64,000 nucleotides of DNA from an uncultured delta proteobacterium (GTDB taxonomy: Bacteria; Desulfobacterota; BSN033; UBA1163). The stretch spans positions 32,001 to 96,000 of the forward strand of contig CAWHBU010000004.1 in assembly GCA_963827685.1 (NCBI GenBank). Direction: 5' to 3'. Each line of letters begins with the position of its first letter. Position 1 is the stretch's first letter. Made by a program: the position numbers and the translations under genes. The notes beneath the pieces were generated by a model. That model made no database searches and had not been told where the DNA came from. It saw only the letters and a list, made by a program, of their open reading frames with translations. Below are positions 1 to 64,000 of this stretch, in pieces.

Positions 1-1719
1 TCTCACCCCACTGCCTTTTATGATGCCGAGGTTTTTCAAGTATGGACCCTTGGCCTTGCTCCTTACGCAGAGGAACGATTCAAATCAAATTTCCGGCATA
101 ACTCTTTTTTCATTTCGAACAATACGAGAGCGGCGGTCAATCAAGGAGTTGCCGACTATACCCCAATATTTTTGTCGAAGGTTCCAGACTTAATTTGGCG
201 CGGTCTTGTCCCCATCGATGTCGCTCTCATCCAAACCTCCCCACCCGATGACCATGGCTACATGAGTCTGGGAGTGAGCGTTGATATTGTCAAGGCGGCC
301 GCAGAAAAAGCTTCCTTGGTGATCGCTCAGGTTAATTCAAATATGCCACGTGTTCACGGAGACGGGTTCATTCATATCGAAGATGTGAATTTTATCATCC
401 CCCGTGATGAACCGGTATTGGAATATGTTTCCGAAGCAGATAGTGATACGGCCCAGGAGATCGGGAAGTATGTTTCCCGTTTGATCAGGGACGGGGAAAC
501 CATTCAGGTGGGATACGGAAGCATACCTAATGCGATTCTTTCAAACCTTTATGATAAGAAGCACTTAGGCGTCCACACGGAACTTCTGACGGACGGCATC
601 GTCACGTTGATGAAAAAGCGTGTGATCGACAATACAAGGAAAAGTATCCATCCCGGAAAGGCCGTCGCTGCATTCTGCATGGGCAGGAAAGAGACCTATG
701 AATATATCCATGATAACCCCGCCGTTGAATTTAGAACGATCGACTATACGAACAATCCTCTGGTCATCGCCCAGCATCATCGTATGACGGCGATCAACAC
801 GGCTCTGGAGATTGACCTGACGGGTCAGGCCACTGCGGAATCCATCGGGAAGTTGTTCTATAGTGGGGTCGGAGGCCAGGCTGACTTTATGAGAGGTGCG
901 GTTTTGTCGCCTGACGGCAAAACCATTCTCGCCATACCATCCACGGCGGAGCGGGGGACTATTTCAAGGATCGTCCCTTTTCTGAAGGAAGGGGCGGGTG
1001 TGACACTTCATCGAGGCGATGTTCAGTACGTGGTGACCGAATATGGGATTGCCTACTTACAGGGGAAGAATGTCCGGGAGCGTGCCATGGAATTAATCTC
1101 CATCTCCCATCCGAAATTCAGACCCTGGCTGATCGAAGAAGCGAAAAAACTCAATCTTATCTATCGAGATCAGGCATTCATCCCGGGAAAGAAAGGGGAA
1201 TACCCCGAGGCCTTGGAAACCCATAGAACGACAAAGACGGGTACGGAGATCCTTCTCCGGCCGGTGAGGATAAGCGATGAGCCTCTCCTCAAAGACTTCT
1301 TCTATTCTCTCTCGGAGAACAGCCTCTACCGCCGGTTTATCTCGGTGAGGAAGGATATGCCCCACGAGCGCCTTCAGGATTTTGTGGCCATTGATTTTAC
1401 ACGAGAGATGGTTATTCTTGCCGCGATTCAAAAAGAAGAAAAGGAAGTGATCGTAGGCGTCGGACAGTTTGGAATTAACCAGGAGATCCATACGGCAGAG
1501 GTTGGATTTGCGGTGAGGGACGATCATCAGAACCAAGGAATCGGAGCAGAGTTACTCTCCTACCTTACCTATCTGGCGAAGAAACAGGGGCTCCTTGGTT
1601 TCGATGCAGAGGTGTTGGTAGAAAACAGGCCCATGCTCCATCTCTTTGAGAAGATGGGATTCGATATCAAGAAGAGGCGCGAGGAAGGGGTGTATGAACT
1701 GGAGATGACGTTCCGATGA
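1..1719 (+). CDS. Acetyl-CoA hydrolase/transferase family protein with C-terminal GNAT acetyltransferase domain (5' partial)
   Basis: Frame is open from base 1 (SHPTAFYDAEVFQVWTLG...). CoA-transferase motifs GVHTE, SGVGGQADFMRGA and VVTEYGIA; C-terminal GNAT motifs VRDDHQNQGIG and N-x-x-ML-x-LFEKMGF. Confidence 0.9.
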   Translation, partial: SHPTAFYDAEVFQVWTLGLAPYAEERFKSNFRHNSFFISNNTRAAVNQGVADYTPIFLSKVPDLIWRGLVPIDVALIQTSPPDDHGYMSLGVSVDIVKAAAEKASLVIAQVNSNMPRVHGDGFIHIEDVNFIIPRDEPVLEYVSEADSDTAQEIGKYVSRLIRDGETIQVGYGSIPNAILSNLYDKKHLGVHTELLTDGIVTLMKKRVIDNTRKSIHPGKAVAAFCMGRKETYEYIHDNPAVEFRTIDYTNNPLVIAQHHRMTAINTALEIDLTGQATAESIGKLFYSGVGGQADFMRGAVLSPDGKTILAIPSTAERGTISRIVPFLKEGAGVTLHRGDVQYVVTEYGIAYLQGKNVRERAMELISISHPKFRPWLIEEAKKLNLIYRDQAFIPGKKGEYPEALETHRTTKTGTEILLRPVRISDEPLLKDFFYSLSENSLYRRFISVRKDMPHERLQDFVAIDFTREMVILAAIQKEEKEVIVGVGQFGINQEIHTAEVGFAVRDDHQNQGIGAELLSYLTYLAKKQGLLGFDAEVLVENRPMLHLFEKMGFDIKKRREEGVYELEMTFR

Positions 1720-1994
1720 GATGGAGATAAAAGCAATGTCAAGCGTGAAATAATGACTTGAGTAGAAGATCAGGCAGGGATATCTTCAAAGCTTTACCAA
1801 ACGATCATTTTGCAGGTAAGGGTCATTGGCCACGTTAGATAACCGACATTGCAAAGCTTTTGTACCTTGTTATTAATCCTGGAAAAGGTGTCGCTGTAAA
1901 GCTTCTCCGATACCCCTGCCCGACCTCCTTGTCTCATAAAAATTTTGTCACACCTTCCCTTTTTCAAAGGGGAAATTTTGATTTTTATTTGACA

Positions 1995-2795
1995 TTAGTA
2001 GATCTGACCCGGGAATGAATTGACCTTGAAATCTTCACCCAGCTTCTTATACATTTTGGGGCTTTCCCATTCCTCGTCAAAGGCCTCAACGAAAATGCCG
2101 TCATAAATGGCCCAACTCCTTCCCCGAACCGTTTTCTCCATCCCCTTTCTTCGAAAAGGGGTTGAATCATCCAGTTTTTCGTAAAGCAATCCTCCAGGCT
2201 GAAACTCCTGGTGGATCCTTTCCATCATCTTGCCGCCTTTGAAGTAGGTAAAACCATGTCTCTCCCACAATATGGCATTGTGATAAAAAAAAGCACCCAG
2301 GCCAATGAACTTAAGACCGATTGATGCGGCAAAGGTTTCCACACACGTCAGGGACTCCCCGAGAAGCTTTAACCCCTGCCTGACCATGCCGGGGGCAAGA
2401 CCGGCCTCCATGGCCCGAACCTCTTCAGGGATATTCCTCGATCGTGCACCGAAAAAAGTTTCCTTTCCAAATTCGTCAACATCTACATTGAATCTCTCGG
2501 GAAATGGGTTGTTAATGATTAGAAAATCGATATAAACGCTCTTCATAAAGGGATCCAAAGAAACCTGTAGGGAGAAGATGCAATCTTTATCATCGGGCTT
2601 GTATTTGACCTCGATACATCCAAAATTTTCATCAGTAGGAAAGATACCCTTGACGACCCTCTCGCCATAGGTGTTCGTCAATGTCTTAGGGTCTATCTGA
2701 TAGGTACGAAAAATGGTAGGCGGGATGAGCTGGAGGTAAAGGGAATCTCTGTCTTGCTTGGGGAGTTTATTTAGAACCTCTAAGGAAAATACCAT
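1995..2795 (-). CDS. Conserved hypothetical protein, possible GNAT-fold (AcuA-like) acetyltransferase
   Basis: 266-aa ORF directly downstream of acs. The segment VRQGLKLLGESLTCVETFAASIGLKFIGLGAFFYHNAILWERHGF resembles GNAT motifs A/B. Confidence 0.55.
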   Translation of the reverse strand: MVFSLEVLNKLPKQDRDSLYLQLIPPTIFRTYQIDPKTLTNTYGERVVKGIFPTDENFGCIEVKYKPDDKDCIFSLQVSLDPFMKSVYIDFLIINNPFPERFNVDVDEFGKETFFGARSRNIPEEVRAMEAGLAPGMVRQGLKLLGESLTCVETFAASIGLKFIGLGAFFYHNAILWERHGFTYFKGGKMMERIHQEFQPGGLLYEKLDDSTPFRRKGMEKTVRGRSWAIYDGIFVEAFDEEWESPKMYKKLGEDFKVNSFPGQIY

Positions 2796-2812
2796 GAGAA
2801 GAGCCCATCTCT

Positions 2813-2852
2813 AAAAAAATGCCTGCCCCCATTATGTCAAGAGGGCAGGCAT
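2813..2852 (-). terminator. Intrinsic terminator downstream of acs
   Basis: Inverted repeat ATGCCTGCCC...GGGCAGGCAT with an A-run on the + strand (U-tract on the - strand). Confidence 0.65.
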
Positions 2853-2883
2853 CCTGTCAACGCATATTATAAGGTGCTTTTGG

Positions 2884-4860
2884 CTAAAGCCTTTCATCAA
2901 CGAGCTGTTTCACCACGCTTGGATCCGCAAGGGTGGAGGTGTCGCCCAGTTCCTCAATTTTGTCTTCGGCGATCTTTCTCAATATCCTCCTCATGATCTT
3001 GCCGCTTCTTGTTTTAGGAAGGGCATCCGCAAATTGAAGTTTGTCGGGTAACGCGATCGGGCCGATTACCGTCCTCACATGGGCCACCAGGTCTTTCTTG
3101 AGCTTGTCGCTCTTTTCTATGCCGGCCTTCAACGTAACGAAGGCATAGATCCCCTGACCCTTGATATCATGGGGGTAACCGATCACTGCTGCCTCTGCCA
3201 CGGAGGGATGTGACACCAGTGCGCTCTCCACTTCGGCTGTTCCGATTCGATGCCCCGACACGTTGATGACATCGTCGATACGACCCATGAGCCAGTAATA
3301 CCCATCTCCGTCTTTGCGCGCTCCGTCGCCGGTAAAGTACTGCCCCGGAAACATTGAGAAATAGGTATCTTTGAATCTCTTATTGCCTGTATCATTCCAA
3401 AACCCTCTGAGCATGCCAGGCCATGGTCTGGCGATGACAAGAGAACCTCCTTCGTCCGTTCCGCATTCGCTCCCATTCTCCCTGAGGACTTTCGGAACCA
3501 CTCCGAAAAATGGAATCGTGGCCGATCCGGGTTTCAGCGGAGTGACGGGGAGAGGAGAAATCAGATAGCCGCCTGTCTCGGTCTGCCACCAGGTATCCAT
3601 GATCGGGCACTTCTCCTTCCCAACATTCTTGTAGTACCACATCCAGGCTTCCGGATTGATGGGTTCCCCCACGGAACCGAGAATTTTGAGGCTTGAGAGA
3701 TCTCTCTTTTCCACCCACTTTTCGCCCTCTCTCATCAAGGCCCTGATGGCTGTCGGGGCGGTATAAAATTTACTGACCCGGTACCTCTCTACGATCTCCC
3801 AGAAACGGTCAGGATTAGGAAAGGTGGGAACCCCTTCAAACATCAAGCTGGTACCGCCGATTCCAAAGGGACCATACACCACGTAGCTGTGGCCGGTGAC
3901 CCATCCGATATCGGCCGTGCAGAAGAATACGTCGTCGTCTTTGATGTCAAAAACATACTTGAGCGTCTGGGCGCAAAAGACGAGATAACCTGCCGTGGTA
4001 TGAATCACCCCTTTGGGTTTCCCCGTGCTTCCGCTCGTATAAAGGATGAAAAGGATATCCTCGGCATCGACCTTGGCGGGATCGCAATTGGGTGTAATGT
4101 CCCCTTTCGCCATCTCGTCATGCCACCAGACGTCCCTCTCTTTGTCAAAAGGTATCTCGATTCCCATCCGTTTGACAACGATCACTCTCTGGATAGAGGG
4201 GCATTCCTTGAGGGCCTGGTCTGCGCCGACCTTACTCCCGACAGTCTTTCCGCTTCTGTAATAGCCGTCCGCCGTGATCAGGAGCTTTGCTTCGCAATCA
4301 TTAATCCGATCCCTGAGTGCCTCGGCACTAAAGCCTCCAAAGACCACGCTGTGAATCGCTCCTATTCTTGCACAGGCAAGCATAGCAATGGGGAGTTCGG
4401 GAATCATCGGGAGGTAGATGGAGACTCGGTCTCCCTTTTTAACTCCATGCTTTTTCAAGACATTTGCAAACTTGCAGACATGATAGTGGAGCTGCTGGTA
4501 GGTGAAAACCCTGCTCTCCTCGAGAGGTTCGCCCTGCCAGATCAGAGCCGCTTTATTTCCTTTTCCTGCCTTGATATGTCTGTCAAGACAGTTATAGGAT
4601 ACATTCAACTTGCCGCCGACAAACCACTTAAGTTCGGGTTTGTTGAAGTCCCATTCAGAGACCTTCTCCCATTTTTTGAACCATTCGAGCTCATCCGCCA
4701 TCTCACTCCAAAACTCATCAGGCTTGTCAACGGACTTTCGATACAATTTCTTATAATCCGCCATGCTCAAATACGCCTGCTTCTTGATCTCCTCAGAAGG
4801 CTCAAAGACCCGGCTCTCCTCCATCATGGAAACAATATTACCTTTACCTTTCTCGGTCAT
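2884..4860 (-). CDS. acs: Acetyl-CoA synthetase (AMP-forming)
   Basis: [14 protein letters not shown]-binding motif, [10 protein letters not shown], and [11 protein letters not shown] containing the acetylatable Lys; GGAGG RBS. Confidence 0.97.
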
Positions 4861-4897
4861 CTACATAACCTCCTCTCAAATTTTTACTCGTAGCACT

Positions 4898-4915
4898 TTG
4901 TTATTAAGTTCACAA
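4898..4915. promoter_or_regulatory. Rex-like operator
   Basis: TTGTTATTAAGTTCACAA resembles the Rex consensus TTGTGAA-N4-TTCACAA and lies between the predicted acs promoter and RBS. Confidence 0.5.
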
Positions 4916-4930
4916 GCGCTCAACAGCCTA

Positions 4931-4959
4931 AATATACTGCATAGGAAACTTTTTTTCAA
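4931..4959 (-). promoter_or_regulatory. Putative sigma70 promoter of acs
   Basis: TTGAAA-N17-TATATT on the - strand. Confidence 0.5.
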
Positions 4960-5246
4960 GTGGGAGAACCATTTTTTTTTCACCGAGAGGAATGATTAAT
5001 CTTAGGAACACGAAATTCAAATGCACTTTGTTGCAGATGTATCTGATTAGATTAGTGGTTTTAAAGGTGGGGCTGAAGCGAGATTGGAGAATGTTTCTAC
5101 GGTGATATTGAGATTACTTAAATTACGACGTCGTACTGTCTTAGACGTTAATCGTTTCCCTCTTGTGAGAATGTGTGGTGAACGAGAACACTATTCATTA
5201 TAGGTATGGAAGAGACCTCACATCGTTGATCTTTGCAAAATTTTTC

Positions 5247-5275
5247 TTGACAAAAAAGTGCCAATTTCGTAGTTT
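5247..5275 (+). promoter_or_regulatory. Putative sigma70 promoter of the nuo operon
   Basis: TTGACA-N17-TAGTTT ending about 40 nt upstream of nuoA. Confidence 0.55.
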
Positions 5276-5316
5276 GTTGCGGGACAAAAAATATTTTGTA
5301 AAAAACGGGGACGATC

Positions 5317-5673
5317 ATGTTGATTGAATATCTTGCCATTCTCATCTATATTGCCATCGCTGTTGTTTTTGCCCTCTTCGCCATCGTCGCTTCCGCTCTC
5401 TTAGGCCAGAGAAAACCCACCGCTCTCAAGCAGGCACCCTATGAGTGCGGGATGACGACCGTTGGCTCAAGCTTCCGCAGGATACCCATCAAGTACTACA
5501 TCATCGCCATGCTTTTTCTCCTCTTTGATATTGAGGTGGTTTTCCTCTATCCCTGGGCAGTGGTCTTCAAAGAGTTTAAGGTCTTTGCCTTCATCTCAAT
5601 GGCGGTCTTCATTGGAATTTTACTCATCGCCTATATCTACATCTGGAAAAAAGGAGCATTGGAATGGGAATAG
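5317..5673 (+). CDS. nuoA: NADH-quinone oxidoreductase subunit A
   Basis: PYECG and [14 protein letters not shown] motifs; C-terminal KKGALEWE. Confidence 0.97.
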
Positions 5674-6170
5674 AAACTTACCTTGAAAAAACGGCTTTTA
5701 TGCCTGCTTTGGATTGGCTCGTCAACTGGGGTCGAAAGTATTCGATCTGGCCGGTGACCTTTGGCTTAGCCTGCTGCGCACTGGAGATGATTGTCACCAG
5801 TTCAGCGACGTGGGATATCTCTCGGTTTGGTTCAGAGGTTTTCAGGCCTTCCCCCCGGCAGGCAGATTTGATGATCGTTGCAGGGACCTTGACCAAAAAG
5901 ATGGCTCCTATGGTTAAACGCATCTATGAACAAATGCCAGAGCCCAAATGGGTCATTGCTTATGGAGCCTGTGCCTGCTCAGGCGGAATCTTCAAAACCT
6001 ACAGTGTGGTGCAGGGAGTGGATCAAATACTACCTGTGGACTTCTATGTCCCAGGTTGTCCACCCAGACCTGAAGCTTTGCTCACAGCGATTGTGAAGCT
6101 CCAGAAGAAGATCGAGAAAGAGACGCTTGCGAATCGAAAGAACGTTCGCAGCACCCTTGAACTGAAATAA
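5664..6170 (+). CDS. nuoB: NADH-quinone oxidoreductase subunit B
   Basis: [33 protein letters not shown]. Confidence 0.97.
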
Positions 6171-6186
6171 GGATAAGAGGAAAAGA

Positions 6187-6675
6187 ATGGCCGAAATCAA
6201 TCTCACGGTAAAGAAGTTGCAGGGGAAATTCCCGGCCTCCGTCTTGGAGGTAAAGACATTTCGGGATGAGGTCAACGTCACCGTTCAGAAGAAAGACATT
6301 TTTGAAATCTGTAAATTTCTTTATTCCGATCCAGATCTCCAATACCGGATGCTCACCGACCTCTGCGGCGTGGATTTCTTTCCAGAGTCCCCCCGTTTTG
6401 AAGTGGTTTATCTTCTCTATTCGATGAAGGAACAGCAAAGGCTGAGACTGAAAATAAAAGTTGGCGATTCTGAATCGGTTTTAAGTGTGGAGTCCATCTG
6501 GAAAGCAGCCGACTGGTTGGAAAGGGAGGTCTATGACCTCTTTGGGATTTCCTTTGACAACCATCCCGATTTGAGGAGAATTCTCCTCTGGGATGGTTAC
6601 GAGGGTCATCCCTTGAGAAAGGATTTTCCGGTCGAGGGACCGGATTTTGACAAACCCTTCGTTCCCGAGGTTTGA
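6187..6675 (+). CDS. nuoC: NADH-quinone oxidoreductase subunit C
   Basis: WLEREVYDLFGI...HPDLRRIL...GHPLRKDFP. Confidence 0.96.
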   Translation: MAEINLTVKKLQGKFPASVLEVKTFRDEVNVTVQKKDIFEICKFLYSDPDLQYRMLTDLCGVDFFPESPRFEVVYLLYSMKEQQRLRLKIKVGDSESVLSVESIWKAADWLEREVYDLFGISFDNHPDLRRILLWDGYEGHPLRKDFPVEGPDFDKPFVPEV

Positions 6676-6676
6676 A

Positions 6677-7849
6677 ATGGCAGAGACACGGTTAATGACC
6701 ATCAACATGGGACCTCAGCACCCGGCCACTCACGGGGTTTTGAGGCTTGTGTTGGAATTGGATGGAGAGGTGATCGTTAAGGTCGTCCCCCATATCGGCC
6801 ACCTGCACCGGGGGGTTGAGAAACTGGCTGAAAGTAAAACGTATCACCAAGTCATTCCCCTCACCGACCGTTTGGATTATACGAATGCGATGGGTAATAA
6901 CCTGGGCTATGTGTTAGCCGTGGAAAAACTATTGGGCATTGAAATCCCCAGACGGGCTCAATATCTTAGAGTGATGATGGCTGAGCTTCAGAGGATTGCT
7001 GCCCATCTTATCTGGTTGGGAACGCATGCCTTGGACATCGGCGCCATGACCCTCCTCTTCTACAACTTTCGGGAAAGGGAAGAGATCCTGAGAATCTTTG
7101 AGGAAGTGGCAGGAGGGAGGCTCACCCCTACCTACATGAGAATTGGCGGAGTTTCAAAAGACCTTCCAGATGGCATAGAAGATAAGATCAAGGAATTCGT
7201 TCAGGCCTTTCCAGACCATATCAAAGAATATGAAACGCTTTTGACGAAGAATGTGATCTGGTTGAAGCGGACGAAAGGCGTTGGGATCATTTCGAAAGAG
7301 GATGCGATCAACTGGGGCATGACCGGGCCAAGCCTGCGTGGCTCCGGAGTCAAATACGATGTGAGGAAGGCCTTTCCCTATTCGAGTTATGATGAGTTCA
7401 ATTTCGATATCCCCATCGGCTCAACGGGGGATGTCTACGATCGGTACATCGTGCGGTTGAGGGAAATGGAATGGTCGAATGCCATTGTGAAACAGGCATT
7501 GGAACGGCTGCCCAAGGGACCTATTATCGCGAACGACCCAAGGATCACCCTTCCACCCAAAGACGATGTGACAAGAGACATCGCTTCATTAATCCGACAG
7601 TTCAAAATCGTCTCCGAAGGCTTCCAACCCCCGAGAGGCGAGGTCTATGTGAGCGTGGAGGCTTCTAAGGGAGAGTTGGGATACTATCTCGTCAGTGATG
7701 GATCGAATAAGCCCTTGCGGATGAGGATTCGACCGCCCTCTTTCTTCAATCTCAGTGCCCTTCCCAAAATGGTTGAGGGAAGTTTGATCGCTGATGTGAT
7801 TTCGGCAATTGGCAGCATTGACATCGTCCTGGGGGAAATCGATCGATAA
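6677..7849 (+). CDS. nuoD: NADH-quinone oxidoreductase subunit D
   Basis: NMGPQHPATHGVLRL, DRLDY, C-terminal DIVLGEIDR. Start moved to the ATG at 6677, just after the nuoC stop. Confidence 0.96.
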   Translation: MAETRLMTINMGPQHPATHGVLRLVLELDGEVIVKVVPHIGHLHRGVEKLAESKTYHQVIPLTDRLDYTNAMGNNLGYVLAVEKLLGIEIPRRAQYLRVMMAELQRIAAHLIWLGTHALDIGAMTLLFYNFREREEILRIFEEVAGGRLTPTYMRIGGVSKDLPDGIEDKIKEFVQAFPDHIKEYETLLTKNVIWLKRTKGVGIISKEDAINWGMTGPSLRGSGVKYDVRKAFPYSSYDEFNFDIPIGSTGDVYDRYIVRLREMEWSNAIVKQALERLPKGPIIANDPRITLPPKDDVTRDIASLIRQFKIVSEGFQPPRGEVYVSVEASKGELGYYLVSDGSNKPLRMRIRPPSFFNLSALPKMVEGSLIADVISAIGSIDIVLGEIDR

Positions 7850-7854
7850 AAGAA

Positions 7855-8015
7855 AATGTCAAATGTCAAAGCTCGCACGAAGTGATGAACCGAAGGTGAA
7901 TCAAGTTCAAATCACTGTCAAATACCAAAGTTCAAATTTCAAGAATTGAGTTTTGGCATTTGGAATTTAGATTTCATTTGTCATTTGGATTTTGACATTT
8001 AGCATTTGACATTGT
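7855..8015. repeat. Imperfect palindrome of heptamer repeats (AAATGTC / GACATTT)
   Basis: Left arm aaatgtc-aaatgtc-aaagctc...; right arm ...tgacattt-agcattt-gacatt. Confidence 0.7.
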
Positions 8016-8024
8016 GAGGTACAC

Positions 8025-9977
8025 ATGACGGACATTCTTTTTAGCAGTTGGGGGGGAGTGGTCACCGATAATCGAAGGAAACCTGAAGCAGAGAGGCAAC
8101 CCGTCTCCGCTCTCAATCTCCCCCTGGAATTTGATAAAGAGAGAAAGGTCAGAGCCTTTATTGGATGGGACGGGATTGTCATCAGAGACACTGAAGTCAA
8201 TATGGTCGATTTGATTCGGGCTTATGTGGAAGCGGTCCAGAGTGAATCCTGCGGAAAGTGTACACCCTGCCGGGTAGGGACTCGGATCATGGCGACCATC
8301 ATGAATCGAATTGCCGATGGTCAGGGCAAAGGTGAGGACTTAAAACAATTAAGATATTTAGGGGAGATGATTCAGAAGAGTTCCAAATGCAACCTCGGAC
8401 AGACCGGTCCGAAGCCTGTGTTGGATGCGATCGATCATTTTGAAGATCAATTCTCCGGTGCCATCCGGTTGCAAAAAAAAGTTCCTCGCCAGGAATACAA
8501 AGTCAAGGTGACAGCACCCTGTGAAAGCGCCTGTCCCTCCCATCTTCCCATCAGCCGTTATGTTGAATTGATCAAAGAGGGGAGATTCGAAGAATCCCTT
8601 GCCGCCATCCGAGGGGCGACCTGCCTGGCCGGAATCTTAGGAAGGATCTGCGTCCGTCCCTGCGAAGACAACTGTCGTCGGGGAAATGTGGATGAATGTA
8701 TTTCCATTAAATGGCTGAAACGGTTTGTCGCCGATTATGAACTGGAGAAGAGGAAGGATCCTTCGGTTAAGAAAGGGGAAATGCGTTCAGAGAAAGTGGC
8801 CGTCATTGGCGCAGGCCCAGCTGGTCTCTCGTGCGCTTACTACCTTGCCCTCAAAGGTTATCCTGTCACCATTTTCGAGAGGTTAGGTGAGCCAGGCGGG
8901 ATGGCAGCCATGGGGATCCCTGACTATCGTCTCCCGAGAGATATCGTTGGATACGAAGCAGAGATTGTAAAGAGGTTGGGGGTCGAGATTCGGTATAACA
9001 CGCAGGTGGGAAAGGATATCACCCTCTCTCAGATGTTTGAGCAGGGTTATAAGGCCATCTTTGTCGGTGTGGGCGCGCAGACCAATACGCCCATGGGTGT
9101 TGAGGGAGAAGATAAGGGATATAAGGGATTCATCCCGGGCGTTTATTACCTCTTGGAGATCAATCTGGGAAGAGACCCCTATCCTGAAGGCAAGAGGGTG
9201 GTGGTGGTCGGTGGTGGAAACGTGGCCATTGACTGTGTTCGGTCTTCTTTCCGCATTGGCAAAGCGGATGTGAACCTGGTTTATCGAAGGACGAAAAAAG
9301 AGATGCCTGCCGATCATGTGGAAATCCATGATGCAGAGGAAGAGGGCGTTAAATTTCATTACCTCTGCAATCCGGTCCGGATCATTGAGAAAGAGGGAAA
9401 GGTTGTTGGAATGGAGTGTATTCGGATGGAGCTGGGTGAACCGGATGAAAGCGGGAGGCGCAGACCCGTTCCCATCAAGGGTTCAGAATTTTTCATCGAA
9501 GCTGATATTGCTATCCCTGCCATTGGACAAGCGATCGATCTGTCCTTCCTCGAAGAAAAGGACGGGGTGAAGACGACGAGACGATCCACGATCGCCATCC
9601 AAGAAGGAACCTTTATGACAAGCCATCCGGGGATCTTCTCCGCCGGGGATTGTGTGACCGGACCCGATGTTTTGGTTCGTGCTGCAGGCCATGGAAAGAG
9701 AGCCGCTGACAAGATTGACCTGTTCCTTCGCGGAATGGAGGTAAGGGAATCTGAGGAAGAACTTCTGGAGACCCTGGTGGAGAAGATCAAGGTTTATAAC
9801 AAGAATGAAAAGATTGGAATCTCCGGCGGGCAGAAGAGGGCGACGTTGAACATGCTTCCTCCTGATTCGAGAAAATGGATCTTCGATGAGGTGGAGGAAG
9901 GATTTTCCATCCCGGTGGCTCAAAAGGAAGCAGAACGTTGTCTCAGGTGTGTGCGAATCGGACTGTTTGCAATTTAA
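8025..9977 (+). CDS. SfrB-like FAD/NADPH oxidoreductase (NuoF-type 4Fe-4S domain plus GltD-like domain)
   Basis: ESCGKCTPCRVG...KCNLG (NuoF N3-type cluster), CESACP...GRICVRPCEDNC (GltD Fe-S), GAGPAG FAD site, GGGNVAID and VYRR NADPH-type site. The N-terminal FSSWG..VTDNR and FIGWDG recall Geobacter SfrB. Confidence 0.85.
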   Translation: MTDILFSSWGGVVTDNRRKPEAERQPVSALNLPLEFDKERKVRAFIGWDGIVIRDTEVNMVDLIRAYVEAVQSESCGKCTPCRVGTRIMATIMNRIADGQGKGEDLKQLRYLGEMIQKSSKCNLGQTGPKPVLDAIDHFEDQFSGAIRLQKKVPRQEYKVKVTAPCESACPSHLPISRYVELIKEGRFEESLAAIRGATCLAGILGRICVRPCEDNCRRGNVDECISIKWLKRFVADYELEKRKDPSVKKGEMRSEKVAVIGAGPAGLSCAYYLALKGYPVTIFERLGEPGGMAAMGIPDYRLPRDIVGYEAEIVKRLGVEIRYNTQVGKDITLSQMFEQGYKAIFVGVGAQTNTPMGVEGEDKGYKGFIPGVYYLLEINLGRDPYPEGKRVVVVGGGNVAIDCVRSSFRIGKADVNLVYRRTKKEMPADHVEIHDAEEEGVKFHYLCNPVRIIEKEGKVVGMECIRMELGEPDESGRRRPVPIKGSEFFIEADIAIPAIGQAIDLSFLEEKDGVKTTRRSTIAIQEGTFMTSHPGIFSAGDCVTGPDVLVRAAGHGKRAADKIDLFLRGMEVRESEEELLETLVEKIKVYNKNEKIGISGGQKRATLNMLPPDSRKWIFDEVEEGFSIPVAQKEAERCLRCVRIGLFAI

Positions 9978-10055
9978 CGTGTTGGTGAATCGTGAATGGT
10001 GGATCGTGATGAGATTCTAAATCACGAATCACGAGTCACGAATCTCGATCCACGA
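9978..10055. repeat. Imperfect palindrome of heptamer repeats (CGTGAAT / TCACGAA)
   Basis: ggtgaat-cgtgaat-ggtggat-cgtgat ... tcacgaa-tcacgag-tcacgaa. Confidence 0.65.
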
Positions 10056-10067
10056 GGTTTGATAAGA

Positions 10068-12695
10068 ATGTTAAAGCTGACCATTGATGGAAAAGAAGTT
10101 ACGGGAAGACCGGATCAAACGATCTTCGAGGTGGCCAAGGAAAACGGGATCTATATTCCCACTCTCTGCTATCACCCCAGATTAAGCCTGCTCAAATCCT
10201 GCCGTATCTGTTTGGTCGATGTCGAGGGTGCGGAGATGCCTATGGCGTCTTGTGCGACGCCTGTGGTCGAGGGGATGGTGATTCGTACCCGCACGGAGCG
10301 CGTCGAAAAGATGAGACTTGAGGCTTTAAAATTATTACTGGTCAACCATCCTCTGGACTGTCCTGTCTGTGATGCCGGAGGAGAATGCCAACTCCAGAAC
10401 CGCACCTATGAATTTGGGATCGAGAAGAACGAGTTTCCTCCAGAGAAAAGAGAAACTCCGTCCACTCCCTATGGAACCCCCCTGATCATGCAGTGGTTTG
10501 ACCGATGTGTGATGTGTCTCCGCTGTATCCAGGCCTGTGTGGATGTGCCAGGGGCGGATGTCCTCGAGGTGGCAGAGCATGGTTTCCCATCTCATGTGAA
10601 GGCGGTTCGGAAGGAGAACTGTATCTCATGCGGCGAATGTCTCCAGATGTGTCCCGTGGGTGCTTTAACAGAGAATCTCAGCCCCATCAAAGGAAGAACA
10701 TGGCAACTTGACAGAATACGGACCACCTGCACTTTCTGTGGATGCGGTTGTCAACTCGAGCTCAACACCCTCGCCGATAGGAAAGTGGTCAAGGTGACCA
10801 CAAAAGGGGAAGCCGGGGTCAACCAGGGGAGCCTCTGTGTGAAAGGAAGATTCGGTTTTGATTTTATTCATCATCCTGACAGGCTTCAAAAACCTCTTGT
10901 AAAAAAATCCGGGGTGTTTGTGGAGGTCTCCTGGGAAGAAGCTCTGGGTCTGGTTGCCACAAAACTTCAGGAAATAAAAGAGAAGTATGGTGCCCAGAGC
11001 ATCGGGGGAATCTCTTCCTCCAGGGGAACGAATGAAGAAAACTATCTCTTCCAGAAATGGATGAGAGCCTGCATCGGGACAAACCATATCGACAATGGTG
11101 CCCGATTGTCCAGTGGGTCTTCTCTCTTTGGAATGATGGCCTCCACCGGATATGGAGCGATGACTCATGCGATGGACGAAGTAACCAAGGCTGACCTCAT
11201 CCTTATCGTCGGTGCGGATTCGTATGATGATAATCTCATCTTCAGTAATAAGATGAGGGAGGCCATCCGAAAGAACAACGCTAAGATCATCCTGGTCGAT
11301 CCTCGGAAGACCCAATGGGAAAAATGGGCTGACCTATGGTTGAGGCCGCTGCCGGGGACGGATATTGCCTGGATCAATGGTCTAATTCGTCTCCTCATCG
11401 AGAAGGGTGCTCCCTCCAAAGAGTTTATCGGATCCAAGACAGAGGGTTTTGAAAGCCTGCGGTCCTCTGTAGAGAAATTTTCCGCCCAGTTTGTCAAGAA
11501 TACTACAGGGATCTCTCAAGCAGATTTAGAGGGAGTCGCCCATCTCTATGTGTCGGCGAAAAAGAGGGCGATCGTCTTTGGCTCTGGTGTGACCCAGCAT
11601 GCCAATGGAACGGAGATAGTCAAAGCTCTCTGCAACCTGGCCCTGCTGACTGGAGAGACAGAAGACGGAGGAGGAGGGGTCTACCCGCTGCTCACTCAGA
11701 ATAATGTCCAGGGCGCTTTCGATATGGGTTCACTCTCCGAATTCCTTCCCGGTTATCAGAAGGTGGGAGACGAAAAGGCGCGCAGAAAGTTTGAGGAAAT
11801 CTGGAAGAGAAGGATTCCAGAAAAACCGGGCCTCACCTATATGGAGATGTTCGATAAGATTCTGGAAGGAAAGATCAAAGCCCTCTATATCTTCGGTGAA
11901 GACCCCTTCATCAACCTCCCCAACTTAGAGAGACTGAAGAACGGACTCCATCAGTTGGAGTTTTTGGTGGTGCAAGATCTTTTCATGACCCACATCGGGA
12001 GTTATGCCCATGTCATTTTGCCCGGGGTGAGTTTTGCTGAGAAGGATGGGACCTTCACCAACATGGAGAGAAGGATTCAAAGGGTGCGGAAGGCCATCTC
12101 ACCGGTCGGCGATTCCAGACCCGACTGGAAGATCCTCTGTGATCTTTCTACGAAAATGGGTTATCCAATGGGATGCCAGAACCCTGCTGAGATCATGGAG
12201 GAGATCGTCTCTCTGGTGCCCTTCTATGCCGGAGTTACATATTCTGATTTAGAGAAGGGCGGAATCCGGTGGTCCTCAAAGAATGGATGGAAGCGGAGCT
12301 TCTCCCCGATAGAATACAAAGGGCCAGCAGAAAAGCCTGATAACAAATATCCTTTATGGATCATCCCCAGAGGTTTCCATTACCATTACGGAATCGGAAC
12401 GGCGAACAAGAGAGCCATAGGATTAGCCAAGGTTTTTCCTGATTCCTGTATCGAAGTTCACCCGGAGGATGCCACGAGGGCAGGATTGCAAGAAGGGGGA
12501 AAGGTGAAGGTCGTCTCACCCAGGGGTGAGGTGGAGACGATCTGCAAGATTTCCGGAGCCGTTCCCAAAGGGGTGGCCTATTTTGCCACCACATTCTTCC
12601 CTGTTTTTGTAAATAATCTTTTAATCTCCGGATATGATGCGATAAGTCAACACCCTGAATACAAGGTCTTTATCGGAAGGGTGGAGAAACGATAG
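10068..12695 (+). CDS. NuoG / SfrA-like Fe-S protein (FDH-alpha fold lacking the catalytic Cys/Sec)
   Basis: N-terminal 2Fe-2S (IPTLC...CRICLV...C), HPLDCPVCDAGGEC, two 4Fe-4S motifs and CTFCGCGC. The FDH active-site segment reads DNGARLSSG instead of DNCARL(C/U)H. Likely start is the ATG at 10068. Confidence 0.88.
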   Translation: MLKLTIDGKEVTGRPDQTIFEVAKENGIYIPTLCYHPRLSLLKSCRICLVDVEGAEMPMASCATPVVEGMVIRTRTERVEKMRLEALKLLLVNHPLDCPVCDAGGECQLQNRTYEFGIEKNEFPPEKRETPSTPYGTPLIMQWFDRCVMCLRCIQACVDVPGADVLEVAEHGFPSHVKAVRKENCISCGECLQMCPVGALTENLSPIKGRTWQLDRIRTTCTFCGCGCQLELNTLADRKVVKVTTKGEAGVNQGSLCVKGRFGFDFIHHPDRLQKPLVKKSGVFVEVSWEEALGLVATKLQEIKEKYGAQSIGGISSSRGTNEENYLFQKWMRACIGTNHIDNGARLSSGSSLFGMMASTGYGAMTHAMDEVTKADLILIVGADSYDDNLIFSNKMREAIRKNNAKIILVDPRKTQWEKWADLWLRPLPGTDIAWINGLIRLLIEKGAPSKEFIGSKTEGFESLRSSVEKFSAQFVKNTTGISQADLEGVAHLYVSAKKRAIVFGSGVTQHANGTEIVKALCNLALLTGETEDGGGGVYPLLTQNNVQGAFDMGSLSEFLPGYQKVGDEKARRKFEEIWKRRIPEKPGLTYMEMFDKILEGKIKALYIFGEDPFINLPNLERLKNGLHQLEFLVVQDLFMTHIGSYAHVILPGVSFAEKDGTFTNMERRIQRVRKAISPVGDSRPDWKILCDLSTKMGYPMGCQNPAEIMEEIVSLVPFYAGVTYSDLEKGGIRWSSKNGWKRSFSPIEYKGPAEKPDNKYPLWIIPRGFHYHYGIGTANKRAIGLAKVFPDSCIEVHPEDATRAGLQEGGKVKVVSPRGEVETICKISGAVPKGVAYFATTFFPVFVNNLLISGYDAISQHPEYKVFIGRVEKR

Positions 12696-12738
12696 AGGAG
12701 AGCTCTGAAGATACGATAGAGCCTCTCTTGATTACACA

Positions 12739-12757
12739 CCTGCCTGCCGCAGGCAGG
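12739..12757. repeat. Short palindromic element CCTGCCTGCCGCAGGCAGG
   Basis: Near-identical copy at 20887-20906. Confidence 0.6.
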
Positions 12758-12829
12758 GATTTCAAAAAATGATTCAACAGATCTTCAGAGATTTCTGGTT
12801 TTTTAGAAACGTCGTGGAGGAGAAGCAGG

Positions 12830-13849
12830 ATGCAACTGTTCTATCTTCTCGTTGAGATGGTTGTCAAATGCGTGGTGGTTTTTGCCGGTCTGATGATCGT
12901 CGTGGCCTATTTGACTTGGCTGGAACGGAAGGTTTTGGGTCATATCCAGATTCGTTTTGGCCCCAATCGTTGCGGGCCCTTTGGATTGCTTCAACCCTTT
13001 TCGGATGCCGTCAAAGCCTTCTTCAAAGAGGACCTGGTTCCCGCAAGGGCGGATAAGGTCGTCTTCGTCATGGCCCCGATGATATCGATCATCGCCGCTA
13101 TCAGCATCTTTGCTGTCATCCCCTTTGGCAATCAGTTTACCATTCCTGGAACGAATTGGGTGGTCAAACTGCGAATAGCCGACATTGACGTAGGGCTTCT
13201 CTATATCTTCGGCATAGCCTCTCTTGGAGAATTTGGAATTATCTTAGGAGGCTGGTCTTCCGGGAATAAGTATGGTCTAACCGGTTCCCTTCGAGCCGCG
13301 GCTCAGATGATCAGTTATGAAACGGCTCTCGGCATCGCGATCGTCGGAGTCCTCATTCTCTCACAAAGTCTGAGGCTGACCGAGATCGTTCAACTTCAGG
13401 GAGGAGGGTTCTGGAATTGGAATATCTGGTATCAGCCGGTGGCCTTTGTTCTTTATCTGATTTGCGGCCTAGCTGAGATCAACCGGACTCCTTTTGATAT
13501 GCCCGAGGCAGAAGCCGAGCTGGCCTGTGGGTTCAACATCGAATACAGCAGCATGAAATTTGCCCTTTTCTTCATGGCCGAATATGCGCATATGGTTACG
13601 ATGGGCGCGGTCGCTGTGACGCTCTTCATGGGAGGATGGCAGCCCATCATTCCTCAACTCAGTTTCATCCCCGGCATCGTCTGGTTCTGTGCGAAGCTCT
13701 TTATCTTTCTCTTCTTCTTCATCTGGGAGCGAGGAACGATGCCGCGGCTCCGATACGATCAGATCATGAAGTTTGGATGGAAGATCTTGATACCCTTAGC
13801 CCTGATCAATCTCTTAGTGACTGGATTGATCGTCTCGTTGAAAGGTTAA
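12830..13849 (+). CDS. nuoH: NADH-quinone oxidoreductase subunit H
   Basis: LERKVLGHIQIRFGPNR, QMISYE, NRTPFDMPEAEAEL, PRLRYDQ. Confidence 0.97.
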   Translation: MQLFYLLVEMVVKCVVVFAGLMIVVAYLTWLERKVLGHIQIRFGPNRCGPFGLLQPFSDAVKAFFKEDLVPARADKVVFVMAPMISIIAAISIFAVIPFGNQFTIPGTNWVVKLRIADIDVGLLYIFGIASLGEFGIILGGWSSGNKYGLTGSLRAAAQMISYETALGIAIVGVLILSQSLRLTEIVQLQGGGFWNWNIWYQPVAFVLYLICGLAEINRTPFDMPEAEAELACGFNIEYSSMKFALFFMAEYAHMVTMGAVAVTLFMGGWQPIIPQLSFIPGIVWFCAKLFIFLFFFIWERGTMPRLRYDQIMKFGWKILIPLALINLLVTGLIVSLKG

Positions 13850-13863
13850 TAAAGAGGTCGAAG

Positions 13864-14277
13864 ATGATACTCCCATTGTTAAAAGGTTTGGCACTTACTT
13901 TGAATCGGTTTTTCTCCAAACCCATCACCATCCAATATCCGGAACAGAAAATACCTCCGGCGAAACGTTGGAGGGGAATTCAATATTTTGAGAAGGATGA
14001 GCACGGGAAGACCAAGTGTGTCGCCTGCGGCCTCTGTATGATCGTCTGTCCTTCTCAATGCATCTACATCGAGACGGCTGAGGATGAAGAGGGGAAACGG
14101 TACCCACTCACCTACGAACTTGATGCCACTCGATGTATTTTTTGTGGTTATTGCGAAGAGGCGTGTCCCGTTAAGGCGATCTTTATGGGAAAGAACTATG
14201 AATGGGTGGAAGGGGATCGAAAAGTTTATCTTATGACCACCGAGAAACTATTAGAAGAGAAAAAGGTTAATCCGTAA
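13864..14277 (+). CDS. nuoI: NADH-quinone oxidoreductase subunit I
   Basis: CVACGLCMIVCP and CIFCGYCEEACP; start at the ATG at 13864 after a GAGG RBS. Confidence 0.95.
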   Translation: MILPLLKGLALTLNRFFSKPITIQYPEQKIPPAKRWRGIQYFEKDEHGKTKCVACGLCMIVCPSQCIYIETAEDEEGKRYPLTYELDATRCIFCGYCEEACPVKAIFMGKNYEWVEGDRKVYLMTTEKLLEEKKVNP

Positions 14278-14349
14278 TTTAATGAAGCGCATAGCGCATG
14301 GAGCATAGCGCAAAGCGTAAGAACTGTTAAATTCATTTGGAGCAAGACA

Positions 14350-14877
14350 ATGGCTGAAAATGTCGTAACGATATTTCAATGGTTGATCTTTTTAGGAGTG
14401 GCGTTTACCTCCATCATCGCCTCCTTATTGGTCATCAGTCGAAAAAACCCTATCCACAGCGCTCTTTTTCTGGTGCTAACCTTCCTCTGCGTGTCGGTGC
14501 TTTACTTGCTGCTTTACCAACAATTCATGTTCATCATCCAGATTTTCGTTTACGCCGGCGCCATCGTGATGCTGATCGTCTTTGTCATCATGCTTCTGGA
14601 TCTGGAGGTGGAGCTTCGATCCGGTTTGAAACTTTTTTATTCGAAGGTGATCGGTGGCCTGCTGATGGTTCTCTTTCTTTTCGGGATCATTTATTCGGTT
14701 GTGGCGAAATCTCCGACTGGAAAGATGGGTTCCTATACGCCGGATAAGGCGAGTGCCAATGTGAAGGCTGTCGGTGAGATGCTTTTCACTCAATATCTTT
14801 TTCCCTTCGAGATTGTTTCTGTCCTCCTCGCGGCAGCCGTCGTCGGAGCGGTCATCTTGAGCAAGAAAAGGAATTAA
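14350..14877 (+). CDS. nuoJ: NADH-quinone oxidoreductase subunit J
   Basis: NPIHSALFL, VYAGAIVML, FPFEIVSVLL. Confidence 0.95.
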   Translation: MAENVVTIFQWLIFLGVAFTSIIASLLVISRKNPIHSALFLVLTFLCVSVLYLLLYQQFMFIIQIFVYAGAIVMLIVFVIMLLDLEVELRSGLKLFYSKVIGGLLMVLFLFGIIYSVVAKSPTGKMGSYTPDKASANVKAVGEMLFTQYLFPFEIVSVLLAAAVVGAVILSKKRN

Positions 14878-14887
14878 GGAGAGGATT

Positions 14888-15202
14888 ATGGTGATTCCAG
14901 CTGTTCCCCCTGAATTATATCTGGTCTTGAGCGGAATACTCTTCACAATCGGAGTGATCGGAGCCCTGACCCGGCGAAATGCGATTGTGGTCTTCATGTG
15001 TATTGAGATGATGCTCAATGCGGTGAACATTTCTTTCATTACCCTATCCCGCTTTCTCCAATCTCTGGACGGGGTACTCTTTGCCTTCTTTGTCATCGCT
15101 GTAGCAGCGGCTGAGGCAGCGGTTGGGCTGGCAATCTTTGTGATGATTTATCGCTCGAGAGAAACGATCAACGTGGATGAAATTAATATATTAAAATGGT
15201 AA
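14888..15202 (+). CDS. nuoK: NADH-quinone oxidoreductase subunit K
   Basis: RRNAI...IEMMLNAVN, AAAEAAVGLA. Confidence 0.96.
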   Translation: MVIPAVPPELYLVLSGILFTIGVIGALTRRNAIVVFMCIEMMLNAVNISFITLSRFLQSLDGVLFAFFVIAVAAAEAAVGLAIFVMIYRSRETINVDEINILKW

Positions 15203-15205
15203 AGC

Positions 15206-15278
15206 GAGTTAAGAATTATGAATTGAGAATTACGAATTTTTTAAACTCTAAACTCATAACTCCTAATTCTTAATTCTC
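15206..15278. repeat. Imperfect palindrome of heptamer repeats (GAATTAN / TAATTC)
   Basis: gagttaa-gaattat-gaattga-gaattac ... taaactc-ataactc-ctaattc-ttaattc. Confidence 0.65.
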
Positions 15279-15292
15279 CGGAGGAGATATTC

Positions 15293-17284
15293 ATGCTTAA
15301 TTATGTCTGGTTGATCCCCCTGTTTCCGGCGATCGGTTTTATGATCAATGGGTTCTTCGGCAGAAGTTTGGGGAAGAAGGCGGTCAGCTGGGTGGGACCC
15401 TCAGTGATTGGTCTTTCCTTTCTCACCTCTATCCTGATCTTCTTCGAATTGATCGGAAGGCCACCGACGGAGCGTCTCTTTGAAAAAGTGATTTTTGATT
15501 GGGTGGTCTCGGGCTCATTCCAAACGGTGGTCGGCTACCAGATCGATCCTCTCTCCATCCTGATGGCTCTGGTGGTCAGTGGGGTTAGCTTCTTCATCCA
15601 TATCTACTCAGTGGGATACATGCATGATGATCCGGGATATACTCGGTATTTCACCTACCTCAACCTCTTCGTCTTCATGATGCTCAATCTCATCCTGGCG
15701 AACAACTTTTTATTGATGTTTGTGGGATGGGAGGGTGTCGGCCTCTGTTCCTATCTCTTGATCGGTTTCTGGTATGAAAAGGATTCCGCCTCCAATGCAG
15801 GGAAAAAGGCTTTTGTGGTCAACCGAGTGGGTGACTTCGGTTTCATTCTCGGAATATTCCTTCTCTTCACCAGTCTCGGAAAACATGGGGTCTGGACATT
15901 GGATTTTACTGAGGTCTTCGCCAATGCTCATTTGCTGGAACCTGGAACCGTAACAGCCATCACGATTCTGCTCTTTGTGGGTGCCTGTGGAAAATCGGCG
16001 CAAATTCCGATATATGTTTGGCTTCCTGACGCCATGGAAGGTCCTACACCGGTCAGCTCCCTCATCCATGCGGCCACGATGGTGACCGCAGGGGTTTATA
16101 TGGTCGCGCGGTGCAATATACTCTACAGCATGGCACCCATTTCCATGGCCATCGTGGCCATCGTCGGCGTGGCCACTGCCATCTTTACCGCCTCTATTGG
16201 ATTCTGCCAGAACGATATCAAAAAAGTTCTGGCCTACTCTACAATCAGCCAGTTGGGATATATGTTCCTGGGTGTGGGAGTAGGTGCATACAGTGCTGGG
16301 ATCTTCCACCTAATGACCCATGCCTTCTTCAAGGGGCTTCTCTTTCTCGGCGCCGGAAGTGTGATGCATGCTCTGAGTGGCGAATTGGATATGAGAAAGA
16401 TGGGAGCTCTCAGAAAAAAGATTCCCTATACCTTCTGGACCTTCTTCATCGCCACGCTTGCCATCGCCGGGATTCCCGGCTTGAGTGGATTTTTCAGTAA
16501 GGACGAAATTCTCTGGCAAGCCTTCTCCAGCTCCCATGGCCATTTCATCTTATGGGGGGTGGCTGCTATCGCTGCTGGAATGACGGCCTTCTATATGTTC
16601 AGGGCTCTGTTCATGACTTTCTTTGGTCAGTCCAGGGTCGATGAGCATGTAGCACATCATGTCCATGAATCACCCAAAATCATGACCGTTCCTTTAATGG
16701 TTCTTGCTGTTCTCTCCATCATTGGAGGTTATATAGGTGTTCCTCACGTTTTGGGAGGAGCCAACCACATCCATGAGTTCCTCGCTCCTGTATTGGGAGG
16801 TGGGGCTGAGCCGGCCAAAGCCCATGCCGGGATCACACTCATCTCACAGGCTTGGGCATCTGGAGGAGAGGGGGCAGGACATTTGGCTACATGGGAGTTC
16901 CCGATGATGGTAATCTCTGTGGTTATCGCCCTCATAGGGATCGGGATCGCTTATCTCTTCTATGTGAAGAATCCAGCTCTTCCCAAACTCGTGGCGGAAA
17001 AATGGAAGGGACTCTACAAGCTGGTCTTCAATAAATATTATGTCGACGAACTCTACGAAATCCTTTTCATCAACTCTCTTAAAAACTTGGGCACGGCGCT
17101 CTGGAAAGGATTTGATGACTTTGTCATCGATGCTACGATCAATGGCATTGCTTATTTCATCGGTCTGATCTCGGGAACGATAAGAAAGATGCAGACCGGT
17201 TTGGTTCAAAACTATGCCTTTTCAATGGTCATCGGGGGAATCGTCCTCGTAGCCTATTACATCGCGCGCGCTATTTTTTATTAA
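15293..17284 (+). CDS. nuoL: NADH-quinone oxidoreductase subunit L
   Basis: GWEGVGLCSYLLIGFW, GKSAQIP...WLPDAMEGPTPVS, HAFFKGLLFL. Confidence 0.97.
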   Translation: MLNYVWLIPLFPAIGFMINGFFGRSLGKKAVSWVGPSVIGLSFLTSILIFFELIGRPPTERLFEKVIFDWVVSGSFQTVVGYQIDPLSILMALVVSGVSFFIHIYSVGYMHDDPGYTRYFTYLNLFVFMMLNLILANNFLLMFVGWEGVGLCSYLLIGFWYEKDSASNAGKKAFVVNRVGDFGFILGIFLLFTSLGKHGVWTLDFTEVFANAHLLEPGTVTAITILLFVGACGKSAQIPIYVWLPDAMEGPTPVSSLIHAATMVTAGVYMVARCNILYSMAPISMAIVAIVGVATAIFTASIGFCQNDIKKVLAYSTISQLGYMFLGVGVGAYSAGIFHLMTHAFFKGLLFLGAGSVMHALSGELDMRKMGALRKKIPYTFWTFFIATLAIAGIPGLSGFFSKDEILWQAFSSSHGHFILWGVAAIAAGMTAFYMFRALFMTFFGQSRVDEHVAHHVHESPKIMTVPLMVLAVLSIIGGYIGVPHVLGGANHIHEFLAPVLGGGAEPAKAHAGITLISQAWASGGEGAGHLATWEFPMMVISVVIALIGIGIAYLFYVKNPALPKLVAEKWKGLYKLVFNKYYVDELYEILFINSLKNLGTALWKGFDDFVIDATINGIAYFIGLISGTIRKMQTGLVQNYAFSMVIGGIVLVAYYIARAIFY

Positions 17285-17383
17285 AATCCCCCTCAATCCC
17301 CCTTTTGCCTGTCTTTGACAGGAAAAAGATTACAAAGGGGGAGGTTACTCCTCCCTTTCGTAAAGGGAGGCAGGGAGGGATTT
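17285..17383. repeat. REP-like GC-rich multi-hairpin element
   Basis: aatccccctcaatcccccttt...aaagggggag...cctccctttcgtaaagggaggcagggagggattt. Confidence 0.55.
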
Positions 17384-17403
17384 AAAAAAAAGGAGTCGAT
17401 TTC

Positions 17404-18954
17404 ATGACTATCCTGGGTATTCCCATCCTATCGCTGTTGATCTTCTTTCCGATCTTGGGTGCCATCGTTCTCCTCTTCATCAACAAAGAGAATGGGAGAG
17501 CTCTGAGGTGGGTCACTTTAATCTTCTCTTTCATCGAATTTATTTTCTCACTGCCCCTTTTCTTCGCCTTCGATCCCAAGACAGCAGCGATGCAATTCGT
17601 GGAGAATTCGTGGTGGATTCAGAGCTATGGGATCAGCTACAAATTGGGCATCGATGGAATCAGTCTCCTTCTGGTCCTCTTGACTACCTTTTTGACCATC
17701 CTCTGTATCCTATGCTCATGGACAGCGATCACCTTCCGGGTAAAGGAATTCATGATCTCGTTCCTCTTTCTTGAGACAGGGATGATCGGTGCCTTGGCGG
17801 CCCTCGATCTCATCCTTTTCTATGTCTTCTGGGAAGTCATGCTGATCCCGATGTATCTGCTCATTGGTGTTTGGGGTGATCCCAAGAGAAGGATTTATGC
17901 AGCAGTCAAGTTCTTCCTTTTTACCATGGCCGGAAGTGTGCTCATGCTCGTGGCGATCCTGGCCCTCTATTTCCTGAATCAGAAGACAACCGGTGTCTCC
18001 ACCTTTGACGTGATCGAACTCTATAAATTGGGATTGCCCGTCGGGGCGCAGTACTGGCTTTTTGGAGCTTTTGCCCTGGCCTTTGCCATCAAGGTTCCGA
18101 TGTTCCCCTTTCATACCTGGTTGCCCGATGCTCATACCGAGGCGCCGACTGCTGGAAGTGTGATCCTGGCAGGCGTCCTGCTGAAGATGGGAACCTATGG
18201 GTTCATCCGATTTGCCATACCCCTGTTTCCGAAGGCCGCCTTCGATCTTTTACCGTTAGTTTCGATCTTGGCCCTTATTGGAATTATTTACGGTGCGTTG
18301 GTTTCAATGATGCAGCCCGATCTGAAGCGACTGGTCGCTTTCTCGAGCGTGAGCCACCTGGGATATGTCATGCTCGGAATGTTTGCTTTCAACATGCAAG
18401 GGGTCGAGGGCTCGATCTATCAGATGCTCAACCATGGCATCAGCACGGGGTCCCTCTTTTTGATTGTCGGGATGATCTATGAGCGCCGCCATACGCGTTT
18501 GATCGCTGACTTTGGAGGACTCTCGAAGGTGATGCCGATCTATGCTGTCTTCTTCATGATCGTGACCCTCTCATCGATCGGCCTGCCCGGGACGAATGGG
18601 TTTGTGGGAGAATTTCTGATCCTGCTCGGTGCTTTTCGATCCAACGTCGTCTACGGGGTGTTTGCTGCGACGGGCGTCATCTTGGGAGCCGCTTACATGC
18701 TGTGGATGTTTCAGAGAGTGATGTTTGGAAAGATCACCCGGCCTGAAAATGAAAAGCTGAAAGACCTCAATGCTCGAGAAATTACCATCCTCGTTCCGAT
18801 GGTGATTCTAATCTTTCTTATGGGCATCTATCCCAAGCTTTTCTTCAGCAAGATGGACGCCAGCGTGGAGCAGTTTATAAAGGATTTCAAGGGAAGGGTT
18901 GAAATGAAGGCCGACCTTCCCTCGCAAAAAGTGGCCGAAGTCGTGAAGAAATAG
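17404..18954 (+). CDS. nuoM: NADH-quinone oxidoreductase subunit M
   Basis: [46 protein letters not shown]. Confidence 0.97.
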
Positions 18955-19049
18955 ATGGGAAGACACGGAGAAACAAGAGATAATTAGAGTTTCACCGTGT
19001 CACCGAGTCACGTATTCCCCGTGTCAAGGTATAGCGGAGGATTCTTTAG

Positions 19050-20501
19050 ATGAAAATACCAGAGATTGACCTCTATCTCATTGCACCGGAGATTATCATC
19101 ACTGCCTTTGGGTTTTTGGTGCTTCTGTTGGACGTCTTTTTACCCAAAGGAGAGAGAAAGGGGTACCTTGGAGTCATCAGCCTCATCGGGATATTTTTTG
19201 CCGGTCTTTATACTTTGCCGCAGATGGGATCTGTTAGATCCGGGTTTGAAGGGATGTTCATCTCGGATGGGTATGCTCTTTTTTTCAAAATCACTTTTCT
19301 GATCATCGCCTTTTTGACCGTCCTGATCTCTATTGGTTACATTCATAGGGAAATGATCGAGTTTGGGGAATATTATGCCCTGATCCTTTTTGCGACCCTC
19401 GGGATGATGCTGATGGCAGCGGGGTCTCATTTGATCATCATCTTCCTCGGTCTGGAAACGATGTCCATTTCCATCTATATCCTGGCCGGAATGATGCGAG
19501 AGGATAAAAGGTCAGTGGAAGCCGCATTGAAATATTTTCTTCTGGGTGCTTTTGCCACAGGATTCCTCCTCTATGGCATTGCCCTCATCTATGGTGCCAC
19601 AGGATCCCTTTATCTGAAGGACATCGCTTCTTATATTACCTCCAAAAATCTCTTGAGAAGCCCGATGCTTCTGATGAGCCTTGTTTTTCTCACCATTGGT
19701 TTCGGCTTCAAGATTGCTTCTGTCCCTTTTCATATGTGGACGCCCGATGTCTATGAAGGCGCTCCGACTTCCATTACTGCTTTCATGGCCACAGGTGTGA
19801 AGGCTGCCGGTTTTTCGGCCTTGATCAGAGTCTTCTTCTCCGCCTTGCCGGCATTTCGCCCTGATTGGACATCGATCATGTGGCTGATTTGCGTGGCCAC
19901 GATGACGGTCGGAAACATCGTAGCGATCTCCCAGGCCAATATTAAACGGATGTTAGCTTACTCGAGTATTGCGCATGCCGGGTACATTTTGGTTGCCTTT
20001 GTCGCGGGGAACGATTTAGGGACTTCAGGCATGCTTTTCTATCTCATGGCCTATGCCTTTATGAACATCGGTGCCTTTACCGTGGTCATCCTTCTCGGGA
20101 AGAAGGGAGAAGAGAACACCCTGATTAAGGATTATGCAGGGATTGGATTCAAATACCCGCTCCTGGCCGCTTCCATGACCATCTTTCTCCTCTCCATGGC
20201 AGGCATTCCTCCTCTGGGAGGATTCATGGCCAAATTCTATATTTTTAGTGCAGCGGTGAAGTCGAAATTTTATTGGTTGGCCATCCTCGGTGTCCTGAAC
20301 AGTGCGGTTTCGGTTTACTATTATCTGCGGGTCACTGTGCTCATGTATTTCAGGGAATCCGAGCGAGAGATCACCGGCCTCGAATTTTCACCTGCTTCTG
20401 TGATCGCATTGATTTTGGCCGTGATCGGAACCCTCTACATGGGGATCTTCCCCGCCAATGTGCTTTCCTTAGCTCAACGCTCCATCGCAGGGTTAATGTA
20501 G
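19050..20501 (+). CDS. nuoN: NADH-quinone oxidoreductase subunit N
   Basis: EAALKYFLLG, GFKIASVPFHMWTPDVYEGAPT, KRMLAYSSIAHAGY. Confidence 0.97.
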   Translation: MKIPEIDLYLIAPEIIITAFGFLVLLLDVFLPKGERKGYLGVISLIGIFFAGLYTLPQMGSVRSGFEGMFISDGYALFFKITFLIIAFLTVLISIGYIHREMIEFGEYYALILFATLGMMLMAAGSHLIIIFLGLETMSISIYILAGMMREDKRSVEAALKYFLLGAFATGFLLYGIALIYGATGSLYLKDIASYITSKNLLRSPMLLMSLVFLTIGFGFKIASVPFHMWTPDVYEGAPTSITAFMATGVKAAGFSALIRVFFSALPAFRPDWTSIMWLICVATMTVGNIVAISQANIKRMLAYSSIAHAGYILVAFVAGNDLGTSGMLFYLMAYAFMNIGAFTVVILLGKKGEENTLIKDYAGIGFKYPLLAASMTIFLLSMAGIPPLGGFMAKFYIFSAAVKSKFYWLAILGVLNSAVSVYYYLRVTVLMYFRESEREITGLEFSPASVIALILAVIGTLYMGIFPANVLSLAQRSIAGLM

Positions 20502-20633
20502 GAAATGGAAGAGTTTAAAGACACCCATTTTAATTCCTCAATTGACTCCATAAAATACATTCAACAAACTATAAGCAGAACCTAAAGCTATCTTTTCAAA
20601 ACCTAATCAACATTCTTGGCAGGAGAGAATATT

Positions 20634-20777
20634 ATGGTGCAAAAAGAACGCCGATCTAGAATAGATAGAAGGAGAGGTGTGGATCGCAGGAAATTTAACG
20701 ATCCGAATTACAAAGGTCCTGAACGCAGAGGCGGAAAAGACAGGAGATCTAGAAAAGAAAGAAGGAAATCTGCTTAA
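20634..20777 (+). CDS. Small Arg-rich protein with (D/E)RR repeats and a YKGPERR motif (47 aa, not in the ORF track)
   Basis: MVQKERRSRIDRRRGVDRRKFNDPNYKGPERRGGKDRRSRKERRKSA*, preceded by an AGGAGAG RBS. Confidence 0.65.
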   Translation: MVQKERRSRIDRRRGVDRRKFNDPNYKGPERRGGKDRRSRKERRKSA

Positions 20778-20886
20778 TAGACCAATAAGTTCAGCTCTTG
20801 ATCCTTTTGCTAAGAATCAATTTCAGGATTGGTACCATTCGCTGTCTTCCCTATCTTTCCCATCAGTTGGATGTAGCATTGGCGTT

Positions 20887-20906
20887 CCTGCCTACCGGCA
20901 GGCAGG
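20887..20906. repeat. Short palindromic element CCTGCCTACCGGCAGGCAGG
   Basis: Near-identical copy at 12739-12757. Confidence 0.6.
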
Positions 20907-21801
20907 TATTGCCGACGTATTCTTCTATTTAATTCCGGCAATCCGAAAAACCTACCATTTTTATTCCTGTTTGACTTCTTTGCCCAAATTCAATAAACTC
21001 TAAACGAGATTATAGCTTCGCTTCGTTTGTGGCCAAAAAGATCCCGAAGGCTTGGGGACGCTAAGGTGAGAGGTGAAAAATGGAGGAGAAAGCAAGGTTT
21101 AGCAAGGAGGATATAGGTGGTGAAATACTCCCTATACTGACAACAGGACTCTACAAGGATATTTTGGATACTATCCGTGAGTACATTCAAAATGCGATTG
21201 ATGCCCAAAGTCGCCGGATAGAAATCATCATAGATCCCGACACAATAACAATTACTGACAATGGCTTAGGCATGGATTTCCAGGAGGCAAGAAAAGCAAT
21301 AAAATTAGGTGTTTCTGAGAAGAATCCTTTGGAAAACGTAGGATTCCGGGGAATTGGAATTTACAGTGCTTTTAATTTATGCAATGGCCTTGAAATCTAT
21401 ACCAAACCAGCATCTGAAGATCACTGCAGCGTTATTCGTTTTGATTTTAAGAAAATGCGCGAGGCACTGCTTAAGGACCAGGAACAAAGAAAGAGAGGAA
21501 AGCCCTCTTCTCTGTACCTTGAAAAATTACTTAATGATACGGTCATTGTAGAAATTGATAAAGAAAAAACACTAAAAGAGCACGGCACTAGAGCAATAAT
21601 GTTTGATCTATTAGAAGATGTTTATCGGCGAATAAACAATTGGGATGAGATAGTGGGTTACCTTCAAGATGTTGTCCCTTTGCCGTTTCAGGCAAATTTT
21701 AAGTACGCCACTGTTATTAAGAAGAAATTCGAGCAAGAAGATTATAGAGTAGTTCCTCTTGAACTTCAAATTGGTAACCGACGAGAGGAAATATATCGAC
21801 C

Positions 21802-23129
21802 CAGTACTGTCCGGTTAAGGATTTTTAAAAACTGACAATGTTAAACAATGTTAATAGGATAAACATAACAATGACCGTTTTCGATTTCAGATCGTCTGCT
21901 TTTATTGGCCATAATACTTCCATCTCAGAGTGGAAAGGAATGGTCAATGCACTGTGGACGAATGATCTTTTCACAACTCATAAACTTTCTGCCCAAACAC
22001 GAATTCAACAAGTGTGTGCGAAGATACCAAGGCAATTACCGAGTCCGAAGATTTTCCTGTTTCGATCAATTTCTCTGCATGGCCTTCGCCCAGCTTACTT
22101 ACCGAGAAAGTCTTCGCGAGACCGAAACGTGCTTGCGCGCCTTGCAGTCCAAACTCTACCATGTAGGGATTCGGAGCAAAGTCGCTCGAAGCACCCTGGC
22201 CGAAGCCAACGAAAACAGAGACTGGCGGATCTACGCCGATTTTGCTCAAGTGCTGATCCGAAGAGCAAGGTACCTGTATGCCAAAGAAGATTTCGGCGTG
22301 CTCTTGGATCAAGCCGCCTATGCCTTCGATTCGACGACGATCGATCTCTGTCTCTCGCTTTTTCCTTGGGCCCATTTTCGCAAACGCAAAGGCGCCATCA
22401 AACTCCATACGCTGATGGACCTCCATGGCAGTATCCCCTGCTTTATCCGCGTTACCGAAGGCAATGTTCACGACGTCAATCTCCTCGACCAATTGATCTT
22501 AGAGCCTGGCTCTTTTTACATTATGGATCGCGGCTATATCGATTTTGCCCGCCTGTATGTGTTCGCCCTCCATTCAGCCTTCTTTATCATTCGCGCCAAG
22601 AGAAATCTCGATTGCACTCGTCGAAGCTACCGCCTCGTCGACAAAACCACGGGACTCCGAAGCGATCAAACGATTCTTCTCAATGGCCCAAAGACCTCCC
22701 AGGAATATCCCGATCCCCTTCGCCGGATCAGCTATTTCGATATCGTAACGTCCAAACGATTCGTATTCCTGACAAACAATTTTATGCTCAACCCTCTGAC
22801 CATTACCCAACTGTACAAATGCCGCTGGCAGGTGGAACTCTTCTTCAAGTGGATCAAACAGCACCTTCGAATCAAATCCTTTTATGGAACCTCCGAGAAT
22901 GCAGTGAAAACCCAAATCTGGATTGCAATAAGTATTTATGTTCTCTCCGCTATTATCAAGAAAGAATTGAAACTCGACCGAAGTCTCAACGAAATCCTGC
23001 AAATCTTGAGCATCACTTTATTCGAGAAAAACCCCATTTATCAGGTGCTTTCAGGTTTTTTTGATGATATTAAAAAACCCGATTTCTGTAACCAATTGTC
23101 TTTATTCAATTCTTAACCGGACAGCACTG
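21802..23129 (+). mobile_element. IS4-family insertion sequence (1328 bp)
   Basis: Terminal IRs CAGTACTGTCCGGTTAAG / CTTAACCGGACAGCACTG (18 bp, 1 mismatch); 9-bp direct repeat ATATCGACC at 21793-21801 and 23130-23138. Confidence 0.95.
21947..23116 (+). CDS. IS4-family DDE transposase (DUF4372 + DDE_Tnp_1 type)
   Basis: DSTTIDL, MDRGY, YKCRWQVELFFKWIKQHL (YREK signature); likely start is the ATG at 21947. Confidence 0.93.
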   Translation: MHCGRMIFSQLINFLPKHEFNKCVRRYQGNYRVRRFSCFDQFLCMAFAQLTYRESLRETETCLRALQSKLYHVGIRSKVARSTLAEANENRDWRIYADFAQVLIRRARYLYAKEDFGVLLDQAAYAFDSTTIDLCLSLFPWAHFRKRKGAIKLHTLMDLHGSIPCFIRVTEGNVHDVNLLDQLILEPGSFYIMDRGYIDFARLYVFALHSAFFIIRAKRNLDCTRRSYRLVDKTTGLRSDQTILLNGPKTSQEYPDPLRRISYFDIVTSKRFVFLTNNFMLNPLTITQLYKCRWQVELFFKWIKQHLRIKSFYGTSENAVKTQIWIAISIYVLSAIIKKELKLDRSLNEILQILSITLFEKNPIYQVLSGFFDDIKKPDFCNQLSLFNS

Positions 23130-24157
23130 ATATCGACCATATAATAATGATATGTTTTCACATGGAGGTGAACACCCTCCCAAATTCTTTGAGATATCGT
23201 CAGGGAAAGAAAAGTTTGGTTTTGCTTGGGTGTGCATAAGCGATGCCCGTCAGGTCTTAAAAAACCCTAAACTTCGGGGCTTTCTAATAAAAAAGTCTGG
23301 TTTTTCAATTTCTGACCGAAACTACTTTGAACCCTACTTCGGCCGTACTGTTATTAACCGACGTATTACTGGGGAAGTCATTGTTAAACACACGAATCTA
23401 ATTCCTAACGCAGCAAGAAGTGACTTCGAACATAATTCATCACGCCAAGCCTTTCTAGAAGCTTTACCTAAATTTATTCTAGAAGTTACATCGTGGGCCA
23501 ATAAAATACAAGATGAGGACAAAGCCAAAGAAGTTCTCGCGCAAGTTTCAGAGGAAATCGTGCAAATCAATAAAACACTCAGAATAAGTTCACGTGACAG
23601 AGTGAATGTTCCTTCGATTATGTCGAAAGGAATACTCTCACACAAACATGCAAAAAAGATAAACCACAATTCCGTTGCCATGGAGGAAATACAAGACCGG
23701 AGGGAAAAGAAAGTTGTTCCGGGTGGGCGCCCATTACATGAATATGTGAATTTGTATTTCCATGCAAGAAATCCAATGCTTTACGTTCGGCGATCTCACC
23801 ATATTGATCTTTGTATCTTGTGTGTAGGTACACAAATTCTTGACTTGCCAGGGGTTGTCATTGCTGATCGGAACGCTTCCAGTGATTATGCGCGGTTCGC
23901 TCCTGCACCGCACGGGCTTTCAATTGTTGACAAGGAGACCACGTTTGCTGAATACTGGACTCATCAGGACCCGTTTGAGGCGATGCGTCGTAAATCGGCA
24001 AAATGTGCCGAAGTTTTGGTTCCGGATCGCATAGACCCTTGTCTTATTATGGGAGCCTATGTTTCTTGTCTAGAGGCAAAGACGAAGTTTGAAGCATTGG
24101 CGGTTGATATTCCAGTGACAGTAAATTCATATCTTTTCTTCAAATAGGGAGGGAGAA

Positions 24158-25282
24158 ATGGTCAAAGTATTGATGGGTGACATTCTGAAATCTAAGGCCC
24201 AGACCCTTGTCAATACTGTAAATTGTGTTGGAATTATGGGCAAGGGGATTGCGCTTGAATTTAAGGAGCAGTTCCCCGACATGTTCAATGATTATGTGGA
24301 GCGGTGCAATCGTAATGAGGTTAGACTCGGCAAACCTTACTTGTTCAAGAGACTAACACCACCCTGGATTTTGAACTTCCCGACAAAGGGCCACTGGCGT
24401 TCAGTGTCACGGATCGAAGACATTATAAAGGGTCTAAAATATTTGCTTCAACACTATAAAGAATGGGGAATTACGTCTCTTGCTGTACCCCCACTTGGGT
24501 GTGGTCAAGGTCAACTGGAGTGGAAGATAGTTGGTCCAACGCTATACCGTTATTTGAACCAATTAGATATACCCGTCGAACTCTATGCACCTCACGGCAC
24601 GTCACATGAAGAACTGCAGCCTGAATTTCTTGATCAAGAGATAGATATTAAACCTGTTGAGCCAGGATTGGCTCCGGAAAGGGTTAAACCCGCGTGGCTT
24701 GCGGTAGTTGAGATTCTAAGCCGGTTGGAACAAGAACCCTATCACTGGCCTGTAGGTCGAACTACATTCCAAAAAATTGCGTACATTGCTACCCAAGAAG
24801 GCTTGCCCACCGGACTACACTATCAAAAATCAAGTTTCGGCCCTTTCTCACCAGAGTTAAAGGGTGTTATCACCCGACTAGTCAACAATGGCTTAATACG
24901 AGAGGAGCAGCTTGGACGAATGTTTGCGGTTAAAGTTGGGCGAACCTTCTCAGACGCACGGAAAGCCTACATGAATGAACTGGCTCAATGGGAACCAATT
25001 ATTGAGAAAACAACAGATCTATTCATGCGTATGCAAACGAGGCAATCCGAGGTCGTGGCGACAGTCCTTTTCGCTGCAAACACATTGGTAAATAGAAATA
25101 AAGAGCAACCTTCCGAAAAAGAAGTCTTGAATGAGGTGATGGAATGGAAGCAACGTCGCCGTCCAAAACTTGATGACAAGGAAGTTGCCTACACCATTCG
25201 AAATCTGGCTGCTTTGAGTTGGCTAAAAGTCAAACCAAGTTCAGACTTACCGATACCGGATGAAATTATTGCTGAAGCATAA
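24158..25282 (+). CDS. darG: DarG macrodomain antitoxin (DNA ADP-ribosylglycohydrolase)
   Basis: NTVNCVGIMGKGIALEFK, NFPTKGHW, PPLGCGQGQL; C-terminal FQKIAY...FGPFS domain; lies 10 nt after the darT-domain stop. Confidence 0.9.
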   Translation: MVKVLMGDILKSKAQTLVNTVNCVGIMGKGIALEFKEQFPDMFNDYVERCNRNEVRLGKPYLFKRLTPPWILNFPTKGHWRSVSRIEDIIKGLKYLLQHYKEWGITSLAVPPLGCGQGQLEWKIVGPTLYRYLNQLDIPVELYAPHGTSHEELQPEFLDQEIDIKPVEPGLAPERVKPAWLAVVEILSRLEQEPYHWPVGRTTFQKIAYIATQEGLPTGLHYQKSSFGPFSPELKGVITRLVNNGLIREEQLGRMFAVKVGRTFSDARKAYMNELAQWEPIIEKTTDLFMRMQTRQSEVVATVLFAANTLVNRNKEQPSEKEVLNEVMEWKQRRRPKLDDKEVAYTIRNLAALSWLKVKPSSDLPIPDEIIAEA

Positions 25283-25507
25283 TTTAATAATGATTATGAA
25301 GTTCTCTCAAAGGGTTGCAGAGTCCAATTAGGGACAAGACCTGGATTATGTATCTTAAGGAAAGTTAAGGTTGGAGGAAGAGAATTGAATCAATGCCATA
25401 TATTTGGACTCACCGAACAATCATTGATTATTAAAGAGGGAAACATATCAACGAGTAGCCCTTTACAAATTTAGCGAACCGAATCATGCCCTGTCCCTGA
25501 AAAATCA

Positions 25508-28003
25508 ATGAAAGACCTTGAAAACCTTCGAACCCAGCTCCAAAAAGCATTAGCCGAATGTGCTTCCTTAAGGGAGGAAAATAAACAATTAAAGAAACTA
25601 CTTGGTCTGTCTTCTGAAGAAATTGTTCCACTTCACGAACTTGCCATTTCAGAACCATTGAGCCTATACACTGTCACAAGCACTCCGGTGATCAATAACT
25701 TTTCGATAGAAGAGCAAGTTACTCTTTTCCGCTCTCTATTTCGTGGGCGGGAAGACGTGTATCCAGTCAGATGGGAAGGGAAATATGGAAGATCCGGATA
25801 TTCTCCTGCGTGTGCAAACGAATGGAAACGTCCCTTATGCGGTAAACCTAAGACGAAATGTGGGGATTGCGGAAACCGAAATCTCGTGCCAGTGACGGAT
25901 GAGGTAATCCGGGGCCATCTAATCGGAAAACATATCATTGGAGTCTACCCACTCTTATTGGATGAAACTTGTTGGTTTCTTGCTATAGATTTCGATAAGA
26001 AGACCTGGCAGGAGGATGTGGTCGTTTTTCTTCGGGTCTGCCGAGAAATAGGGGTTCCTGCGGCGCTTGAGCGTTCCCGGTCAGGACAGGGTGGTCACGT
26101 TTGGATATTCTTTGATCGTCCAATTGAGGCTTCAATAGCCCGGAAGTTCGGTTGTACCATCCTGACGCGTGCTATGGAGCGGAGACATCAAATTGGTTTG
26201 GATTCCTATGACCGATTCTTTCCTAGCCAAGATACTCTGCCAAAAGGCGGGTTTGGTAATCTCATTGCCCTTCCATTGCAATTTACTTCAAAAAAGAAGG
26301 GTAATAGCGTTTTCGTGAACGAAGGCTTTGAAGCTTTTCCCGACCAGTGGCTGTTCCTTTCCACAATCAAAAGAATTCGGAGGGACGAGGTAGAAGCTAT
26401 TGTTCAGGAGGCATCGAGAAATGGAAGCATCATTGACGTCCGCATAAGTCTTACTGATGGAGAAGCCTCTGAAGACCCTTGGACTTTACCTCCGTCAAAG
26501 AAAAGAATTGAAAAAACCATTCAAGGACGTTTGCCCCAAACTGTTCAGTTGGTCCAAAGTAACCTGGTCTATATAGAAAAAAAGGGGTTACCCCCTGCTA
26601 TGCTAAACCGACTAATTCGTTTAGCTGCTTTCCAAAACCCCGATTTCTACAGGGCTCAGGCGATGCGGCTGTCGACATTCGGCAAACCGCGAGTTATTGG
26701 TTGCGCTGAGGATTTTGCCGACCATATCGGTCTTCCCAGAGGCTGTATCGATGATGCACTAGCAGTGTTTAAAGCCCACAATATCAACACAAAAATCGAC
26801 AATAAGCGTTTAGAGGGTACCACGATAGACGCAACTTTTCGTGGCGAACTCCATCCTTTCCAACAAGAGGCGGGCGACAAAATGCTAGCTTATGACAACG
26901 GCATTTTGTTAGCTCCCACCGCTTTTGGCAAGACGGTGTTAGCGGCATGGCTCATTGCTCAAAGAAAAGTGAATACCCTCGTATTAGTGCATCGCAGACA
27001 ACTCATGGATCAGTGGAGAGAACGGTTAGCACTGTTTCTTGATAAACCTATAGAAGATCTTGGTCAGATAGGTGGGGGCAAGACGAAGGTGACTGGTCAT
27101 ATTGACGTTGGTTTAATACAGAGCCTCATTCGCAAGGGCGAGGTCAAGGACATGGTGGCTGAATACGGTCAAGTCATCATTGATGAGTGCCACCATATTC
27201 CTGCCTTTACCTTTGAACAAGTTCTCAAACAGGCGAAGGCTAGGTATGTTGTCGGCCTTACGGCAACCCCTATTCGTAAGGATGGTCATCACCCAATAAT
27301 CATGATGCAGTGCGGTCCAATTCGTTTCAAGGAGAACGCTAAAAGACACGCAACGATAACGCCATTTGAACATGTCGTCTTGACAAGGTTCACTGATTTC
27401 AAATTGCCTCCGGAATTAACCGATCCTAAAATACAAGATATTTATTCAGCCCTTGTATTTGACAAACATCGCAACGAATTAATCTTCAACGATCTACTGA
27501 AAGCTTTAGAAACAGGACGGTCGCCCCTACTCCTAACAGAGCGTACTGAGCATTTAGAATGGTTCGCAGAACATCTTAAGGGTTTTGCTCAGAATATCAT
27601 AATTCTTAGGGGCGGCATGGGCACAAAACAACGTAAAGCACTGGCTGAACAGATTAAAGCAATTCCCGATTCAAAGGAGAGGGTAATCATTGCCACAGGG
27701 CGGTATATCGGTGAGGGTTTTGATGATGCTAGACTGGACACATTATTTTTGGCTATGCCAATCTCTTGGCGTGGCACACTCCAGCAATATGTAGGCCGTC
27801 TTCACCGACTTCACGATAATAAGCAAGTGGTGCAAGTTTATGATTATGTTGACATTCATATTCCGACATTGATGAGAATGTATAAGAAACGGCTGAAGGG
27901 TTATGACGCAATCGGGTATTTGGTTCAAAATTCTCAGGAAAACCAGGGAGAAAAGAGCGATGAATTACTGCCCGAAACCAAAGACACTGTCTTGGATATC
28001 TAA
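25508..28003 (+). CDS. TOTE-type AEP primase domain fused to an SF2 (DExH) helicase
   Basis: FRGREDVY, Cys cluster CANEW...C...CGDC, AIDFD, ERSRSGQGGHVW and GNLIALPLQ (AEP); Walker A APTAFGKT, DECH, TAT and QYVGRLHR. Confidence 0.85.
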   Translation: MKDLENLRTQLQKALAECASLREENKQLKKLLGLSSEEIVPLHELAISEPLSLYTVTSTPVINNFSIEEQVTLFRSLFRGREDVYPVRWEGKYGRSGYSPACANEWKRPLCGKPKTKCGDCGNRNLVPVTDEVIRGHLIGKHIIGVYPLLLDETCWFLAIDFDKKTWQEDVVVFLRVCREIGVPAALERSRSGQGGHVWIFFDRPIEASIARKFGCTILTRAMERRHQIGLDSYDRFFPSQDTLPKGGFGNLIALPLQFTSKKKGNSVFVNEGFEAFPDQWLFLSTIKRIRRDEVEAIVQEASRNGSIIDVRISLTDGEASEDPWTLPPSKKRIEKTIQGRLPQTVQLVQSNLVYIEKKGLPPAMLNRLIRLAAFQNPDFYRAQAMRLSTFGKPRVIGCAEDFADHIGLPRGCIDDALAVFKAHNINTKIDNKRLEGTTIDATFRGELHPFQQEAGDKMLAYDNGILLAPTAFGKTVLAAWLIAQRKVNTLVLVHRRQLMDQWRERLALFLDKPIEDLGQIGGGKTKVTGHIDVGLIQSLIRKGEVKDMVAEYGQVIIDECHHIPAFTFEQVLKQAKARYVVGLTATPIRKDGHHPIIMMQCGPIRFKENAKRHATITPFEHVVLTRFTDFKLPPELTDPKIQDIYSALVFDKHRNELIFNDLLKALETGRSPLLLTERTEHLEWFAEHLKGFAQNIIILRGGMGTKQRKALAEQIKAIPDSKERVIIATGRYIGEGFDDARLDTLFLAMPISWRGTLQQYVGRLHRLHDNKQVVQVYDYVDIHIPTLMRMYKKRLKGYDAIGYLVQNSQENQGEKSDELLPETKDTVLDI

Positions 28004-28146
28004 GAAAAATGGGCATCAATACTGTTGAGACTGACACTCAATCAGCAAAAATTTTAGACTCCGCATGGAAAATCCAGAACAATGTTTCGTAAGTCACCAA
28101 ATCCGCAGACGCTATTTGCTAAGTCTGGACCGATCCACGAAAAAAA

Positions 28147-28183
28147 TAAAGGGCACACTCTGAAATGAAGTGTGCCCTTTTAT
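28147..28183. terminator. Bidirectional intrinsic terminator between convergent genes
   Basis: AAAGGGCACACT...AGTGTGCCCTTT flanked by A- and T-runs. Confidence 0.75.
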
Positions 28184-28216
28184 AAAAAACGGGAATGACT
28201 TCCCGGTTATTTTGTT

Positions 28217-28606
28217 TTAATAGCCCTTTTCAGAAGGAGCTTTTTCCTTCATCCCTGTGGTTTTTGGTGCACTCACACTGACCGTATCAGCCACCGATTT
28301 GTTCCCTTCTTTGGCGTATTCGACAGTGACTTCCTGTCCTTTCTTCAAATCGGCGAGGGCGAGCGTCTTCGTGCCTTCAGTGATCTTTGCCTTGTCACTC
28401 AACGGGAAGGTTATTTCTTCTTTTCCGCTCTTCACGGAAAAATCCTTCCTGGCCACATCCACCCTTTCGATAACACCAATGTACTTCTCGAGTTTGGGTG
28501 CGGCTGGTGTTGCTGAGACAGGAGCTTTTTGTTCTGCTGCCATGACAGCGGCGACAAAGATCACTGAAGCGGCTAAGACCATAACCGTCAACATTGTTCT
28601 TCTCAT
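28217..28606 (-). CDS. Small exported protein, probable OB-fold-like (DUF5666/CusF-like) domain
   Basis: Signal peptide, G-x-I-x-x-VD...LADLKKGQEVTVEY pattern; GGAGG RBS before the ATG at 28606. Confidence 0.6.
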   Translation of the reverse strand: MRRTMLTVMVLAASVIFVAAVMAAEQKAPVSATPAAPKLEKYIGVIERVDVARKDFSVKSGKEEITFPLSDKAKITEGTKTLALADLKKGQEVTVEYAKEGNKSVADTVSVSAPKTTGMKEKAPSEKGY

Positions 28607-28837
28607 GTTGTTCACCTCCTGTCTGTTGAGATTTTGTTTCCTAATTTAATTTTGAGCGAGGAGAATGAATTCTGTCAAGAATGGGAATTGGGCTGGTGTA
28701 GAAAAAATAAAGGTGCTATCTTTCGGGATAAGAAGGTTCTCTTTTTTTGGTCAACGGAACCGGTTATAATATCGTTTGCAAAATTTAGACCGTCCGATAT
28801 AACGCAGCAAAAAATCAAATTCCAGGGATGTGGTGTG

Positions 28838-30298
28838 ATGGCAGAGAAGGACATGAACGGGGAGCCCAGTTTTGAGGAACTTTTGAAGGCCAGTTCTGAG
28901 GGCCCGGGTCGCAGGCTTTTCCCCGGAGATAAGGTTTCAGGGAAGGTGTTGAAAGTCTCCAAGGATACGATCTTTGTTGATTTAGGAGGCAAGAGCGAGG
29001 GGATTGCGGATATTCAGGAATTCCTGGACAAGGAGGGCCACCTCACCCTCAAGGAGGGAGATTGGGTTGAGATGAGGGTGTCATCGACCCGGGATGGAAT
29101 CCATCTCACAAAGGGAATGAAGGTTCAGGGTGCGGATTCTCTCGACATCCTCCGGGAGGCAAAAGAAAACCTCATCCCTGTTGAAGGAAGAGTGACTAAT
29201 GTCGTGAAGGGAGGTTTTGAGATCAAACTTTCTGGAATTCGTGCCTTTTGCCCTTTAGGCCAGATGGACATCCAGTTCTGTGAGAAGCCTGAGGAGCATG
29301 TTGGAGCGAGATATCCGTTTCGCATCATGGAGATCAAAGAAAAAGGGAAGAATATTATCGTCTCCAGACGCGTGCTCCTGGATGAAGAGCAGGAGAAAAA
29401 GTCAAAAGAGACTTTAGCGAGACTCAGGCCTGACCTTGAGTGTGAGGGGAAGGTGACCAAACTGACCGACTTTGGTGCCTTTGTCGATATCGGAGGAATC
29501 GAAGGGATGGTCCATATCTCTGAAATATCCCATGGAAGGATAAGCCATCCATCGGAGATTCTAAAACCTGGCCAGCAGGTGAAGGTAAAAGTGATGAAGT
29601 TCGAACCGGATAGGGAAGGCCGTCCCAAAGTCTCTCTTTCCATCAAAGCCTTGGAGCTTGACTCATGGGGGAAAGGCCTTGGATTTGAAGAGGGAGAGAT
29701 CATCCGCGGCAAAGTCTCCAGGCTCACGGACTTTGGGGCTTTTGTCGAAGTGGCACCGGGGGTGGATGGTCTTGTTCACATTTCTGAGATCAGTTACGAA
29801 CGTGTTTCCCATCCGAGCAGATTCCTCCATGAAGGGGATAGGGTGGATGTGCTGGTCATGGGAATAGACCGTGAAACGCGCCGCATCTCCCTGTCAATTA
29901 AAGAGGTGACGATCAAGAAAAGGATGGAGATGGAAGGAGAGGGATCGGATAAGGTGCGCCTTGAAGTAGGACAAGTCCTGAGAGGGATTGTTGAAGACAG
30001 TAAGCCTTACGGTATTTTTATCCGCCTTCCACAGCTTGGACCAAAGGTGAAAGGCCTGCTTCCCATGGAGGAACTGAAAGATTCTGGGGAAAAAGATATT
30101 AAAAAGAAATTTGCCAAAGGTCAGGAGATTCAAGTGGAGATCATCGTTATAGATGAAAAAGGAAAAATAAGACTATCACAAAGAGTGATAGAGGAGAGAG
30201 AGGACCGGGAAGATTACAAAGAGTTTTTGGGAAAGGAAGATAAGGGTGGGAAGTTGGGAACTTTAGGAGACATTTTCAAGAACTTGAAGCCGAAGTGA
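28838..30298 (+). CDS. 30S ribosomal protein S1-like protein (multiple S1 domains)
   Basis: SFEELL N-terminus; repeated FGAFV.I.G.(E/D)G.VHISEIS S1 motifs; C-terminal LGTLGDIF. Confidence 0.88.
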   Translation: MAEKDMNGEPSFEELLKASSEGPGRRLFPGDKVSGKVLKVSKDTIFVDLGGKSEGIADIQEFLDKEGHLTLKEGDWVEMRVSSTRDGIHLTKGMKVQGADSLDILREAKENLIPVEGRVTNVVKGGFEIKLSGIRAFCPLGQMDIQFCEKPEEHVGARYPFRIMEIKEKGKNIIVSRRVLLDEEQEKKSKETLARLRPDLECEGKVTKLTDFGAFVDIGGIEGMVHISEISHGRISHPSEILKPGQQVKVKVMKFEPDREGRPKVSLSIKALELDSWGKGLGFEEGEIIRGKVSRLTDFGAFVEVAPGVDGLVHISEISYERVSHPSRFLHEGDRVDVLVMGIDRETRRISLSIKEVTIKKRMEMEGEGSDKVRLEVGQVLRGIVEDSKPYGIFIRLPQLGPKVKGLLPMEELKDSGEKDIKKKFAKGQEIQVEIIVIDEKGKIRLSQRVIEEREDREDYKEFLGKEDKGGKLGTLGDIFKNLKPK

Positions 30299-30435
30299 GT
30301 TACAAAAGCGCATAGGGCATAGCGCATAGCGCATAGGGCCGCAAAATAAAACCAAGGACTATATTTTCATGGTTTGTGGGGTCGAGGATGTCATGAAAGA
30401 TTCCTTTGAAAATAGAATAGCCGGGATTTCTTTCT

Positions 30436-30912
30436 ATGAAAAAAACAAATGCGGTAAGGTTTCTGGATAGTTTAAAGGTTGATTACAAACTTCTGGAATA
30501 TGAGATTGATGGGTCAGACCTCAGTGCTGAAAGTGTTGCAAAGAAGGTGGGTTTGCCTCCAGAGCAAGTATTTAAGACACTGGTTGCCAGGGGAGATAAA
30601 ACAGGAATATTGATGGGTTGCATTCCAGGAAACAATGAACTCGATCTGAAGGCAATGGCTATGGTCAGCGGAAACAAAAAGGTAGAGATGGTCCATGTGA
30701 AAGAGATTCAACAATTAACAGGTTATATCCGGGGAGGCGTCTCACCGATTGGGACAAAAAAACAATATCCCATTTTTTTGGATGAGAGTGCCATGAGGTT
30801 TCCACTTATCTCGATCAGCGCTGGGGCGCGGGGTTCCCAAATTTTTATTTCGCCGGAGGATTTAATCGAGGCGCTGGATATAGAGCTATGCAAGATCGCC
30901 CGAAGTGAATAA
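30436..30912 (+). CDS. ybaK: Cys-tRNA(Pro) deacylase
   Basis: KTNAVRFL, QVFKTLV, TGYIRGGVSPIG, SAGARG. Confidence 0.93.
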   Translation: MKKTNAVRFLDSLKVDYKLLEYEIDGSDLSAESVAKKVGLPPEQVFKTLVARGDKTGILMGCIPGNNELDLKAMAMVSGNKKVEMVHVKEIQQLTGYIRGGVSPIGTKKQYPIFLDESAMRFPLISISAGARGSQIFISPEDLIEALDIELCKIARSE

Positions 30913-30913
30913 A

Positions 30914-31102
30914 GGTTGACCCATTCGGCGGCGCCAAGCCCCGCCTTTGAAGGCTAGTAAAGAAGCACCGCTCTCTTCGGCAAGCTCAGAACACTGAGTC
31001 TGTCGAAGTGCAGGGTCAACCGTGAGCCCTCGGCCTGAAATGAATCGAACGCTCGGGCCGAAGGTAGGCCTGGCCTTCAGGCCGGGGAGTCGAAGGGTTG
31101 AC
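30914..31102. repeat. Composite palindromic / MITE-like element
   Basis: Contains CTTCGGCAAGCTCAG-aaca-CTGAGTCTGTCGAAG and IS200/605-end-like hairpins (gccccgcctttgaaggc; cctggccttcaggccgggg); GGTTGAC at both ends. Confidence 0.5.
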
Positions 31103-31182
31103 TTTAAGGGGATGTCCTGGGTTATGATACAGTTTACTGAGGATCCATAGAAGGAACAAATAATAAGAAAGGAGCTTATTAA

Positions 31183-31908
31183 ATGAGATTAAAACTGATC
31201 GTCGTCTTAGGGATTCTGTTTTTAGTGAGCCAGGTGAGTGCGGAGGAAAAATTGGTCCTGAAAAACCAGAAGGAAAAAGTCAGCTATATCATCGGCATGG
31301 ATATCGGAGGTAAACTAAAAACACAGTCGGTCGATATTGACCCGAATATTCTCGTAAAAGGAATCCAGGATGCCCTTATCGGTGCGAAGCCTTTATTGAC
31401 CAATCAGGAAATTCAGGAAACCATGCTTGCTTTTCAGAAAGAGATGATGGCGAAGCGGGAGGAGATGGCCAAGAAAAACAAGGCAGAGGGAGAGGCTTTT
31501 CTCGCTGAGAATAAGAAGAAGGAAGGCGTTAAAACCTTGCCGAGCGGTTTGCAGTATAAGGTGATCAAGGCAGGAACCGGTAAGAAACCGAAAGCAGATG
31601 ATACGGTAACAGCGGATTATCGGGGTACCCTGATTAGTGGGACGGAGTTTGACAGCTCTTATAAGCGTGGACAACCTGCAACCTTTTCAGTTTCCGGTGG
31701 CATGATTCCGGGTTGGACCGAGGCTTTGCAGCTGATGGAGGTGGGTGCGAAATGGCAGCTCTTTATTCCTTCGAATCTCGCCTATGGTGAACGTGGAGCG
31801 GGCGGCATAATCGGACCCAATGCGACTCTAATTTTCGAAGTTGAACTGGTCTCAATTAAAGAGAAAGCACAAGAGAATAAACCTGAAAATAAACAAGAGA
31901 AAAAATAA
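31183..31908 (+). CDS. FKBP-type peptidyl-prolyl isomerase (FkpA/Mip family)
   Basis: Signal peptide, SYIIG, SGLQYKV, FDSSYKRG, IPGWTEAL, IGPNATLIFEVEL. Confidence 0.95.
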   Translation: MRLKLIVVLGILFLVSQVSAEEKLVLKNQKEKVSYIIGMDIGGKLKTQSVDIDPNILVKGIQDALIGAKPLLTNQEIQETMLAFQKEMMAKREEMAKKNKAEGEAFLAENKKKEGVKTLPSGLQYKVIKAGTGKKPKADDTVTADYRGTLISGTEFDSSYKRGQPATFSVSGGMIPGWTEALQLMEVGAKWQLFIPSNLAYGERGAGGIIGPNATLIFEVELVSIKEKAQENKPENKQEKK

Positions 31909-31969
31909 GATCATCCAGGCATTTAGAAAAGGTCCTTGAAAAAGGGCGGTAACGGGGTGTGCAAAAGAA

Positions 31970-32476
31970 ATGAAGAATCCATTGAGACGGATTACGGTCA
32001 TCCTTCTCTTTATATTCTTTTTATCCCCGGCATCCTCTGCGGTGTCCGGTGATTATTATAAATGGAAAGATAAGGATGGGAACGTAGTTTTCTCTGACAT
32101 CCCTCCCCCGCCCGGAGTAAACGCGGAGATGAAGGAGTTTAAACAAGATGCGACAGAAAGACCAAAGACAAAAGAATATCCCCAAAGGCCCTCCAATGAA
32201 AGTGTTAAAGAGAAAAGGCCCTATGGGGATATCCATGTCATCATGTATATGACATCGTGGTGTCCCTATTGTGCCAAGGCGAGAAATTATCTGCGTTCTC
32301 TGAACGTTAACTTGATCGAATACAATATCGAACAAGACAGAAGTAGAAGGGAGGAAATGCTGAGCAAGAGCGGTGGCTCTATGGGTGTTCCCGTCATCGA
32401 TATTGAGGGGATTATCCTCCGAGGATACAACCCTGATACCCTTCAGGGAGCCATCGAGAGAAGAAGAAATTTATAA
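31970..32476 (+). CDS. DUF4124 + glutaredoxin-domain protein
   Basis: YKWKDKDGNVVFSDIPP; WCPYC and GVPVI. Confidence 0.88.
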   Translation: MKNPLRRITVILLFIFFLSPASSAVSGDYYKWKDKDGNVVFSDIPPPPGVNAEMKEFKQDATERPKTKEYPQRPSNESVKEKRPYGDIHVIMYMTSWCPYCAKARNYLRSLNVNLIEYNIEQDRSRREEMLSKSGGSMGVPVIDIEGIILRGYNPDTLQGAIERRRNL

Positions 32477-32613
32477 ATTTGCTTAAATTCTATCAGACAA
32501 GTCCATCATTATAACCTGATAACCTGTCAAACTCGCCTACGACTACGCTGCGAATCATTAACCCCTTAATTTTCTTGAAAAAAATCGGGACTCGTGTTAG
32601 TTTTGTTTTGACT

Positions 32614-33327
32614 ATGAATGAAACGATGATTGAGACGTACCAGGTTTCTAAGACTTATCCGAGTCAGATCTCCGCTCTTTCGGATATCACCATGGAGATC
32701 TTATCAGGAGAATTCACATTCATTGCGGGTCCCAGCGGTTCTGGGAAAAGCACCCTTCTTCGCATCCTGTTCTGTGCAGAAAGACCCACGAGTGGGGAGG
32801 TCGTCGTTCATGGGACGCATATCACCCAACCTGGTTTCAAAAAAATCTATCAATTGAGAAGGATGATGGGAATCGTTTCGCAAGATTTTAAATTATTAAA
32901 AGACCGGACCGTAAACGAAAATGTCGCCCTCGCTCTGGAAGCAACCGGTCACACCCGGAAGGAGGCAAAAAGTAGAGCCTCGGATATGTTGAGGCGAGTT
33001 GGGCTTGAAGAGAGAGAAGGAGATTCCATCCTTGCCCTCTCAGCGGGAGAACAACAGCGGGTGGCTATCGCCCGGGCTCTGGTCAATTCACCGCCCTTAA
33101 TTCTCGCCGATGAACCCACAGGGAATTTGGATGCCAAGACGACCCTTGATATCATGGCGATCTTTACCGATCTGCACCAAAAGGGAACGACGATCGTGTT
33201 TGCTACTCAATTTACAGGACTCGTTAAACGTTTTCCTTATCGTGTCATTCAGATTTTGAATGGGCAGATCTCGAATGGAAGAAAGGTGGACATCGATAAG
33301 GGTCGAGAGGTCAAGGCAGGGGAATGA
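32614..33327 (+). CDS. ftsE: Cell division ABC ATPase FtsE
   Basis: [25 protein letters not shown]; overlaps the ftsX start. Exact start uncertain (32614 or 32626). Confidence 0.88.
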
Positions 33328-34223
33328 TGTTTTTTCTCAAGTATGTGGCGAGGCGGACTTTTCAAAACATGATGGGAAACTTATTCCCAAATCTCATCAC
33401 GATCGGCATCATCGTCATCTCAATGCTGATCTTTTCGACCTTCACTTTGCTCGCCTTCAACCTGACCAACTTCCTCAAGATTTGGGAGGACAAAATTGAG
33501 GTCATCGCCTACTTGAAGCGAGGAACCCCTTCCAGTGAAGTGGAACCTCTCTTAAACAAGACTCGGCTCCTTGAAGGGGTGGAGATTGTAAGATATGTCT
33601 CCCCTTACGATGCGATGACCTTTGTGGAGACGAAATTGGGCGGGCAAAAAAACCTTCTCGAAGGGATTGAACCAGCCCTTCTTCCGCCTTCCTTCGAAAT
33701 TCAATTAAAGAAGGATTATCGGAATTCCACAAGGATTAAAGAGGTGGTCACCCATTTGAAAGAAATTCCGCAATTTGAAGAAATTCAATACGGACAAGAG
33801 TGGGTGGAGACATTTTCTGTGCTCGTCCATATCCTGCGCCTCACCCAATGGATACTGGGAGGGCTTCTCCTCATCGCGATCGTATTCATCACTTCCAATA
33901 CCCTCCAATTAACCATCTCCTCCCGTCGGGAGGAGATCGAAGTGATGTACTGGGTGGGGGCAAGCCCTGCTTTCATCCGGGTCCCCTTCTACGTGGAAGG
34001 ACTCATTCAAGGTCTCCTCGGAGGAGGATTGGCGATTCTTTTTCTCTTCTTGTTGCATCAAGGGCTTTTTCTCTACATTCCCCCGTCCATGCAAGCGTGG
34101 TTGGCAAAGATCCCCGTCCTTTTTTTGCCACCGGAGACCATTGCCTGGATATTATTAGGAGGAATGGTACTTGGTTTTTTTGGGAGCATCGTCGCTTCGA
34201 TGAGGGTTCTAAAATATAGATGA
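33324..34223 (+). CDS. ftsX: Cell division permease FtsX
   Basis: Four TM segments; NTLQLTISSRREEIEVM..VGA...FIRVPFYVEG. Confidence 0.92.
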   Translation: MMFFLKYVARRTFQNMMGNLFPNLITIGIIVISMLIFSTFTLLAFNLTNFLKIWEDKIEVIAYLKRGTPSSEVEPLLNKTRLLEGVEIVRYVSPYDAMTFVETKLGGQKNLLEGIEPALLPPSFEIQLKKDYRNSTRIKEVVTHLKEIPQFEEIQYGQEWVETFSVLVHILRLTQWILGGLLLIAIVFITSNTLQLTISSRREEIEVMYWVGASPAFIRVPFYVEGLIQGLLGGGLAILFLFLLHQGLFLYIPPSMQAWLAKIPVLFLPPETIAWILLGGMVLGFFGSIVASMRVLKYR

Positions 34224-35428
34224 AAGGGTTTTTGAGTAAGAGAGGGATAGGGATTGGAGGTTTTCTGATAGGATGGATGATCTCCTTCGGGACGCTTTGG
34301 GCCGTCCCCGCCGATCAGATTGATAAGGACATCACCCAAAAAAAGAAGGACCTCAAAGACATTAAAAAAGAAATCAACTTAACCAAGGAGAAGGAAAAAA
34401 AGGCTCGGGGAAAAGAATCTTCCATCCTTGGAACCCTCCATCTCCTGGAAGTTGAGCTTTATCGAAAGGAGAAAGAATTAGGACAGATGGAGACGCAGTT
34501 GACCCAAACCCAGGAAAAGCTCCGCCAGACAAGATACCAGATCGTCGTGCTCAGCGAAGGGATGGAGCATTCCAAAGAGGAGCTCTTCGCCAGGCTGATC
34601 GCCCTGTATAAGATGGGAAGGGTTCCTGTGGAGGGTCTCCTTCTCACGTCACAATCTTACCCCGATCTATTGAGGCTTGATAAATATTTAAGGGTCATTA
34701 TTGATTACGATGCTCGCCTGGTCGAGACCTACCGTTATCAAGTCGTTTTGAAAGAACGATACCAGGAGGAGTTGATTCAGGATCAGTTCCAATGGCAGCG
34801 AAATATTTCTGAGATAGAGAAGAAGAAAAAGGAGATCACGAAGGTCAGTGGGAAGAAACGGGCACTCCTCAAGTCCATCCAGGATCAAAAGGTAGTCTAC
34901 CAGAAGGTCCTGTTGGAATTAGAAGAGCGAGCCAAGGGACTTCAAACGCTCGTGGCTAAACTGGAACGGGAGAAGAGTCTTCTGACCTACGGGAAATTGA
35001 AATACGAAACCCTCAAGGGAAAGTTGACCCCACCCGTCCAGGGGAAAGTGCTCAGTTTGTTTAAAGAGAAGGGGCAGAATGGGATTGAAATCAAAGCCCC
35101 GATGGGAGCCCAGATTCGAGCGGTCCTCTCTGGGAAAGTTCTCTATGCCGATTGGTTCAAGGGATTTGGAAATATTGTGATTATCGATCACGGGGATCAT
35201 ACCTTCACTGTTTCCGGTTACTGTTCTGAGTTATTGAAGAAACCTGGAGATGCTGTTTCCGAGGGCGAAGCGATCGCCCTGGTAGGAAGCGCGGGATCAT
35301 TGAAGGGTCCTTGTCTCTATTTTGAAATTCGCCATCACGGCAAACCTCAGGATCCTATGGAATGGCTCTCTCACTTAGATCGAATCGTTTCCCTTCCCGA
35401 GGAGCATCGCAAAGGGTTGAAAGGATGA
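34220..35428 (+). CDS. envC: Murein hydrolase activator EnvC (coiled coil plus degenerate M23 domain)
   Basis: Long coiled coil, NGIEI, GFGNIVIIDHG, LYFEIR; position after ftsEX. Confidence 0.88.
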   Translation: MKGFLSKRGIGIGGFLIGWMISFGTLWAVPADQIDKDITQKKKDLKDIKKEINLTKEKEKKARGKESSILGTLHLLEVELYRKEKELGQMETQLTQTQEKLRQTRYQIVVLSEGMEHSKEELFARLIALYKMGRVPVEGLLLTSQSYPDLLRLDKYLRVIIDYDARLVETYRYQVVLKERYQEELIQDQFQWQRNISEIEKKKKEITKVSGKKRALLKSIQDQKVVYQKVLLELEERAKGLQTLVAKLEREKSLLTYGKLKYETLKGKLTPPVQGKVLSLFKEKGQNGIEIKAPMGAQIRAVLSGKVLYADWFKGFGNIVIIDHGDHTFTVSGYCSELLKKPGDAVSEGEAIALVGSAGSLKGPCLYFEIRHHGKPQDPMEWLSHLDRIVSLPEEHRKGLKG

Positions 35429-35556
35429 TAAAGAGGTCTCTCAAAAACCGCTCAATCTTGGGAGCCCTCGAATATTTGCAGTCTGTGTAATCGTTTCTCA
35501 ATTTAGGGTATTAGAGATTTTTGGAAATTTTCAGAAATCTCCTAAAGGAGGATGAT

Positions 35557-36891
35557 ATGTCTCAGTGGAAAAGAATAGGAAATCTTAGAATCGTTTTGAT
35601 GATCCTTGCGGTCTTCCTCATCGGAGTCCTGATCGGGTCGGGCCAATCTCAAAGGGTTTCAGCCCTTCCCGATAGTACGTACGAAGATCTGAAGGTTTTT
35701 GCGGATGTCCTGGGTCTCATTCAGAAGGATTACGTGGAGGAGACCAAATCAAAGGACCTGATTTATGGTGCGATCAAAGGGATGCTGGAGACCTTAGACC
35801 CCCATTCCGGCTTCATGCCGCCTGATATGTATAAAGAAATGCAGGACGAGACAAAAGGCCGGTTTGAAGGATTGGGAATCGAGATCACCGTTAAAGATGG
35901 CATTCTCACCGTGGTCTCTCCCATCGAAGATACGCCCGCGTACAAGGCTGGAGTTCTGGCTGGGGATCAGATTATTAAGATCGAGGGAGAGTCGACCAAA
36001 AATTTCACCCTGATGGATAGTGTGAAACGATTGCGAGGCCCCAAGGGGACCAAAGTGACGATCACCATCATGCGGGAGGGCCTCACCAAACCTAAAGATT
36101 TCACGTTGGTCCGGGATGTCATCCCCGTCCGAAGTGTTCGCCACGAATTGTTGGAGAAGAATTACGGGTATATCCGCCTCTCCCAATTTCAAGAAAAGAC
36201 GGATGGTGACTTTGAGAAGGCGATGAAGGCATTGGAGCAAGAGAGCAATGGAGCCCTGAAAGGGTTGGTCCTCGATCTTCGGAATAACCCGGGAGGCCTT
36301 TTGGATTCAGCCGCTCAAATAGCAAATCGATTCATCGACTCGGGGCTGATTGTTTCGGTAGAGGGGAGGAGAGAGGATCAGAACAGAAAATATTATGCTC
36401 ACCCTGATGGGAATGTTAGTCATTATCCACTGGTCGTCTTGGTCAACGGCGGGAGCGCCAGTGGTGCGGAGATCGTGGCAGGTGCCATTCAGGATTACGG
36501 TCGTGGCATCATCGTCGGAACTCAGACGTTTGGAAAGGGATCGGTTCAAACGATCATCCCATTGAAGGATGGATCGGGTTTGAGGTTGACCACTGCAAGA
36601 TACTTTACCCCCAGTGGTCGTTCCATTCAGGCCAAAGGAATTGTGCCTGATATCATTGTCAAACCTTCGCGGGCTGAGGAGGAGAAGGAGGTCGTTATCC
36701 CCAAACTCCCTGCAGAAAGGGATTTGGAGAGACATCTGATGGATATGGAGAAGGGGGTGCCCAAGGAGAAAGAAAAATCAAAGAAGGAAGAGGTGAAGGA
36801 GAAAAAACCAGTCGATCATCAACTGGAGCGAGCCCTTGAGCTTCTAAAAAGTTGGGAAATTTTTAAAAATATAGCCAAAGGAGATAAATAG
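35557..36891 (+). CDS. ctpA: S41 carboxyl-terminal processing protease
   Basis: LDPHS, PDZ GLGI, DLRNNPGGLL, SASGAEIVAG, FGKGSVQ; GGAGG RBS before the ATG at 35557. Confidence 0.93.
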   Translation: MSQWKRIGNLRIVLMILAVFLIGVLIGSGQSQRVSALPDSTYEDLKVFADVLGLIQKDYVEETKSKDLIYGAIKGMLETLDPHSGFMPPDMYKEMQDETKGRFEGLGIEITVKDGILTVVSPIEDTPAYKAGVLAGDQIIKIEGESTKNFTLMDSVKRLRGPKGTKVTITIMREGLTKPKDFTLVRDVIPVRSVRHELLEKNYGYIRLSQFQEKTDGDFEKAMKALEQESNGALKGLVLDLRNNPGGLLDSAAQIANRFIDSGLIVSVEGRREDQNRKYYAHPDGNVSHYPLVVLVNGGSASGAEIVAGAIQDYGRGIIVGTQTFGKGSVQTIIPLKDGSGLRLTTARYFTPSGRSIQAKGIVPDIIVKPSRAEEEKEVVIPKLPAERDLERHLMDMEKGVPKEKEKSKKEEVKEKKPVDHQLERALELLKSWEIFKNIAKGDK

Positions 36892-36962
36892 TTCAGAGTT
36901 CGGAGAAAAAAAGAACTCAAAAGCAAGAATTAAAAACTCGTTCGAAGGTTTTACAGGGTTCA

Positions 36963-38099
36963 ATGGCTAAACCACCACGCAGGCGAGGAAGACGGAGGAG
37001 GTGGATGGGTTATTTCTTCTCTTTCTTTCTCGGTGTGCTTCTGACATTTGGCGGATACGTCTATCTGACACGAGAAAAAGCTCTCTCTCCAGAGGATTTT
37101 TATAAGAACGTTTTTTTGGTCGACCAAATTATTCAAAGCCAGCTCTACGAGATCGGCCTTCAAAAAAAGAATATCCTTCTTCATCAGTCCTTATCAAAAA
37201 AAGAAGGAGACCTGACCTGGAAACAATCTTCTTTGAAGATCCAGGTTCTCCCCCCCCTTGCTTTCTCTCTAATTGAAGAAAATTTTAGGAGAAGCCTCTC
37301 TGCCCTTGGGAAACCCGTTTCGATCCAGTCCTCCCCAAAATCAGAATCCCTCTATTTGGAGGTTAAGGTTCTGAATCGAATCACCCATCAACTTACCTTT
37401 GTCTCCTCTATCCCATTCGCTCTGAAAACGGCTCTTCGCCCGAGGATTGCTATTGTGATTGACGACCTAGGGGGTGAAAACAAAATTTCTCAAGAACTCC
37501 TTCGTTGGGATCTCCCCATCACCTTTTCCATTCTTCCTTTCACCCCGTATTCTAAGGTTCTTGCTGGAGAGGCTCACCGAAGGGGAAAGGACGTCATCCT
37601 CCATCTTCCCATGGAGCCTCACGGCTATCCGCAGACCCGTCCGGGTGAGGGAGTTCTCCTTGAAGAGATGGATGAGGCGAGGTTACTTCGCCAACTCTCT
37701 AAAGATATTGAGGCGGTCCCTTACATCAAAGGAGTCAGCAGTCATATGGGGTCTCGATTGATGGAAGATCCCGAGAAGATCAAGATCGTCTTTTTAGAAT
37801 TGAAAAGGCGAGGACTCTTCTTTTTGGACAGTCGGACCACTCCTCAAACCGTTGGTCTCCAGGTTGCCGAATCCGTGGGCTTGAAGGCCATGGAAAGGAG
37901 CATTTTCATCGACAATTCATCGAATGAAGAAGATATCAAAAGGCAACTGGAACGGCTGATCCGCCTCTCTCTTTCCACAGGCAAAGCGATCGGGATTGGC
38001 CACCCTCATCCCTCCACGATTAAATACCTCAAAGAGATGATTCCTAAAATGAAGGAGAAGGGAATCGATATCGTCCCACTCTCTGCGGTGATGGAATAG
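36963..38099 (+). CDS. Divergent polysaccharide deacetylase (YibQ/DUF610 family)
   Basis: IAIVIDDLG, HLPMEP, HMGS, FLDSRT, AIGIGHP. Confidence 0.92.
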   Translation: MAKPPRRRGRRRRWMGYFFSFFLGVLLTFGGYVYLTREKALSPEDFYKNVFLVDQIIQSQLYEIGLQKKNILLHQSLSKKEGDLTWKQSSLKIQVLPPLAFSLIEENFRRSLSALGKPVSIQSSPKSESLYLEVKVLNRITHQLTFVSSIPFALKTALRPRIAIVIDDLGGENKISQELLRWDLPITFSILPFTPYSKVLAGEAHRRGKDVILHLPMEPHGYPQTRPGEGVLLEEMDEARLLRQLSKDIEAVPYIKGVSSHMGSRLMEDPEKIKIVFLELKRRGLFFLDSRTTPQTVGLQVAESVGLKAMERSIFIDNSSNEEDIKRQLERLIRLSLSTGKAIGIGHPHPSTIKYLKEMIPKMKEKGIDIVPLSAVME

Positions 38100-38232
38100 T
38101 TAATAAACAAGCTCCAAACACCCATCACCAAATAATCATCAAAATTTCAATGACCGAAATTCTTAAAATCGGACTGATGGATACTTTTGTGAACTGGTGA
38201 TTGGGATTTTTGGAACGATTTGAAATCTGCAA

Positions 38233-38400
38233 TCAGCTGTAGATCTTCAGAATTTCATCTCGAGGAAGAGGTTTAAGCTCTTTACGAGCTTTTTGATCTA
38301 TTCTCAAAACCCTCGCAGGCCCTTTCTTCACCTTACCGATGACTCGGAAGGGAATAGAATTTCTTCTGAAGGCTTTTTGAATTGGAAAGGATCTTTGGAG
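38233..38400 (-). pseudogene. 3' remnant of an AIR-synthase/HypE-like family gene
   Basis: Startless frame ...IQKAFRRNSIPFRVIGKVKKGPARVLRIDQKARKELKPLPRDEILKIYS* resembles the AIRS_C-family C-terminus. Confidence 0.45.
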
Positions 38401-38404
38401 GAGT

Positions 38405-38608
38405 TCAGGGTTTAATAATCACTTTGATCTGGGAAGCATTTTTGTCAATCTTTGTGCCCACCGAGGAGGAACAATAGGCACAGAGGTATTCATATTCCTC
38501 CCCTTCGGGTAAGACCAAAAGCAATCTCTTCCTTACGGGCACCGCTGCCTTACACCTGGGACAGTAAAGGGAGGTTGCTTCGAACTGTTCGAAACTGGGT
38601 TTCTGCAT
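38405..38608 (-). CDS. Small Zn-ribbon protein
   Basis: LYCPRCK...VRKRLLLVLPEG..YEYLCAYC; start likely at MQKPSF. Confidence 0.75.
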   Translation of the reverse strand: MQKPSFEQFEATSLYCPRCKAAVPVRKRLLLVLPEGEEYEYLCAYCSSSVGTKIDKNASQIKVIIKP

Positions 38609-38882
38609 ACCAATAATTATAAAAAAAGATGAGTCAGTAAACAACCATTTTTCGTCCTATTTGTGATTCCCCTGGGAGACCCGATAGAAATGTACCATCC
38701 TCACATCTGAGGGCCTCTTTGATGAAGAATGATTTTTTGATTTCTCCCTCCAGGATTAAAAATAGTCTGAGCCATATCAAAAGCCCTCGTGTTTGCATTT
38801 CTATTGACTAAAAAGCTGTTATGGGAAAGTGGTTAAAATTCCATTGGAACATGAATTTGGAAGATGATATAAAGAATAAGCA

Positions 38883-39431
38883 ATGAGGGGAAAAGCCTTT
38901 CTTCGCTGTCTTTCTTTGATCCTCATCCTCCTTTTCAGCCTTTTTTTCACAGCGGAAGGAGGAGAGGATAATCTCTTTTCAAAAATAAGGATCAATCCGA
39001 TTAAGGGCGATAAGAAGGCTCCGGATTTTTCTTTGAAAGACTTGAATGGTAAAAAGGTTGAAATAAAACAATTCAAAGGGAAGATTATCTTTCTCAATTT
39101 TTGGGCCACTTGGTGTGGTCCCTGCAAAGAGGAGATACCCAGCCTGGAGGTTCTGCACCAGCAGTTTCAAGAGAAAAATTTTGTCTTACTAACGATTTCT
39201 GTTGACTACGAAGGTTTGAAGCCTGTTCAGGATTTTATTAGCAAACATCATTACACCTTCCCTGTTTTACTCGATCCCAACTGCGAGGTCCTTGACCTTT
39301 TTGAAGTAAAAGGAATTCCAACGACCTTCGTCATCGACAAAAGGGGAAGAATGATCGGGAGGGCTATCGGTCCCAGGAATTGGAAAAGTCCAGAGGTTTT
39401 CTCTCTTATAAATCTCCTGATCGAAAAATAA
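38883..39431 (+). CDS. TlpA/ResA-family thiol-disulfide oxidoreductase
   Basis: APDFSL, LNFWATWCGPCKEEIP, GIPTTFVID. Confidence 0.93.
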   Translation: MRGKAFLRCLSLILILLFSLFFTAEGGEDNLFSKIRINPIKGDKKAPDFSLKDLNGKKVEIKQFKGKIIFLNFWATWCGPCKEEIPSLEVLHQQFQEKNFVLLTISVDYEGLKPVQDFISKHHYTFPVLLDPNCEVLDLFEVKGIPTTFVIDKRGRMIGRAIGPRNWKSPEVFSLINLLIEK

Positions 39432-39754
39432 GGGGAAGAAATAATGAAGAGGATGCCTCCGTTACGGGTGCGAGAGGTTGGTCCCCGCCACGGATAACTG
39501 AGAAGGTGTGAAAAAATTGTCTCGAGTTGAGAGGGCGGGTAGGGATATCGAAAGAGTTTTATAGCGATACCTCTTTGCGTCAACGACTCACGATGAAAAA
39601 CTTCAATCATGCTTTTTACCTGCATAGCCTTAGTTACCTTTGCATCCAAACGACCGCTTTTGTAAAACTTTGAAAATATCCCTGCCCGCCCGGCAGTGCC
39701 AATTTTTTTACACCTTCCGAGGCATTACCAAATAAGGGTATAAGGATGGGACCT

Positions 39755-39770
39755 TGGCACAAGAATTGCT
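39755..39770 (+). promoter_or_regulatory. sigma54 (-24/-12) promoter
   Basis: TGGCAC-AAGAA-TTGCT matches the TGGCAC-N5-TTGCW consensus. Confidence 0.7.
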
Positions 39771-39874
39771 GAATAAAATATAGAACTTTAGTAAAATCGT
39801 TTATTTTTGAATTGTGATATTCCCACAGCTTAGTTTATAGGGAAGAGTATAAGTCCATAATTTCAAGTACTAAG

Positions 39875-39972
39875 AAAAAGCTCTTGGCCAGGGACCTAAC
39901 TGAACTTAGGTCCCAGAACTGCTAAAACCTTCACCCCCCTTAAGGTTTAGCCAATAGGTCAAGAGCTTTTTT
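39875..39972 (+). ncRNA. Candidate structured RNA (three-way junction ending in a U-tract)
   Basis: Outer stem AAAAAGCTCTTGGCC/GGTCAAGAGCTTTTT encloses hairpins GGGACCTAA/TTAGGTCCC and GCTAAAACCTT/AAGGTTTAGC (C-rich loop). Confidence 0.5.
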
Positions 39973-40254
39973 GTTTCAAATTTCAACACAATAGGGTCCA
40001 AAAATATACATGGTTGTAACTAATTTAAATTAAAAAAGTTTTGTAAATACAGTTCAAAATCATAGGTTTTAGCTGTAAGAATTAATTAACATTAAAAACC
40101 TACGGTTGTTTTCTATTTAAAATAAGGAGTTCATAGTATTTACTTATGTGTGTATTTTTATTAGTCTTTAAGAATATGATATTTTTCTTTCATGTTCTTG
40201 TTCAGAAATAATTCCATTGGGAATTGATTAATTTTTCAGAAGGAAGGTGACGAA

Positions 40255-41559
40255 ATGGGGTTAAGGTCATTTGGCTTGGCTAAAGCGATATTCTTCCTTT
40301 CTTTGATCTTCATGTCGATGCCTTGTTCCTCATCCGCCCAGTCAGAAAGACCACGGTTGAATGTTGATCGATTGATTGAAGAGGCACTCCAGAACAATCC
40401 AGAGATTTCAGCGGCAAAGATAAAATGGGAGGTCTTTAAAGAAAAAATACCTCAGGCCTATGCCTTGGAAGATCCAATGTTCGGTTTTGGAATCGTTAGC
40501 CTTCCTACTAATTTCAGTTTTAAAGATGAAGACATGACGATGAAGGAATTTTCCATCTCTCAGAGGTTTCCTTTTCCCGGAAAGAGACCCTTGATGAAGG
40601 AGATGGCATCCAGGGAGGCAGAAGCTGTTTCCGCAGAGATTCAAGGGAAGATACATCAGATTATTAAGGATGTGAAGACAGCTTACTACGATCTCTCTCA
40701 TAACTACCGAACAACAGAAGTCACCCAAAGGAACAAAAGGATTCTGGAAGATTTTGCCAAGATCGCTGAAACGCGCTATGCCGTTGGGGAGGGGATACAA
40801 CAGGATGTGTTTAAGGCCCATGTGGAGGTCTCTAAAATGGTGGATGAACTCATTATGTTGAGTCAACGGAAAAAAGCGCTCGAAGCAAAACTGAATGCTT
40901 TGCTGAATCGACCTCCAGAAACGCCTATGGATGAACCTGAAGACGTGGTTTTCAGAAAATTTCCTTTCACCATTGAAGAGCTCCAGAAGATGGCCTTAGA
41001 AATGAACCCTGCTCTGAAGGGAATGAAAAAGATGATCGAAGCCAAGGGAAAAGCCTATGCCCTTGCCAAGAGAGAGTATTACCCTGACTTTAATTTCAAA
41101 TTTGCCTATGGTCAGAGGGATAACGGGCCGGACATGAGACGCCGTGATATGCTCACAGGGATGGTAGAGATGAACATTCCCATCTTCTATAAGTCGAAGC
41201 AAGATCGAAAAGTGGCAGAGACAAAGGCTGAGATCCTGGCCACAGAGGCCCAATACCGGGCGATGAAGAATGAGGTCCTTTTCATGATTACTGATATGGC
41301 TTCTATGATCCAGCGCGGGGAAAGACAAATAGAACTCTACAAAACAGGAATCATTCCCCAGGCGAGCCTTCAAATCAATTCAGCCATGAGTTCCTATCGA
41401 GTGAATAAGGCTGATTTTATGACTCTATTGGATAGCCAAATGACGCTCTACAAATACGAGCTGGAGTATCATCAGGCGTTGACCGAGCATGAAAAGAATG
41501 CCGCCAACTTGGGGGCGACTGTTGGGAAACGGTTCTTGGAAGGGGGGGAAGGAAAGTGA
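40255..41559 (+). CDS. TolC-family outer membrane efflux protein (CusC-like)
   Basis: ALQNNPEI, SQRFPFPGK, YYPDF; first gene of an RND triad. Confidence 0.92.
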   Translation: MGLRSFGLAKAIFFLSLIFMSMPCSSSAQSERPRLNVDRLIEEALQNNPEISAAKIKWEVFKEKIPQAYALEDPMFGFGIVSLPTNFSFKDEDMTMKEFSISQRFPFPGKRPLMKEMASREAEAVSAEIQGKIHQIIKDVKTAYYDLSHNYRTTEVTQRNKRILEDFAKIAETRYAVGEGIQQDVFKAHVEVSKMVDELIMLSQRKKALEAKLNALLNRPPETPMDEPEDVVFRKFPFTIEELQKMALEMNPALKGMKKMIEAKGKAYALAKREYYPDFNFKFAYGQRDNGPDMRRRDMLTGMVEMNIPIFYKSKQDRKVAETKAEILATEAQYRAMKNEVLFMITDMASMIQRGERQIELYKTGIIPQASLQINSAMSSYRVNKADFMTLLDSQMTLYKYELEYHQALTEHEKNAANLGATVGKRFLEGGEGK

Positions 41560-42773
41560 AAAGATCGATTTGGATCGTCCTTTTTTGGGTCCTGCCTTGG
41601 CTGGTTTTAGGATGTGGAAGAGGGAAAGAGACCACCACACATCGGGGACATAAAGAGGAAGTGAAGCAGGAGGCGAAAAAAGCGGATGATATGGAGATGA
41701 AGAACCTGACCATGGAGTCCATCCAGAAGGAAGGAAAGATGGAGGAGGTGGCTCCTGGGACAGTTCAAATCTCTCCTGAACGACAACAGCTCATCGGTGT
41801 CAGAATCGGAGTCGTAGAGATGAGATCTCTTGAGAAGGTGATCCGGACCGTAGGCAGGGTGGACTATGACGAAAAGAGGATCGTTACGGTCTCACCCAAA
41901 ATCGGGGGTTGGATTGAAGACCTTTATGTCGATTTCACAGGCAGATTTGTCAAACAGGGAGATGCTCTTCTAACCATCTACAGCCCGGAATTAGTGTCCA
42001 CTCAAGAGGAATATCTTATCGCTCTTCGAGCAAAGAAAGATTTGGCAAAGAGTCCGTTTCCAGACGTGGCCGGCAGCGGAGACTCTCTTGCAGAATCTGC
42101 CAAGCGCCGCCTGAAACTCTGGGACATCAGTGATGATCAGATCAAAACCCTGGAAGAGAGTGGTCAGGCCAAAAAGACGCTCACTCTCTATTCGCCTTTT
42201 AGCGGATTCGTTCTGGAAAAATCAGCCTATAAAGGGATGAATGTTATGCCAGGGATCGCCTTGTATAAACTGGCTGACCTCTCGGTTGTCTGGCTCTATG
42301 CGGATATCTATGAATATGAACTTCCTTCCATCCGACTGGGGCAGCAAGCTTCCATTCAACTATCATATATCCCTGGAGAGACATTTACTGGAAGAGCAAT
42401 CTATATCTATCCTTCTCTCAATCCGGAGACTCGAACAGCAAAGGTGAGGTTCGAGATCCCAAATGCTCATGAAAGGCTGAAACCGGAGATGTACGCCAAT
42501 GTGGAGATTAAGGTTCCCTTAGGGCAGAAGTTAGCCGTGCCAGAAGGAGCAATCATTGATACGGGTGTCCGTCAGGTGGCGATCCTTGATAAAGGCAACG
42601 GTTATTTCGAACCGAGAGAGGTAAAGGTTGGGTCCAAGGTAGAAGGCTATTATGAGGTCATCAAAGGGCTCAAGGCTGGAGAACGGGTGGTGACGAGCGC
42701 TAATTTCCTCATCGACTCCGAATCGAAGTTAAAAGAAGCCGTGGGTGGTATGGCAGGTATGCCCGGAATGTAG
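41556..42773 (+). CDS. cusB: CusB-family periplasmic adaptor
   Basis: GWIEDL, IYSPELVSTQEEY, LKPEMY, ANFLIDSES. Confidence 0.92.
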   Translation: MKRSIWIVLFWVLPWLVLGCGRGKETTTHRGHKEEVKQEAKKADDMEMKNLTMESIQKEGKMEEVAPGTVQISPERQQLIGVRIGVVEMRSLEKVIRTVGRVDYDEKRIVTVSPKIGGWIEDLYVDFTGRFVKQGDALLTIYSPELVSTQEEYLIALRAKKDLAKSPFPDVAGSGDSLAESAKRRLKLWDISDDQIKTLEESGQAKKTLTLYSPFSGFVLEKSAYKGMNVMPGIALYKLADLSVVWLYADIYEYELPSIRLGQQASIQLSYIPGETFTGRAIYIYPSLNPETRTAKVRFEIPNAHERLKPEMYANVEIKVPLGQKLAVPEGAIIDTGVRQVAILDKGNGYFEPREVKVGSKVEGYYEVIKGLKAGERVVTSANFLIDSESKLKEAVGGMAGMPGM

Positions 42774-42804
42774 CATGCAGGACATGGAAAATAAGAATTG
42801 CAGC

Positions 42805-42852
42805 CCCCTCACCCCGCCCTCTCCCCGTGGGGAAGAGGGAAAGGGTGAGGGG
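42805..42852. repeat. REP-like palindrome CCCCTCACCC...GGGTGAGGGG
   Basis: Related partial copy at about 46240-46279. Confidence 0.6.
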
Positions 42853-42866
42853 ATGCGGGGGTTTCA

Positions 42867-45800
42867 ATGATCAATAAACTGATCGAGCTTTGCGCCCATA
42901 ACAAGTTCTTGGTATTTCTTTTGATAGGAATGGCATTGTTATGGGGATTGTGGTCCATCAAGAATATTAAGCTTGATGGAATTCCCGACCTTTCGGATAC
43001 TCAGGTGATCGTCTTTTCGCGGTGGGACCGCAGCCCGGATATCATGGAGGACCAGGTGACGTACCCGATCATCTCGGCTCTTCTGGGTGTGCCGAAGGTG
43101 AAAGACATTCGGGGTTTCTCCGATTTTGGCTTCTCCTATGTCTATATCATCTTCGAGGATGGAACGGATATCTACTGGGCCCGCTCGCGGACACTTGAGT
43201 ATTTGAGCAACATCCTGCCTCGCCTCCCGCAGGGGGTCAACGTTGAGCTGGCTCGCGACGAAACAGCCATTGGATGGGTGTTCCAGTATGCCCTCGTTGA
43301 CAAGACAGGAAAGAATGATCTCTCCCAGCTACGTTCTTTTCAAGATTGGCATCTTCGGTATGCGTTGCAGGCGGTGCCGGGAGTGGCCGAGGTAGCACCC
43401 ATCGGCGGGTTTGTCAAGCAATATCAAGTGAATGTGGACCCCAATAAACTGGTGGCTTACAACATTTCCATTGATCGAGTGATCGAAGCAGTGCGGGCAG
43501 GGAATAATGATGTTGGCGGGAGATTGGTCGAATTCTCCGGACTCGAATATATGGTTCGAGGCATTGGTTATATTAAGAAAGTCTCTGATGTGGAGAACAT
43601 CGTGGTGGGTACCAGCAAGATCGGTGGCACTCCGATTCTGGTCAAGGATCTCGGCATGGTTACATTAGGCCCTGATATGCGACGGGGCATTGCTGAACTT
43701 AATGGTGAGGGAGAGGTCGTCGGCGGCATCGTCATCATGCGTTTCGGAGAGAATGCTCTGAAGGTGATCGAACGGGTCCGCACAAAACTTGAAGAGATAA
43801 AGCCTTCACTTCCCCCCGGGGTTGAGATCGTCACTACCTATGATCGCGGCGAGTTGATCGACCGTGCCATTGCGACTCTCAAAGATACGCTGCTTGAAGA
43901 ACTCGTCATTGTCAGCATTGTGATCATGATCTTCCTCTGGCACATCCCGTCTGCCATCGTTCCCATGATTACGATCCCTATCACCATCATCCTCTCATTC
44001 ATCCCGATGTATCTTATGGACCTGACCGCCAACATCATGAGCCTCGGCGGAATTGCTATTGCCATCGGCGCCATGGTGGACGCAGCCATCGTCGTGGTAG
44101 AACAGACGCATAAAAAACTGGAACATTGGGATGCGGTAGGAAGGCCGGGCAATTATAAGGACGTAGTGATCAGCGCCGTGAAGGAAGTGGGTGGACCGAG
44201 CTTTTTCGCTCTTCTGGTCATCGCTGTTTCATTTATGCCTGTCTTTACGTTAGCCGGCATGGAGGGTCGTCTCTTCAAGCCTCTGGCTTTTACAAAAAAT
44301 TTTTCCATGGCCATCGCCGCTGTTCTGGCCATCACACTTGATCCTGCCATCCGTTTGCTCTTTACCCACATGGATCCCTACCAGTTTCGACCCAAATTCC
44401 TGTGCCGGATTGTCAATGCATTGCTGGTCGGGAAGATCCACAGCGAGGAAACCCATCCCATCAGCCGGCCGTTGATGAAGGTCTACCTCCCGCTCTGTGA
44501 ATTTGTGCTGAGACACAAATGGGCCACTTTGATGGTGGCAGCCCTTGTTGTTTTTGGAACGGTCCCTATTTTCGAAAAGCTCGGATCCGAGTTTATGCCG
44601 CCTCTTTTTGAAGGCGATCTGCTCTATATGCCGATGGCCTTGCCCGGTATCTCTGTTACGGAAGCACAAAAGTTACTCCAGGTTCAGGATAAGGTATTGA
44701 AGAGCTTTCCCGAAGTCGATCTGGTCTTCGGTAAAGCGGGACGCGCAGAAACAGCGACCGATCCGGCTCCCTTTTCGATGATGGAGACGGTGATCCTTCT
44801 CAAGCCTGAGTCGGAATGGCCAGTGAAAGCTCGATGGTATTCTTCGTGGGCACCGGAATGGCTGAGAAAAATCCTTGGCAGGTTCTGGCGAGATCGTAGA
44901 ACTCCTGACGAATTGATTTATGGTCCGGGGGGACTCGACGAAAAGATGCGATTTCCTGGGGTCTCCAACAGCTGGACCTATCCTATCAAAGCCCGCATTG
45001 ACATGCTTTCGACGGGTGTGAGAACGCCGATCGGAATCAAAATCATGGGGGCGGACCTGGAAAAGGTTCAGCAGTTGGGTGAGCACATTGAGATGCTATT
45101 GAAGGATGTGCCAGGCACAAAAAGCGTTTTTGCTGAACGTACGGCCGGCGGGTACTTTCTTGACTTTACGCTTAAACGCCCGGAACTGGCTCGCTATGGT
45201 CTAACCATAGATCAAGCCAACAGCATCGTGATGTCGGCGATAGGGGGCGAAAACGTTACGACTACCATCGAGGGCAGGGAACGGTATCCGGTCAACGTCC
45301 GGTATTTCAGGGGTTTTCGGGATGATATAGAAAAACTCAAGAGGGTTCTTGTCCCTGTCCGGCCGGGCGGTCCAAGTCCAGCAGGAGGCATGGGTGGGGG
45401 AATGGGCGGATCAGGAGGAACAGTAGGCATACGGGTAGCCCATGTGCCCATTACGGAGATAGCTGAAATCTCAATGAAGACAGGCCCTGGCATGATCCGC
45501 GACGAAAACGGGCGGCTTTCCGGTTACGTTTACGTTGATCTTGACACCTCCAAACGCGATATTGGCAGCTACGTGGCAGATGCGAAGAAGCTCATCAAGG
45601 CGAATTTACAGCTTCCGGCGGGATACCAGTTGATCTGGAGCGGCCAGTTCGAGTTCATGGAGCGTGTCAAGGAACGTCTCTTTGTGGTCGTGCCTATCAC
45701 TATTTTCCTGATTTTTCTGCTCCTCTATTTCAACACCCGGTCGATTACCAAGGCGATCATCATCTTCCTCGCTGTTCCCTTCTCGGCAGTCGGCGCGATC

Positions 45801-46220
45801 TGGTTTCTCTACTGGCTCGGGTACAACACGAGTATCGCGGTCTGGGTGGGTTTGATCGCTTTAATGGGTGTCGATGCGGAAACCGGTATGTTCATGCTTC
45901 TCTACCTTGATCTGGCCTATCATGAGGCCCAGGCAAAAGGGAGGATGAGGAATTGGAATGATCTCCGGGAGGCGATTGTGGAAGGTGCGGTGAAGCGACT
46001 TCGGCCTAAGGTGATGACGGTGGGCGTGATGTTTATGGGCCTCGTTCCCATCATGTGGTCAGTGGGCAGCGGCGCTGACACCATGAAGCGGATTGCCGCC
46101 CCGATGATCGGTGGCATCTTCACATCGTTCATTATGGAATTGGGTGTTTATCCTGCAATCTACGCCATATGGAAATGGAACTTTGGGCTGAAGAAGCAAT
46201 TGAGTTCCAGCCAAGCATAA
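42867..46220 (+). CDS. cusA: CusA/SilA heavy-metal RND permease
   Basis: PDLSDTQVIV, IYWARSR, IGAMVDAAIV; Met triad region SEFMPPL...GRAETATDPAPFSMMET...RIDMLSTG. Confidence 0.95.
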   Translation: MINKLIELCAHNKFLVFLLIGMALLWGLWSIKNIKLDGIPDLSDTQVIVFSRWDRSPDIMEDQVTYPIISALLGVPKVKDIRGFSDFGFSYVYIIFEDGTDIYWARSRTLEYLSNILPRLPQGVNVELARDETAIGWVFQYALVDKTGKNDLSQLRSFQDWHLRYALQAVPGVAEVAPIGGFVKQYQVNVDPNKLVAYNISIDRVIEAVRAGNNDVGGRLVEFSGLEYMVRGIGYIKKVSDVENIVVGTSKIGGTPILVKDLGMVTLGPDMRRGIAELNGEGEVVGGIVIMRFGENALKVIERVRTKLEEIKPSLPPGVEIVTTYDRGELIDRAIATLKDTLLEELVIVSIVIMIFLWHIPSAIVPMITIPITIILSFIPMYLMDLTANIMSLGGIAIAIGAMVDAAIVVVEQTHKKLEHWDAVGRPGNYKDVVISAVKEVGGPSFFALLVIAVSFMPVFTLAGMEGRLFKPLAFTKNFSMAIAAVLAITLDPAIRLLFTHMDPYQFRPKFLCRIVNALLVGKIHSEETHPISRPLMKVYLPLCEFVLRHKWATLMVAALVVFGTVPIFEKLGSEFMPPLFEGDLLYMPMALPGISVTEAQKLLQVQDKVLKSFPEVDLVFGKAGRAETATDPAPFSMMETVILLKPESEWPVKARWYSSWAPEWLRKILGRFWRDRRTPDELIYGPGGLDEKMRFPGVSNSWTYPIKARIDMLSTGVRTPIGIKIMGADLEKVQQLGEHIEMLLKDVPGTKSVFAERTAGGYFLDFTLKRPELARYGLTIDQANSIVMSAIGGENVTTTIEGRERYPVNVRYFRGFRDDIEKLKRVLVPVRPGGPSPAGGMGGGMGGSGGTVGIRVAHVPITEIAEISMKTGPGMIRDENGRLSGYVYVDLDTSKRDIGSYVADAKKLIKANLQLPAGYQLIWSGQFEFMERVKERLFVVVPITIFLIFLLLYFNTRSITKAIIIFLAVPFSAVGAIWFLYWLGYNTSIAVWVGLIALMGVDAETGMFMLLYLDLAYHEAQAKGRMRNWNDLREAIVEGAVKRLRPKVMTVGVMFMGLVPIMWSVGSGADTMKRIAAPMIGGIFTSFIMELGVYPAIYAIWKWNFGLKKQLSSSQA

Positions 46221-46289
46221 AATGAATGTGTTCAAACAGCCCCCTCTCTCCCATGCGGGAGGGGGTGGGGGTGAGGGGGACTTCGACCT

Positions 46290-47576
46290 GTGGTAGAATT
46301 TATCCACCCAGCCTTTTTGTTGATCGGGATCTTTGTACTGGCAAGGGCATCAACCTTCTTGGCCAAGCGATTTGGCATATCCGCTTTGACGATTCAACTT
46401 TCGATTGGGATTCTTCTCGGCCCCTCCCTACTCAATCTTTTGGGAGCTCCGATCATCCTAGGCACCTGGGGGAGCCCATCCCCCAATCCAATCCTCGCCA
46501 TTTTAAAAATTCTTGCGGAGATTGGACTCATTCAGTTGATGTTTCTTGCAAGTCTGGAGGTGGATTGGCAGGAGCTGAAGAAATTATTAAAATCCTCTTT
46601 TTCCGTGGGTGCTTTGGGATTTGGTTTGACTGCGCTGAGTGTTGCGACCCTCACGCGGCTGTTTGTGGATCGCTGGGCAGAAGCCCTGGGGATGAGTGCG
46701 ATCGTGTCAGCCTCCAGCTTTGGAATTTCAATTTATTGCTTGAGCGAGATGAAGGTCCTTGGTTCCCGGGTTGGTGTCACGGTATCAGGAGCAGCCGTCT
46801 TGAGTGGTTTGTTGACGATTCTGTTAATGATTGCAAGCCAAGCCACCAACTACGGAATGGCGTACGGTGTGTTGAGAATGGTGGTCGCTGTTTCCTGGTT
46901 TTTCGGGAAGCTCATCATGTTTCTTGCAATCGCCTACTTTTTGACCTCTCGATTCTTGAAACTATCTTCGAAATCTGGTTTTCAAAAAAGGCCCAGACAA
47001 ATACTCATTGGATATCTTCTTCTGGTGGCTTCGTTGTATGCATGGGCGGCGATGCATTTTGGAAGTTTCGCTGCTGTAGGCGTTGCCTCTTTAGGAGGCG
47101 CGCTGCTCGGAATGTCAAACCGGGAGGCGAAAGAAAAAATTGCAAAAGGATTTGAATCCGTTTTGGCTTCGATCCCTGTGGGAATTCTATTCATAGTAAT
47201 CGGAATGGAGGTGAATCTCAAGGCTGCAGAAAGTTCCACCTTTTTTTTCGCTGTTTTGCTCGCGGCAGTCGTCGGTGCAAAGCTAATTGGATGCTGGATT
47301 GCTACAAATAAAGGATATGAATCATCGCGTGAGCGGGCCTTGATCATGTTTGGAGTCTTGGCTCAAGGCGAAATGGGGATCGTGGTCGCTGCCTACCTAT
47401 TTTCACGTGGGGTGTTGAATCCTGCACTCTTTAACGTAGCAGTTATAGCGGTGGTTTCGTTAACGATAGTCTCACCCGTCTTGATGAGGATTGCTTCCTC
47501 GGAATTCGGAGTTCAAACGACTTGTGTTCGAGGTGCTGGATCCGAAAGGTCTAATTCTTTTGGCCAAAATCCTTGA
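46290..47576 (+). CDS. Cation:proton antiporter (CPA2-like)
   Basis: About 12 TM segments; GILLGPS, LAEIGLIQLMFLASLE, AKLIG, AQGEMGIVV. Confidence 0.8.
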   Translation: MVEFIHPAFLLIGIFVLARASTFLAKRFGISALTIQLSIGILLGPSLLNLLGAPIILGTWGSPSPNPILAILKILAEIGLIQLMFLASLEVDWQELKKLLKSSFSVGALGFGLTALSVATLTRLFVDRWAEALGMSAIVSASSFGISIYCLSEMKVLGSRVGVTVSGAAVLSGLLTILLMIASQATNYGMAYGVLRMVVAVSWFFGKLIMFLAIAYFLTSRFLKLSSKSGFQKRPRQILIGYLLLVASLYAWAAMHFGSFAAVGVASLGGALLGMSNREAKEKIAKGFESVLASIPVGILFIVIGMEVNLKAAESSTFFFAVLLAAVVGAKLIGCWIATNKGYESSRERALIMFGVLAQGEMGIVVAAYLFSRGVLNPALFNVAVIAVVSLTIVSPVLMRIASSEFGVQTTCVRGAGSERSNSFGQNP

Positions 47577-47620
47577 ATTACAGATATCAATGATCATATT
47601 AATATGATAGAGGCGCCTCT

Positions 47621-48193
47621 ATGAATTATAGTGTAGTTAAGAGGGAGGTGGTCGAGACGAAGAAGCTTATTATCCTGCTGATTTTATTCGTTTTTGTTGC
47701 GCCTGCCTATGCTGCCACGATTTACAAATGGGTGGATAAAGAAGGGGTTGCGAATTATTCGGATGATTACAGTAGAGTTCCTGCTCTCTATCGTGATCGG
47801 GTTCAAGCGCTGGAGTTTTTGACAGAAACGGGACCTCCTGTACAAACCCCGAAGACGACTCCAGGGAACAAAGAGGAAGTCAGGACGGATATTTATGGTC
47901 GAGATGAGACTTGGTGGAGGGAGAAAGTCCATCCGTGGAAGGAAGAGTTAAAAGAAGCCACTGGGAACTATGAGAACGCACAGAAAGAATATATGGAACA
48001 GGCAGAAGGATTGGGTGAGTTCAGATTTGGGAGGTTGAGCTTGACTCAATATCAAATGCTTTCTTATAGGCTAGAGGTTTTAAATAAGGAAATGGAGACG
48101 TATCAGGGGCAAATCACCGAGGCTAATGAGATGTTAAGCAGACTCTTCCAAGAAGCAAAAGAGACAAAGGCAGATCCTGCATGGCTTGAATAG
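47621..48193 (+). CDS. DUF4124-domain exported protein
   Basis: IYKWVDKEGVANYSDD..VP..YR followed by a coiled coil; start uncertain. Confidence 0.8.
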   Translation: MNYSVVKREVVETKKLIILLILFVFVAPAYAATIYKWVDKEGVANYSDDYSRVPALYRDRVQALEFLTETGPPVQTPKTTPGNKEEVRTDIYGRDETWWREKVHPWKEELKEATGNYENAQKEYMEQAEGLGEFRFGRLSLTQYQMLSYRLEVLNKEMETYQGQITEANEMLSRLFQEAKETKADPAWLE

Positions 48194-48226
48194 GTTCGTT
48201 AAAATTCCTTGAAGGAGGTCTATGCG

Positions 48227-48706
48227 ATGAATAGAGTGATTTCGGTTATTGGTGTATTTGTTTTTTGTTTGTTTATATTTGTATCGGCCCCTGTGGCTCA
48301 GCATTCACACGGAGGAATGTCCATGGGCACGCCAATGAAGATGGATACCAGGGAGGTTCTTGTTGAGGGAGTGAAGGTCACCTTTCAGATTATGGCCAAT
48401 GATGAGCATAAGAAAATGCTTAAAGACATGAAGATGAAAGAGGGTATCGAGCCTGGAACGACTCATAACATCACGGTGACGCTGAAAGATGAAAAGACTC
48501 AAAAAGAGATGGCCAATGCTCAGATCAGCATGAAAGTGGTTGATCCCAAAGGGAAAGATCAGATCAAACCCCTTAAATACGATGGTGAGATGAAAAGCTA
48601 TGATGCCTTTTTCGACCTTCCGGACAAGGGAAAGTATCAGGTCATGATTCTCTTTAAAATAGGGGATCAAAAAAAGACGGCCGGGATATATTATGAGATG
48701 AAATAA
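48227..48706 (+). CDS. Periplasmic Met/His-rich putative copper-binding protein (Ig-like fold)
   Basis: Signal peptide, QHSHGGMSMGTPMKM, THNITV, GKYQVMILFK; directly upstream of copA. Confidence 0.65.
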   Translation: MNRVISVIGVFVFCLFIFVSAPVAQHSHGGMSMGTPMKMDTREVLVEGVKVTFQIMANDEHKKMLKDMKMKEGIEPGTTHNITVTLKDEKTQKEMANAQISMKVVDPKGKDQIKPLKYDGEMKSYDAFFDLPDKGKYQVMILFKIGDQKKTAGIYYEMK

Positions 48707-48852
48707 CCAAATTCCAAGCACCAAGCATCAAGCACCAAATAAATTCCAATGACCAATATCCAAACTTTATATTTTTGTTGTCTGTTTTGGGTCATTGGGA
48801 TTTGATTATTGGATATTGTTTGGAATTTGTGATTTGGTTATTGGAATTTAAT
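48707..48852. repeat. Imperfect palindrome of heptamer repeats (CCAAATT/CCAAGCA vs TTGGAAT/TTGGATA)
   Basis: accaaattccaagcaccaagcatcaagcacc ... ttggatattgtttggaatttgtgatttggttattggaattt. Confidence 0.65.
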
Positions 48853-48884
48853 TCAATGAGTTCATATTGAGGTAAGGGTTATTC

Positions 48885-51353
48885 ATGGAATCTAAGGATC
48901 AAGCGAAAGAGTTAGAGCGAATAGACCTTTCCATCACAGGAATGTCCTGTGCCAGTTGTGCGTTAAAGATTGAAAAAGGGTTGGCCGGCCTTGAAGGAGT
49001 TTCGAAAGCGACGGTCAACTTTGCCGCGGAGAAAGCCACGGTTGTCTTCCATCCTGCCCAAACGGATGTTTCCCACTTCATCGACAAGGTGAAGGACTTG
49101 GGCTATGGGGCAAAGATGGAGAAGGTTGTTCTCCCCATCCAGGGAATGACCTGTGCCTCCTGTGTGAATAAAGTGGAGAAGGCTCTCAACTCTGTTAAAG
49201 GCGTGGTTCACGCAGACGTTAACTTCGCCACAGAAAGGGCATCGGTTGAATATATTCCTGAAGAGGTATCGATCAGGGATCTGAAGAAGGTTGTTGAAGA
49301 AGCGGGTTATCATGTTCTCGAGGTGAAAGAGGAAGATATCGTTGAGAAGGAAAGGCTTGCCAGAGAGGCAGAACTCTACCGATTAAAATTGAAATTCATC
49401 TTAGGGGCGATCTTCCTCGCTCCTATCTTACTCCTCATGTACGGGGCTTCTTTTTTTGAGAAATGGATGGGATTGTCGAAGGAAGGCAATTTCTTCCTTC
49501 AATTTCTACTGGCGACTCCTGTTCAATTCTGGATAGGTTGGCAGTTTTATGTTGGGTTCTGGAAGGCGACGAAACATAGGACCAGCGATATGAACACATT
49601 GATCGCTGTCGGGACCTCTGCGGCTTATCTCTATAGTCTTATCGTGACTTTTGTCCCTCACCTGATCATGGTCAAAGGCCTGATGGTGGATGTCTATTTT
49701 GATACCTCTGCAGCGATTGTTGTCCTTATCCTCCTCGGAAGATTCTTAGAGGCGAGGGCAAAAGGAAAAACTTCAGAGGCGATTAAAAAGCTGATTGGTC
49801 TTCAACCCAAGACGGCCAGGGTCCTCCGAAACGGAAACGAAGTGGATATCCCGGTTGAAGAAGTTGCCTTAGGAGATATGATCATAGTCCGTCCGGGTGA
49901 AAAAATTCCGGTGGATGGAATCATCAGAGAGGGTTACTCCTCTGTGGATGAATCGATGGTGACAGGGGAATCCTTACCCGTTGAAAAGAAAGCCGGGGAT
50001 ACTGCCATTGGCGCAACGATAAATAAGACTGGGACATTTAAATTTGAGGCGACCAAGGTTGGAAAGGATACGGTTCTTGCTCAGATCGTTCGGCTGGTTC
50101 AAGAAGCCCAGGGGTCGAAGCCCCCGATTGCCCGGATGGTTGATGTGATTGCAAGCTATTTTGTTCCTGTTGTCATCTCCATAGCGATCGTCACATTTAT
50201 CGTCTGGTATCTCTTGGGTCCTCATCCAGCACTGACCTATGCCTTTCTCAACTTCGTGGCAGTGCTGATCATTGCCTGCCCTTGCGCCTTGGGATTGGCA
50301 ACCCCCACCTCCATCATGGTGGGAACAGGGAAGGGTGCAGAAAATGGAATTCTGATTCGAGGGGCAGAGGCTCTGGAGACAGCGCATCAATTGAATACCA
50401 TTGTCTTGGATAAGACTGGAACATTGACCAAAGGAGAGCCTTCTGTAACAGATATCATTGAGTCTGAGAAGTTTACTAAGAAAGAAATCTTGACATTCGC
50501 TGCCTCAGCTGAAAGGGGATCGGAACATCCTTTGGGCGAGGCGATTGTGAGAAAGGCAAGAGAGGAGGATTTAAATCTTCTGGATCCGAGAGACTTTCAG
50601 GCCATTGCAGGTCATGGGATTGAGGCGACGGTCGATTCAAAAAGAGTCCTCCTTGGAAATTTGAGACTGATGGAAGAAAAAAAGGTAAGTTTAAATGGGT
50701 TATTGAATAGAGCAGAACAGCTTTCCAATGAAGGAAAGACCTCTATGTTTTTGGCTGTCGAGGGGGAAATAGCCGGGATCATTGCTGTGGCAGATACATT
50801 GAAAGAGAATTCGAGGAAGGCTGTAGAGGCTTTTCACCAGATGGGATTGGAAGTAGTGATGCTTACCGGAGATAACCAACGAACCGCCAAAGCCATTGCA
50901 AATCAGATTGGAGTTGACCGAGTCCTGGCAGAAGTTCTTCCTGAGATGAAGGCAGAAGAGGTGAGGCGGCTTCAGTCGGAAGGGAAAAGGGTCGGGATGG
51001 TGGGAGATGGTATCAATGATGCCCCTGCCTTGGCTCAGGCCGATGTGGGAATTGCGATTGGAACAGGGACCGATGTGGCGATGGAGTCCTCGGACATCAC
51101 TTTAATTGGTGGGGATTTAAGAGGAATCGTGACGGCCATTGCATTAAGCAAGGCGACCATTCGGAATATCAGGCAGAATCTCTTTTGGGCTTTTGCTTAC
51201 AATACGATTCTCATTCCTGTCGCCGCAGGAGTTCTTTTTCCATTTTTCGGTATCCTTCTCAATCCCATCTTTGCCGCAGGGGCCATGGCAATTTCATCGG
51301 TCACGGTGGTTTCAAATGCACTAAGACTTCGGAGGTTCAAACCGCCAATGTAA
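48885..51353 (+). CDS. copA: Copper-translocating P1B-type ATPase
   Basis: Two GM(S/T)CASC metal-binding domains, CPC, DKTGT, SEHP, GDGIND, YN and MAISS. Confidence 0.96.
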
Positions 51354-51448
51354 TTACCGAATTAAGGAATTGCGAATTAAGAAGTTAGAAATTCCTCAAT
51401 CCCTAAATTCCTTAATTCCCAAATTTGGGAGATAGAAAGGAGAATTCT

Positions 51449-52426
51449 ATGACAAACTTTTTTGCTGATAATTCCCTATCCATCGGCAATACACCGATGG
51501 TTCGAATCAATAGGATGGCTCAAGGACTCAAAGCCACAATTCTTGCCAAGATCGAAGGTCGAAATCCTGCCTATTCGGTCAAGTGCCGGATAGGAGCGAA
51601 TATGATCTGGACAGCAGAAAAGCAGGGACTGCTCAAACCCGGGATGGAGATCATTGAACCGACAAGCGGCAATACAGGCATCGCATTAGCGTATGTGGCA
51701 GCTGCAAGAGGGTACAAACTGAATGTCACCATGCCTGAGACCATGTCGATGGAAAGACGGAAGGTGCTTGCCATTCTCGGTGCAAACATCATCCTGACTC
51801 CAGGAACCAAAGGGATGAAAGGGGCAATCGAAGAGGCCGAGCGAATTTTGGCTTCGAGTCCCAATTACTATATGCCCCAGCAGTTTAAGAATCCTGCCAA
51901 TCCGGAAATTCACTTCAAGACCACGGGTCCGGAGATCTGGGAGCAGACGAATGGTGGGATAGATGTGCTTGTTTCGGGAGTGGGCACAGGGGGAACCATC
52001 ACAGGGGTGTCACGATACATTAAGAGAGAAAAGAAGAAGAAAATGATTAGCGTTGCGGTTGAACCGGTGGAGAGCCCTGTGATTACGCAACGCCTTGCCG
52101 GGGAAGAGCTCAAGCCTGGACCTCACAAGATTCAGGGAATTGGTGCCGGATTCATTCCAGACACTCTGGATTTGACTATGGTGGATCGCGTGGAGCAGGT
52201 TACAAGCGAAGAGGCGATCGAGTATGCAAGGCGGCTTTCCCGTGAGGAAGGCATCCTTTCGGGTGTCAGTTGTGGTGCAGCGATTGCCGTTGCTCTGAGG
52301 CTTGCCAGGATGGAGGAATTCAAAGGGAAAACTATCGTGACGATTCTTCCTGATTCGGGCGAACGTTATCTCAGCGGGCCGCTCTTCGAAGGAGTTTTCG
52401 ACGAGGCCGGTCTTCCAAGGATATAA
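51449..52426 (+). CDS. cysK: Cysteine synthase A
   Basis: [11 protein letters not shown] (PLP Lys), [30 protein letters not shown]. Confidence 0.96.
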
Positions 52427-52490
52427 TGCAAAAATTCGGCATGCCTTGATCTTAGGGACTGCAAATTTGATTTAAAAAGGAGAGCCTGCC

Positions 52491-52891
52491 ATGAAAAAGG
52501 TTAAGAAATATGCTTTCACTGCGGTCTTAAACATATCTTATGAAGAGGCAGTCTCCAAGATCACGGACGCCTTAAAGGAAGAGGGCTTCGGGGTTCTCAC
52601 GGAGATCGATGTGAAGGCGACCTTAAAAAAGAAATTGGGCCTGGATTTCAGGAAATATGTGATCCTTGGGGCCTGTAACCCACCCTACGCCCATCGAACC
52701 CTACAGGTCGATCTTGACGTGGGGCTCTTCTTCCGTGCAATGTGATTGTCTACGAAACGGATGACAAAAAGGCGTATATTTCGGCTATCAATCCAGTATC
52801 TGCTTTGGAGGTTATTAAAAACGAAGAACTGAGAAAGATTGCCGAGGAAGTTTCTGAAAAGTTGAAAAGAGTTGTCGAAAAAGTCTCTTAA
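52491..52891 (+). pseudogene. DUF302-domain protein with a 1-bp frameshift
   Basis: EGFGVLTEIDV...ILGACNP. The conserved LLPCNVIVYE...EKLKRVVEKVS* continues in another frame from about 52727. Confidence 0.85.
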
Positions 52892-52984
52892 AGATCGGTA
52901 GATGTAAGACCTCAAAAATATAATAGCGGGGCCTTCAGTTAAAAGTCTAATCATGCTGATCGCAATTTGTGTGGAGGGTCTACA

Positions 52985-53407
52985 ATGTTGAAAATGCTCA
53001 CAATCGCTCTGATGCTACTTTATTTCTCTTCAAATCTGGCAATGGCCAATGAAGGGCATCCAAAAACCTTGGCACAGGTGACGGATCCGAAAGCATTCAA
53101 ACTTCTAAAGGAAAAGTCCATTGACCCCAAAACGGGATTACCGAAGACCCTGGATCCAGATCTTTTTAAGGGAAAGGCTAAGAAGGCTTATCAAATTGCA
53201 AAAGAAATACCCGAGATTCTAGCCAAAATGCCATGTTTTTGCGAATGTGAAGTCTACGGTCACGAAAATCTCTTGGATTGTTTCATTGATAATCACGGCG
53301 CAGGATGAATGATCTGCCAGGAGGAGGTCCTCTTGACGAAAAGACTTTTTGATCAAAAGATGCCAATTGAGAAGATCAAGGAAGAAATTATAAAGAAGTT
53401 TAAATAA
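52985..53407 (+). CDS. PCYCGC/CYCXC-family selenoprotein (Sec at the UGA 53306-53308)
   Basis: MPCFCEC...HENLLDCF...HGAG-U-MIC; the frame continues 32 codons past the UGA; a SECIS-like hairpin CAGGAGG-AGGT-CCTCTTG starts 9 nt after the UGA. Confidence 0.82.
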
Positions 53408-53454
53408 CTTTAACTGGAGTGGATGCTTGATTCGGACGAAAGGGGGATATCGTA

Positions 53455-54552
53455 ATGATTTATAGGAAGAGGCTCATTTCAAAAAGATTGTCAATTTTAA
53501 TTCTTTTTTTCGTCGTCAGTATTTTCGGCGCAGAACAAGTTTTCTCTGCTGTATTGACCGAGGAGGAAAGAAATAATATCGCGGTTTATGAGAAGGTGGC
53601 AGACGGGGTCGTTAATGTCACCAGTACAGCCATCCAGATGGATTTTTTCTTCAACGCCTACCCAGCCCAGGGATCCGGGTCGGGCTCTATCATTAATACG
53701 AAAGGCTATATCTTGACCAACCATCACGTTGTGGCCGATGCGCAAAAATTAGAGGTGACGTTAGCGGATGGGTCGAAGTGGCCCGCCAAATTGGTAGGGT
53801 CAGATCCAGATAACGACCTCGCAGTGATTAAGATTGACGCCCCTAAGGAGAAGTTAAAGGTCATTTCCATGGGAGATTCAAAGAATTTAAGGATCGGCCA
53901 GAAAGTCCTGGCTATCGGGAATCCTTTTGGCCTGCAAAGGACGTTGACCACAGGAATTATCAGTTCCCTTGGCCGGACCATCCGGTCTGAAGTGGGCACG
54001 TTAATCGAAGACGTGATTCAGACCGATGCCGCCATTAACCCAGGAAACTCCGGAGGTCCCCTCCTCAACTCCGATGGAGAAATCATCGGAATCAATAGTG
54101 CCATTCTCAGCCCATCCGGCGGAAGCGTGGGGATTGGTTTTGCCATTCCCGTTAATACAGCAAAACGAGTGGTTCCAGACCTCCTTTCAAAAGGCTATGT
54201 AACCTATCCCTGGATCGGTGCGAACATTCAATCGCTCATCCCTGAGATGGCGAAATCTCTTAAACTTAGAATACAACGAGGAGCGATGATTACGGAAGTG
54301 GTAAAGGCTGGCCCTGCTGATAAGGCAGGTCTGAAAGGGGGCAATCAGAAGATTCAAGTTGGTAATATGATTGTGTTCGTGGGTGGAGATATCGTGGTGA
54401 AGGCGGACCAACATGATGTGAAAACAAATGATGAGTTGATCCATTATATTCGTGAGAAGAAACCGGGGGATACCATTCTCCTTAAAGTCTATCGAAAAGG
54501 AGATCTTATTGATGTGAGGGTGACTCTCGGCGAAAGACCGAGGAAGAGGTAA
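53455..54552 (+). CDS. HtrA/DegQ-family serine protease with PDZ domain
   Basis: GSGSI, TNHHV, DLAVIK, TDAAINPGNSGGPL. Confidence 0.95.
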   Translation: MIYRKRLISKRLSILILFFVVSIFGAEQVFSAVLTEEERNNIAVYEKVADGVVNVTSTAIQMDFFFNAYPAQGSGSGSIINTKGYILTNHHVVADAQKLEVTLADGSKWPAKLVGSDPDNDLAVIKIDAPKEKLKVISMGDSKNLRIGQKVLAIGNPFGLQRTLTTGIISSLGRTIRSEVGTLIEDVIQTDAAINPGNSGGPLLNSDGEIIGINSAILSPSGGSVGIGFAIPVNTAKRVVPDLLSKGYVTYPWIGANIQSLIPEMAKSLKLRIQRGAMITEVVKAGPADKAGLKGGNQKIQVGNMIVFVGGDIVVKADQHDVKTNDELIHYIREKKPGDTILLKVYRKGDLIDVRVTLGERPRKR

Positions 54553-54556
54553 TCAA

Positions 54557-54826
54557 ATGGGAATATTATGGGCTCAGTGGGGTTGGCGTGATTATGGCAT
54601 GGGGCCAGGCATGATGTGGGGATGGTGGGGAATGGGATGGATCTTTATGATCATTTTCTGGGGACTTATCGCCCTGGGTTTGGTCTTTCTCATTCGATGG
54701 CTCGTTGGGATGACGAAAGCCAACAAATCGGAGGAATCTGCTCTCGATATCCTGAAGAAACGCTACGCCCTTGGAGAGATCAATAAAGAAGAATTTGAAC
54801 AGAAGAAAAAAGATCTCCTGCAGTAA
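54557..54826 (+). CDS. SHOCT-domain membrane protein with Gly/Met/Trp-rich N-terminus
   Basis: GMGPGMMWGWWGMGW, one TM segment, ALDILKKRYALGEINKEEFE. Confidence 0.88.
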   Translation: MGILWAQWGWRDYGMGPGMMWGWWGMGWIFMIIFWGLIALGLVFLIRWLVGMTKANKSEESALDILKKRYALGEINKEEFEQKKKDLLQ

Positions 54827-54859
54827 TCTTTATGAAGTGACTCATTGAATTTTATAAAA

Positions 54860-55394
54860 AATACCTGTTGAATACCGCCCAGCTCTGCTGGGCGGATGAA
54901 AACAGGTTCGCGAAGCGATAAGACATGGTATAAGTACTGCATGAGCTCGATAAAAAGAACAAGCCATGCGGTCTACGATTTGAAATATCATATGGTATGG
55001 GTTCCCAAATATCGGAAGATGATATTGGGAGGTGAGTTGGCAAAAAGGCTTAAGATGAGTTTTGAGCAAATATCGGAGAGGTACGAGTTTGAGATAGATA
55101 CGATGGAGGTAAAGGATGATCATGTTCATTTATTTTTGTCTGCCCCTCCTCGGTATTGTCCGGCAGAGATTGTGCAGATCATAAAGAGTATCTCGGCGAA
55201 AATGGTGTTCAAGCAGTTTCCAGAGGTGAAGAAAGAGCTTTGGGGTGGAGAGTTTTGGAGTGATGGGTATTTTGTTCGGTCTGTTGGAGACAAAGTTACC
55301 TCTGAAGTCATACGTCGCTATATAAAGTATCAGCAACAGGAGCAATTAAGTTTTGAATTTTAATGCCCCGCAGCTCTGCTGCGGGGTTCTTTAC
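54860..55394 (+). mobile_element. IS200-type element (ends approximate)
   Basis: Subterminal hairpins CCGCCCAGC-tct-GCTGGGCGG (54875-54895) and CCCCGCAGC-tct-GCTGCGGGG (55366-55386) flank tnpA. Confidence 0.85.
54941..55363 (+). CDS. tnpA: IS200/IS605 Y1 (HUH) transposase
   Basis: YHMVWVPKYR, DHVH (HUH), FWSDGYF, catalytic YIKYQ. Confidence 0.95.
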   Translation: MSSIKRTSHAVYDLKYHMVWVPKYRKMILGGELAKRLKMSFEQISERYEFEIDTMEVKDDHVHLFLSAPPRYCPAEIVQIIKSISAKMVFKQFPEVKKELWGGEFWSDGYFVRSVGDKVTSEVIRRYIKYQQQEQLSFEF

Positions 55395-55419
55395 TGAATG
55401 GTGCTTGACTCTTTAATGA

Positions 55420-55560
55420 TCATTCAACAATTCTAACGCAGTTCTGGCTTCCAAATTCATTCGGGACACAGCCGGCGCAGGAAGGATCATTTTCCCAGTC
55501 GCCATCTTTGAGAAACCGATATTCATATCTTCCTGGCTTCAAAGGGAGAGTTGTTCTCCA
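55420..55560 (-). pseudogene. 3' fragment of a CBM48/AMPK-type glycogen-binding domain gene
   Basis: Startless frame WRTTLPLKPGRYEYRFLKDGDWENDP...VPNEFGSQNCVRIVE*. Confidence 0.75.
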
Positions 55561-55561
55561 T

Positions 55562-55714
55562 CTACTTTCCCTTCACATGGCACTGGGTGCACATCGTCGG
55601 GCCGGCAGGTTTGTTGGCTTTCTTTAGCTCATCATGGCAACCCTTGCAGGTAATATGAAAAGCATCGTTGACTGAGGGCGTATTCCCCTCCGCACCGGCC
55701 TTGTGACACTGTGA
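55562..55714 (-). pseudogene. 3' fragment of a class III (c3-type) multiheme cytochrome gene
   Basis: SQCHK...[34 protein letters not shown]: two intact CxxCH plus a partial one, with no start or signal peptide. Confidence 0.8.
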
Positions 55715-55764
55715 ATTTTTGAATTAAGAGAAATAGTCTTCTTAAAAATATTTTGAAAAAACAC

Positions 55765-55793
55765 TTGATATTTTTTGAAGATTATATTAAATT
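55765..55793 (+). promoter_or_regulatory. Putative sigma70 promoter of the met leader
   Basis: TTGATA-N17-TAAATT upstream of leader 1. Confidence 0.4.
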
Positions 55794-55841
55794 TGGTTTA
55801 AGTCAATTTTTGTAACAGTATGAGGAGCACTTTTGAGCCAT

Positions 55842-55943
55842 ATGGAAACGAGAGGGATTCCAGAAGTTTTTCCAAAAGAATCTATGATGATGTGCATGAT
55901 GGCCATGTGTTATCATAATGGTAGGGGAGGCCCGTCCATGTAA
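55842..55943 (+). CDS. Met/Cys-rich leader peptide 1 (33 aa)
   Basis: METRGIPEVFPKESMMMCMMAMCYHNGRGGPSM*; GAGGAG upstream. Confidence 0.8.
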   Translation: METRGIPEVFPKESMMMCMMAMCYHNGRGGPSM

Positions 55944-55973
55944 CGTCATCGGGATATTTTTCTAACGCCAGGC

Positions 55974-56015
55974 AACCCACTACCCAAAGAAATGGTCAGT
56001 GGGTTTTTTATTTTT
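55974..56015 (+). terminator. Attenuator terminator 1
   Basis: AACCCACTACC...GGTCAGTGGGTT followed by TTTTATTTTT. Confidence 0.85.
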
Positions 56016-56064
56016 GTAATCATTTAACCAAGTAACTAAAAACTAAAGAGCGTAATTAAGCCAT

Positions 56065-56175
56065 ATGAAAACGATAATAACTCCAGGGAACTTTTTAAAA
56101 AAACTTAACCGATCTATGATAATGTGTTGCATGACCATGTGTTGTCTGCTTGGTATGGGAGGTCCGCCTATGTAA
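56065..56175 (+). CDS. Met/Cys-rich leader peptide 2 (36 aa)
   Basis: MKTIITPGNFLKKLNRSMIMCCMTMCCLLGMGGPPM*; paralogous to leader 1. Confidence 0.8.
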   Translation: MKTIITPGNFLKKLNRSMIMCCMTMCCLLGMGGPPM

Positions 56176-56207
56176 ACATCATTATAGTAGCGTTTGTATT
56201 GTCGGAT

Positions 56208-56249
56208 AACCCACTACCAAGAGAAATGGTTAGTGGGTTTTTTGTTTTT
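56208..56249 (+). terminator. Attenuator terminator 2
   Basis: AACCCACTACCA...TGGTTAGTGGGTT followed by TTTTGTTTTT. Confidence 0.85.
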
Positions 56250-56251
56250 AA

Positions 56252-57652
<1,401 letters not shown>

Positions 57653-57658
57653 ACAGAG

Positions 57659-58918
57659 ATGTCAGTGTTAAGTTCATTGTCTAATAAAATGGATAGGGTT
57701 ACAGGGGCATCTAATGAGAATGCCGGTGTTCCGGGACAGGATTTGAAGACAAGGGCGAGTAATAGCGTGGGTCTTGTGCAAACAAAGTATTTTCATTTTG
57801 CACTTCCGCCCAATGAACTCATCCTGGAGGGTGGTGAAAAGCTCGGTCCAATTACGGTCGCTTATGAGACCTACGGCAAACTGAATGATCAGCGATCCAA
57901 CGGCGTTCTCATTCTTCATGCCCTCTCAGGCGATGCCCATGCTGCGGGTTTTCATAGAAGAGAAGAAAATCCAGGGTGGTGGGATAATATGATCGGGCCG
58001 GGCCGGGCCTTTGATACGAATAAATATTTCATTATTTGTTCAAACGTTCTCGGAGGTTGCAGGGGAACCACCGGTCCATCTTCCATCAACCCCAAGACAG
58101 GGAAAAAATATGGTCTCGATTTTCCAATCATTAGTATTTCAGACATGGTCAATGTGCAAAAGCACTTGATTGATCATTTGAAGATCGACCGGCTGCTTTC
58201 AGTGGCAGGCGGTTCAATGGGTGGCATGCAAGCCTTAGAGTGGCTGACTGCTCATCCAGAACGGCTGAAGAGTGCGATCGTTATTGCAACGGCGGCAAAG
58301 CATTCACCGCAGCAGATTGCATTTCACGAAGTCGGAAGGCAAGCGATTATGGCTGATCCTCACTGGAAGGAGGGTCATTATTACGGTGGGCTTCCTCCCG
58401 CAAAAGGGCTTTCCGTCGCCCGTATGATCGGTCATATCACCTATATGAGCGAAATCTCAATGGCGGAGAAATTCGGAAGGCGTTTGAGTCACAACGGGAA
58501 ACCCCATAAACTTAGCATCGGTTTTAAAGTAGAGGAATACCTGCACAACCGGGGGGATCATTTTGTGAAAAGGTTTGATGCCAATTCTTATCTCTATATC
58601 ACGAAGGCCATAGACTCTTTCGATGTTTCACGGGGCAAAGAACTCTATGAAGTATTCAAGGGGAATAAAGCTAAAGTCCTTGTTCTGGGATTTAAGTCGG
58701 ATTGGCTCTACCCGGCTTCTCAATCAAAGGAAATTGTAAAGGCTTGCAAGTTGACAGGGGTGGATACGACCTATTGTGAGATCGATTCAACTTATGGACA
58801 CGATGCCTTTCTCCTTGAGGTTGAGGAGGAGACACATCTCATTAAACATTTTCTACACAAGGTATCTTTTGAACAAGGGGTAATAGATGAATATGAGGTA
58901 AGGGAATATGCAATCTGA
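57659..58918 (+). CDS. metX: Homoserine O-acyltransferase
   Basis: [14 protein letters not shown] nucleophile elbow, RFDANSY, SDWLY, GHDAFL. Start uncertain. Confidence 0.95.
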
Positions 58919-59510
58919 ACCTCCTTCGTTAGAACACAGGGCCATCCTTAATTGGGTCAGGCGAGGCTCTTCCGTGCTCGATCTCGGTTGCGGCGACGGG
59001 GTATTATTGGATCTCCTTGTCCGAGAGAAGAGTGTCAGGGCCCAAGGCATTGAGATTGATGAACAGGCCATCTATCAATGTGTTGCCAAAGGACTAAGCG
59101 TATTCCATGAAGACATCGATCATGGCTTATCCGACTACTCAGATCAGTCTTTTGATTATGTGGTACTCAATCAGAGCTTCCAGCAGGTGAAAAATCCTGA
59201 CATTGTATTGAAGGAAGCCTTAAGAGTAGGCAGAGAAGTCATCGTCGGTTTCCCTAATTTTGCCCATTTCCTGGCTCGTTTGCAGATATTCTTTAAGGGC
59301 AAAACGCCAGTGACACCTTCCCTGCCATACGAATGGCATGATACCCCTAATCTCCATTTTTTAAGTATTTCAGACTTTACCGCGTATTGCCATCGGAGAA
59401 ACATTAAAATAGAGAAGGAGTCTTTTATTGGAAGAAATAGAAGAGTGAGGATATTCCCAAATCTTTTTGCGTTGGCAGGAATCTTTCTCATTTCAAATGG
59501 ATCCACCTAA
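58908..59510 (+). CDS. metW: Methionine biosynthesis protein MetW
   Basis: [28 protein letters not shown]; overlaps the metX stop. Confidence 0.93.
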
Positions 59511-59570
59511 GATTGCAGCCCACGCCCATTTAATCTTAAAATAGAATAACCTTATCATAGTGACAGCCGT

Positions 59571-60587
59571 GTGCCGATGAAAGAACAGTTCTATATCCAA
59601 TGGCATATTACCAACCTTTGCAATCTTCGTTGCCAGCACTGCTATCAAGACGATTTCTCAAAGAGGAACGATCTGGATTGGGCAGGGCTTAAGAAGGTAT
59701 GTGATAACCTCCTCAACACAATGAGGGATTGGGATAAAACAGCCTGTATTCATCTCACGGGCGGCGAGCCTTTATTAAAACCCGAGCTATTTCCCCTCCT
59801 CAATCATTTAGACCAGCATTCAATGGTTGAAGAGTTGGGGATCATCACCAATGGTCTTCCCATTGATCGAGAGACGATGAAGAGGTTATCTGGGTTTTCA
59901 AAATTAAGGAAAATAAAGATTTCTCTGGATGGAGGGAATGCAGAGACGAATGATTCCATTCGTCAAAAGGGAACTTTCGATAAGGTAATGAAAAATATTC
60001 CCTTGATCAAAAGGGAAGAAAGATTTGAGATCATTTTAATGCTCACTGCTATGAAAAGAAATTTTAGGAGCCTTCTATCTCTCTTCAAGCTCTGTCAGGA
60101 TTTAGGCATTGATGGATTGATCATCGAACGGTTCATTCCTTTAAGCAGAGGAAGAGAAAGCTTGGATGAAGTGCTAAGTAAGGAAGAATGGAAAGAAATG
60201 ATAGGAATGCTTTCAGATTTTATCTCAACCCAAGAAGAGGATTCCTTTTTTCCTTACCAAGCCTTTCAGATCGGTTTCAGTGGAGAGGAGGCGGAACTAT
60301 TGGGTGCTCCTTGTGTCATTGGAGTGGATGGTCTTTGCATCATGCCTGAGGGAAGTGTTTTTCCCTGCCGAAGATTTCCCATTTCAATAGGAAACCTTTT
60401 GGAAACCCCCTTAAAACAGATATGGGAAGAATCAGAACTTTTAGAGAAATTGAGAAGGAAAGGGAACCTCAAAGGGAAATGCGGAAGCTGTGAGATAAGA
60501 GACTGCCGAGGTTGCCGAAGCCTGGCACTCGCTTTGACAGGTGACTTTCTGGAAGAAGACCCACACTGTTCGTATCAGGACGTTTAG
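59571..60587 (+). CDS. Radical SAM protein with SPASM domain
   Basis: CNLRCQHC, TGGEP, ISLDG; SPASM C...G...G.VFPC...CGSC...CRGCR...DPHC. Confidence 0.92.
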   Translation: MPMKEQFYIQWHITNLCNLRCQHCYQDDFSKRNDLDWAGLKKVCDNLLNTMRDWDKTACIHLTGGEPLLKPELFPLLNHLDQHSMVEELGIITNGLPIDRETMKRLSGFSKLRKIKISLDGGNAETNDSIRQKGTFDKVMKNIPLIKREERFEIILMLTAMKRNFRSLLSLFKLCQDLGIDGLIIERFIPLSRGRESLDEVLSKEEWKEMIGMLSDFISTQEEDSFFPYQAFQIGFSGEEAELLGAPCVIGVDGLCIMPEGSVFPCRRFPISIGNLLETPLKQIWEESELLEKLRRKGNLKGKCGSCEIRDCRGCRSLALALTGDFLEEDPHCSYQDV

Positions 60588-60624
60588 CATAAGCTGTGGC
60601 AAAAGATTATCGGTTGAGTGGTAC

Positions 60625-60654
60625 AAAAAAGGTAGGGTCGTTTCCGACCCTACC
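60625..60654 (-). terminator. Intrinsic terminator downstream of the delta-60 gene
   Basis: GGTAGGGTCG-tttc-CGACCCTACC with A6 on the + strand. Confidence 0.75.
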
Positions 60655-60730
60655 CCTGGTATCTGATTCTAATTTCGACTTCAGTTAAAACTTAAGAATC
60701 TCCAGGCTGTTATTACTCTCGACACTTAGT

Positions 60731-62050
60731 CTATAGTGCATCCAGTGTTCCGTCGTTTTTGTACCTGGCAACCAATATATCCTTGTTTTTCCCCGATTGG
60801 GCATACCCCACGACTATGATCTTACCGTCTGGTTGGGTGGTGACTGCAAAGCCCCAATTATTGCTATCGGGTGGGCAGTTCGAAAGAACAAGGCCCTCCT
60901 TCCCAAAGCTGCTATCCATCGTTCCATCGCTGTTGCACCTTGCAATATATGCCTCCTTTTTTGGACCGGATAAACTATTACCCACAATCACGATCTTTCC
61001 GTCCGGCAGAAGGGCTACCGCCTGACCCCAGTTGCCCTTTTTGGCCATGCTTTGGTACGAAGCAATGCCACCCATTCCAAAGGTCGTGTCAGGTTTTCCA
61101 TTGGCATTATATCTCAATAGTAAAATGTTCGTGTTTTCTCCAAGGCGGGTATTCCCAGCCACGATGATCTTCCCATCGGGTTGAATCGCTATGGAACGGC
61201 CCCAATCGCGTCCTCCTGGTGGGCAGCTAGAGGGTGCAACGCCCCCTTCACCAAAGCCCTTATCTAGTGATCCATCGGCGTTATATCTCACGGTCAATAC
61301 ATCGCATTTTTTTGTTGTATAACTCACCCCTACCATCACAATTCTACCATCAGGCTGGATGGCGACAGCACGACCCCAGACATTCGCATCGGATAAACCT
61401 TTATAAGTGACAACACCTCCTTTTCCAAAGGAGCTATCCAATGACCCATCACTGTTATACCTCAGAATCATTGGTTCATAGTTTTTGCCATTATGGGTCG
61501 AGCCTACCACTACGATCCTTGCATCGGATTGAAGCATGACTCCGAAACTCAGATCTTTGTTTTCCTTTGTCTGGCTTCTATAAGTGGTGACGCCACCTTT
61601 CCCAAAAGTGCTATCAAGTGATCCATCGCTATTGCATCTCAGAACCAATACTTCCCTGCTTTTGTCATAATAGGAATCACCCACCACAACGATCTTTCCA
61701 TCTGGTTGGAGGGCAACCCCAGAACCGTAATGATTGCCCTTTCTTTTTTCTCCATAAATGAAAACACCGCCCACCCCAAAGGCATTGTCTCTTGTTCCGT
61801 CGCTGTTAAATCTCAATACCAGTGTTCGGTGTTTTTTGCCGTTATAGCTTACACCCATCACCACAATCTTTCCATCTGGCTGGATGGCGACGGCACGACC
61901 CCACTCACTATTCTGGGGTGTAGATTTGTAAAGGATAAAACCCTCCGGTGGATTGAAGCCGGAGCCAGAAGAGTCTCCGGGAGTTGCAAGGCCAATGAGA
62001 AGCAATAAACCAACAAAATATGCGATTGACACAAAAATGGCTTTAAGCAT
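60731..62050 (-). CDS. Delta-60 repeat (DUF5122-type beta-propeller) exported protein
   Basis: Signal peptide and seven repeats of (V/I)A(I/L)QPDGKIVVVG...RYNSDGSLDxxFGxGG. Confidence 0.9.
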   Translation of the reverse strand: MLKAIFVSIAYFVGLLLLIGLATPGDSSGSGFNPPEGFILYKSTPQNSEWGRAVAIQPDGKIVVMGVSYNGKKHRTLVLRFNSDGTRDNAFGVGGVFIYGEKRKGNHYGSGVALQPDGKIVVVGDSYYDKSREVLVLRCNSDGSLDSTFGKGGVTTYRSQTKENKDLSFGVMLQSDARIVVVGSTHNGKNYEPMILRYNSDGSLDSSFGKGGVVTYKGLSDANVWGRAVAIQPDGRIVMVGVSYTTKKCDVLTVRYNADGSLDKGFGEGGVAPSSCPPGGRDWGRSIAIQPDGKIIVAGNTRLGENTNILLLRYNANGKPDTTFGMGGIASYQSMAKKGNWGQAVALLPDGKIVIVGNSLSGPKKEAYIARCNSDGTMDSSFGKEGLVLSNCPPDSNNWGFAVTTQPDGKIIVVGYAQSGKNKDILVARYKNDGTLDAL

Positions 62051-62673
62051 ATCGCCCTCCTTTCTTCCCTTCAGTATTTCCAGTAATGTTCCTCCACTTT
62101 CGCACGAAACCCTCTGCGGCTTCAGGAGGAGTGCCTAATAGCTCTGCTCATGGGCTTTGAGTTTTCCACAACCAATGCCGAGTCTGCAAAGGGTCCTTCT
62201 TATTCCGTTGAAGTTCTTTTCGTAAATATCCGCTTCTGACACGTTATTTCTCTTTCTTCGCCTACATCTAATTCACCCTTACCACAAACTTATTTACCAG
62301 GTCAAACAAAATTTCCATTTTTTTCCTGTTGTAAGTGCTCCGCAAATTTCACCTGTCCAAGGTTGGCCGATTTAAGATTTAGATAAGATTACGAGTTAAA
62401 ACGTTCATGAATTAGCCGATATGGGTCGATGATGATTCCCTCTTACAATCTCTTGAAAGACCATAGTTTCAAAACATCGGTTTAATGCTCACTCCGATTC
62501 AAAATACCGTATTTTTCGAAGTAGAATGGGGTGTTTACCCCATTTACTTTCCAGTCCTTTCTTATAATTTAGGAGGCAAGGCACATTCTTGATCGAAAAT
62601 CATTAGTAAAAAGGGCAGATTATGTAAGATTCAGCAGTCTTAGCAAGAATGGGGAAAAAGGGGAGGTGGAGTT

Positions 62674-63612
62674 ATGAAGAGAGGAGGTTTAGTTTCTTTA
62701 TTTATTTTTTTATTTGTCTCAGCTTTAGTCTTTTTCACTCACAATAGTGTCAAGGGGGATTCAGAGTTTGTTGGTTCTGAAGTTTGCAAAGATTGCCATG
62801 AGGCCCAATATAACAAGTTTATAGGATCCATCCATGGGAAAAAGGCAATTCCAGGCAATCCTGCTAACAGGGATGGGTGCGAATCATGCCACGGCCCCGG
62901 CGCCCAGCATGTTGAAAAAGGCGGGGGAAGAGGTGTTGCCATCTTTGCGTTTAGCAAAAAGGAAAGTTCTACTGCCAGGGATTCGAAATGTCTCGCATGC
63001 CATGAAGATATGAGAGGCGTGCAAAACTGGAATCTTAGCAAGCACAAATCTTTTCTCGTCACCTGCCACGACTGCCATTCCATTCACTCACCCATGCAGA
63101 AAAAAGATCTTCTCAAATCTCCAGAACCTGATCTCTGCTTTGGGTGCCATAGGAACATCAGAGCCCAATTCAACAAACAGTCACATCATCCAGTAAAAGA
63201 GGCATTTGTCGGTCGGCAGGCGCTAAAATGCTCAAGTTGCCACAACCCGATGGGTACTTTTGACATCAAAACGATGATCAAGGCCGATTCGGTAAATGAT
63301 CTCTGTTATAAATGCCATGCCGAAAAGAGAGGACCCTTTGCATTTGAGCATATGCCTGTTCCAGAGAACTGCCTAAACTGCCACGAAGTTCATGGGAGTA
63401 ATCATAGCAGGCTTCTGACCAGGAGGGTGCCTCTCCTTTGTCAAAGCTGCCATGATACGGTAGGAGGAAGGCATAATACCGACCCCTATACCAATCTTCA
63501 CTCTTTCTCGGGTACTGCTACAGCCGGGAAAAATAGATTTTTCGGCAGGTCTTGTCTGAACTGCCATGGGAATATTCATGGAAGCAGCCTTTCTGAATTC
63601 TTTGTGCGATAG
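62674..63612 (+). CDS. DmsE/MtrA-family decaheme c-type cytochrome
   Basis: Signal peptide and ten CxxCH motifs; GCESCHGPG, SHHP, CHAEKRGPF.FEH.PV, CLNCHGNIHGS. Confidence 0.93.
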   Translation: MKRGGLVSLFIFLFVSALVFFTHNSVKGDSEFVGSEVCKDCHEAQYNKFIGSIHGKKAIPGNPANRDGCESCHGPGAQHVEKGGGRGVAIFAFSKKESSTARDSKCLACHEDMRGVQNWNLSKHKSFLVTCHDCHSIHSPMQKKDLLKSPEPDLCFGCHRNIRAQFNKQSHHPVKEAFVGRQALKCSSCHNPMGTFDIKTMIKADSVNDLCYKCHAEKRGPFAFEHMPVPENCLNCHEVHGSNHSRLLTRRVPLLCQSCHDTVGGRHNTDPYTNLHSFSGTATAGKNRFFGRSCLNCHGNIHGSSLSEFFVR

Positions 63613-63623
63613 GGGGTGAGACA

Positions 63624-64000
63624 ATGAAAGCGAAAATTATAATATTTGCACTGACTATAGGCCTCGTACCATTTTCCAGTGCCTTTTCTCAGAATAAGAC
63701 AATAGAGGGCGAGGTTTCCTTAGAAGGAATATTTGTGGATGTGGACGCGAAAGAAGGCGGTAAAGCAAAGTTCACCGAATACAGAGACCTTAGGGAAGAT
63801 GGCGGCTTTTATGGAAGGGCAAGGCTGAATCTTGATACCGATAATTATTTCCTGAACTTCAACGCGGGCGATTTGGCCTACGACACCCAATATTATAAGA
63901 TAGAGGGTGGCATGTGGGGGAAATTCAAGTTTGATCTTTTTTATGACGAAATACCCCATAATATTACCTTTGATGCCAGAACCCCTTTTATCGGGGCAGG
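63624..64000 (+). CDS. MtrB/PioB-family outer membrane beta-barrel porin (3' partial; not in the ORF track)
   Basis: MKAKIIIFAL...AKFTEYRDL...GKFKFDLFYDEIPHN..., open to the window end, 11 nt after the decaheme gene. Confidence 0.88.
   Translation, partial: MKAKIIIFALTIGLVPFSSAFSQNKTIEGEVSLEGIFVDVDAKEGGKAKFTEYRDLREDGGFYGRARLNLDTDNYFLNFNAGDLAYDTQYYKIEGGMWGKFKFDLFYDEIPHNITFDARTPFIGA

Follow-up and report, generated by a model that had tools for sequence, protein, structure and literature searches.

An in-frame GHKL ATPase–DarT hybrid beside an intact darG is very likely a decayed, one-off deletion product

Introduction

Does a reading frame in which a GHKL ATPase is followed by a DarT toxin domain represent a new kind of toxin, or is it what remains of two genes that were joined by accident? 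The question is raised by a locus within a 64,000-nucleotide stretch of DNA from an uncultured delta proteobacterium, referred to here as the window, where such a frame is interrupted by an insertion sequence (IS) and followed by the antitoxin gene darG. The earlier note on this DNA, made from the sequence alone, had offered two readings, a sensor-gated DarT architecture or a deletion that fused two genes, and had favored the latter. Here we describe the anatomy of the locus and compare each of its parts with relatives, with the rest of the source genome and with short-read assemblies.

Results

Anatomy of the locus

The features of the locus are collected in Table 1. The upstream frame, ORF1 (21080-21835, 251 aa), continues into the IS and thereby gains 10 IS-encoded residues. 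It matches Pfam HATPase_c_3 at 51.1 bits (cut-off 25) and thus carries the Bergerat ATP-binding fold. The downstream frame, ORF2 (23152-24147, 331 aa), starts at an internal methionine of the ATPase frame, Met246; its residues 1-150 are the middle part of the GHKL protein, including LIPNAARSDFEH, and its residues 151-326 match the Pfam DarT profile over positions 7-197 of 201. After in silico excision of the IS together with one duplication copy, a script returned a single frame of 1,731 nt and 576 aa with no internal stops, in which the GHKL ATPase N-terminus, the middle domain and the DarT domain follow one another, just as the earlier note had read it. The excision frame is confirmed by P0011, a 538-aa database protein whose sequence across the IS site is RPYNNDMFSHGG. 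Neither the ATPase half nor the DarT half of the frame has a further stop or frameshift. The proposed spacing to darG was also borne out, with a gap of 10 nt between the stop of ORF2 at 24147 and the start of darG at 24158. No tRNA that could mark an island border was found between 14000 and 34000.

Table 1. Positions of the features of the ATPase–darT–darG locus in the window
Feature	Position	Strand	Basis
GHKL ATPase gene, 5' part, codons 1-241 (codon 241 completed at 23139)	21080..21801	+	HATPase_c_3; P0011 match
Target-site duplication, left copy, 9 bp, ATATCGACC	21793..21801	.	read and script check
IS4-family IS (1,328 bp; terminal inverted repeats of 22 nt)	21802..23129	+	repeat search, copy search
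Transposase, 403 aa, DUF4372 + DDE_Tnp_1	21905..23116	+	Pfam, NCBIfam
Promoter-like site, 10/12 matches; first hexamer in IS right end, second (TATAAT) in flanking gene	23118..23145	+	consensus scan
Target-site duplication, right copy, 9 bp, ATATCGACC	23130..23138	.	read and script check
GHKL ATPase gene, codons 242-395 (middle domain and start of C-terminal helical part)	23139..23601	+	P0011 match
Deletion junction AGA/GTG, GHKL codon 395 joined to ~darT codon 16	23599..23604	+	P0011 and darT homology limits
darT remnant, codons ~16-196 and stop	23602..24147	+	Pfam DarT, P0002 match, own-genome search
darG, intact macrodomain antitoxin, 374 aa	24158..25282	+	PADLOC, NCBIfam, same-genus comparison

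The IS belongs to the IS4 family by its transposase, inverted repeats, target-site duplication and multiple copies. The transposase scores 259.8 bits against NCBIfam transpos_IS4_1 (cut-off 115), the 22-nt inverted ends are 91% complementary, and the genome contains seven full-length copies of ~100% identity, for six of which a 9-bp target-site duplication was computed by script. The promoter-like site that spans the right end of the IS and the flanking gene could be a hybrid promoter driving ORF2 and darG; the consensus scan returned 17 sites as compared to 9.2 ± 3.4 in shuffled sequences, and one site alone is weak evidence.

The junction is present in short-read contigs

At the junction the protein reads RISSRDR/VNVPSI, with the break at 23601/23602, a position that is resolvable to within a few bases and no finer. 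DNA homology to the same-genus darT genes (83-84%) starts only at 23604/23605, and alignment to relatives agrees with the proposal that the N-terminal strand of DarT is missing at this point. The joint is in frame, for which the chance probability is one in three.

The joint could in principle be an assembly artefact, with two contigs joined into a chimera or a region collapsed in the metagenome-assembled genome, an option that the earlier note had also named. The source genome is a metagenome bin of 14 contigs, 94.5% complete, with an estimated contamination of 7.98%, and a near-identical, undeleted ATPase allele (P0011) occurs elsewhere; both points would favor such an error. However, short-read contigs from the samples X1 (23294-23647) and X2 (23514-23828) bridge the junction with 0 or 1 mismatch, and a further X1 contig (21158-21830) extends 29 nt into the IS at the insertion site in the ATPase gene. 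X1 and X2 are two samples of one study and may include the source sample, and they therefore test the assembler rather than the population. Among the pieces listed, at low depth, we saw no joint across the IS and, at 23601, neither a loose end nor another joint, and no piece listed for run X3 lies across the junction. Because short-read contigs from two samples bridge it, the junction is real and is no assembly artefact; as an explanation of the locus, misassembly has a probability close to negligible.

The ATPase half is truncated relative to its family

P0011 is identical to the 576-aa frame at 392 of residues 1-395, including 238 of the 241 residues encoded before the IS and, over P0011 residues 246-395, all 150 of those in ORF2. 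Past residue 395 it diverges completely from the hybrid and has 143 additional residues. This C-terminal part is conserved among family members, an alignment of six sequences having invariant columns as far as position 516, and the window gene, from which these ~143 residues are missing, falls short of a full-length member of the 538-aa GHKL ATPase family. A search of the own genome with P0011 matched its residues 1-242 and 236-399 only and gave no copy of the C-terminal part. All of the relatives found for the ATPase half are stand-alone proteins of 514-538 aa; P0039 is 88% identical to P0011, while the genome-collection scans returned no GHKL relatives above 65-68% identity.

The GHKL relatives lie near DarT or DarG in one of 140 loci, and the gene order there is different. 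Where a full-length relative is present (49 loci), a partner gene of ~336 aa follows ~6 nt downstream in 39 and a gene of ~483 aa occurs in 30. The first of these, the usual partner, is a methyltransferase-like (methyltransferase-fold) gene, often accompanied by a B12/radical-SAM gene. For one partner protein, P0153, the longest contig has the same length as for P0039 (9,237 nt), a hint that these two genes may be adjacent. With the partner from locus L001 as the query, the methyltransferase-fold gene was not found in the own genome (94.5% complete), and the second, ~483-aa partner gave a single weak match elsewhere in it (E 0.0065).

Against named systems, the ATPase family remains below threshold throughout, reaching 44.6 bits for the BbrUII/HgiDII restriction enzyme (cut-off 550) and 19 bits for MzaB (cut-off 850), with a weak, sub-threshold PADLOC likeness to TmtA and REase_II. 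The set of GHKL, methyltransferase-fold and radical-SAM genes is widespread, and it may be of more interest than the fusion.

The DarT remnant retains pocket residues and lacks the first strand

As a domain, the DarT part is readily recognized (Pfam PF14487, 122.5 bits as compared to a gathering score of 22.5; PADLOC DarT, 1.2e-36). It is 86% identical to residues 17-196 of P0002, and no DarT of higher identity to the window copy was found among the matches listed in the database search. The motifs IQDRR, YVNLYF and AEVLV, described earlier as kept, are all present, and AEVLV, QDRR, LHEY, NLYF and NPMLY fall in invariant or near-invariant columns. The pocket residues of the Thermus enzyme, given as R51, H65, Y71, M78 and E160 in the available text of PMC9967889 and PMC11543638, were mapped onto the window DarT by alignment to solved structures. 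By this mapping, the remnant keeps every named pocket residue outside the first strand, namely RR, H, Y, M and the catalytic Glu (in AEVLV).

The beginning of the gene, in turn, is gone. The remnant has no start codon, ribosome-binding site, promoter or first beta strand of its own, and it cannot be counted as a ~196-aa DarT with its own translation start, codons 1-15 and the upstream signals being absent. Stand-alone DarTs of 196 aa are matched from their residue 16/17 onward, and for nearly all of the 142 DarT-type matches among the best 150 listed, query residue 151/152 is aligned to position 16/17 or later. A DarT search of the own genome matched residues 17-196 only. Two same-genus genomes contain the full darT (residues 1-196) with darG intact.

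The missing segment contains the near-invariant first strand, LHYIT, which corresponds to profile positions 1-6 and lies outside the match, so that the ART fold is incomplete. Of 24 DarT relatives aligned, 23 have the H-[YF]-I of this strand, as read from a combined ATPase and DarT alignment in which the ATPases are misaligned and the DarT N-termini alone were used; across 38 sequences, conservation of H10 and I12 is 90% or higher. The first strand aligns with the solved structures 7omu and 7omv, and in the DarT1 crystal structure its residues H17, F18 and T19 contact NAD+, according to the available text of PMC11543638. Without this first core beta strand, proper folding or NAD+ binding by the remnant is most likely lost, in agreement with the earlier suggestion that the fusion may have disabled the toxin. 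In all eight natural DarTs with N-terminal extensions, and in the intact DarT of genome G014, the Pfam DarT match begins at profile position 1-3, whereas in the window copy it begins at position 7.

An AlphaFold2 model of the junction and the DarT part (mean pLDDT 85.3) draws a strand at model residues 7-13 with low confidence, 11 ATPase-derived residues having values below 50. In a three-genome count of lineage-specific codon changes, the darT remnant has 25 synonymous and 8 non-synonymous changes, as compared to 13 and 11 in the intact darT of G007 and 15 and 7 in that of G014. By this count, the remnant is no worse off than the intact genes and shows no sign of relaxed selection, as would be expected after a recent deletion and, equally, for a functional gene.

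The relatives found are encoded by separate genes

A protein search listed 120 matches, comprising the own ORF, six ATPases (514-538 aa) and 113 DarTs (182-261 aa), and none of those listed, apart from the own ORF, covered more than 60% of the query. A second search for the fused form gave no protein above 580 aa among its matches. An HMMER scan, exhaustive over 1.84 billion representatives, listed as its best 150 eight that match the ATPase part only and 142 that match the DarT part only. Thus, among the matches listed in these searches, no protein spans both halves; among the papers listed in literature searches, none concerns a DarT-GHKL fusion by its title. The comparison of fused with separate homologues that had been proposed for this locus therefore gave one answer: every relative found has separate genes, with a longer ATPase and an intact DarT N-terminus, which supports a deletion fusion.

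The rival reading is a new architecture in which, until the IS came in, DarT was an effector covalently attached to the GHKL ATPase (N-terminal and middle domains), which would have acted on it as a sensor or gate driven by ATP, with the ATPase-derived LRISS replacing the first strand. The in-frame join and the stop-free frame would agree with it, as would the retained catalytic Glu, Arg, His, Tyr and Met positions, the modeled strand at the replaced position and the lack of a non-synonymous excess, and DarTs with other N-terminal domains, such as the HNH-DarT P0260, are known. However, a second example is absent from the matches listed in the database searches, one of them exhaustive; both halves are truncated as compared to every relative; the replaced residues have pLDDT values below 50, while all eight natural extended DarTs retain the first strand; the ATPase family normally has other partners, with 139 of 140 loci lacking DarTG; and the gene is now split by the IS. 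A sensor-gated DarT is not supported, because the relatives found are unfused and genes of the two families seldom lie together, and we regard it as very improbable. That a GHKL(1-395)-DarT(16-196) protein was expressed and active before the IS insertion, amounting to the one-step birth of an ATPase-coupled DNA ADP-ribosyltransferase restrained by DarG, would be an even fainter chance.

DarG is intact

DarG is recognized at 1.3e-94 by PADLOC and at 294.1 bits by NCBIfam antitoxin_DarG (cut-off 250, residues 3-350), a full-length match above the curated cut-off and beside darT. It is 89-91% identical to the same-genus DarG proteins with 374 of 374 residues aligned, its macrodomain matches the solved DarG macrodomains 5m31 and 5m3i, and the gene has its own ribosome-binding site, GGAGGGAG, upstream. 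Judged from these comparisons, DarG alone looks functional within the locus, and it now appears to be an orphan antitoxin.

The same anatomy could have arisen through selection, if losing DarT relieved a cost and DarG was retained as a free-standing DNA de-ADP-ribosylase, expressed from an IS-created promoter and providing immunity to foreign DarT or help in DNA repair. The length, score and identity of DarG, its own ribosome-binding site and the promoter-like site across the IS end and flank would be in line with this, and the available text of PMC11825919 describes the use of orphan DarG-like antitoxins by phages. However, the evidence is equally compatible with a recent neutral accident, and the promoter is a consensus match only. 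Moreover, the deletion and the IS insertion look recent, because 392 of 395 residues are still identical to P0011. We consider selected loss rather unlikely.

Discussion

Proposed origin of the hybrid

We conclude that the locus is, with high probability, a decayed and one-off product of deletion that encodes no working fusion protein. The hybrid is no new kind of toxin; it is gene wreckage beside an intact DarG. Counted against decay are the in-frame join, the lack of further stops or frameshifts, the lack of relaxed selection, the kept pocket residues and the low-confidence AlphaFold2 strand.

The undeleted arrangement, as we infer it from relatives, would have consisted of a stand-alone 538-aa GHKL ATPase gene and a separate, ordinary DarT-DarG module of the macrodomain type. 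In the relatives, the ATPase gene is the first of an operon that also contains a methyltransferase-fold gene and, in many cases, a B12/radical-SAM gene. A single deletion would have taken the last 143 ATPase codons, the sequence between the ATPase gene and darT, probably with the ATPase partner genes, and the promoter, ribosome-binding site, start codon and first 15 codons of darT, its ends being joined in frame by chance. The ATPase gene and darT may not have been direct neighbors before this event, because the usual ATPase partner genes are also missing. An active IS4-family element would have inserted independently into the ATPase part, where its intact 9-bp duplication lies 472 nt upstream of the junction. 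We infer how large the deletion was and which of the two events came first, as we do the loss of toxin activity. The outcome would be an ATPase deprived of its conserved C-terminus and its partner, with DarG left behind.

The locus, which lies in a defence island, calls for caution, as annotators or surveys of domain architecture could wrongly list it among new DarT fusions. It is, in addition, a clean, datable case in which a toxin gene was lost while the antitoxin stayed intact, and the near-identical, undamaged ATPase allele P0011 persists in public data.

Comparison with known systems

The IS resembles other IS4-family insertion sequences in its DUF4372-DDE transposase, 22-nt ends, 9-bp duplication and multiple copies, and nothing unusual was seen. 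The ATPase half is like the stand-alone, P0011-like GHKL ATPases in residues 1-395 and in its Pfam-recognized ATP-binding fold. However, those proteins are whole and accompanied by partner genes, whereas the window gene lacks the C-terminal 143 residues, is split by the IS, and its partners were not found in the own genome.

Extended DarTs, such as the HNH-DarT P0260 (353 aa) and P0382 (485 aa), likewise have a C-terminal DarT domain in a longer protein. They retain the complete domain including ELHY-I/L (8 of 8), whereas the residues upstream of the window copy are an unrelated, helix-rich region. With DarTG systems that have a macrodomain DarG (DarTG2 type), the locus shares a DarT domain and, 10 nt further on, a full DarG, and the closest solved structures to the window DarT are 7omv (Thermus DarT) and 7omu (a DarT-DarG fusion). 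His119 of Thermus DarT, a base-contacting residue according to the available text of PMC11543638, aligns with a Tyr in the window DarT subfamily. In DarTG the toxin is whole, whereas the window toxin lacks codons 1-15, and with them the LHYIT strand, has no start signals of its own and is joined to foreign coding sequence.

Organization of the ATPase-darT-darG region

Very probably, the reading frame that joins a GHKL ATPase to a DarT domain is not a new sensor-gated DarT architecture but a chimera created by a deletion, in which an unrelated ATPase gene runs into a darT lacking its 5' end. The chimera has been broken further by an IS4-family element and lies beside an intact orphan darG. ORF reading placed five ORFs on the + strand of the region. 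The join is a real sequence feature; the 10-nt gap between ORF2 and darG and the junction of RISSRDR with VNVPSI are as the earlier note described them, and all of its sequence statements were correct.

Features of the ATPase-darT-darG region and copies of the inserted element
Feature	Coordinates	Strand	Description
Island	20502-28216		ATPase remnant, IS, DarTG remnant, TOTE helicase
53-aa ORF	20616-20777	+	between nuoN and the ATPase gene; extremely Arg/Lys-rich, repeated DRR/ERR
ORF1, 251 aa	21080-21835	+	HATPase_c_3 at 51 bits
IS4-family element	21802-23129		1,328 bp
Transposase ORF, 403 aa	21905-23116	+	DUF4372 and DDE_Tnp_1
Promoter-like site	23118-23145		10/12 matches
ORF2, 331 aa	23152-24147	+	Pfam DarT, 122.5 bits, residues 151-326
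darG, 374 aa	24158-25282	+	Macro domain; PADLOC DarG 1.3e-94
TOTE helicase ORF, 831 aa	25508-28003	+	AEP-TOTE primase domain (333 bits) fused to SF2 helicase
Other IS copies, own genome (G000)	C4:650772, C2:633620, C1:214636, C1:89498, C3:1124488, C6:321870

The element that carries the transposase has inverted ends of 22 nt (91% complementary) and is flanked on both sides by the direct 9-bp repeat ATATCGACC. It is probably active at present, because seven full-length copies of about 100% identity with 9-bp duplications are found in the genome; the script computed the duplication at six of them, and for the seventh, whose match lacked one base, the flank was read out of position. By word sampling, many other public runs share roughly 0.2-0.3 of the words drawn from 20900-25400, approximately the fraction of that interval taken up by the IS. 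Excision of the IS and one repeat copy by script yields 1,731 nt encoding 576 aa with no stop, bearing out the single IS-free ORF proposed earlier. The excision frame is independently confirmed by P0011, a 538-aa GHKL ATPase from the databases, which reads ...RPYNNDMFSHGG... through the IS site.

Both halves are truncated

When ORF2 was compared with 5.8 billion proteins through a word index, the 120 matches listed comprised the window's own ORF, six HATPase_c_3 proteins (514-538 aa) spanning only its first 45-60%, and 113 DarT proteins (182-261 aa, mostly 196 aa, at most 86% identical) spanning only its last ~54%. P0011 is identical to ORF2 over residues 1-150 and matches ORF1 at 238 of 241 positions. 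The IS-free frame and P0011 have 392 of their first 395 residues in common and share nothing from residue 396 on, where P0011 and its five relatives align over ~143 further C-terminal residues, many of them invariant. Searched against the window's own genome, P0011 was recovered over residues 1-242 and 236-399 only. None of the forty related genomes has an orthologue of the ATPase, and 19 of them gave matches to the ATP-binding core only, at 30-36%.

On the DarT side, the alignment of the stand-alone proteins to the window starts at their residue 16 or 17, and nothing in the window corresponds to their first 15-16 residues. The missing segment, which contains the LHYIT motif in the stand-alone DarT P0002, forms the first strand of the ART β-sheet and aligns to ELYYIT (7omu) and IYHIT (Thermus DarT, 7omv). 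In the DarT1 crystal structure, as described in passages of PMC11543638, the equivalent H17, F18 and T19 take part in binding the adenosine ribose and in stacking on the nicotinamide. The other NAD+ pocket residues, with roles as given in passages of PMC9967889 and PMC11543638, are retained in the sequence and alignment. The earlier note had thus rightly seen that the N-terminal strand is missing, and its preferred reading, a deletion fusion, holds, as both halves are incomplete beside P0011 and the stand-alone DarTs.

ORF2 residues 137-331, modelled with AlphaFold2 together with 37 DarT relatives, adopt a DarT fold at high confidence (mean pLDDT 85.3); the 11 residues that derive from the ATPase fell below 50, though a strand is drawn at model residues 7-13. 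Since AlphaFold is no stability test, the model agrees with a DarT defect and is no proof of one. The darT remnant is also devoid of its own promoter, ribosome-binding site and start codon. For DarT, as for the ATPase, we infer the functional consequences.

Position, reality and timing of the junction

DNA homology to the two same-genus genomes G014 and G007 (83-84%) starts at 23604/23605, nucleotide 48 of darT, which places the junction between ATPase codon 395 (AGA, 23599-23601) and approximately darT codon 16. The intervening Val codon (GTG, 23602-23604) may be the ancestral darT residue 16, a position that is variable in the alignment of relatives, or a product of the join.

An assembly artefact, a possibility named in the earlier note, is excluded by Logan contigs of public runs aligned to 20900-25400. 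Two of these contigs bridge the junction, each extending 46 letters or more to either side: record 4 of run X1 (23294-23647, one mismatch) and record 22 of run X2 (23514-23828, no mismatch). X1 and X2 come from separate samples of a single study, possibly including the source sample, and are little informative on other populations. Record 1 of X1 (21158-21830) extends 29 nt into the IS. Among the pieces listed for a third run, X3, none crosses the junction.

The insertion of the IS and the deletion are independent, since the element is bounded by an intact duplication of its own at a distance of 472 nt from the junction. From the sequence, both events look recent, given that the ATPase differs from P0011 at only 3 of 395 positions and that the darT remnant shows no non-synonymous excess: of the codon changes specific to its branch, 25 are synonymous and 8 non-synonymous, and the same count gave 13 and 11 for G007, and 15 and 7 for G014.

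DarTG in related genomes

DarT was found in three of the forty related genomes. In G014 and G007, a full-length DarT is followed by a DarG 89-91% identical to that of the window. The pair lies downstream of nuoN both in G014, where an Eco57I-like methylase, a DUF2851 protein and a PLD-SNF2 helicase precede it, and in the window; these different contents downstream of nuoN mark the site as a variable defence island. The G014 island (L151, G014:C80) holds those three genes and an intact DarTG. The G+C content of the window's island (0.36-0.47) is below that of the nuo genes (~0.49-0.53). The TOTE helicase gene, which adjoins darG on its downstream side, is missing from both same-genus DarTG loci, and a literature search for the TOTE system returned nothing.

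Judged from its sequence, darG is intact and now an orphan; it scores 294 bits against the NCBIfam equivalog cut-off of 250, has its own GGAGGGAG ribosome-binding site and aligns over the full length with the DarG of relatives. The promoter-like site found by consensus scan, which spans the IS end and its flank, could, as a consensus match only, drive ORF2 and darG.

The ATPase family and its usual neighbours

We collected 140 loci encoding ATPase relatives, of which reference genomes supplied 60 and metagenomes 80. By tblastn, DarT and DarG lie near the ATPase relative in only one, L040 (798-4989), from a Nitrososphaerota archaeal bin, in which DarTG is upstream of a 28% identical archaeal ATPase with another gene between. 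The 49 loci in which the match extended at least to residue 520, with an identity of 40% or higher, were kept, and the 91 others were dropped as partial or distant. A first partner, a gene of ~336 aa, begins ~6 nt after the ATPase in 39 of the 49, and most of the ten loci without it stop at a contig edge; a second partner, of ~483 aa, is nearby in 30. The first partner gave no match in the Pfam search, and some of its database members belong to the precomputed family PF28273. Its model (pLDDT 93.9) resembles class I SAM methyltransferases (Foldseek probability 1.0, with TM only 0.3-0.38). The second partner is B12-binding radical-SAM-like, and neither partner protein has a PADLOC match. The three-gene set is conserved across many phyla (loci L001-L119; for example L001:6001-9804, L009:5971-10121 and L103:2934-7088), and some loci carry a second ATPase paralogue (L007, L008, L082, L095). 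The ATPase and its partners may constitute an undescribed modification or defence system. In the window's genome (94.5% complete), the first partner was not found and the second gave a single weak match elsewhere (E 0.0065). Besides now being split by the IS, the ATPase gene has lost the part encoding the conserved C-terminus and no longer has its partner genes.

Comparison with natural DarT fusions

The best argument left for a functional fusion is the absence of a non-synonymous excess in the darT remnant together with the in-frame join. The protein searches, with no fused homologue among their listed matches, and the linkage of the two families in a single locus of the 140 speak against the new sensor-gated architecture that the earlier note had considered. 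No protein spanning both halves occurs among the 120 matches listed (182-580 aa), in a search limited to longer proteins, which is weak evidence, or among the 150 listed from an exhaustive HMMER scan of 1.84 billion cluster representatives, where eight match query residues 1 to ~150 only and 142 the DarT part only. A literature search, judged from its listings, found no published account of a GHKL-DarT fusion.

N-terminally extended DarTs do occur in nature. In P0260 (353 aa), an HNH nuclease domain precedes a complete DarT in one fused protein, and P0382 (485 aa) has a long low-complexity extension of 295 residues that may include a membrane segment. In all eight extended DarTs checked, the Pfam DarT match starts at profile position 1-3 and ELHY-I/L is kept, whereas the match of the window's DarT begins at position 7.

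Follow-up and report, generated by a model that had tools for sequence, protein, structure and literature searches.

A probable Met/Cys leader-peptide attenuator, present in tandem, precedes metY-metX-metW in an uncultured delta proteobacterium

Textbook accounts of methionine control involve MetJ/MetR, SAM riboswitches, T-boxes and SahR, and the classic leader-peptide attenuators are those of the enterobacterial trp, his, thr, leu, ilv and pheA operons. To our knowledge, leader-peptide attenuation is less well documented for methionine than for any other amino acid. The DNA 5′ of metY-metX-metW in the window (the whole stretch of 64,000 nucleotides that was analysed) raises the question of whether methionine synthesis can be controlled in this way. 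It contains two diverged units, each with an ORF of 33–36 codons that carries a run of Met and Cys codons and is followed by a terminator. The units and the genes behind them are as follows.

55765..55793, + strand: promoter-like site, TTGATA-17 nt-TAAATT, 5′ of leader a
55833..55943, + strand: leader ORF a, start at TTG 55833 or at the in-frame ATG 55842 (33 aa), stop TAA 55941–55943
55884..55910, + strand: run a (segment 1), putative regulatory codons M M M C M M A M C
55974..56009, + strand: intrinsic terminator a, 3′ arm 55994–56005, T-run to 56009, −14.0 kcal/mol
56065..56175, + strand: leader ORF b, ATG start, 36 aa, stop TAA 56173–56175
56116..56145, + strand: run b (segment 1), M I M C C M T M C C, 4 Met and 4 Cys in 10 codons
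56208..56243, + strand: intrinsic terminator b, 3′ arm 56228–56239, T-run to 56243, −15.0 kcal/mol
56354..57652, + strand: metY (O-acetylhomoserine sulfhydrylase / homocysteine synthase), predicted first regulated gene; PF01053; TIGR01326, 665 bits (cut-off 495)
57659..58918, + strand: metX (homoserine O-acetyltransferase); NF001209, 505 bits (cut-off 331)
58908..59510, + strand: metW; PF07021; TIGR02081, 242 bits (cut-off 189.5)

The ORFs, the Met/Cys runs, the terminators and the segments complementary to them all lie where a preliminary description of this DNA had placed them. The duplication reported there was also recovered, the ATG starts being 223 nt apart and units a and b being 72% identical over a core aligned by covariance model; the terminators are 234 nt apart. 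The motif AGCCATATG(G/A)AAACGA, described as part of each unit, is indeed common to the two local units, but it is not general: leaders of relatives have unrelated N-terminal portions. Run a reads ATG ATG ATG TGC ATG ATG GCC ATG TGT, with 6 Met and 2 Cys in 9 codons. Each terminator is a bulged, G+C-rich hairpin with a U-run, and neither was listed by a simple terminator scan because the stems are bulged. Besides the site at 55765..55793, just two weak promoter-like sites were found on the + strand 5′ of metY, both within ORF b.

A covariance model of the unit gave 18 matches (112–156 bits) in 15 of the 55 genomes of the window's family, and none in 13 other genomes of the class. These 18 units were obtained by BLAST and then the covariance model, a route that is free of pattern bias. 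metY is present in 15 of the 55 family genomes, the same genomes as the unit except for two contig-edge cases, and unit and metY occurred together at all 14 loci that could be assessed at both ends. When metagenome loci from a pattern scan were added, there were 96 matches representing 78 distinct sequences, of which approximately 60 came from a scan pattern that forced five Met-position codons and GGGAGG. This recurrence in relatives argues that the unit is more than a product of chance. Weak matches elsewhere in the phylum, with E values from 1e–4 to 0.1, were given by 14 genomes, among which G201 alone was looked at. Two other candidates were rejected: a Bacteroidota-labelled pattern match (L058) had no model match and was taken as chance, and an 'MMTMM' ORF that precedes metY in three genomes belonging to one genus results from reading an Asp-rich coding region out of frame. 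A crude genome-wide scan for leaders of other amino acids gave 30 matches, mostly Trp pairs; it overlooked the Met leaders themselves and was thus uninformative.

The position of the units is also consistent with a regulatory role. metY lies 3′ of the unit in 74 of the 78 distinct sequences, mostly less than 70 nt past the terminator, and in 60 of these 74 the gap from the model match to the metY start is 28–67 nt, which leaves no space for a second promoter. Upstream of the leader, a −35/−10 site (at least 9 of 12) was seen in 64 of 72 units in relatives, and an exact TTGACA in 59 of 72. Only 28 of 72 had an SD-like motif 3–16 nt 5′ of the first ATG, which leaves the true leader start codons uncertain.

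The reading frame is open in all 78 distinct sequences, with the stop at the same aligned position in 75. The N-terminal 14–24 codons are unrelated between lineages; the peptide is conserved in its C-terminal half. The runs contain 4–6 Met codons per 8–9 codons; Met occupies run positions 3, 6 and 8 in 18 of the 18 units found without the pattern, and Cys, which the scan pattern left unconstrained, occupies four other run positions in 70, 56, 56 and 34 of 78 sequences. Near the end of the ORF stands an invariant SD-like GGAGG, exactly 7 nt 5′ of a terminal AUG (or GUG/UUG) with the stop directly after it; its bases A55 and G56 are invariant and are accounted for by no proposed helix. The base 5′ of GGAGG is always G, though the codon specifies R, M, K, L, T or V, which places the constraint on the RNA and not on the peptide.

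The segments proposed to form the alternative structures are as follows.

55886..55950, + strand: anti-antiterminator hairpin a, run paired with the ORF end and the first bases past the stop, −26.3 kcal/mol
55920..55936, + strand: segment 2a (GGTAGGGGAGGCCCGTC), 5′ strand of the antiterminator
55968..55984, + strand: segment 3a, 3′ strand of the antiterminator, including the terminator 5′ arm AACCCACTACC (55974–55984)
56118..56183, + strand: anti-antiterminator hairpin b, family consensus helices, weak here (−10.6 kcal/mol)
56152..56168, + strand: segment 2b (GGTATGGGAGGTCCGCC), 5′ strand of the antiterminator
56203..56218, + strand: segment 3b, in which CGGAT pairs with GTCCG of segment 2 and CCCACTACC is common to the terminator

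Apart from a single bulge, GGTAGGGG (55920) and GGTATGGG (56152) each complement a terminator 5′ arm. Two exclusive folds are apparent: a hairpin between the Met run and the ORF end together with the terminator, or an antiterminator between segment 2 and the terminator 5′ arm. Across the family, pairing in the main helix of the terminator, which is followed by the U-run, reaches 99.2%, and columns 124:167 (AU 46, GC 28) and 128:163 (AU 53, GC 12, GU 12) show compensatory changes. The outer helix of the antiterminator is 96.8% paired, and its pair 49:132 is UA in 43 sequences, CG in 22 and UG in 10, a covariation confined to a single column that probably reflects few independent events. The inner helix involves column 58, at which the third position of a Gly codon forms the pairs UA (38), UG (8), CG (15) and GC (16); the two codons past this Gly codon swap residue (P/A/L/R/S) with retention of pairing. 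In a fixed register, only about 55–78% of the inner-helix cells are paired, three clades have shifted registers, and pairs read from folds of individual sequences are necessarily canonical. A second model built on the antiterminator (R2) did not re-register the shifted clades, so the fixed-register counts understate this helix. The consensus helices of the anti-antiterminator are 91.7%, 96.9% and 89.5% paired, and covariation within them is scant because both strands are coding or nearly so.

When the run was masked and the terminator 3′ arm not yet made, segment 2 folded onto the terminator 5′ arm in 78 of 78 sequences. The antiterminators in the window have energies of −18.6 and −19.0 kcal/mol, versus −15.0 and −14.0 kcal/mol for the terminators. 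In full-length RNA, masking of the run still left the terminator in the minimum-energy fold of 69 of 78 sequences, so equilibrium folding cannot show the switch; the antiterminator would need to win kinetically, as in trp. A shuffle control for the antiterminator was moderate to weak, with 11.0 pairs observed versus 6.8 for shuffled G-rich segments and 10% of the shuffles reaching the observed median, and unit b as a whole folded no better than shuffles (z = +0.20).

Taken together, these data make it likely that each unit is a ribosome-mediated transcription attenuator of metY-metX-metW that reads charged Met-tRNA and, less strictly, charged Cys-tRNA. Several expectations in the preliminary description are borne out here: folding recovered both a terminator and an antiterminator for each unit, a search of relatives for conserved leaders at metY yielded a family with compensatory pair changes, and the proposed trp/his-type logic agrees with the conserved Met/Cys ORF, the terminator, the exclusive antiterminator with its compensatory changes, the hairpin between run and ORF end and the promoter located only upstream. 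From this anatomy, the alternative pairings and the gene context, we infer translation of the leader, stalling and a response to amino acids. Transcription would start at the single promoter 5′ of leader a. With ample Met and Cys, the ribosome would reach the stop and mask segment 2 (GGTAKGGGAGGNCCG); after its departure, the Met run would pair with the ORF end. In either situation the terminator hairpin could form and transcription would end. A ribosome stalled on the Met/Cys run, the end of which lies 7–13 nt 5′ of segment 2, would leave segment 2 free to pair, in two helices, with the terminator 5′ arm and the bases just upstream. The antiterminator so formed would block the terminator, and RNA polymerase would continue into metY. 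In this genome, with two units in series behind one promoter, read-through would be needed twice. A point against this reading is that a shortage of Met should reduce initiation as well, and in classic attenuators reduced initiation favours termination.

In the one RNA library compared with this region, the contigs all came from a relative. One of them, 1361 nt long and differing at 98 of 706 nt, runs across terminator b into metY; it is at most a weak hint of read-through, library DNA being also a possible source. Contigs of the RNA run gave no cover over 55700–55963 and 56052–56183, to which no weight is attached. Contigs cannot show RNA ends.

The tandem arrangement was found in only four close sources (the window, G010, L090 and L103), the other metY loci having a single unit. 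A promoter-like site of its own was absent from unit b in all three copies examined. The two gates are thus structurally serial, as had been claimed. It is possible, but on balance unlikely, that they are also differentiated, one for Met and the other for Met plus Cys, and were selected for AND-like or sharpened control. The ORF, terminator and antiterminator are intact in both units of the window, the codons differ between run a and run b as given above, and the serial arrangement would cause the read-through probabilities to multiply. The restriction of the tandem to four close sources speaks against such differentiation, as does the greater identity of unit b to single-copy leaders (87%) than to unit a. 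Moreover, in G010, L090 and L103 the run of unit a is poorer in Met, with 4 such codons (T-M-M-C-F-M-x-M-C), and the stop of unit b is gone (TAA to TCA, +4 codons), which would displace a terminating ribosome from segment 2. The codon make-up is therefore unconserved even in near relatives, and these changes look like drift after duplication. Two distinct sensors, one Met-weighted and one Met/Cys-balanced and joined by AND logic, as the preliminary description had envisaged, are accordingly not supported.

A further reading, which appears quite improbable, is that the family is a dual sulfur-amino-acid sensor that exceeds the classic scheme jointly by serial gates, in this species, and by its terminal-AUG site. 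The two attenuators behind one promoter would give a steeper, multiplicative response, and GGAGG-N7-AUG-stop would be a 'parking' signal or a start-stop site that keeps the ribosome on segment 2. If this were true, termination would also depend on initiator or elongator Met-tRNA at the last codon. The terminal site would then ease the long-standing objection that Met starvation blocks translation of the leader.

The conserved end of the peptide could also be taken to mean that nascent G-x-G-G-P-P-M-stop halts the ribosome when a free metabolite, such as methionine or SAM, is sensed in a TnaC-like manner, with the run codons being secondary. Conservation of the C-terminal motif extends to Pro-Pro ahead of the last codon in most sequences (P in 48 and 59 of 78) and to a fixed stop position, and the invariance of GGAGG includes the two bases outside all proposed helices. 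The Pro positions are, however, A, L, R or S in 30 and 19 of 78 sequences with the RNA pairing kept; arrest at the stop codon would mask segment 2 and favour termination, and the upstream Met/Cys codons would be unaccounted for. This explanation is considered very improbable.

An equally small probability attaches to the idea that the leader acts as an RNA switch that binds a metabolite or a protein and in which the ORF is incidental. Its alternative structures are conserved, and no known regulator was identified at the locus. Against this, the frame is open in every sequence despite unrelated N-termini, the stop is fixed and Met/Cys codons are far above background. Furthermore, no Rfam family reached its gathering score at 55300–56500, at 29 other metY loci of the phylum or at the G201 leader locus. 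The best match in this region was to RsaJ (29 bits versus 100), over the terminator hairpin only; like BTnc060, psm_mec and other weak matches, which align just to that hairpin or to AT-rich spacer, it was rejected as far under the gathering score. RF00162 (SAM-I) and RF00230 (T-box) were absent from this genome, in a search in which the controls matched.

It is hardly credible that the small ORFs encode functional Met/Cys-rich peptides, e.g. radical SAM/SPASM precursors, with the hairpins as their terminators: a radical SAM/SPASM gene does lie 61 nt 3′ of metW in the window (its product reached no NCBIfam cut-off), and among 13 loci with 5 kb or more of flank one occurs at most 6 kb downstream in 7; the peptide is also conserved over its C-terminal half. 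The enzyme is, however, absent from the other 6 loci, whereas metY follows 74 of 78 units, in 60 of the 74 at a distance that leaves a separate promoter no space. In addition, the residues after Gly-Gly vary with base pairing preserved, one third codon position covaries with a partner outside the coding sequence, and the N-terminal half, where RiPP recognition sequences are usually situated, is unconserved.

If the units are attenuators that respond to Met and Cys, as is favoured here, they are of interest in several respects. The principle of attenuation is textbook knowledge, and a well-supported version for methionine is rare. The 78 natural variants of one element display a full three-pairing architecture, including compensation across the boundary between coding and non-coding sequence. 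The element would be suited to asking whether stalling at Met codons can regulate, given that Met is needed for initiation too, whether Cys codons provide a second input, and how a natural duplication of an attenuator affects the dose-response. It also assigns a candidate regulator to metY in an uncultured anaerobic lineage about which little is known, and the family would justify a new RNA family model. As to novelty, no example of a tandem leader-peptide attenuator was found in a search of the literature, in agreement with the preliminary description; Met leaders as such had been predicted earlier, in the sections consulted as single-lineage predictions without structural analysis (PMC3847290, PMC8079986).

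Comparison with known systems places the metY leader closest in logic to the leader-peptide attenuators of enterobacterial amino-acid operons (compare Naville and Gautheret, PMC2965389). Like the classic examples, it has a short ORF in which codons for the end product follow one another, overlapping 1:2, 2:3 and 3:4 pairings and an intrinsic terminator before the first gene, and it would sense several amino acids, as do the thr and ilv leaders. In contrast to them, it would read Met and Cys, occurs in uncultured Thermodesulfobacteriota-type hosts, is unrelated to the classic leaders by sequence or by Rfam, is longer (14–24 codons before the run) and has a two-helix antiterminator.

Two predicted Met leaders are treated as analogues, likened by description, being too short for a meaningful homology search. 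In the available portion of the report on Campylobacter jejuni (Porcelli et al. 2013, PMC3847290), MetL is a predicted Met leader 5′ of metBA; its translation start was confirmed by TIS profiling, according to the excerpt consulted (bioRxiv 10.1101/2022.11.09.515450). It resembles the metY leader in being a small ORF that contains Met codons and lies 5′ of methionine-synthesis genes, on a short RNA whose end follows closely upon the stop, and in that attenuation by ribosome stalling was proposed (PMC3847290). An analysis of alternative structures and covariation accompanies only the metY leader, as judged from the same portion. The Streptomyces lividans metL, 5′ of metNIQ, is a leader peptide predicted in one genome; in the extract available it shares the C-terminal alternation of Cys and Met and a methionine-related operon downstream, but it is leaderless, precedes a transporter operon and lacks a typical Rho-independent terminator (PMC8079986). 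The mycobacterial polycysteine uORFs, which are described in the accessible part of their report as cysteine-responsive attenuators of operon expression, similarly have Cys codons in a short upstream ORF; unlike the metY leader, they are leaderless, contain Cys only in this role and belong to another phylum (bioRxiv 10.1101/834739).

Among other delta-proteobacteria, an S-box (SAM-I) riboswitch with a terminator precedes met genes of Geobacter and Desulfuromonas (PMC545781, in the section consulted), and SahR is a regulator of methionine genes (PMC4239095, likewise in part), in the available text of which neither 'leader peptide' nor 'attenuat' occurs. As far as these excerpts go, both systems share with the metY leader the feedback control of methionine synthesis, and the S-box output is also a terminator/antiterminator switch; they differ from it in sensing SAM or SAH, directly or via a protein. 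The tandem arrangement has its nearest counterpart in the dual tandem THI riboswitch of Desulfovibrio, for which, in the section available, the authors left undecided whether it represents refined control or a remnant of recombination (PMC545781). In both cases two complete gates of the terminator type stand in series before one operon, the gates in Desulfovibrio being riboswitches and those described here probably leader-peptide attenuators.

The preliminary description placed two diverged copies of one leader unit at 55820-56250, and the ORFs, Met/Cys codon runs, terminators and downstream met genes were all found there. The start codons of units a and b are 223 nt apart, which is the period originally proposed. 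In each unit, a bulged hairpin (AACCCACTACC...GGT(C/T)AGTGGGTT) and then a T-run start 31-33 nt past the stop codon of the leader ORF. The metX and metW genes lie 3′ of metY, and all three exceed curated NCBIfam cut-offs. Unit b, taken whole, is no more stable than its shuffles.

Features of the leader region in the window
55765-55793, + strand: promoter-like site TTGATA-17-TAAATT, upstream of leader a
55833/55842-55943, + strand: leader ORF a, peptide end G-R-G-G-P-S-M-stop
55884-55910, + strand: run a, M-M-M-C-M-M-A-M-C
55974-56009, + strand: terminator a, bulged hairpin and T-run, -14.0 kcal/mol
56065-56175, + strand: leader ORF b, peptide end G-M-G-G-P-P-M-stop
56116-56145, + strand: run b, M-I-M-C-C-M-T-M-C-C
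56208-56243, + strand: terminator b, bulged hairpin and T-run, -15.0 kcal/mol
56354-57652, + strand: metY

Leaders were sought upstream of metY in relatives, as had been proposed, and a conserved family tied to that gene was found. When the region was compared with 60 relatives by BLAST, significant matches lay at 13 places in 12 genomes (E ≤2e-9), each with a small ORF ending in the leader motif. A covariance model of the leader, built from 15 units, returned 18 matches (112-156 bits) in 15 of the 55 genomes of the family, and none in 13 other genomes of the class. The metY gene was likewise present in 15/55 family genomes (E ≤1e-100), the same set except for G005, whose contig breaks off 31 nt from the metY start, and G009, whose leader is at a contig end. 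Because both mismatches sit at contig ends, leader and metY can be said to occur together in 14/14 assessable loci.

Scanning with a degenerate pattern contributed a further 14 genome records and 75 metagenome contigs; the records were labelled as uncultured delta proteobacterium or Thermodesulfobacteriota MAGs. In total, 96 units were confirmed by the covariance model, of which 78 are distinct. Five codons of the run and GGGAGG are fixed by the scan pattern, so their conservation is informative only for the 18 units that were detected independently of it; these letters are invariant there as well. In an even, phylum-wide sample of 151 genomes, the model identified a single further, diverged copy (42 bits), in G201, a genome from a different family of the phylum. 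Only 1 of the 21 genomes of G201's order carries the leader, which suggests that it was transferred together with metY. This copy (L136, G201:C2, 1497-1700, - strand) has a Cys-rich ORF, C-C-C-M-D-M-R-C ... W-G-G-L-L-M-L-N-stop, and a terminator directly 5′ of a second metY gene. The gene just upstream is, judging from its N-terminal sequence, presumably an Rrf2-type regulator.

It is apparent that metY is the usual gene behind the leader, since it was found downstream in 74 of the 78 distinct units. Its start lies 28-67 nt past the model match in 60 units, 102-106 nt past it in nine, and 280-341 nt past it in four, which are the upstream copies of tandems; an XdhC-like gene intervenes in one unit (L134 2363-3703). 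The four units without metY include the second leader copy of G006, which stands before an XdhC-like gene (XdhC-family maturation factor), and one whose contig offers just 227 nt of flanking sequence. Locus L078 (789-1750), also without metY, has a divergent copy 5′ of a PLP-dependent PALP-family enzyme, possibly cysteine-synthase-like. Leaders before other genes were seen at L078, L134 and L046 (1501-3094). At L107 (6251-6460, - strand), the N-terminal part of the leader is broken by in-frame stops, thiE-like and other genes come next downstream, and metY is absent within 6 kb; this copy seems to be a remnant, either decayed or relocated. At L172/L052 (G019:C5), where the leader itself looks intact, the metY after it contains four TGA and one TAG inside its match and appears in separate parts in blastx; probably the gene is disrupted or the contig misassembled.

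A -35/-10 site scoring ≥9/12 was present upstream of the leader in 64/72 units, and the -35 was exactly TTGACA in 59/72. Unit b had no promoter-like site of this kind in the three copies that could be examined (score 7), and the stretch from terminator b to metY in the window showed no such site on the + strand. Given this arrangement, metY would have to be transcribed through the terminators. An SD-like motif preceded the first ATG in only 28/72 units.

Alternative structures were folded, and both terminator-containing and antiterminator folds were obtained for the family. In the off state (consensus fold and pair counts, 78 sequences), base pairs join the Met run to the final ORF codons and the bases past the stop, in helices that are 91.7% and 96.9% paired, and the G-rich segment 2 that follows the run is closed on itself by a small hairpin (89.5%). 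The main terminator helix is 99.2% paired, with compensatory changes (124:167, AU 46, GC 28; 128:163, AU 53, GC 12, GU 12). At equilibrium, full-length RNAs retained the terminator in 69/78.

For the on state, the RNA was masked through the end of the run, mimicking a stalled ribosome, and cut before the terminator 3′ arm. The minimum-energy fold then paired segment 2 (GGTAKGGG) with the terminator 5′ arm (CCCACTACC) in 78/78, and bases after segment 2 (G-GTCCG and variants) with bases just upstream of that arm. In the window, the antiterminators (-18.6 and -19.0 kcal/mol) are no less stable than the terminator. Pairs were counted on an alignment not fitted to the antiterminator. Its outer helix is 96.8% paired (49:132, UA 43, CG 22, UG 10, other 3), a result repeated on an independent MAFFT alignment. 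The inner helix exists in 36 sequence variants; fixed-register pairing falls to about 55-78% for some of its pairs because three clades use shifted registers. The shuffle control was moderate (11.0 pairs observed vs 6.8 shuffled), and the covariation comes from few columns and related sequences.

Several positions indicate that it is the RNA, not the peptide, that is under constraint. Inner-helix column 58, a third position in a Gly codon, remains paired as UA 38, UG 8, CG 15 or GC 16; the two codons after Gly-Gly vary (first, P 48, A 16, L 11, others; second, P 59, S 9, L 5, others) with the helix kept; and the base 5′ of GGAGG is always G, though its codon is R, M, K, L, T or V. GGGAGG is invariant (window 55920-55943 and 56152-56175; alignment A4 columns 52-70), and A55 and G56 are unpaired in every proposed helix. 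The SD-like GGAGG lies exactly 7 nt 5′ of the last sense codon (ATG 70, GTG 5, TTG 1, other 2; n=78), directly followed by the stop in 75/78, and could serve as a 'parking' signal for the ribosome or as a start-stop feature.

Measured from segment 2, the run's last Met codon starts 15 nt to the 5′ side, the pair of Cys positions after that codon ends 6 nt to the 5′ side, and the leader stop codon is 5 nt to the 3′ side. With this spacing, a ribosome waiting at the Met codon would leave segment 2 free, and one at the stop codon would cover it, the same logic as in the trp operon.

The tandem arrangement was confined to the window, G010 (95% identical DNA) and metagenome contigs L090 and L103; G006 has two copies at separate loci. 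Unit b is 87% identical to single-copy leaders vs 72% to unit a, the nearest outside relatives of which are at 78%. The tandem is probably a fairly recent duplication, a local elaboration. Two serial gates with AND-like control had been proposed. Two gates do stand in series in the window genome, but selection for two different sensors is unsupported: in G010, L090 and L103, run a reads T-M-M-C-F-M-x-M-C, and the stop of unit b is changed to TCA, lengthening the ORF by four codons. From the position of the stop relative to segment 2, this loss should uncover segment 2 at termination.

Other sequences were observed nearby. An IS200/Y1-type transposase gene (PF01797; 54896-55363, + strand) lies ~400 nt 5′ of the promoter-like site of leader a and is followed at once by a strong 10-bp hairpin (55365-55387). 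Between it and the leader, stop-to-stop frames without a start codon (55420-55723, - strand) are probably a gene remnant, judged by sequence; from their translations, we take 55562-55723 to be a c-type cytochrome-like fragment with CxxCH motifs and 55420-55572 a carbohydrate-binding (AMPK-beta/CBM48-like) domain-like fragment. The 105 nt spacer between terminator b and metY contains (C)ATTCG four times at ~10-nt spacing and a 16-nt inverted repeat (56292-56328, + strand), and may represent a site for protein binding or inserted sequence; nine units have a spacer of this longer kind (102-106 nt) in place of about 28-67 nt. A radical SAM/SPASM gene (59571-60587, + strand), 61 nt past metW, is below every NCBIfam cut-off (best AhbD-like, 170 vs 500 bits); a homologue was seen ≤6 kb 3′ of the leader in 7 of the 13 loci whose flank was long enough.

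No Rfam family matched in the leader region of the window, at the leader of G201 or at 29 metY loci elsewhere in the phylum, and SAM-I and T-box models found nothing in the window's genome; control genomes did match. S-box riboswitches of methionine regulation are described in Geobacter and Desulfuromonas (PMC545781). Methionine control in Proteobacteria involves MetJ, MetR, SahR, SamR and riboswitches (PMC4239095), and neither 'leader peptide' nor 'attenuat' occurs in that article. The Xanthomonas met 5′UTR has a likeness to a SAM-I aptamer and is no leader-peptide case (PMC6230763). The preliminary description knew of no described example of the tandem form. A tandem leader-peptide attenuator was indeed not found in openly searchable full texts, but Met leader peptides are already in print. 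MetL of C. jejuni, with 20 aa and three Met codons, is encoded on a short terminated RNA before metBA (PMC3847290), and its start site is visible in TIS profiling (bioRxiv 10.1101/2022.11.09.515450). The leaderless metL of S. lividans, with alternating Cys and Met, precedes metNIQ and, according to its authors, lacks a typical terminator (PMC8079986). No description of the present metY leader was found in the main texts of open-access articles. Taken together, the sequence data indicate that the predicted Met/Cys leader-peptide transcription attenuator of metY(-metX-metW) is real and conserved. Its predicted mechanism falls within the classic attenuator class, and it is new in specificity, lineage and sequence.
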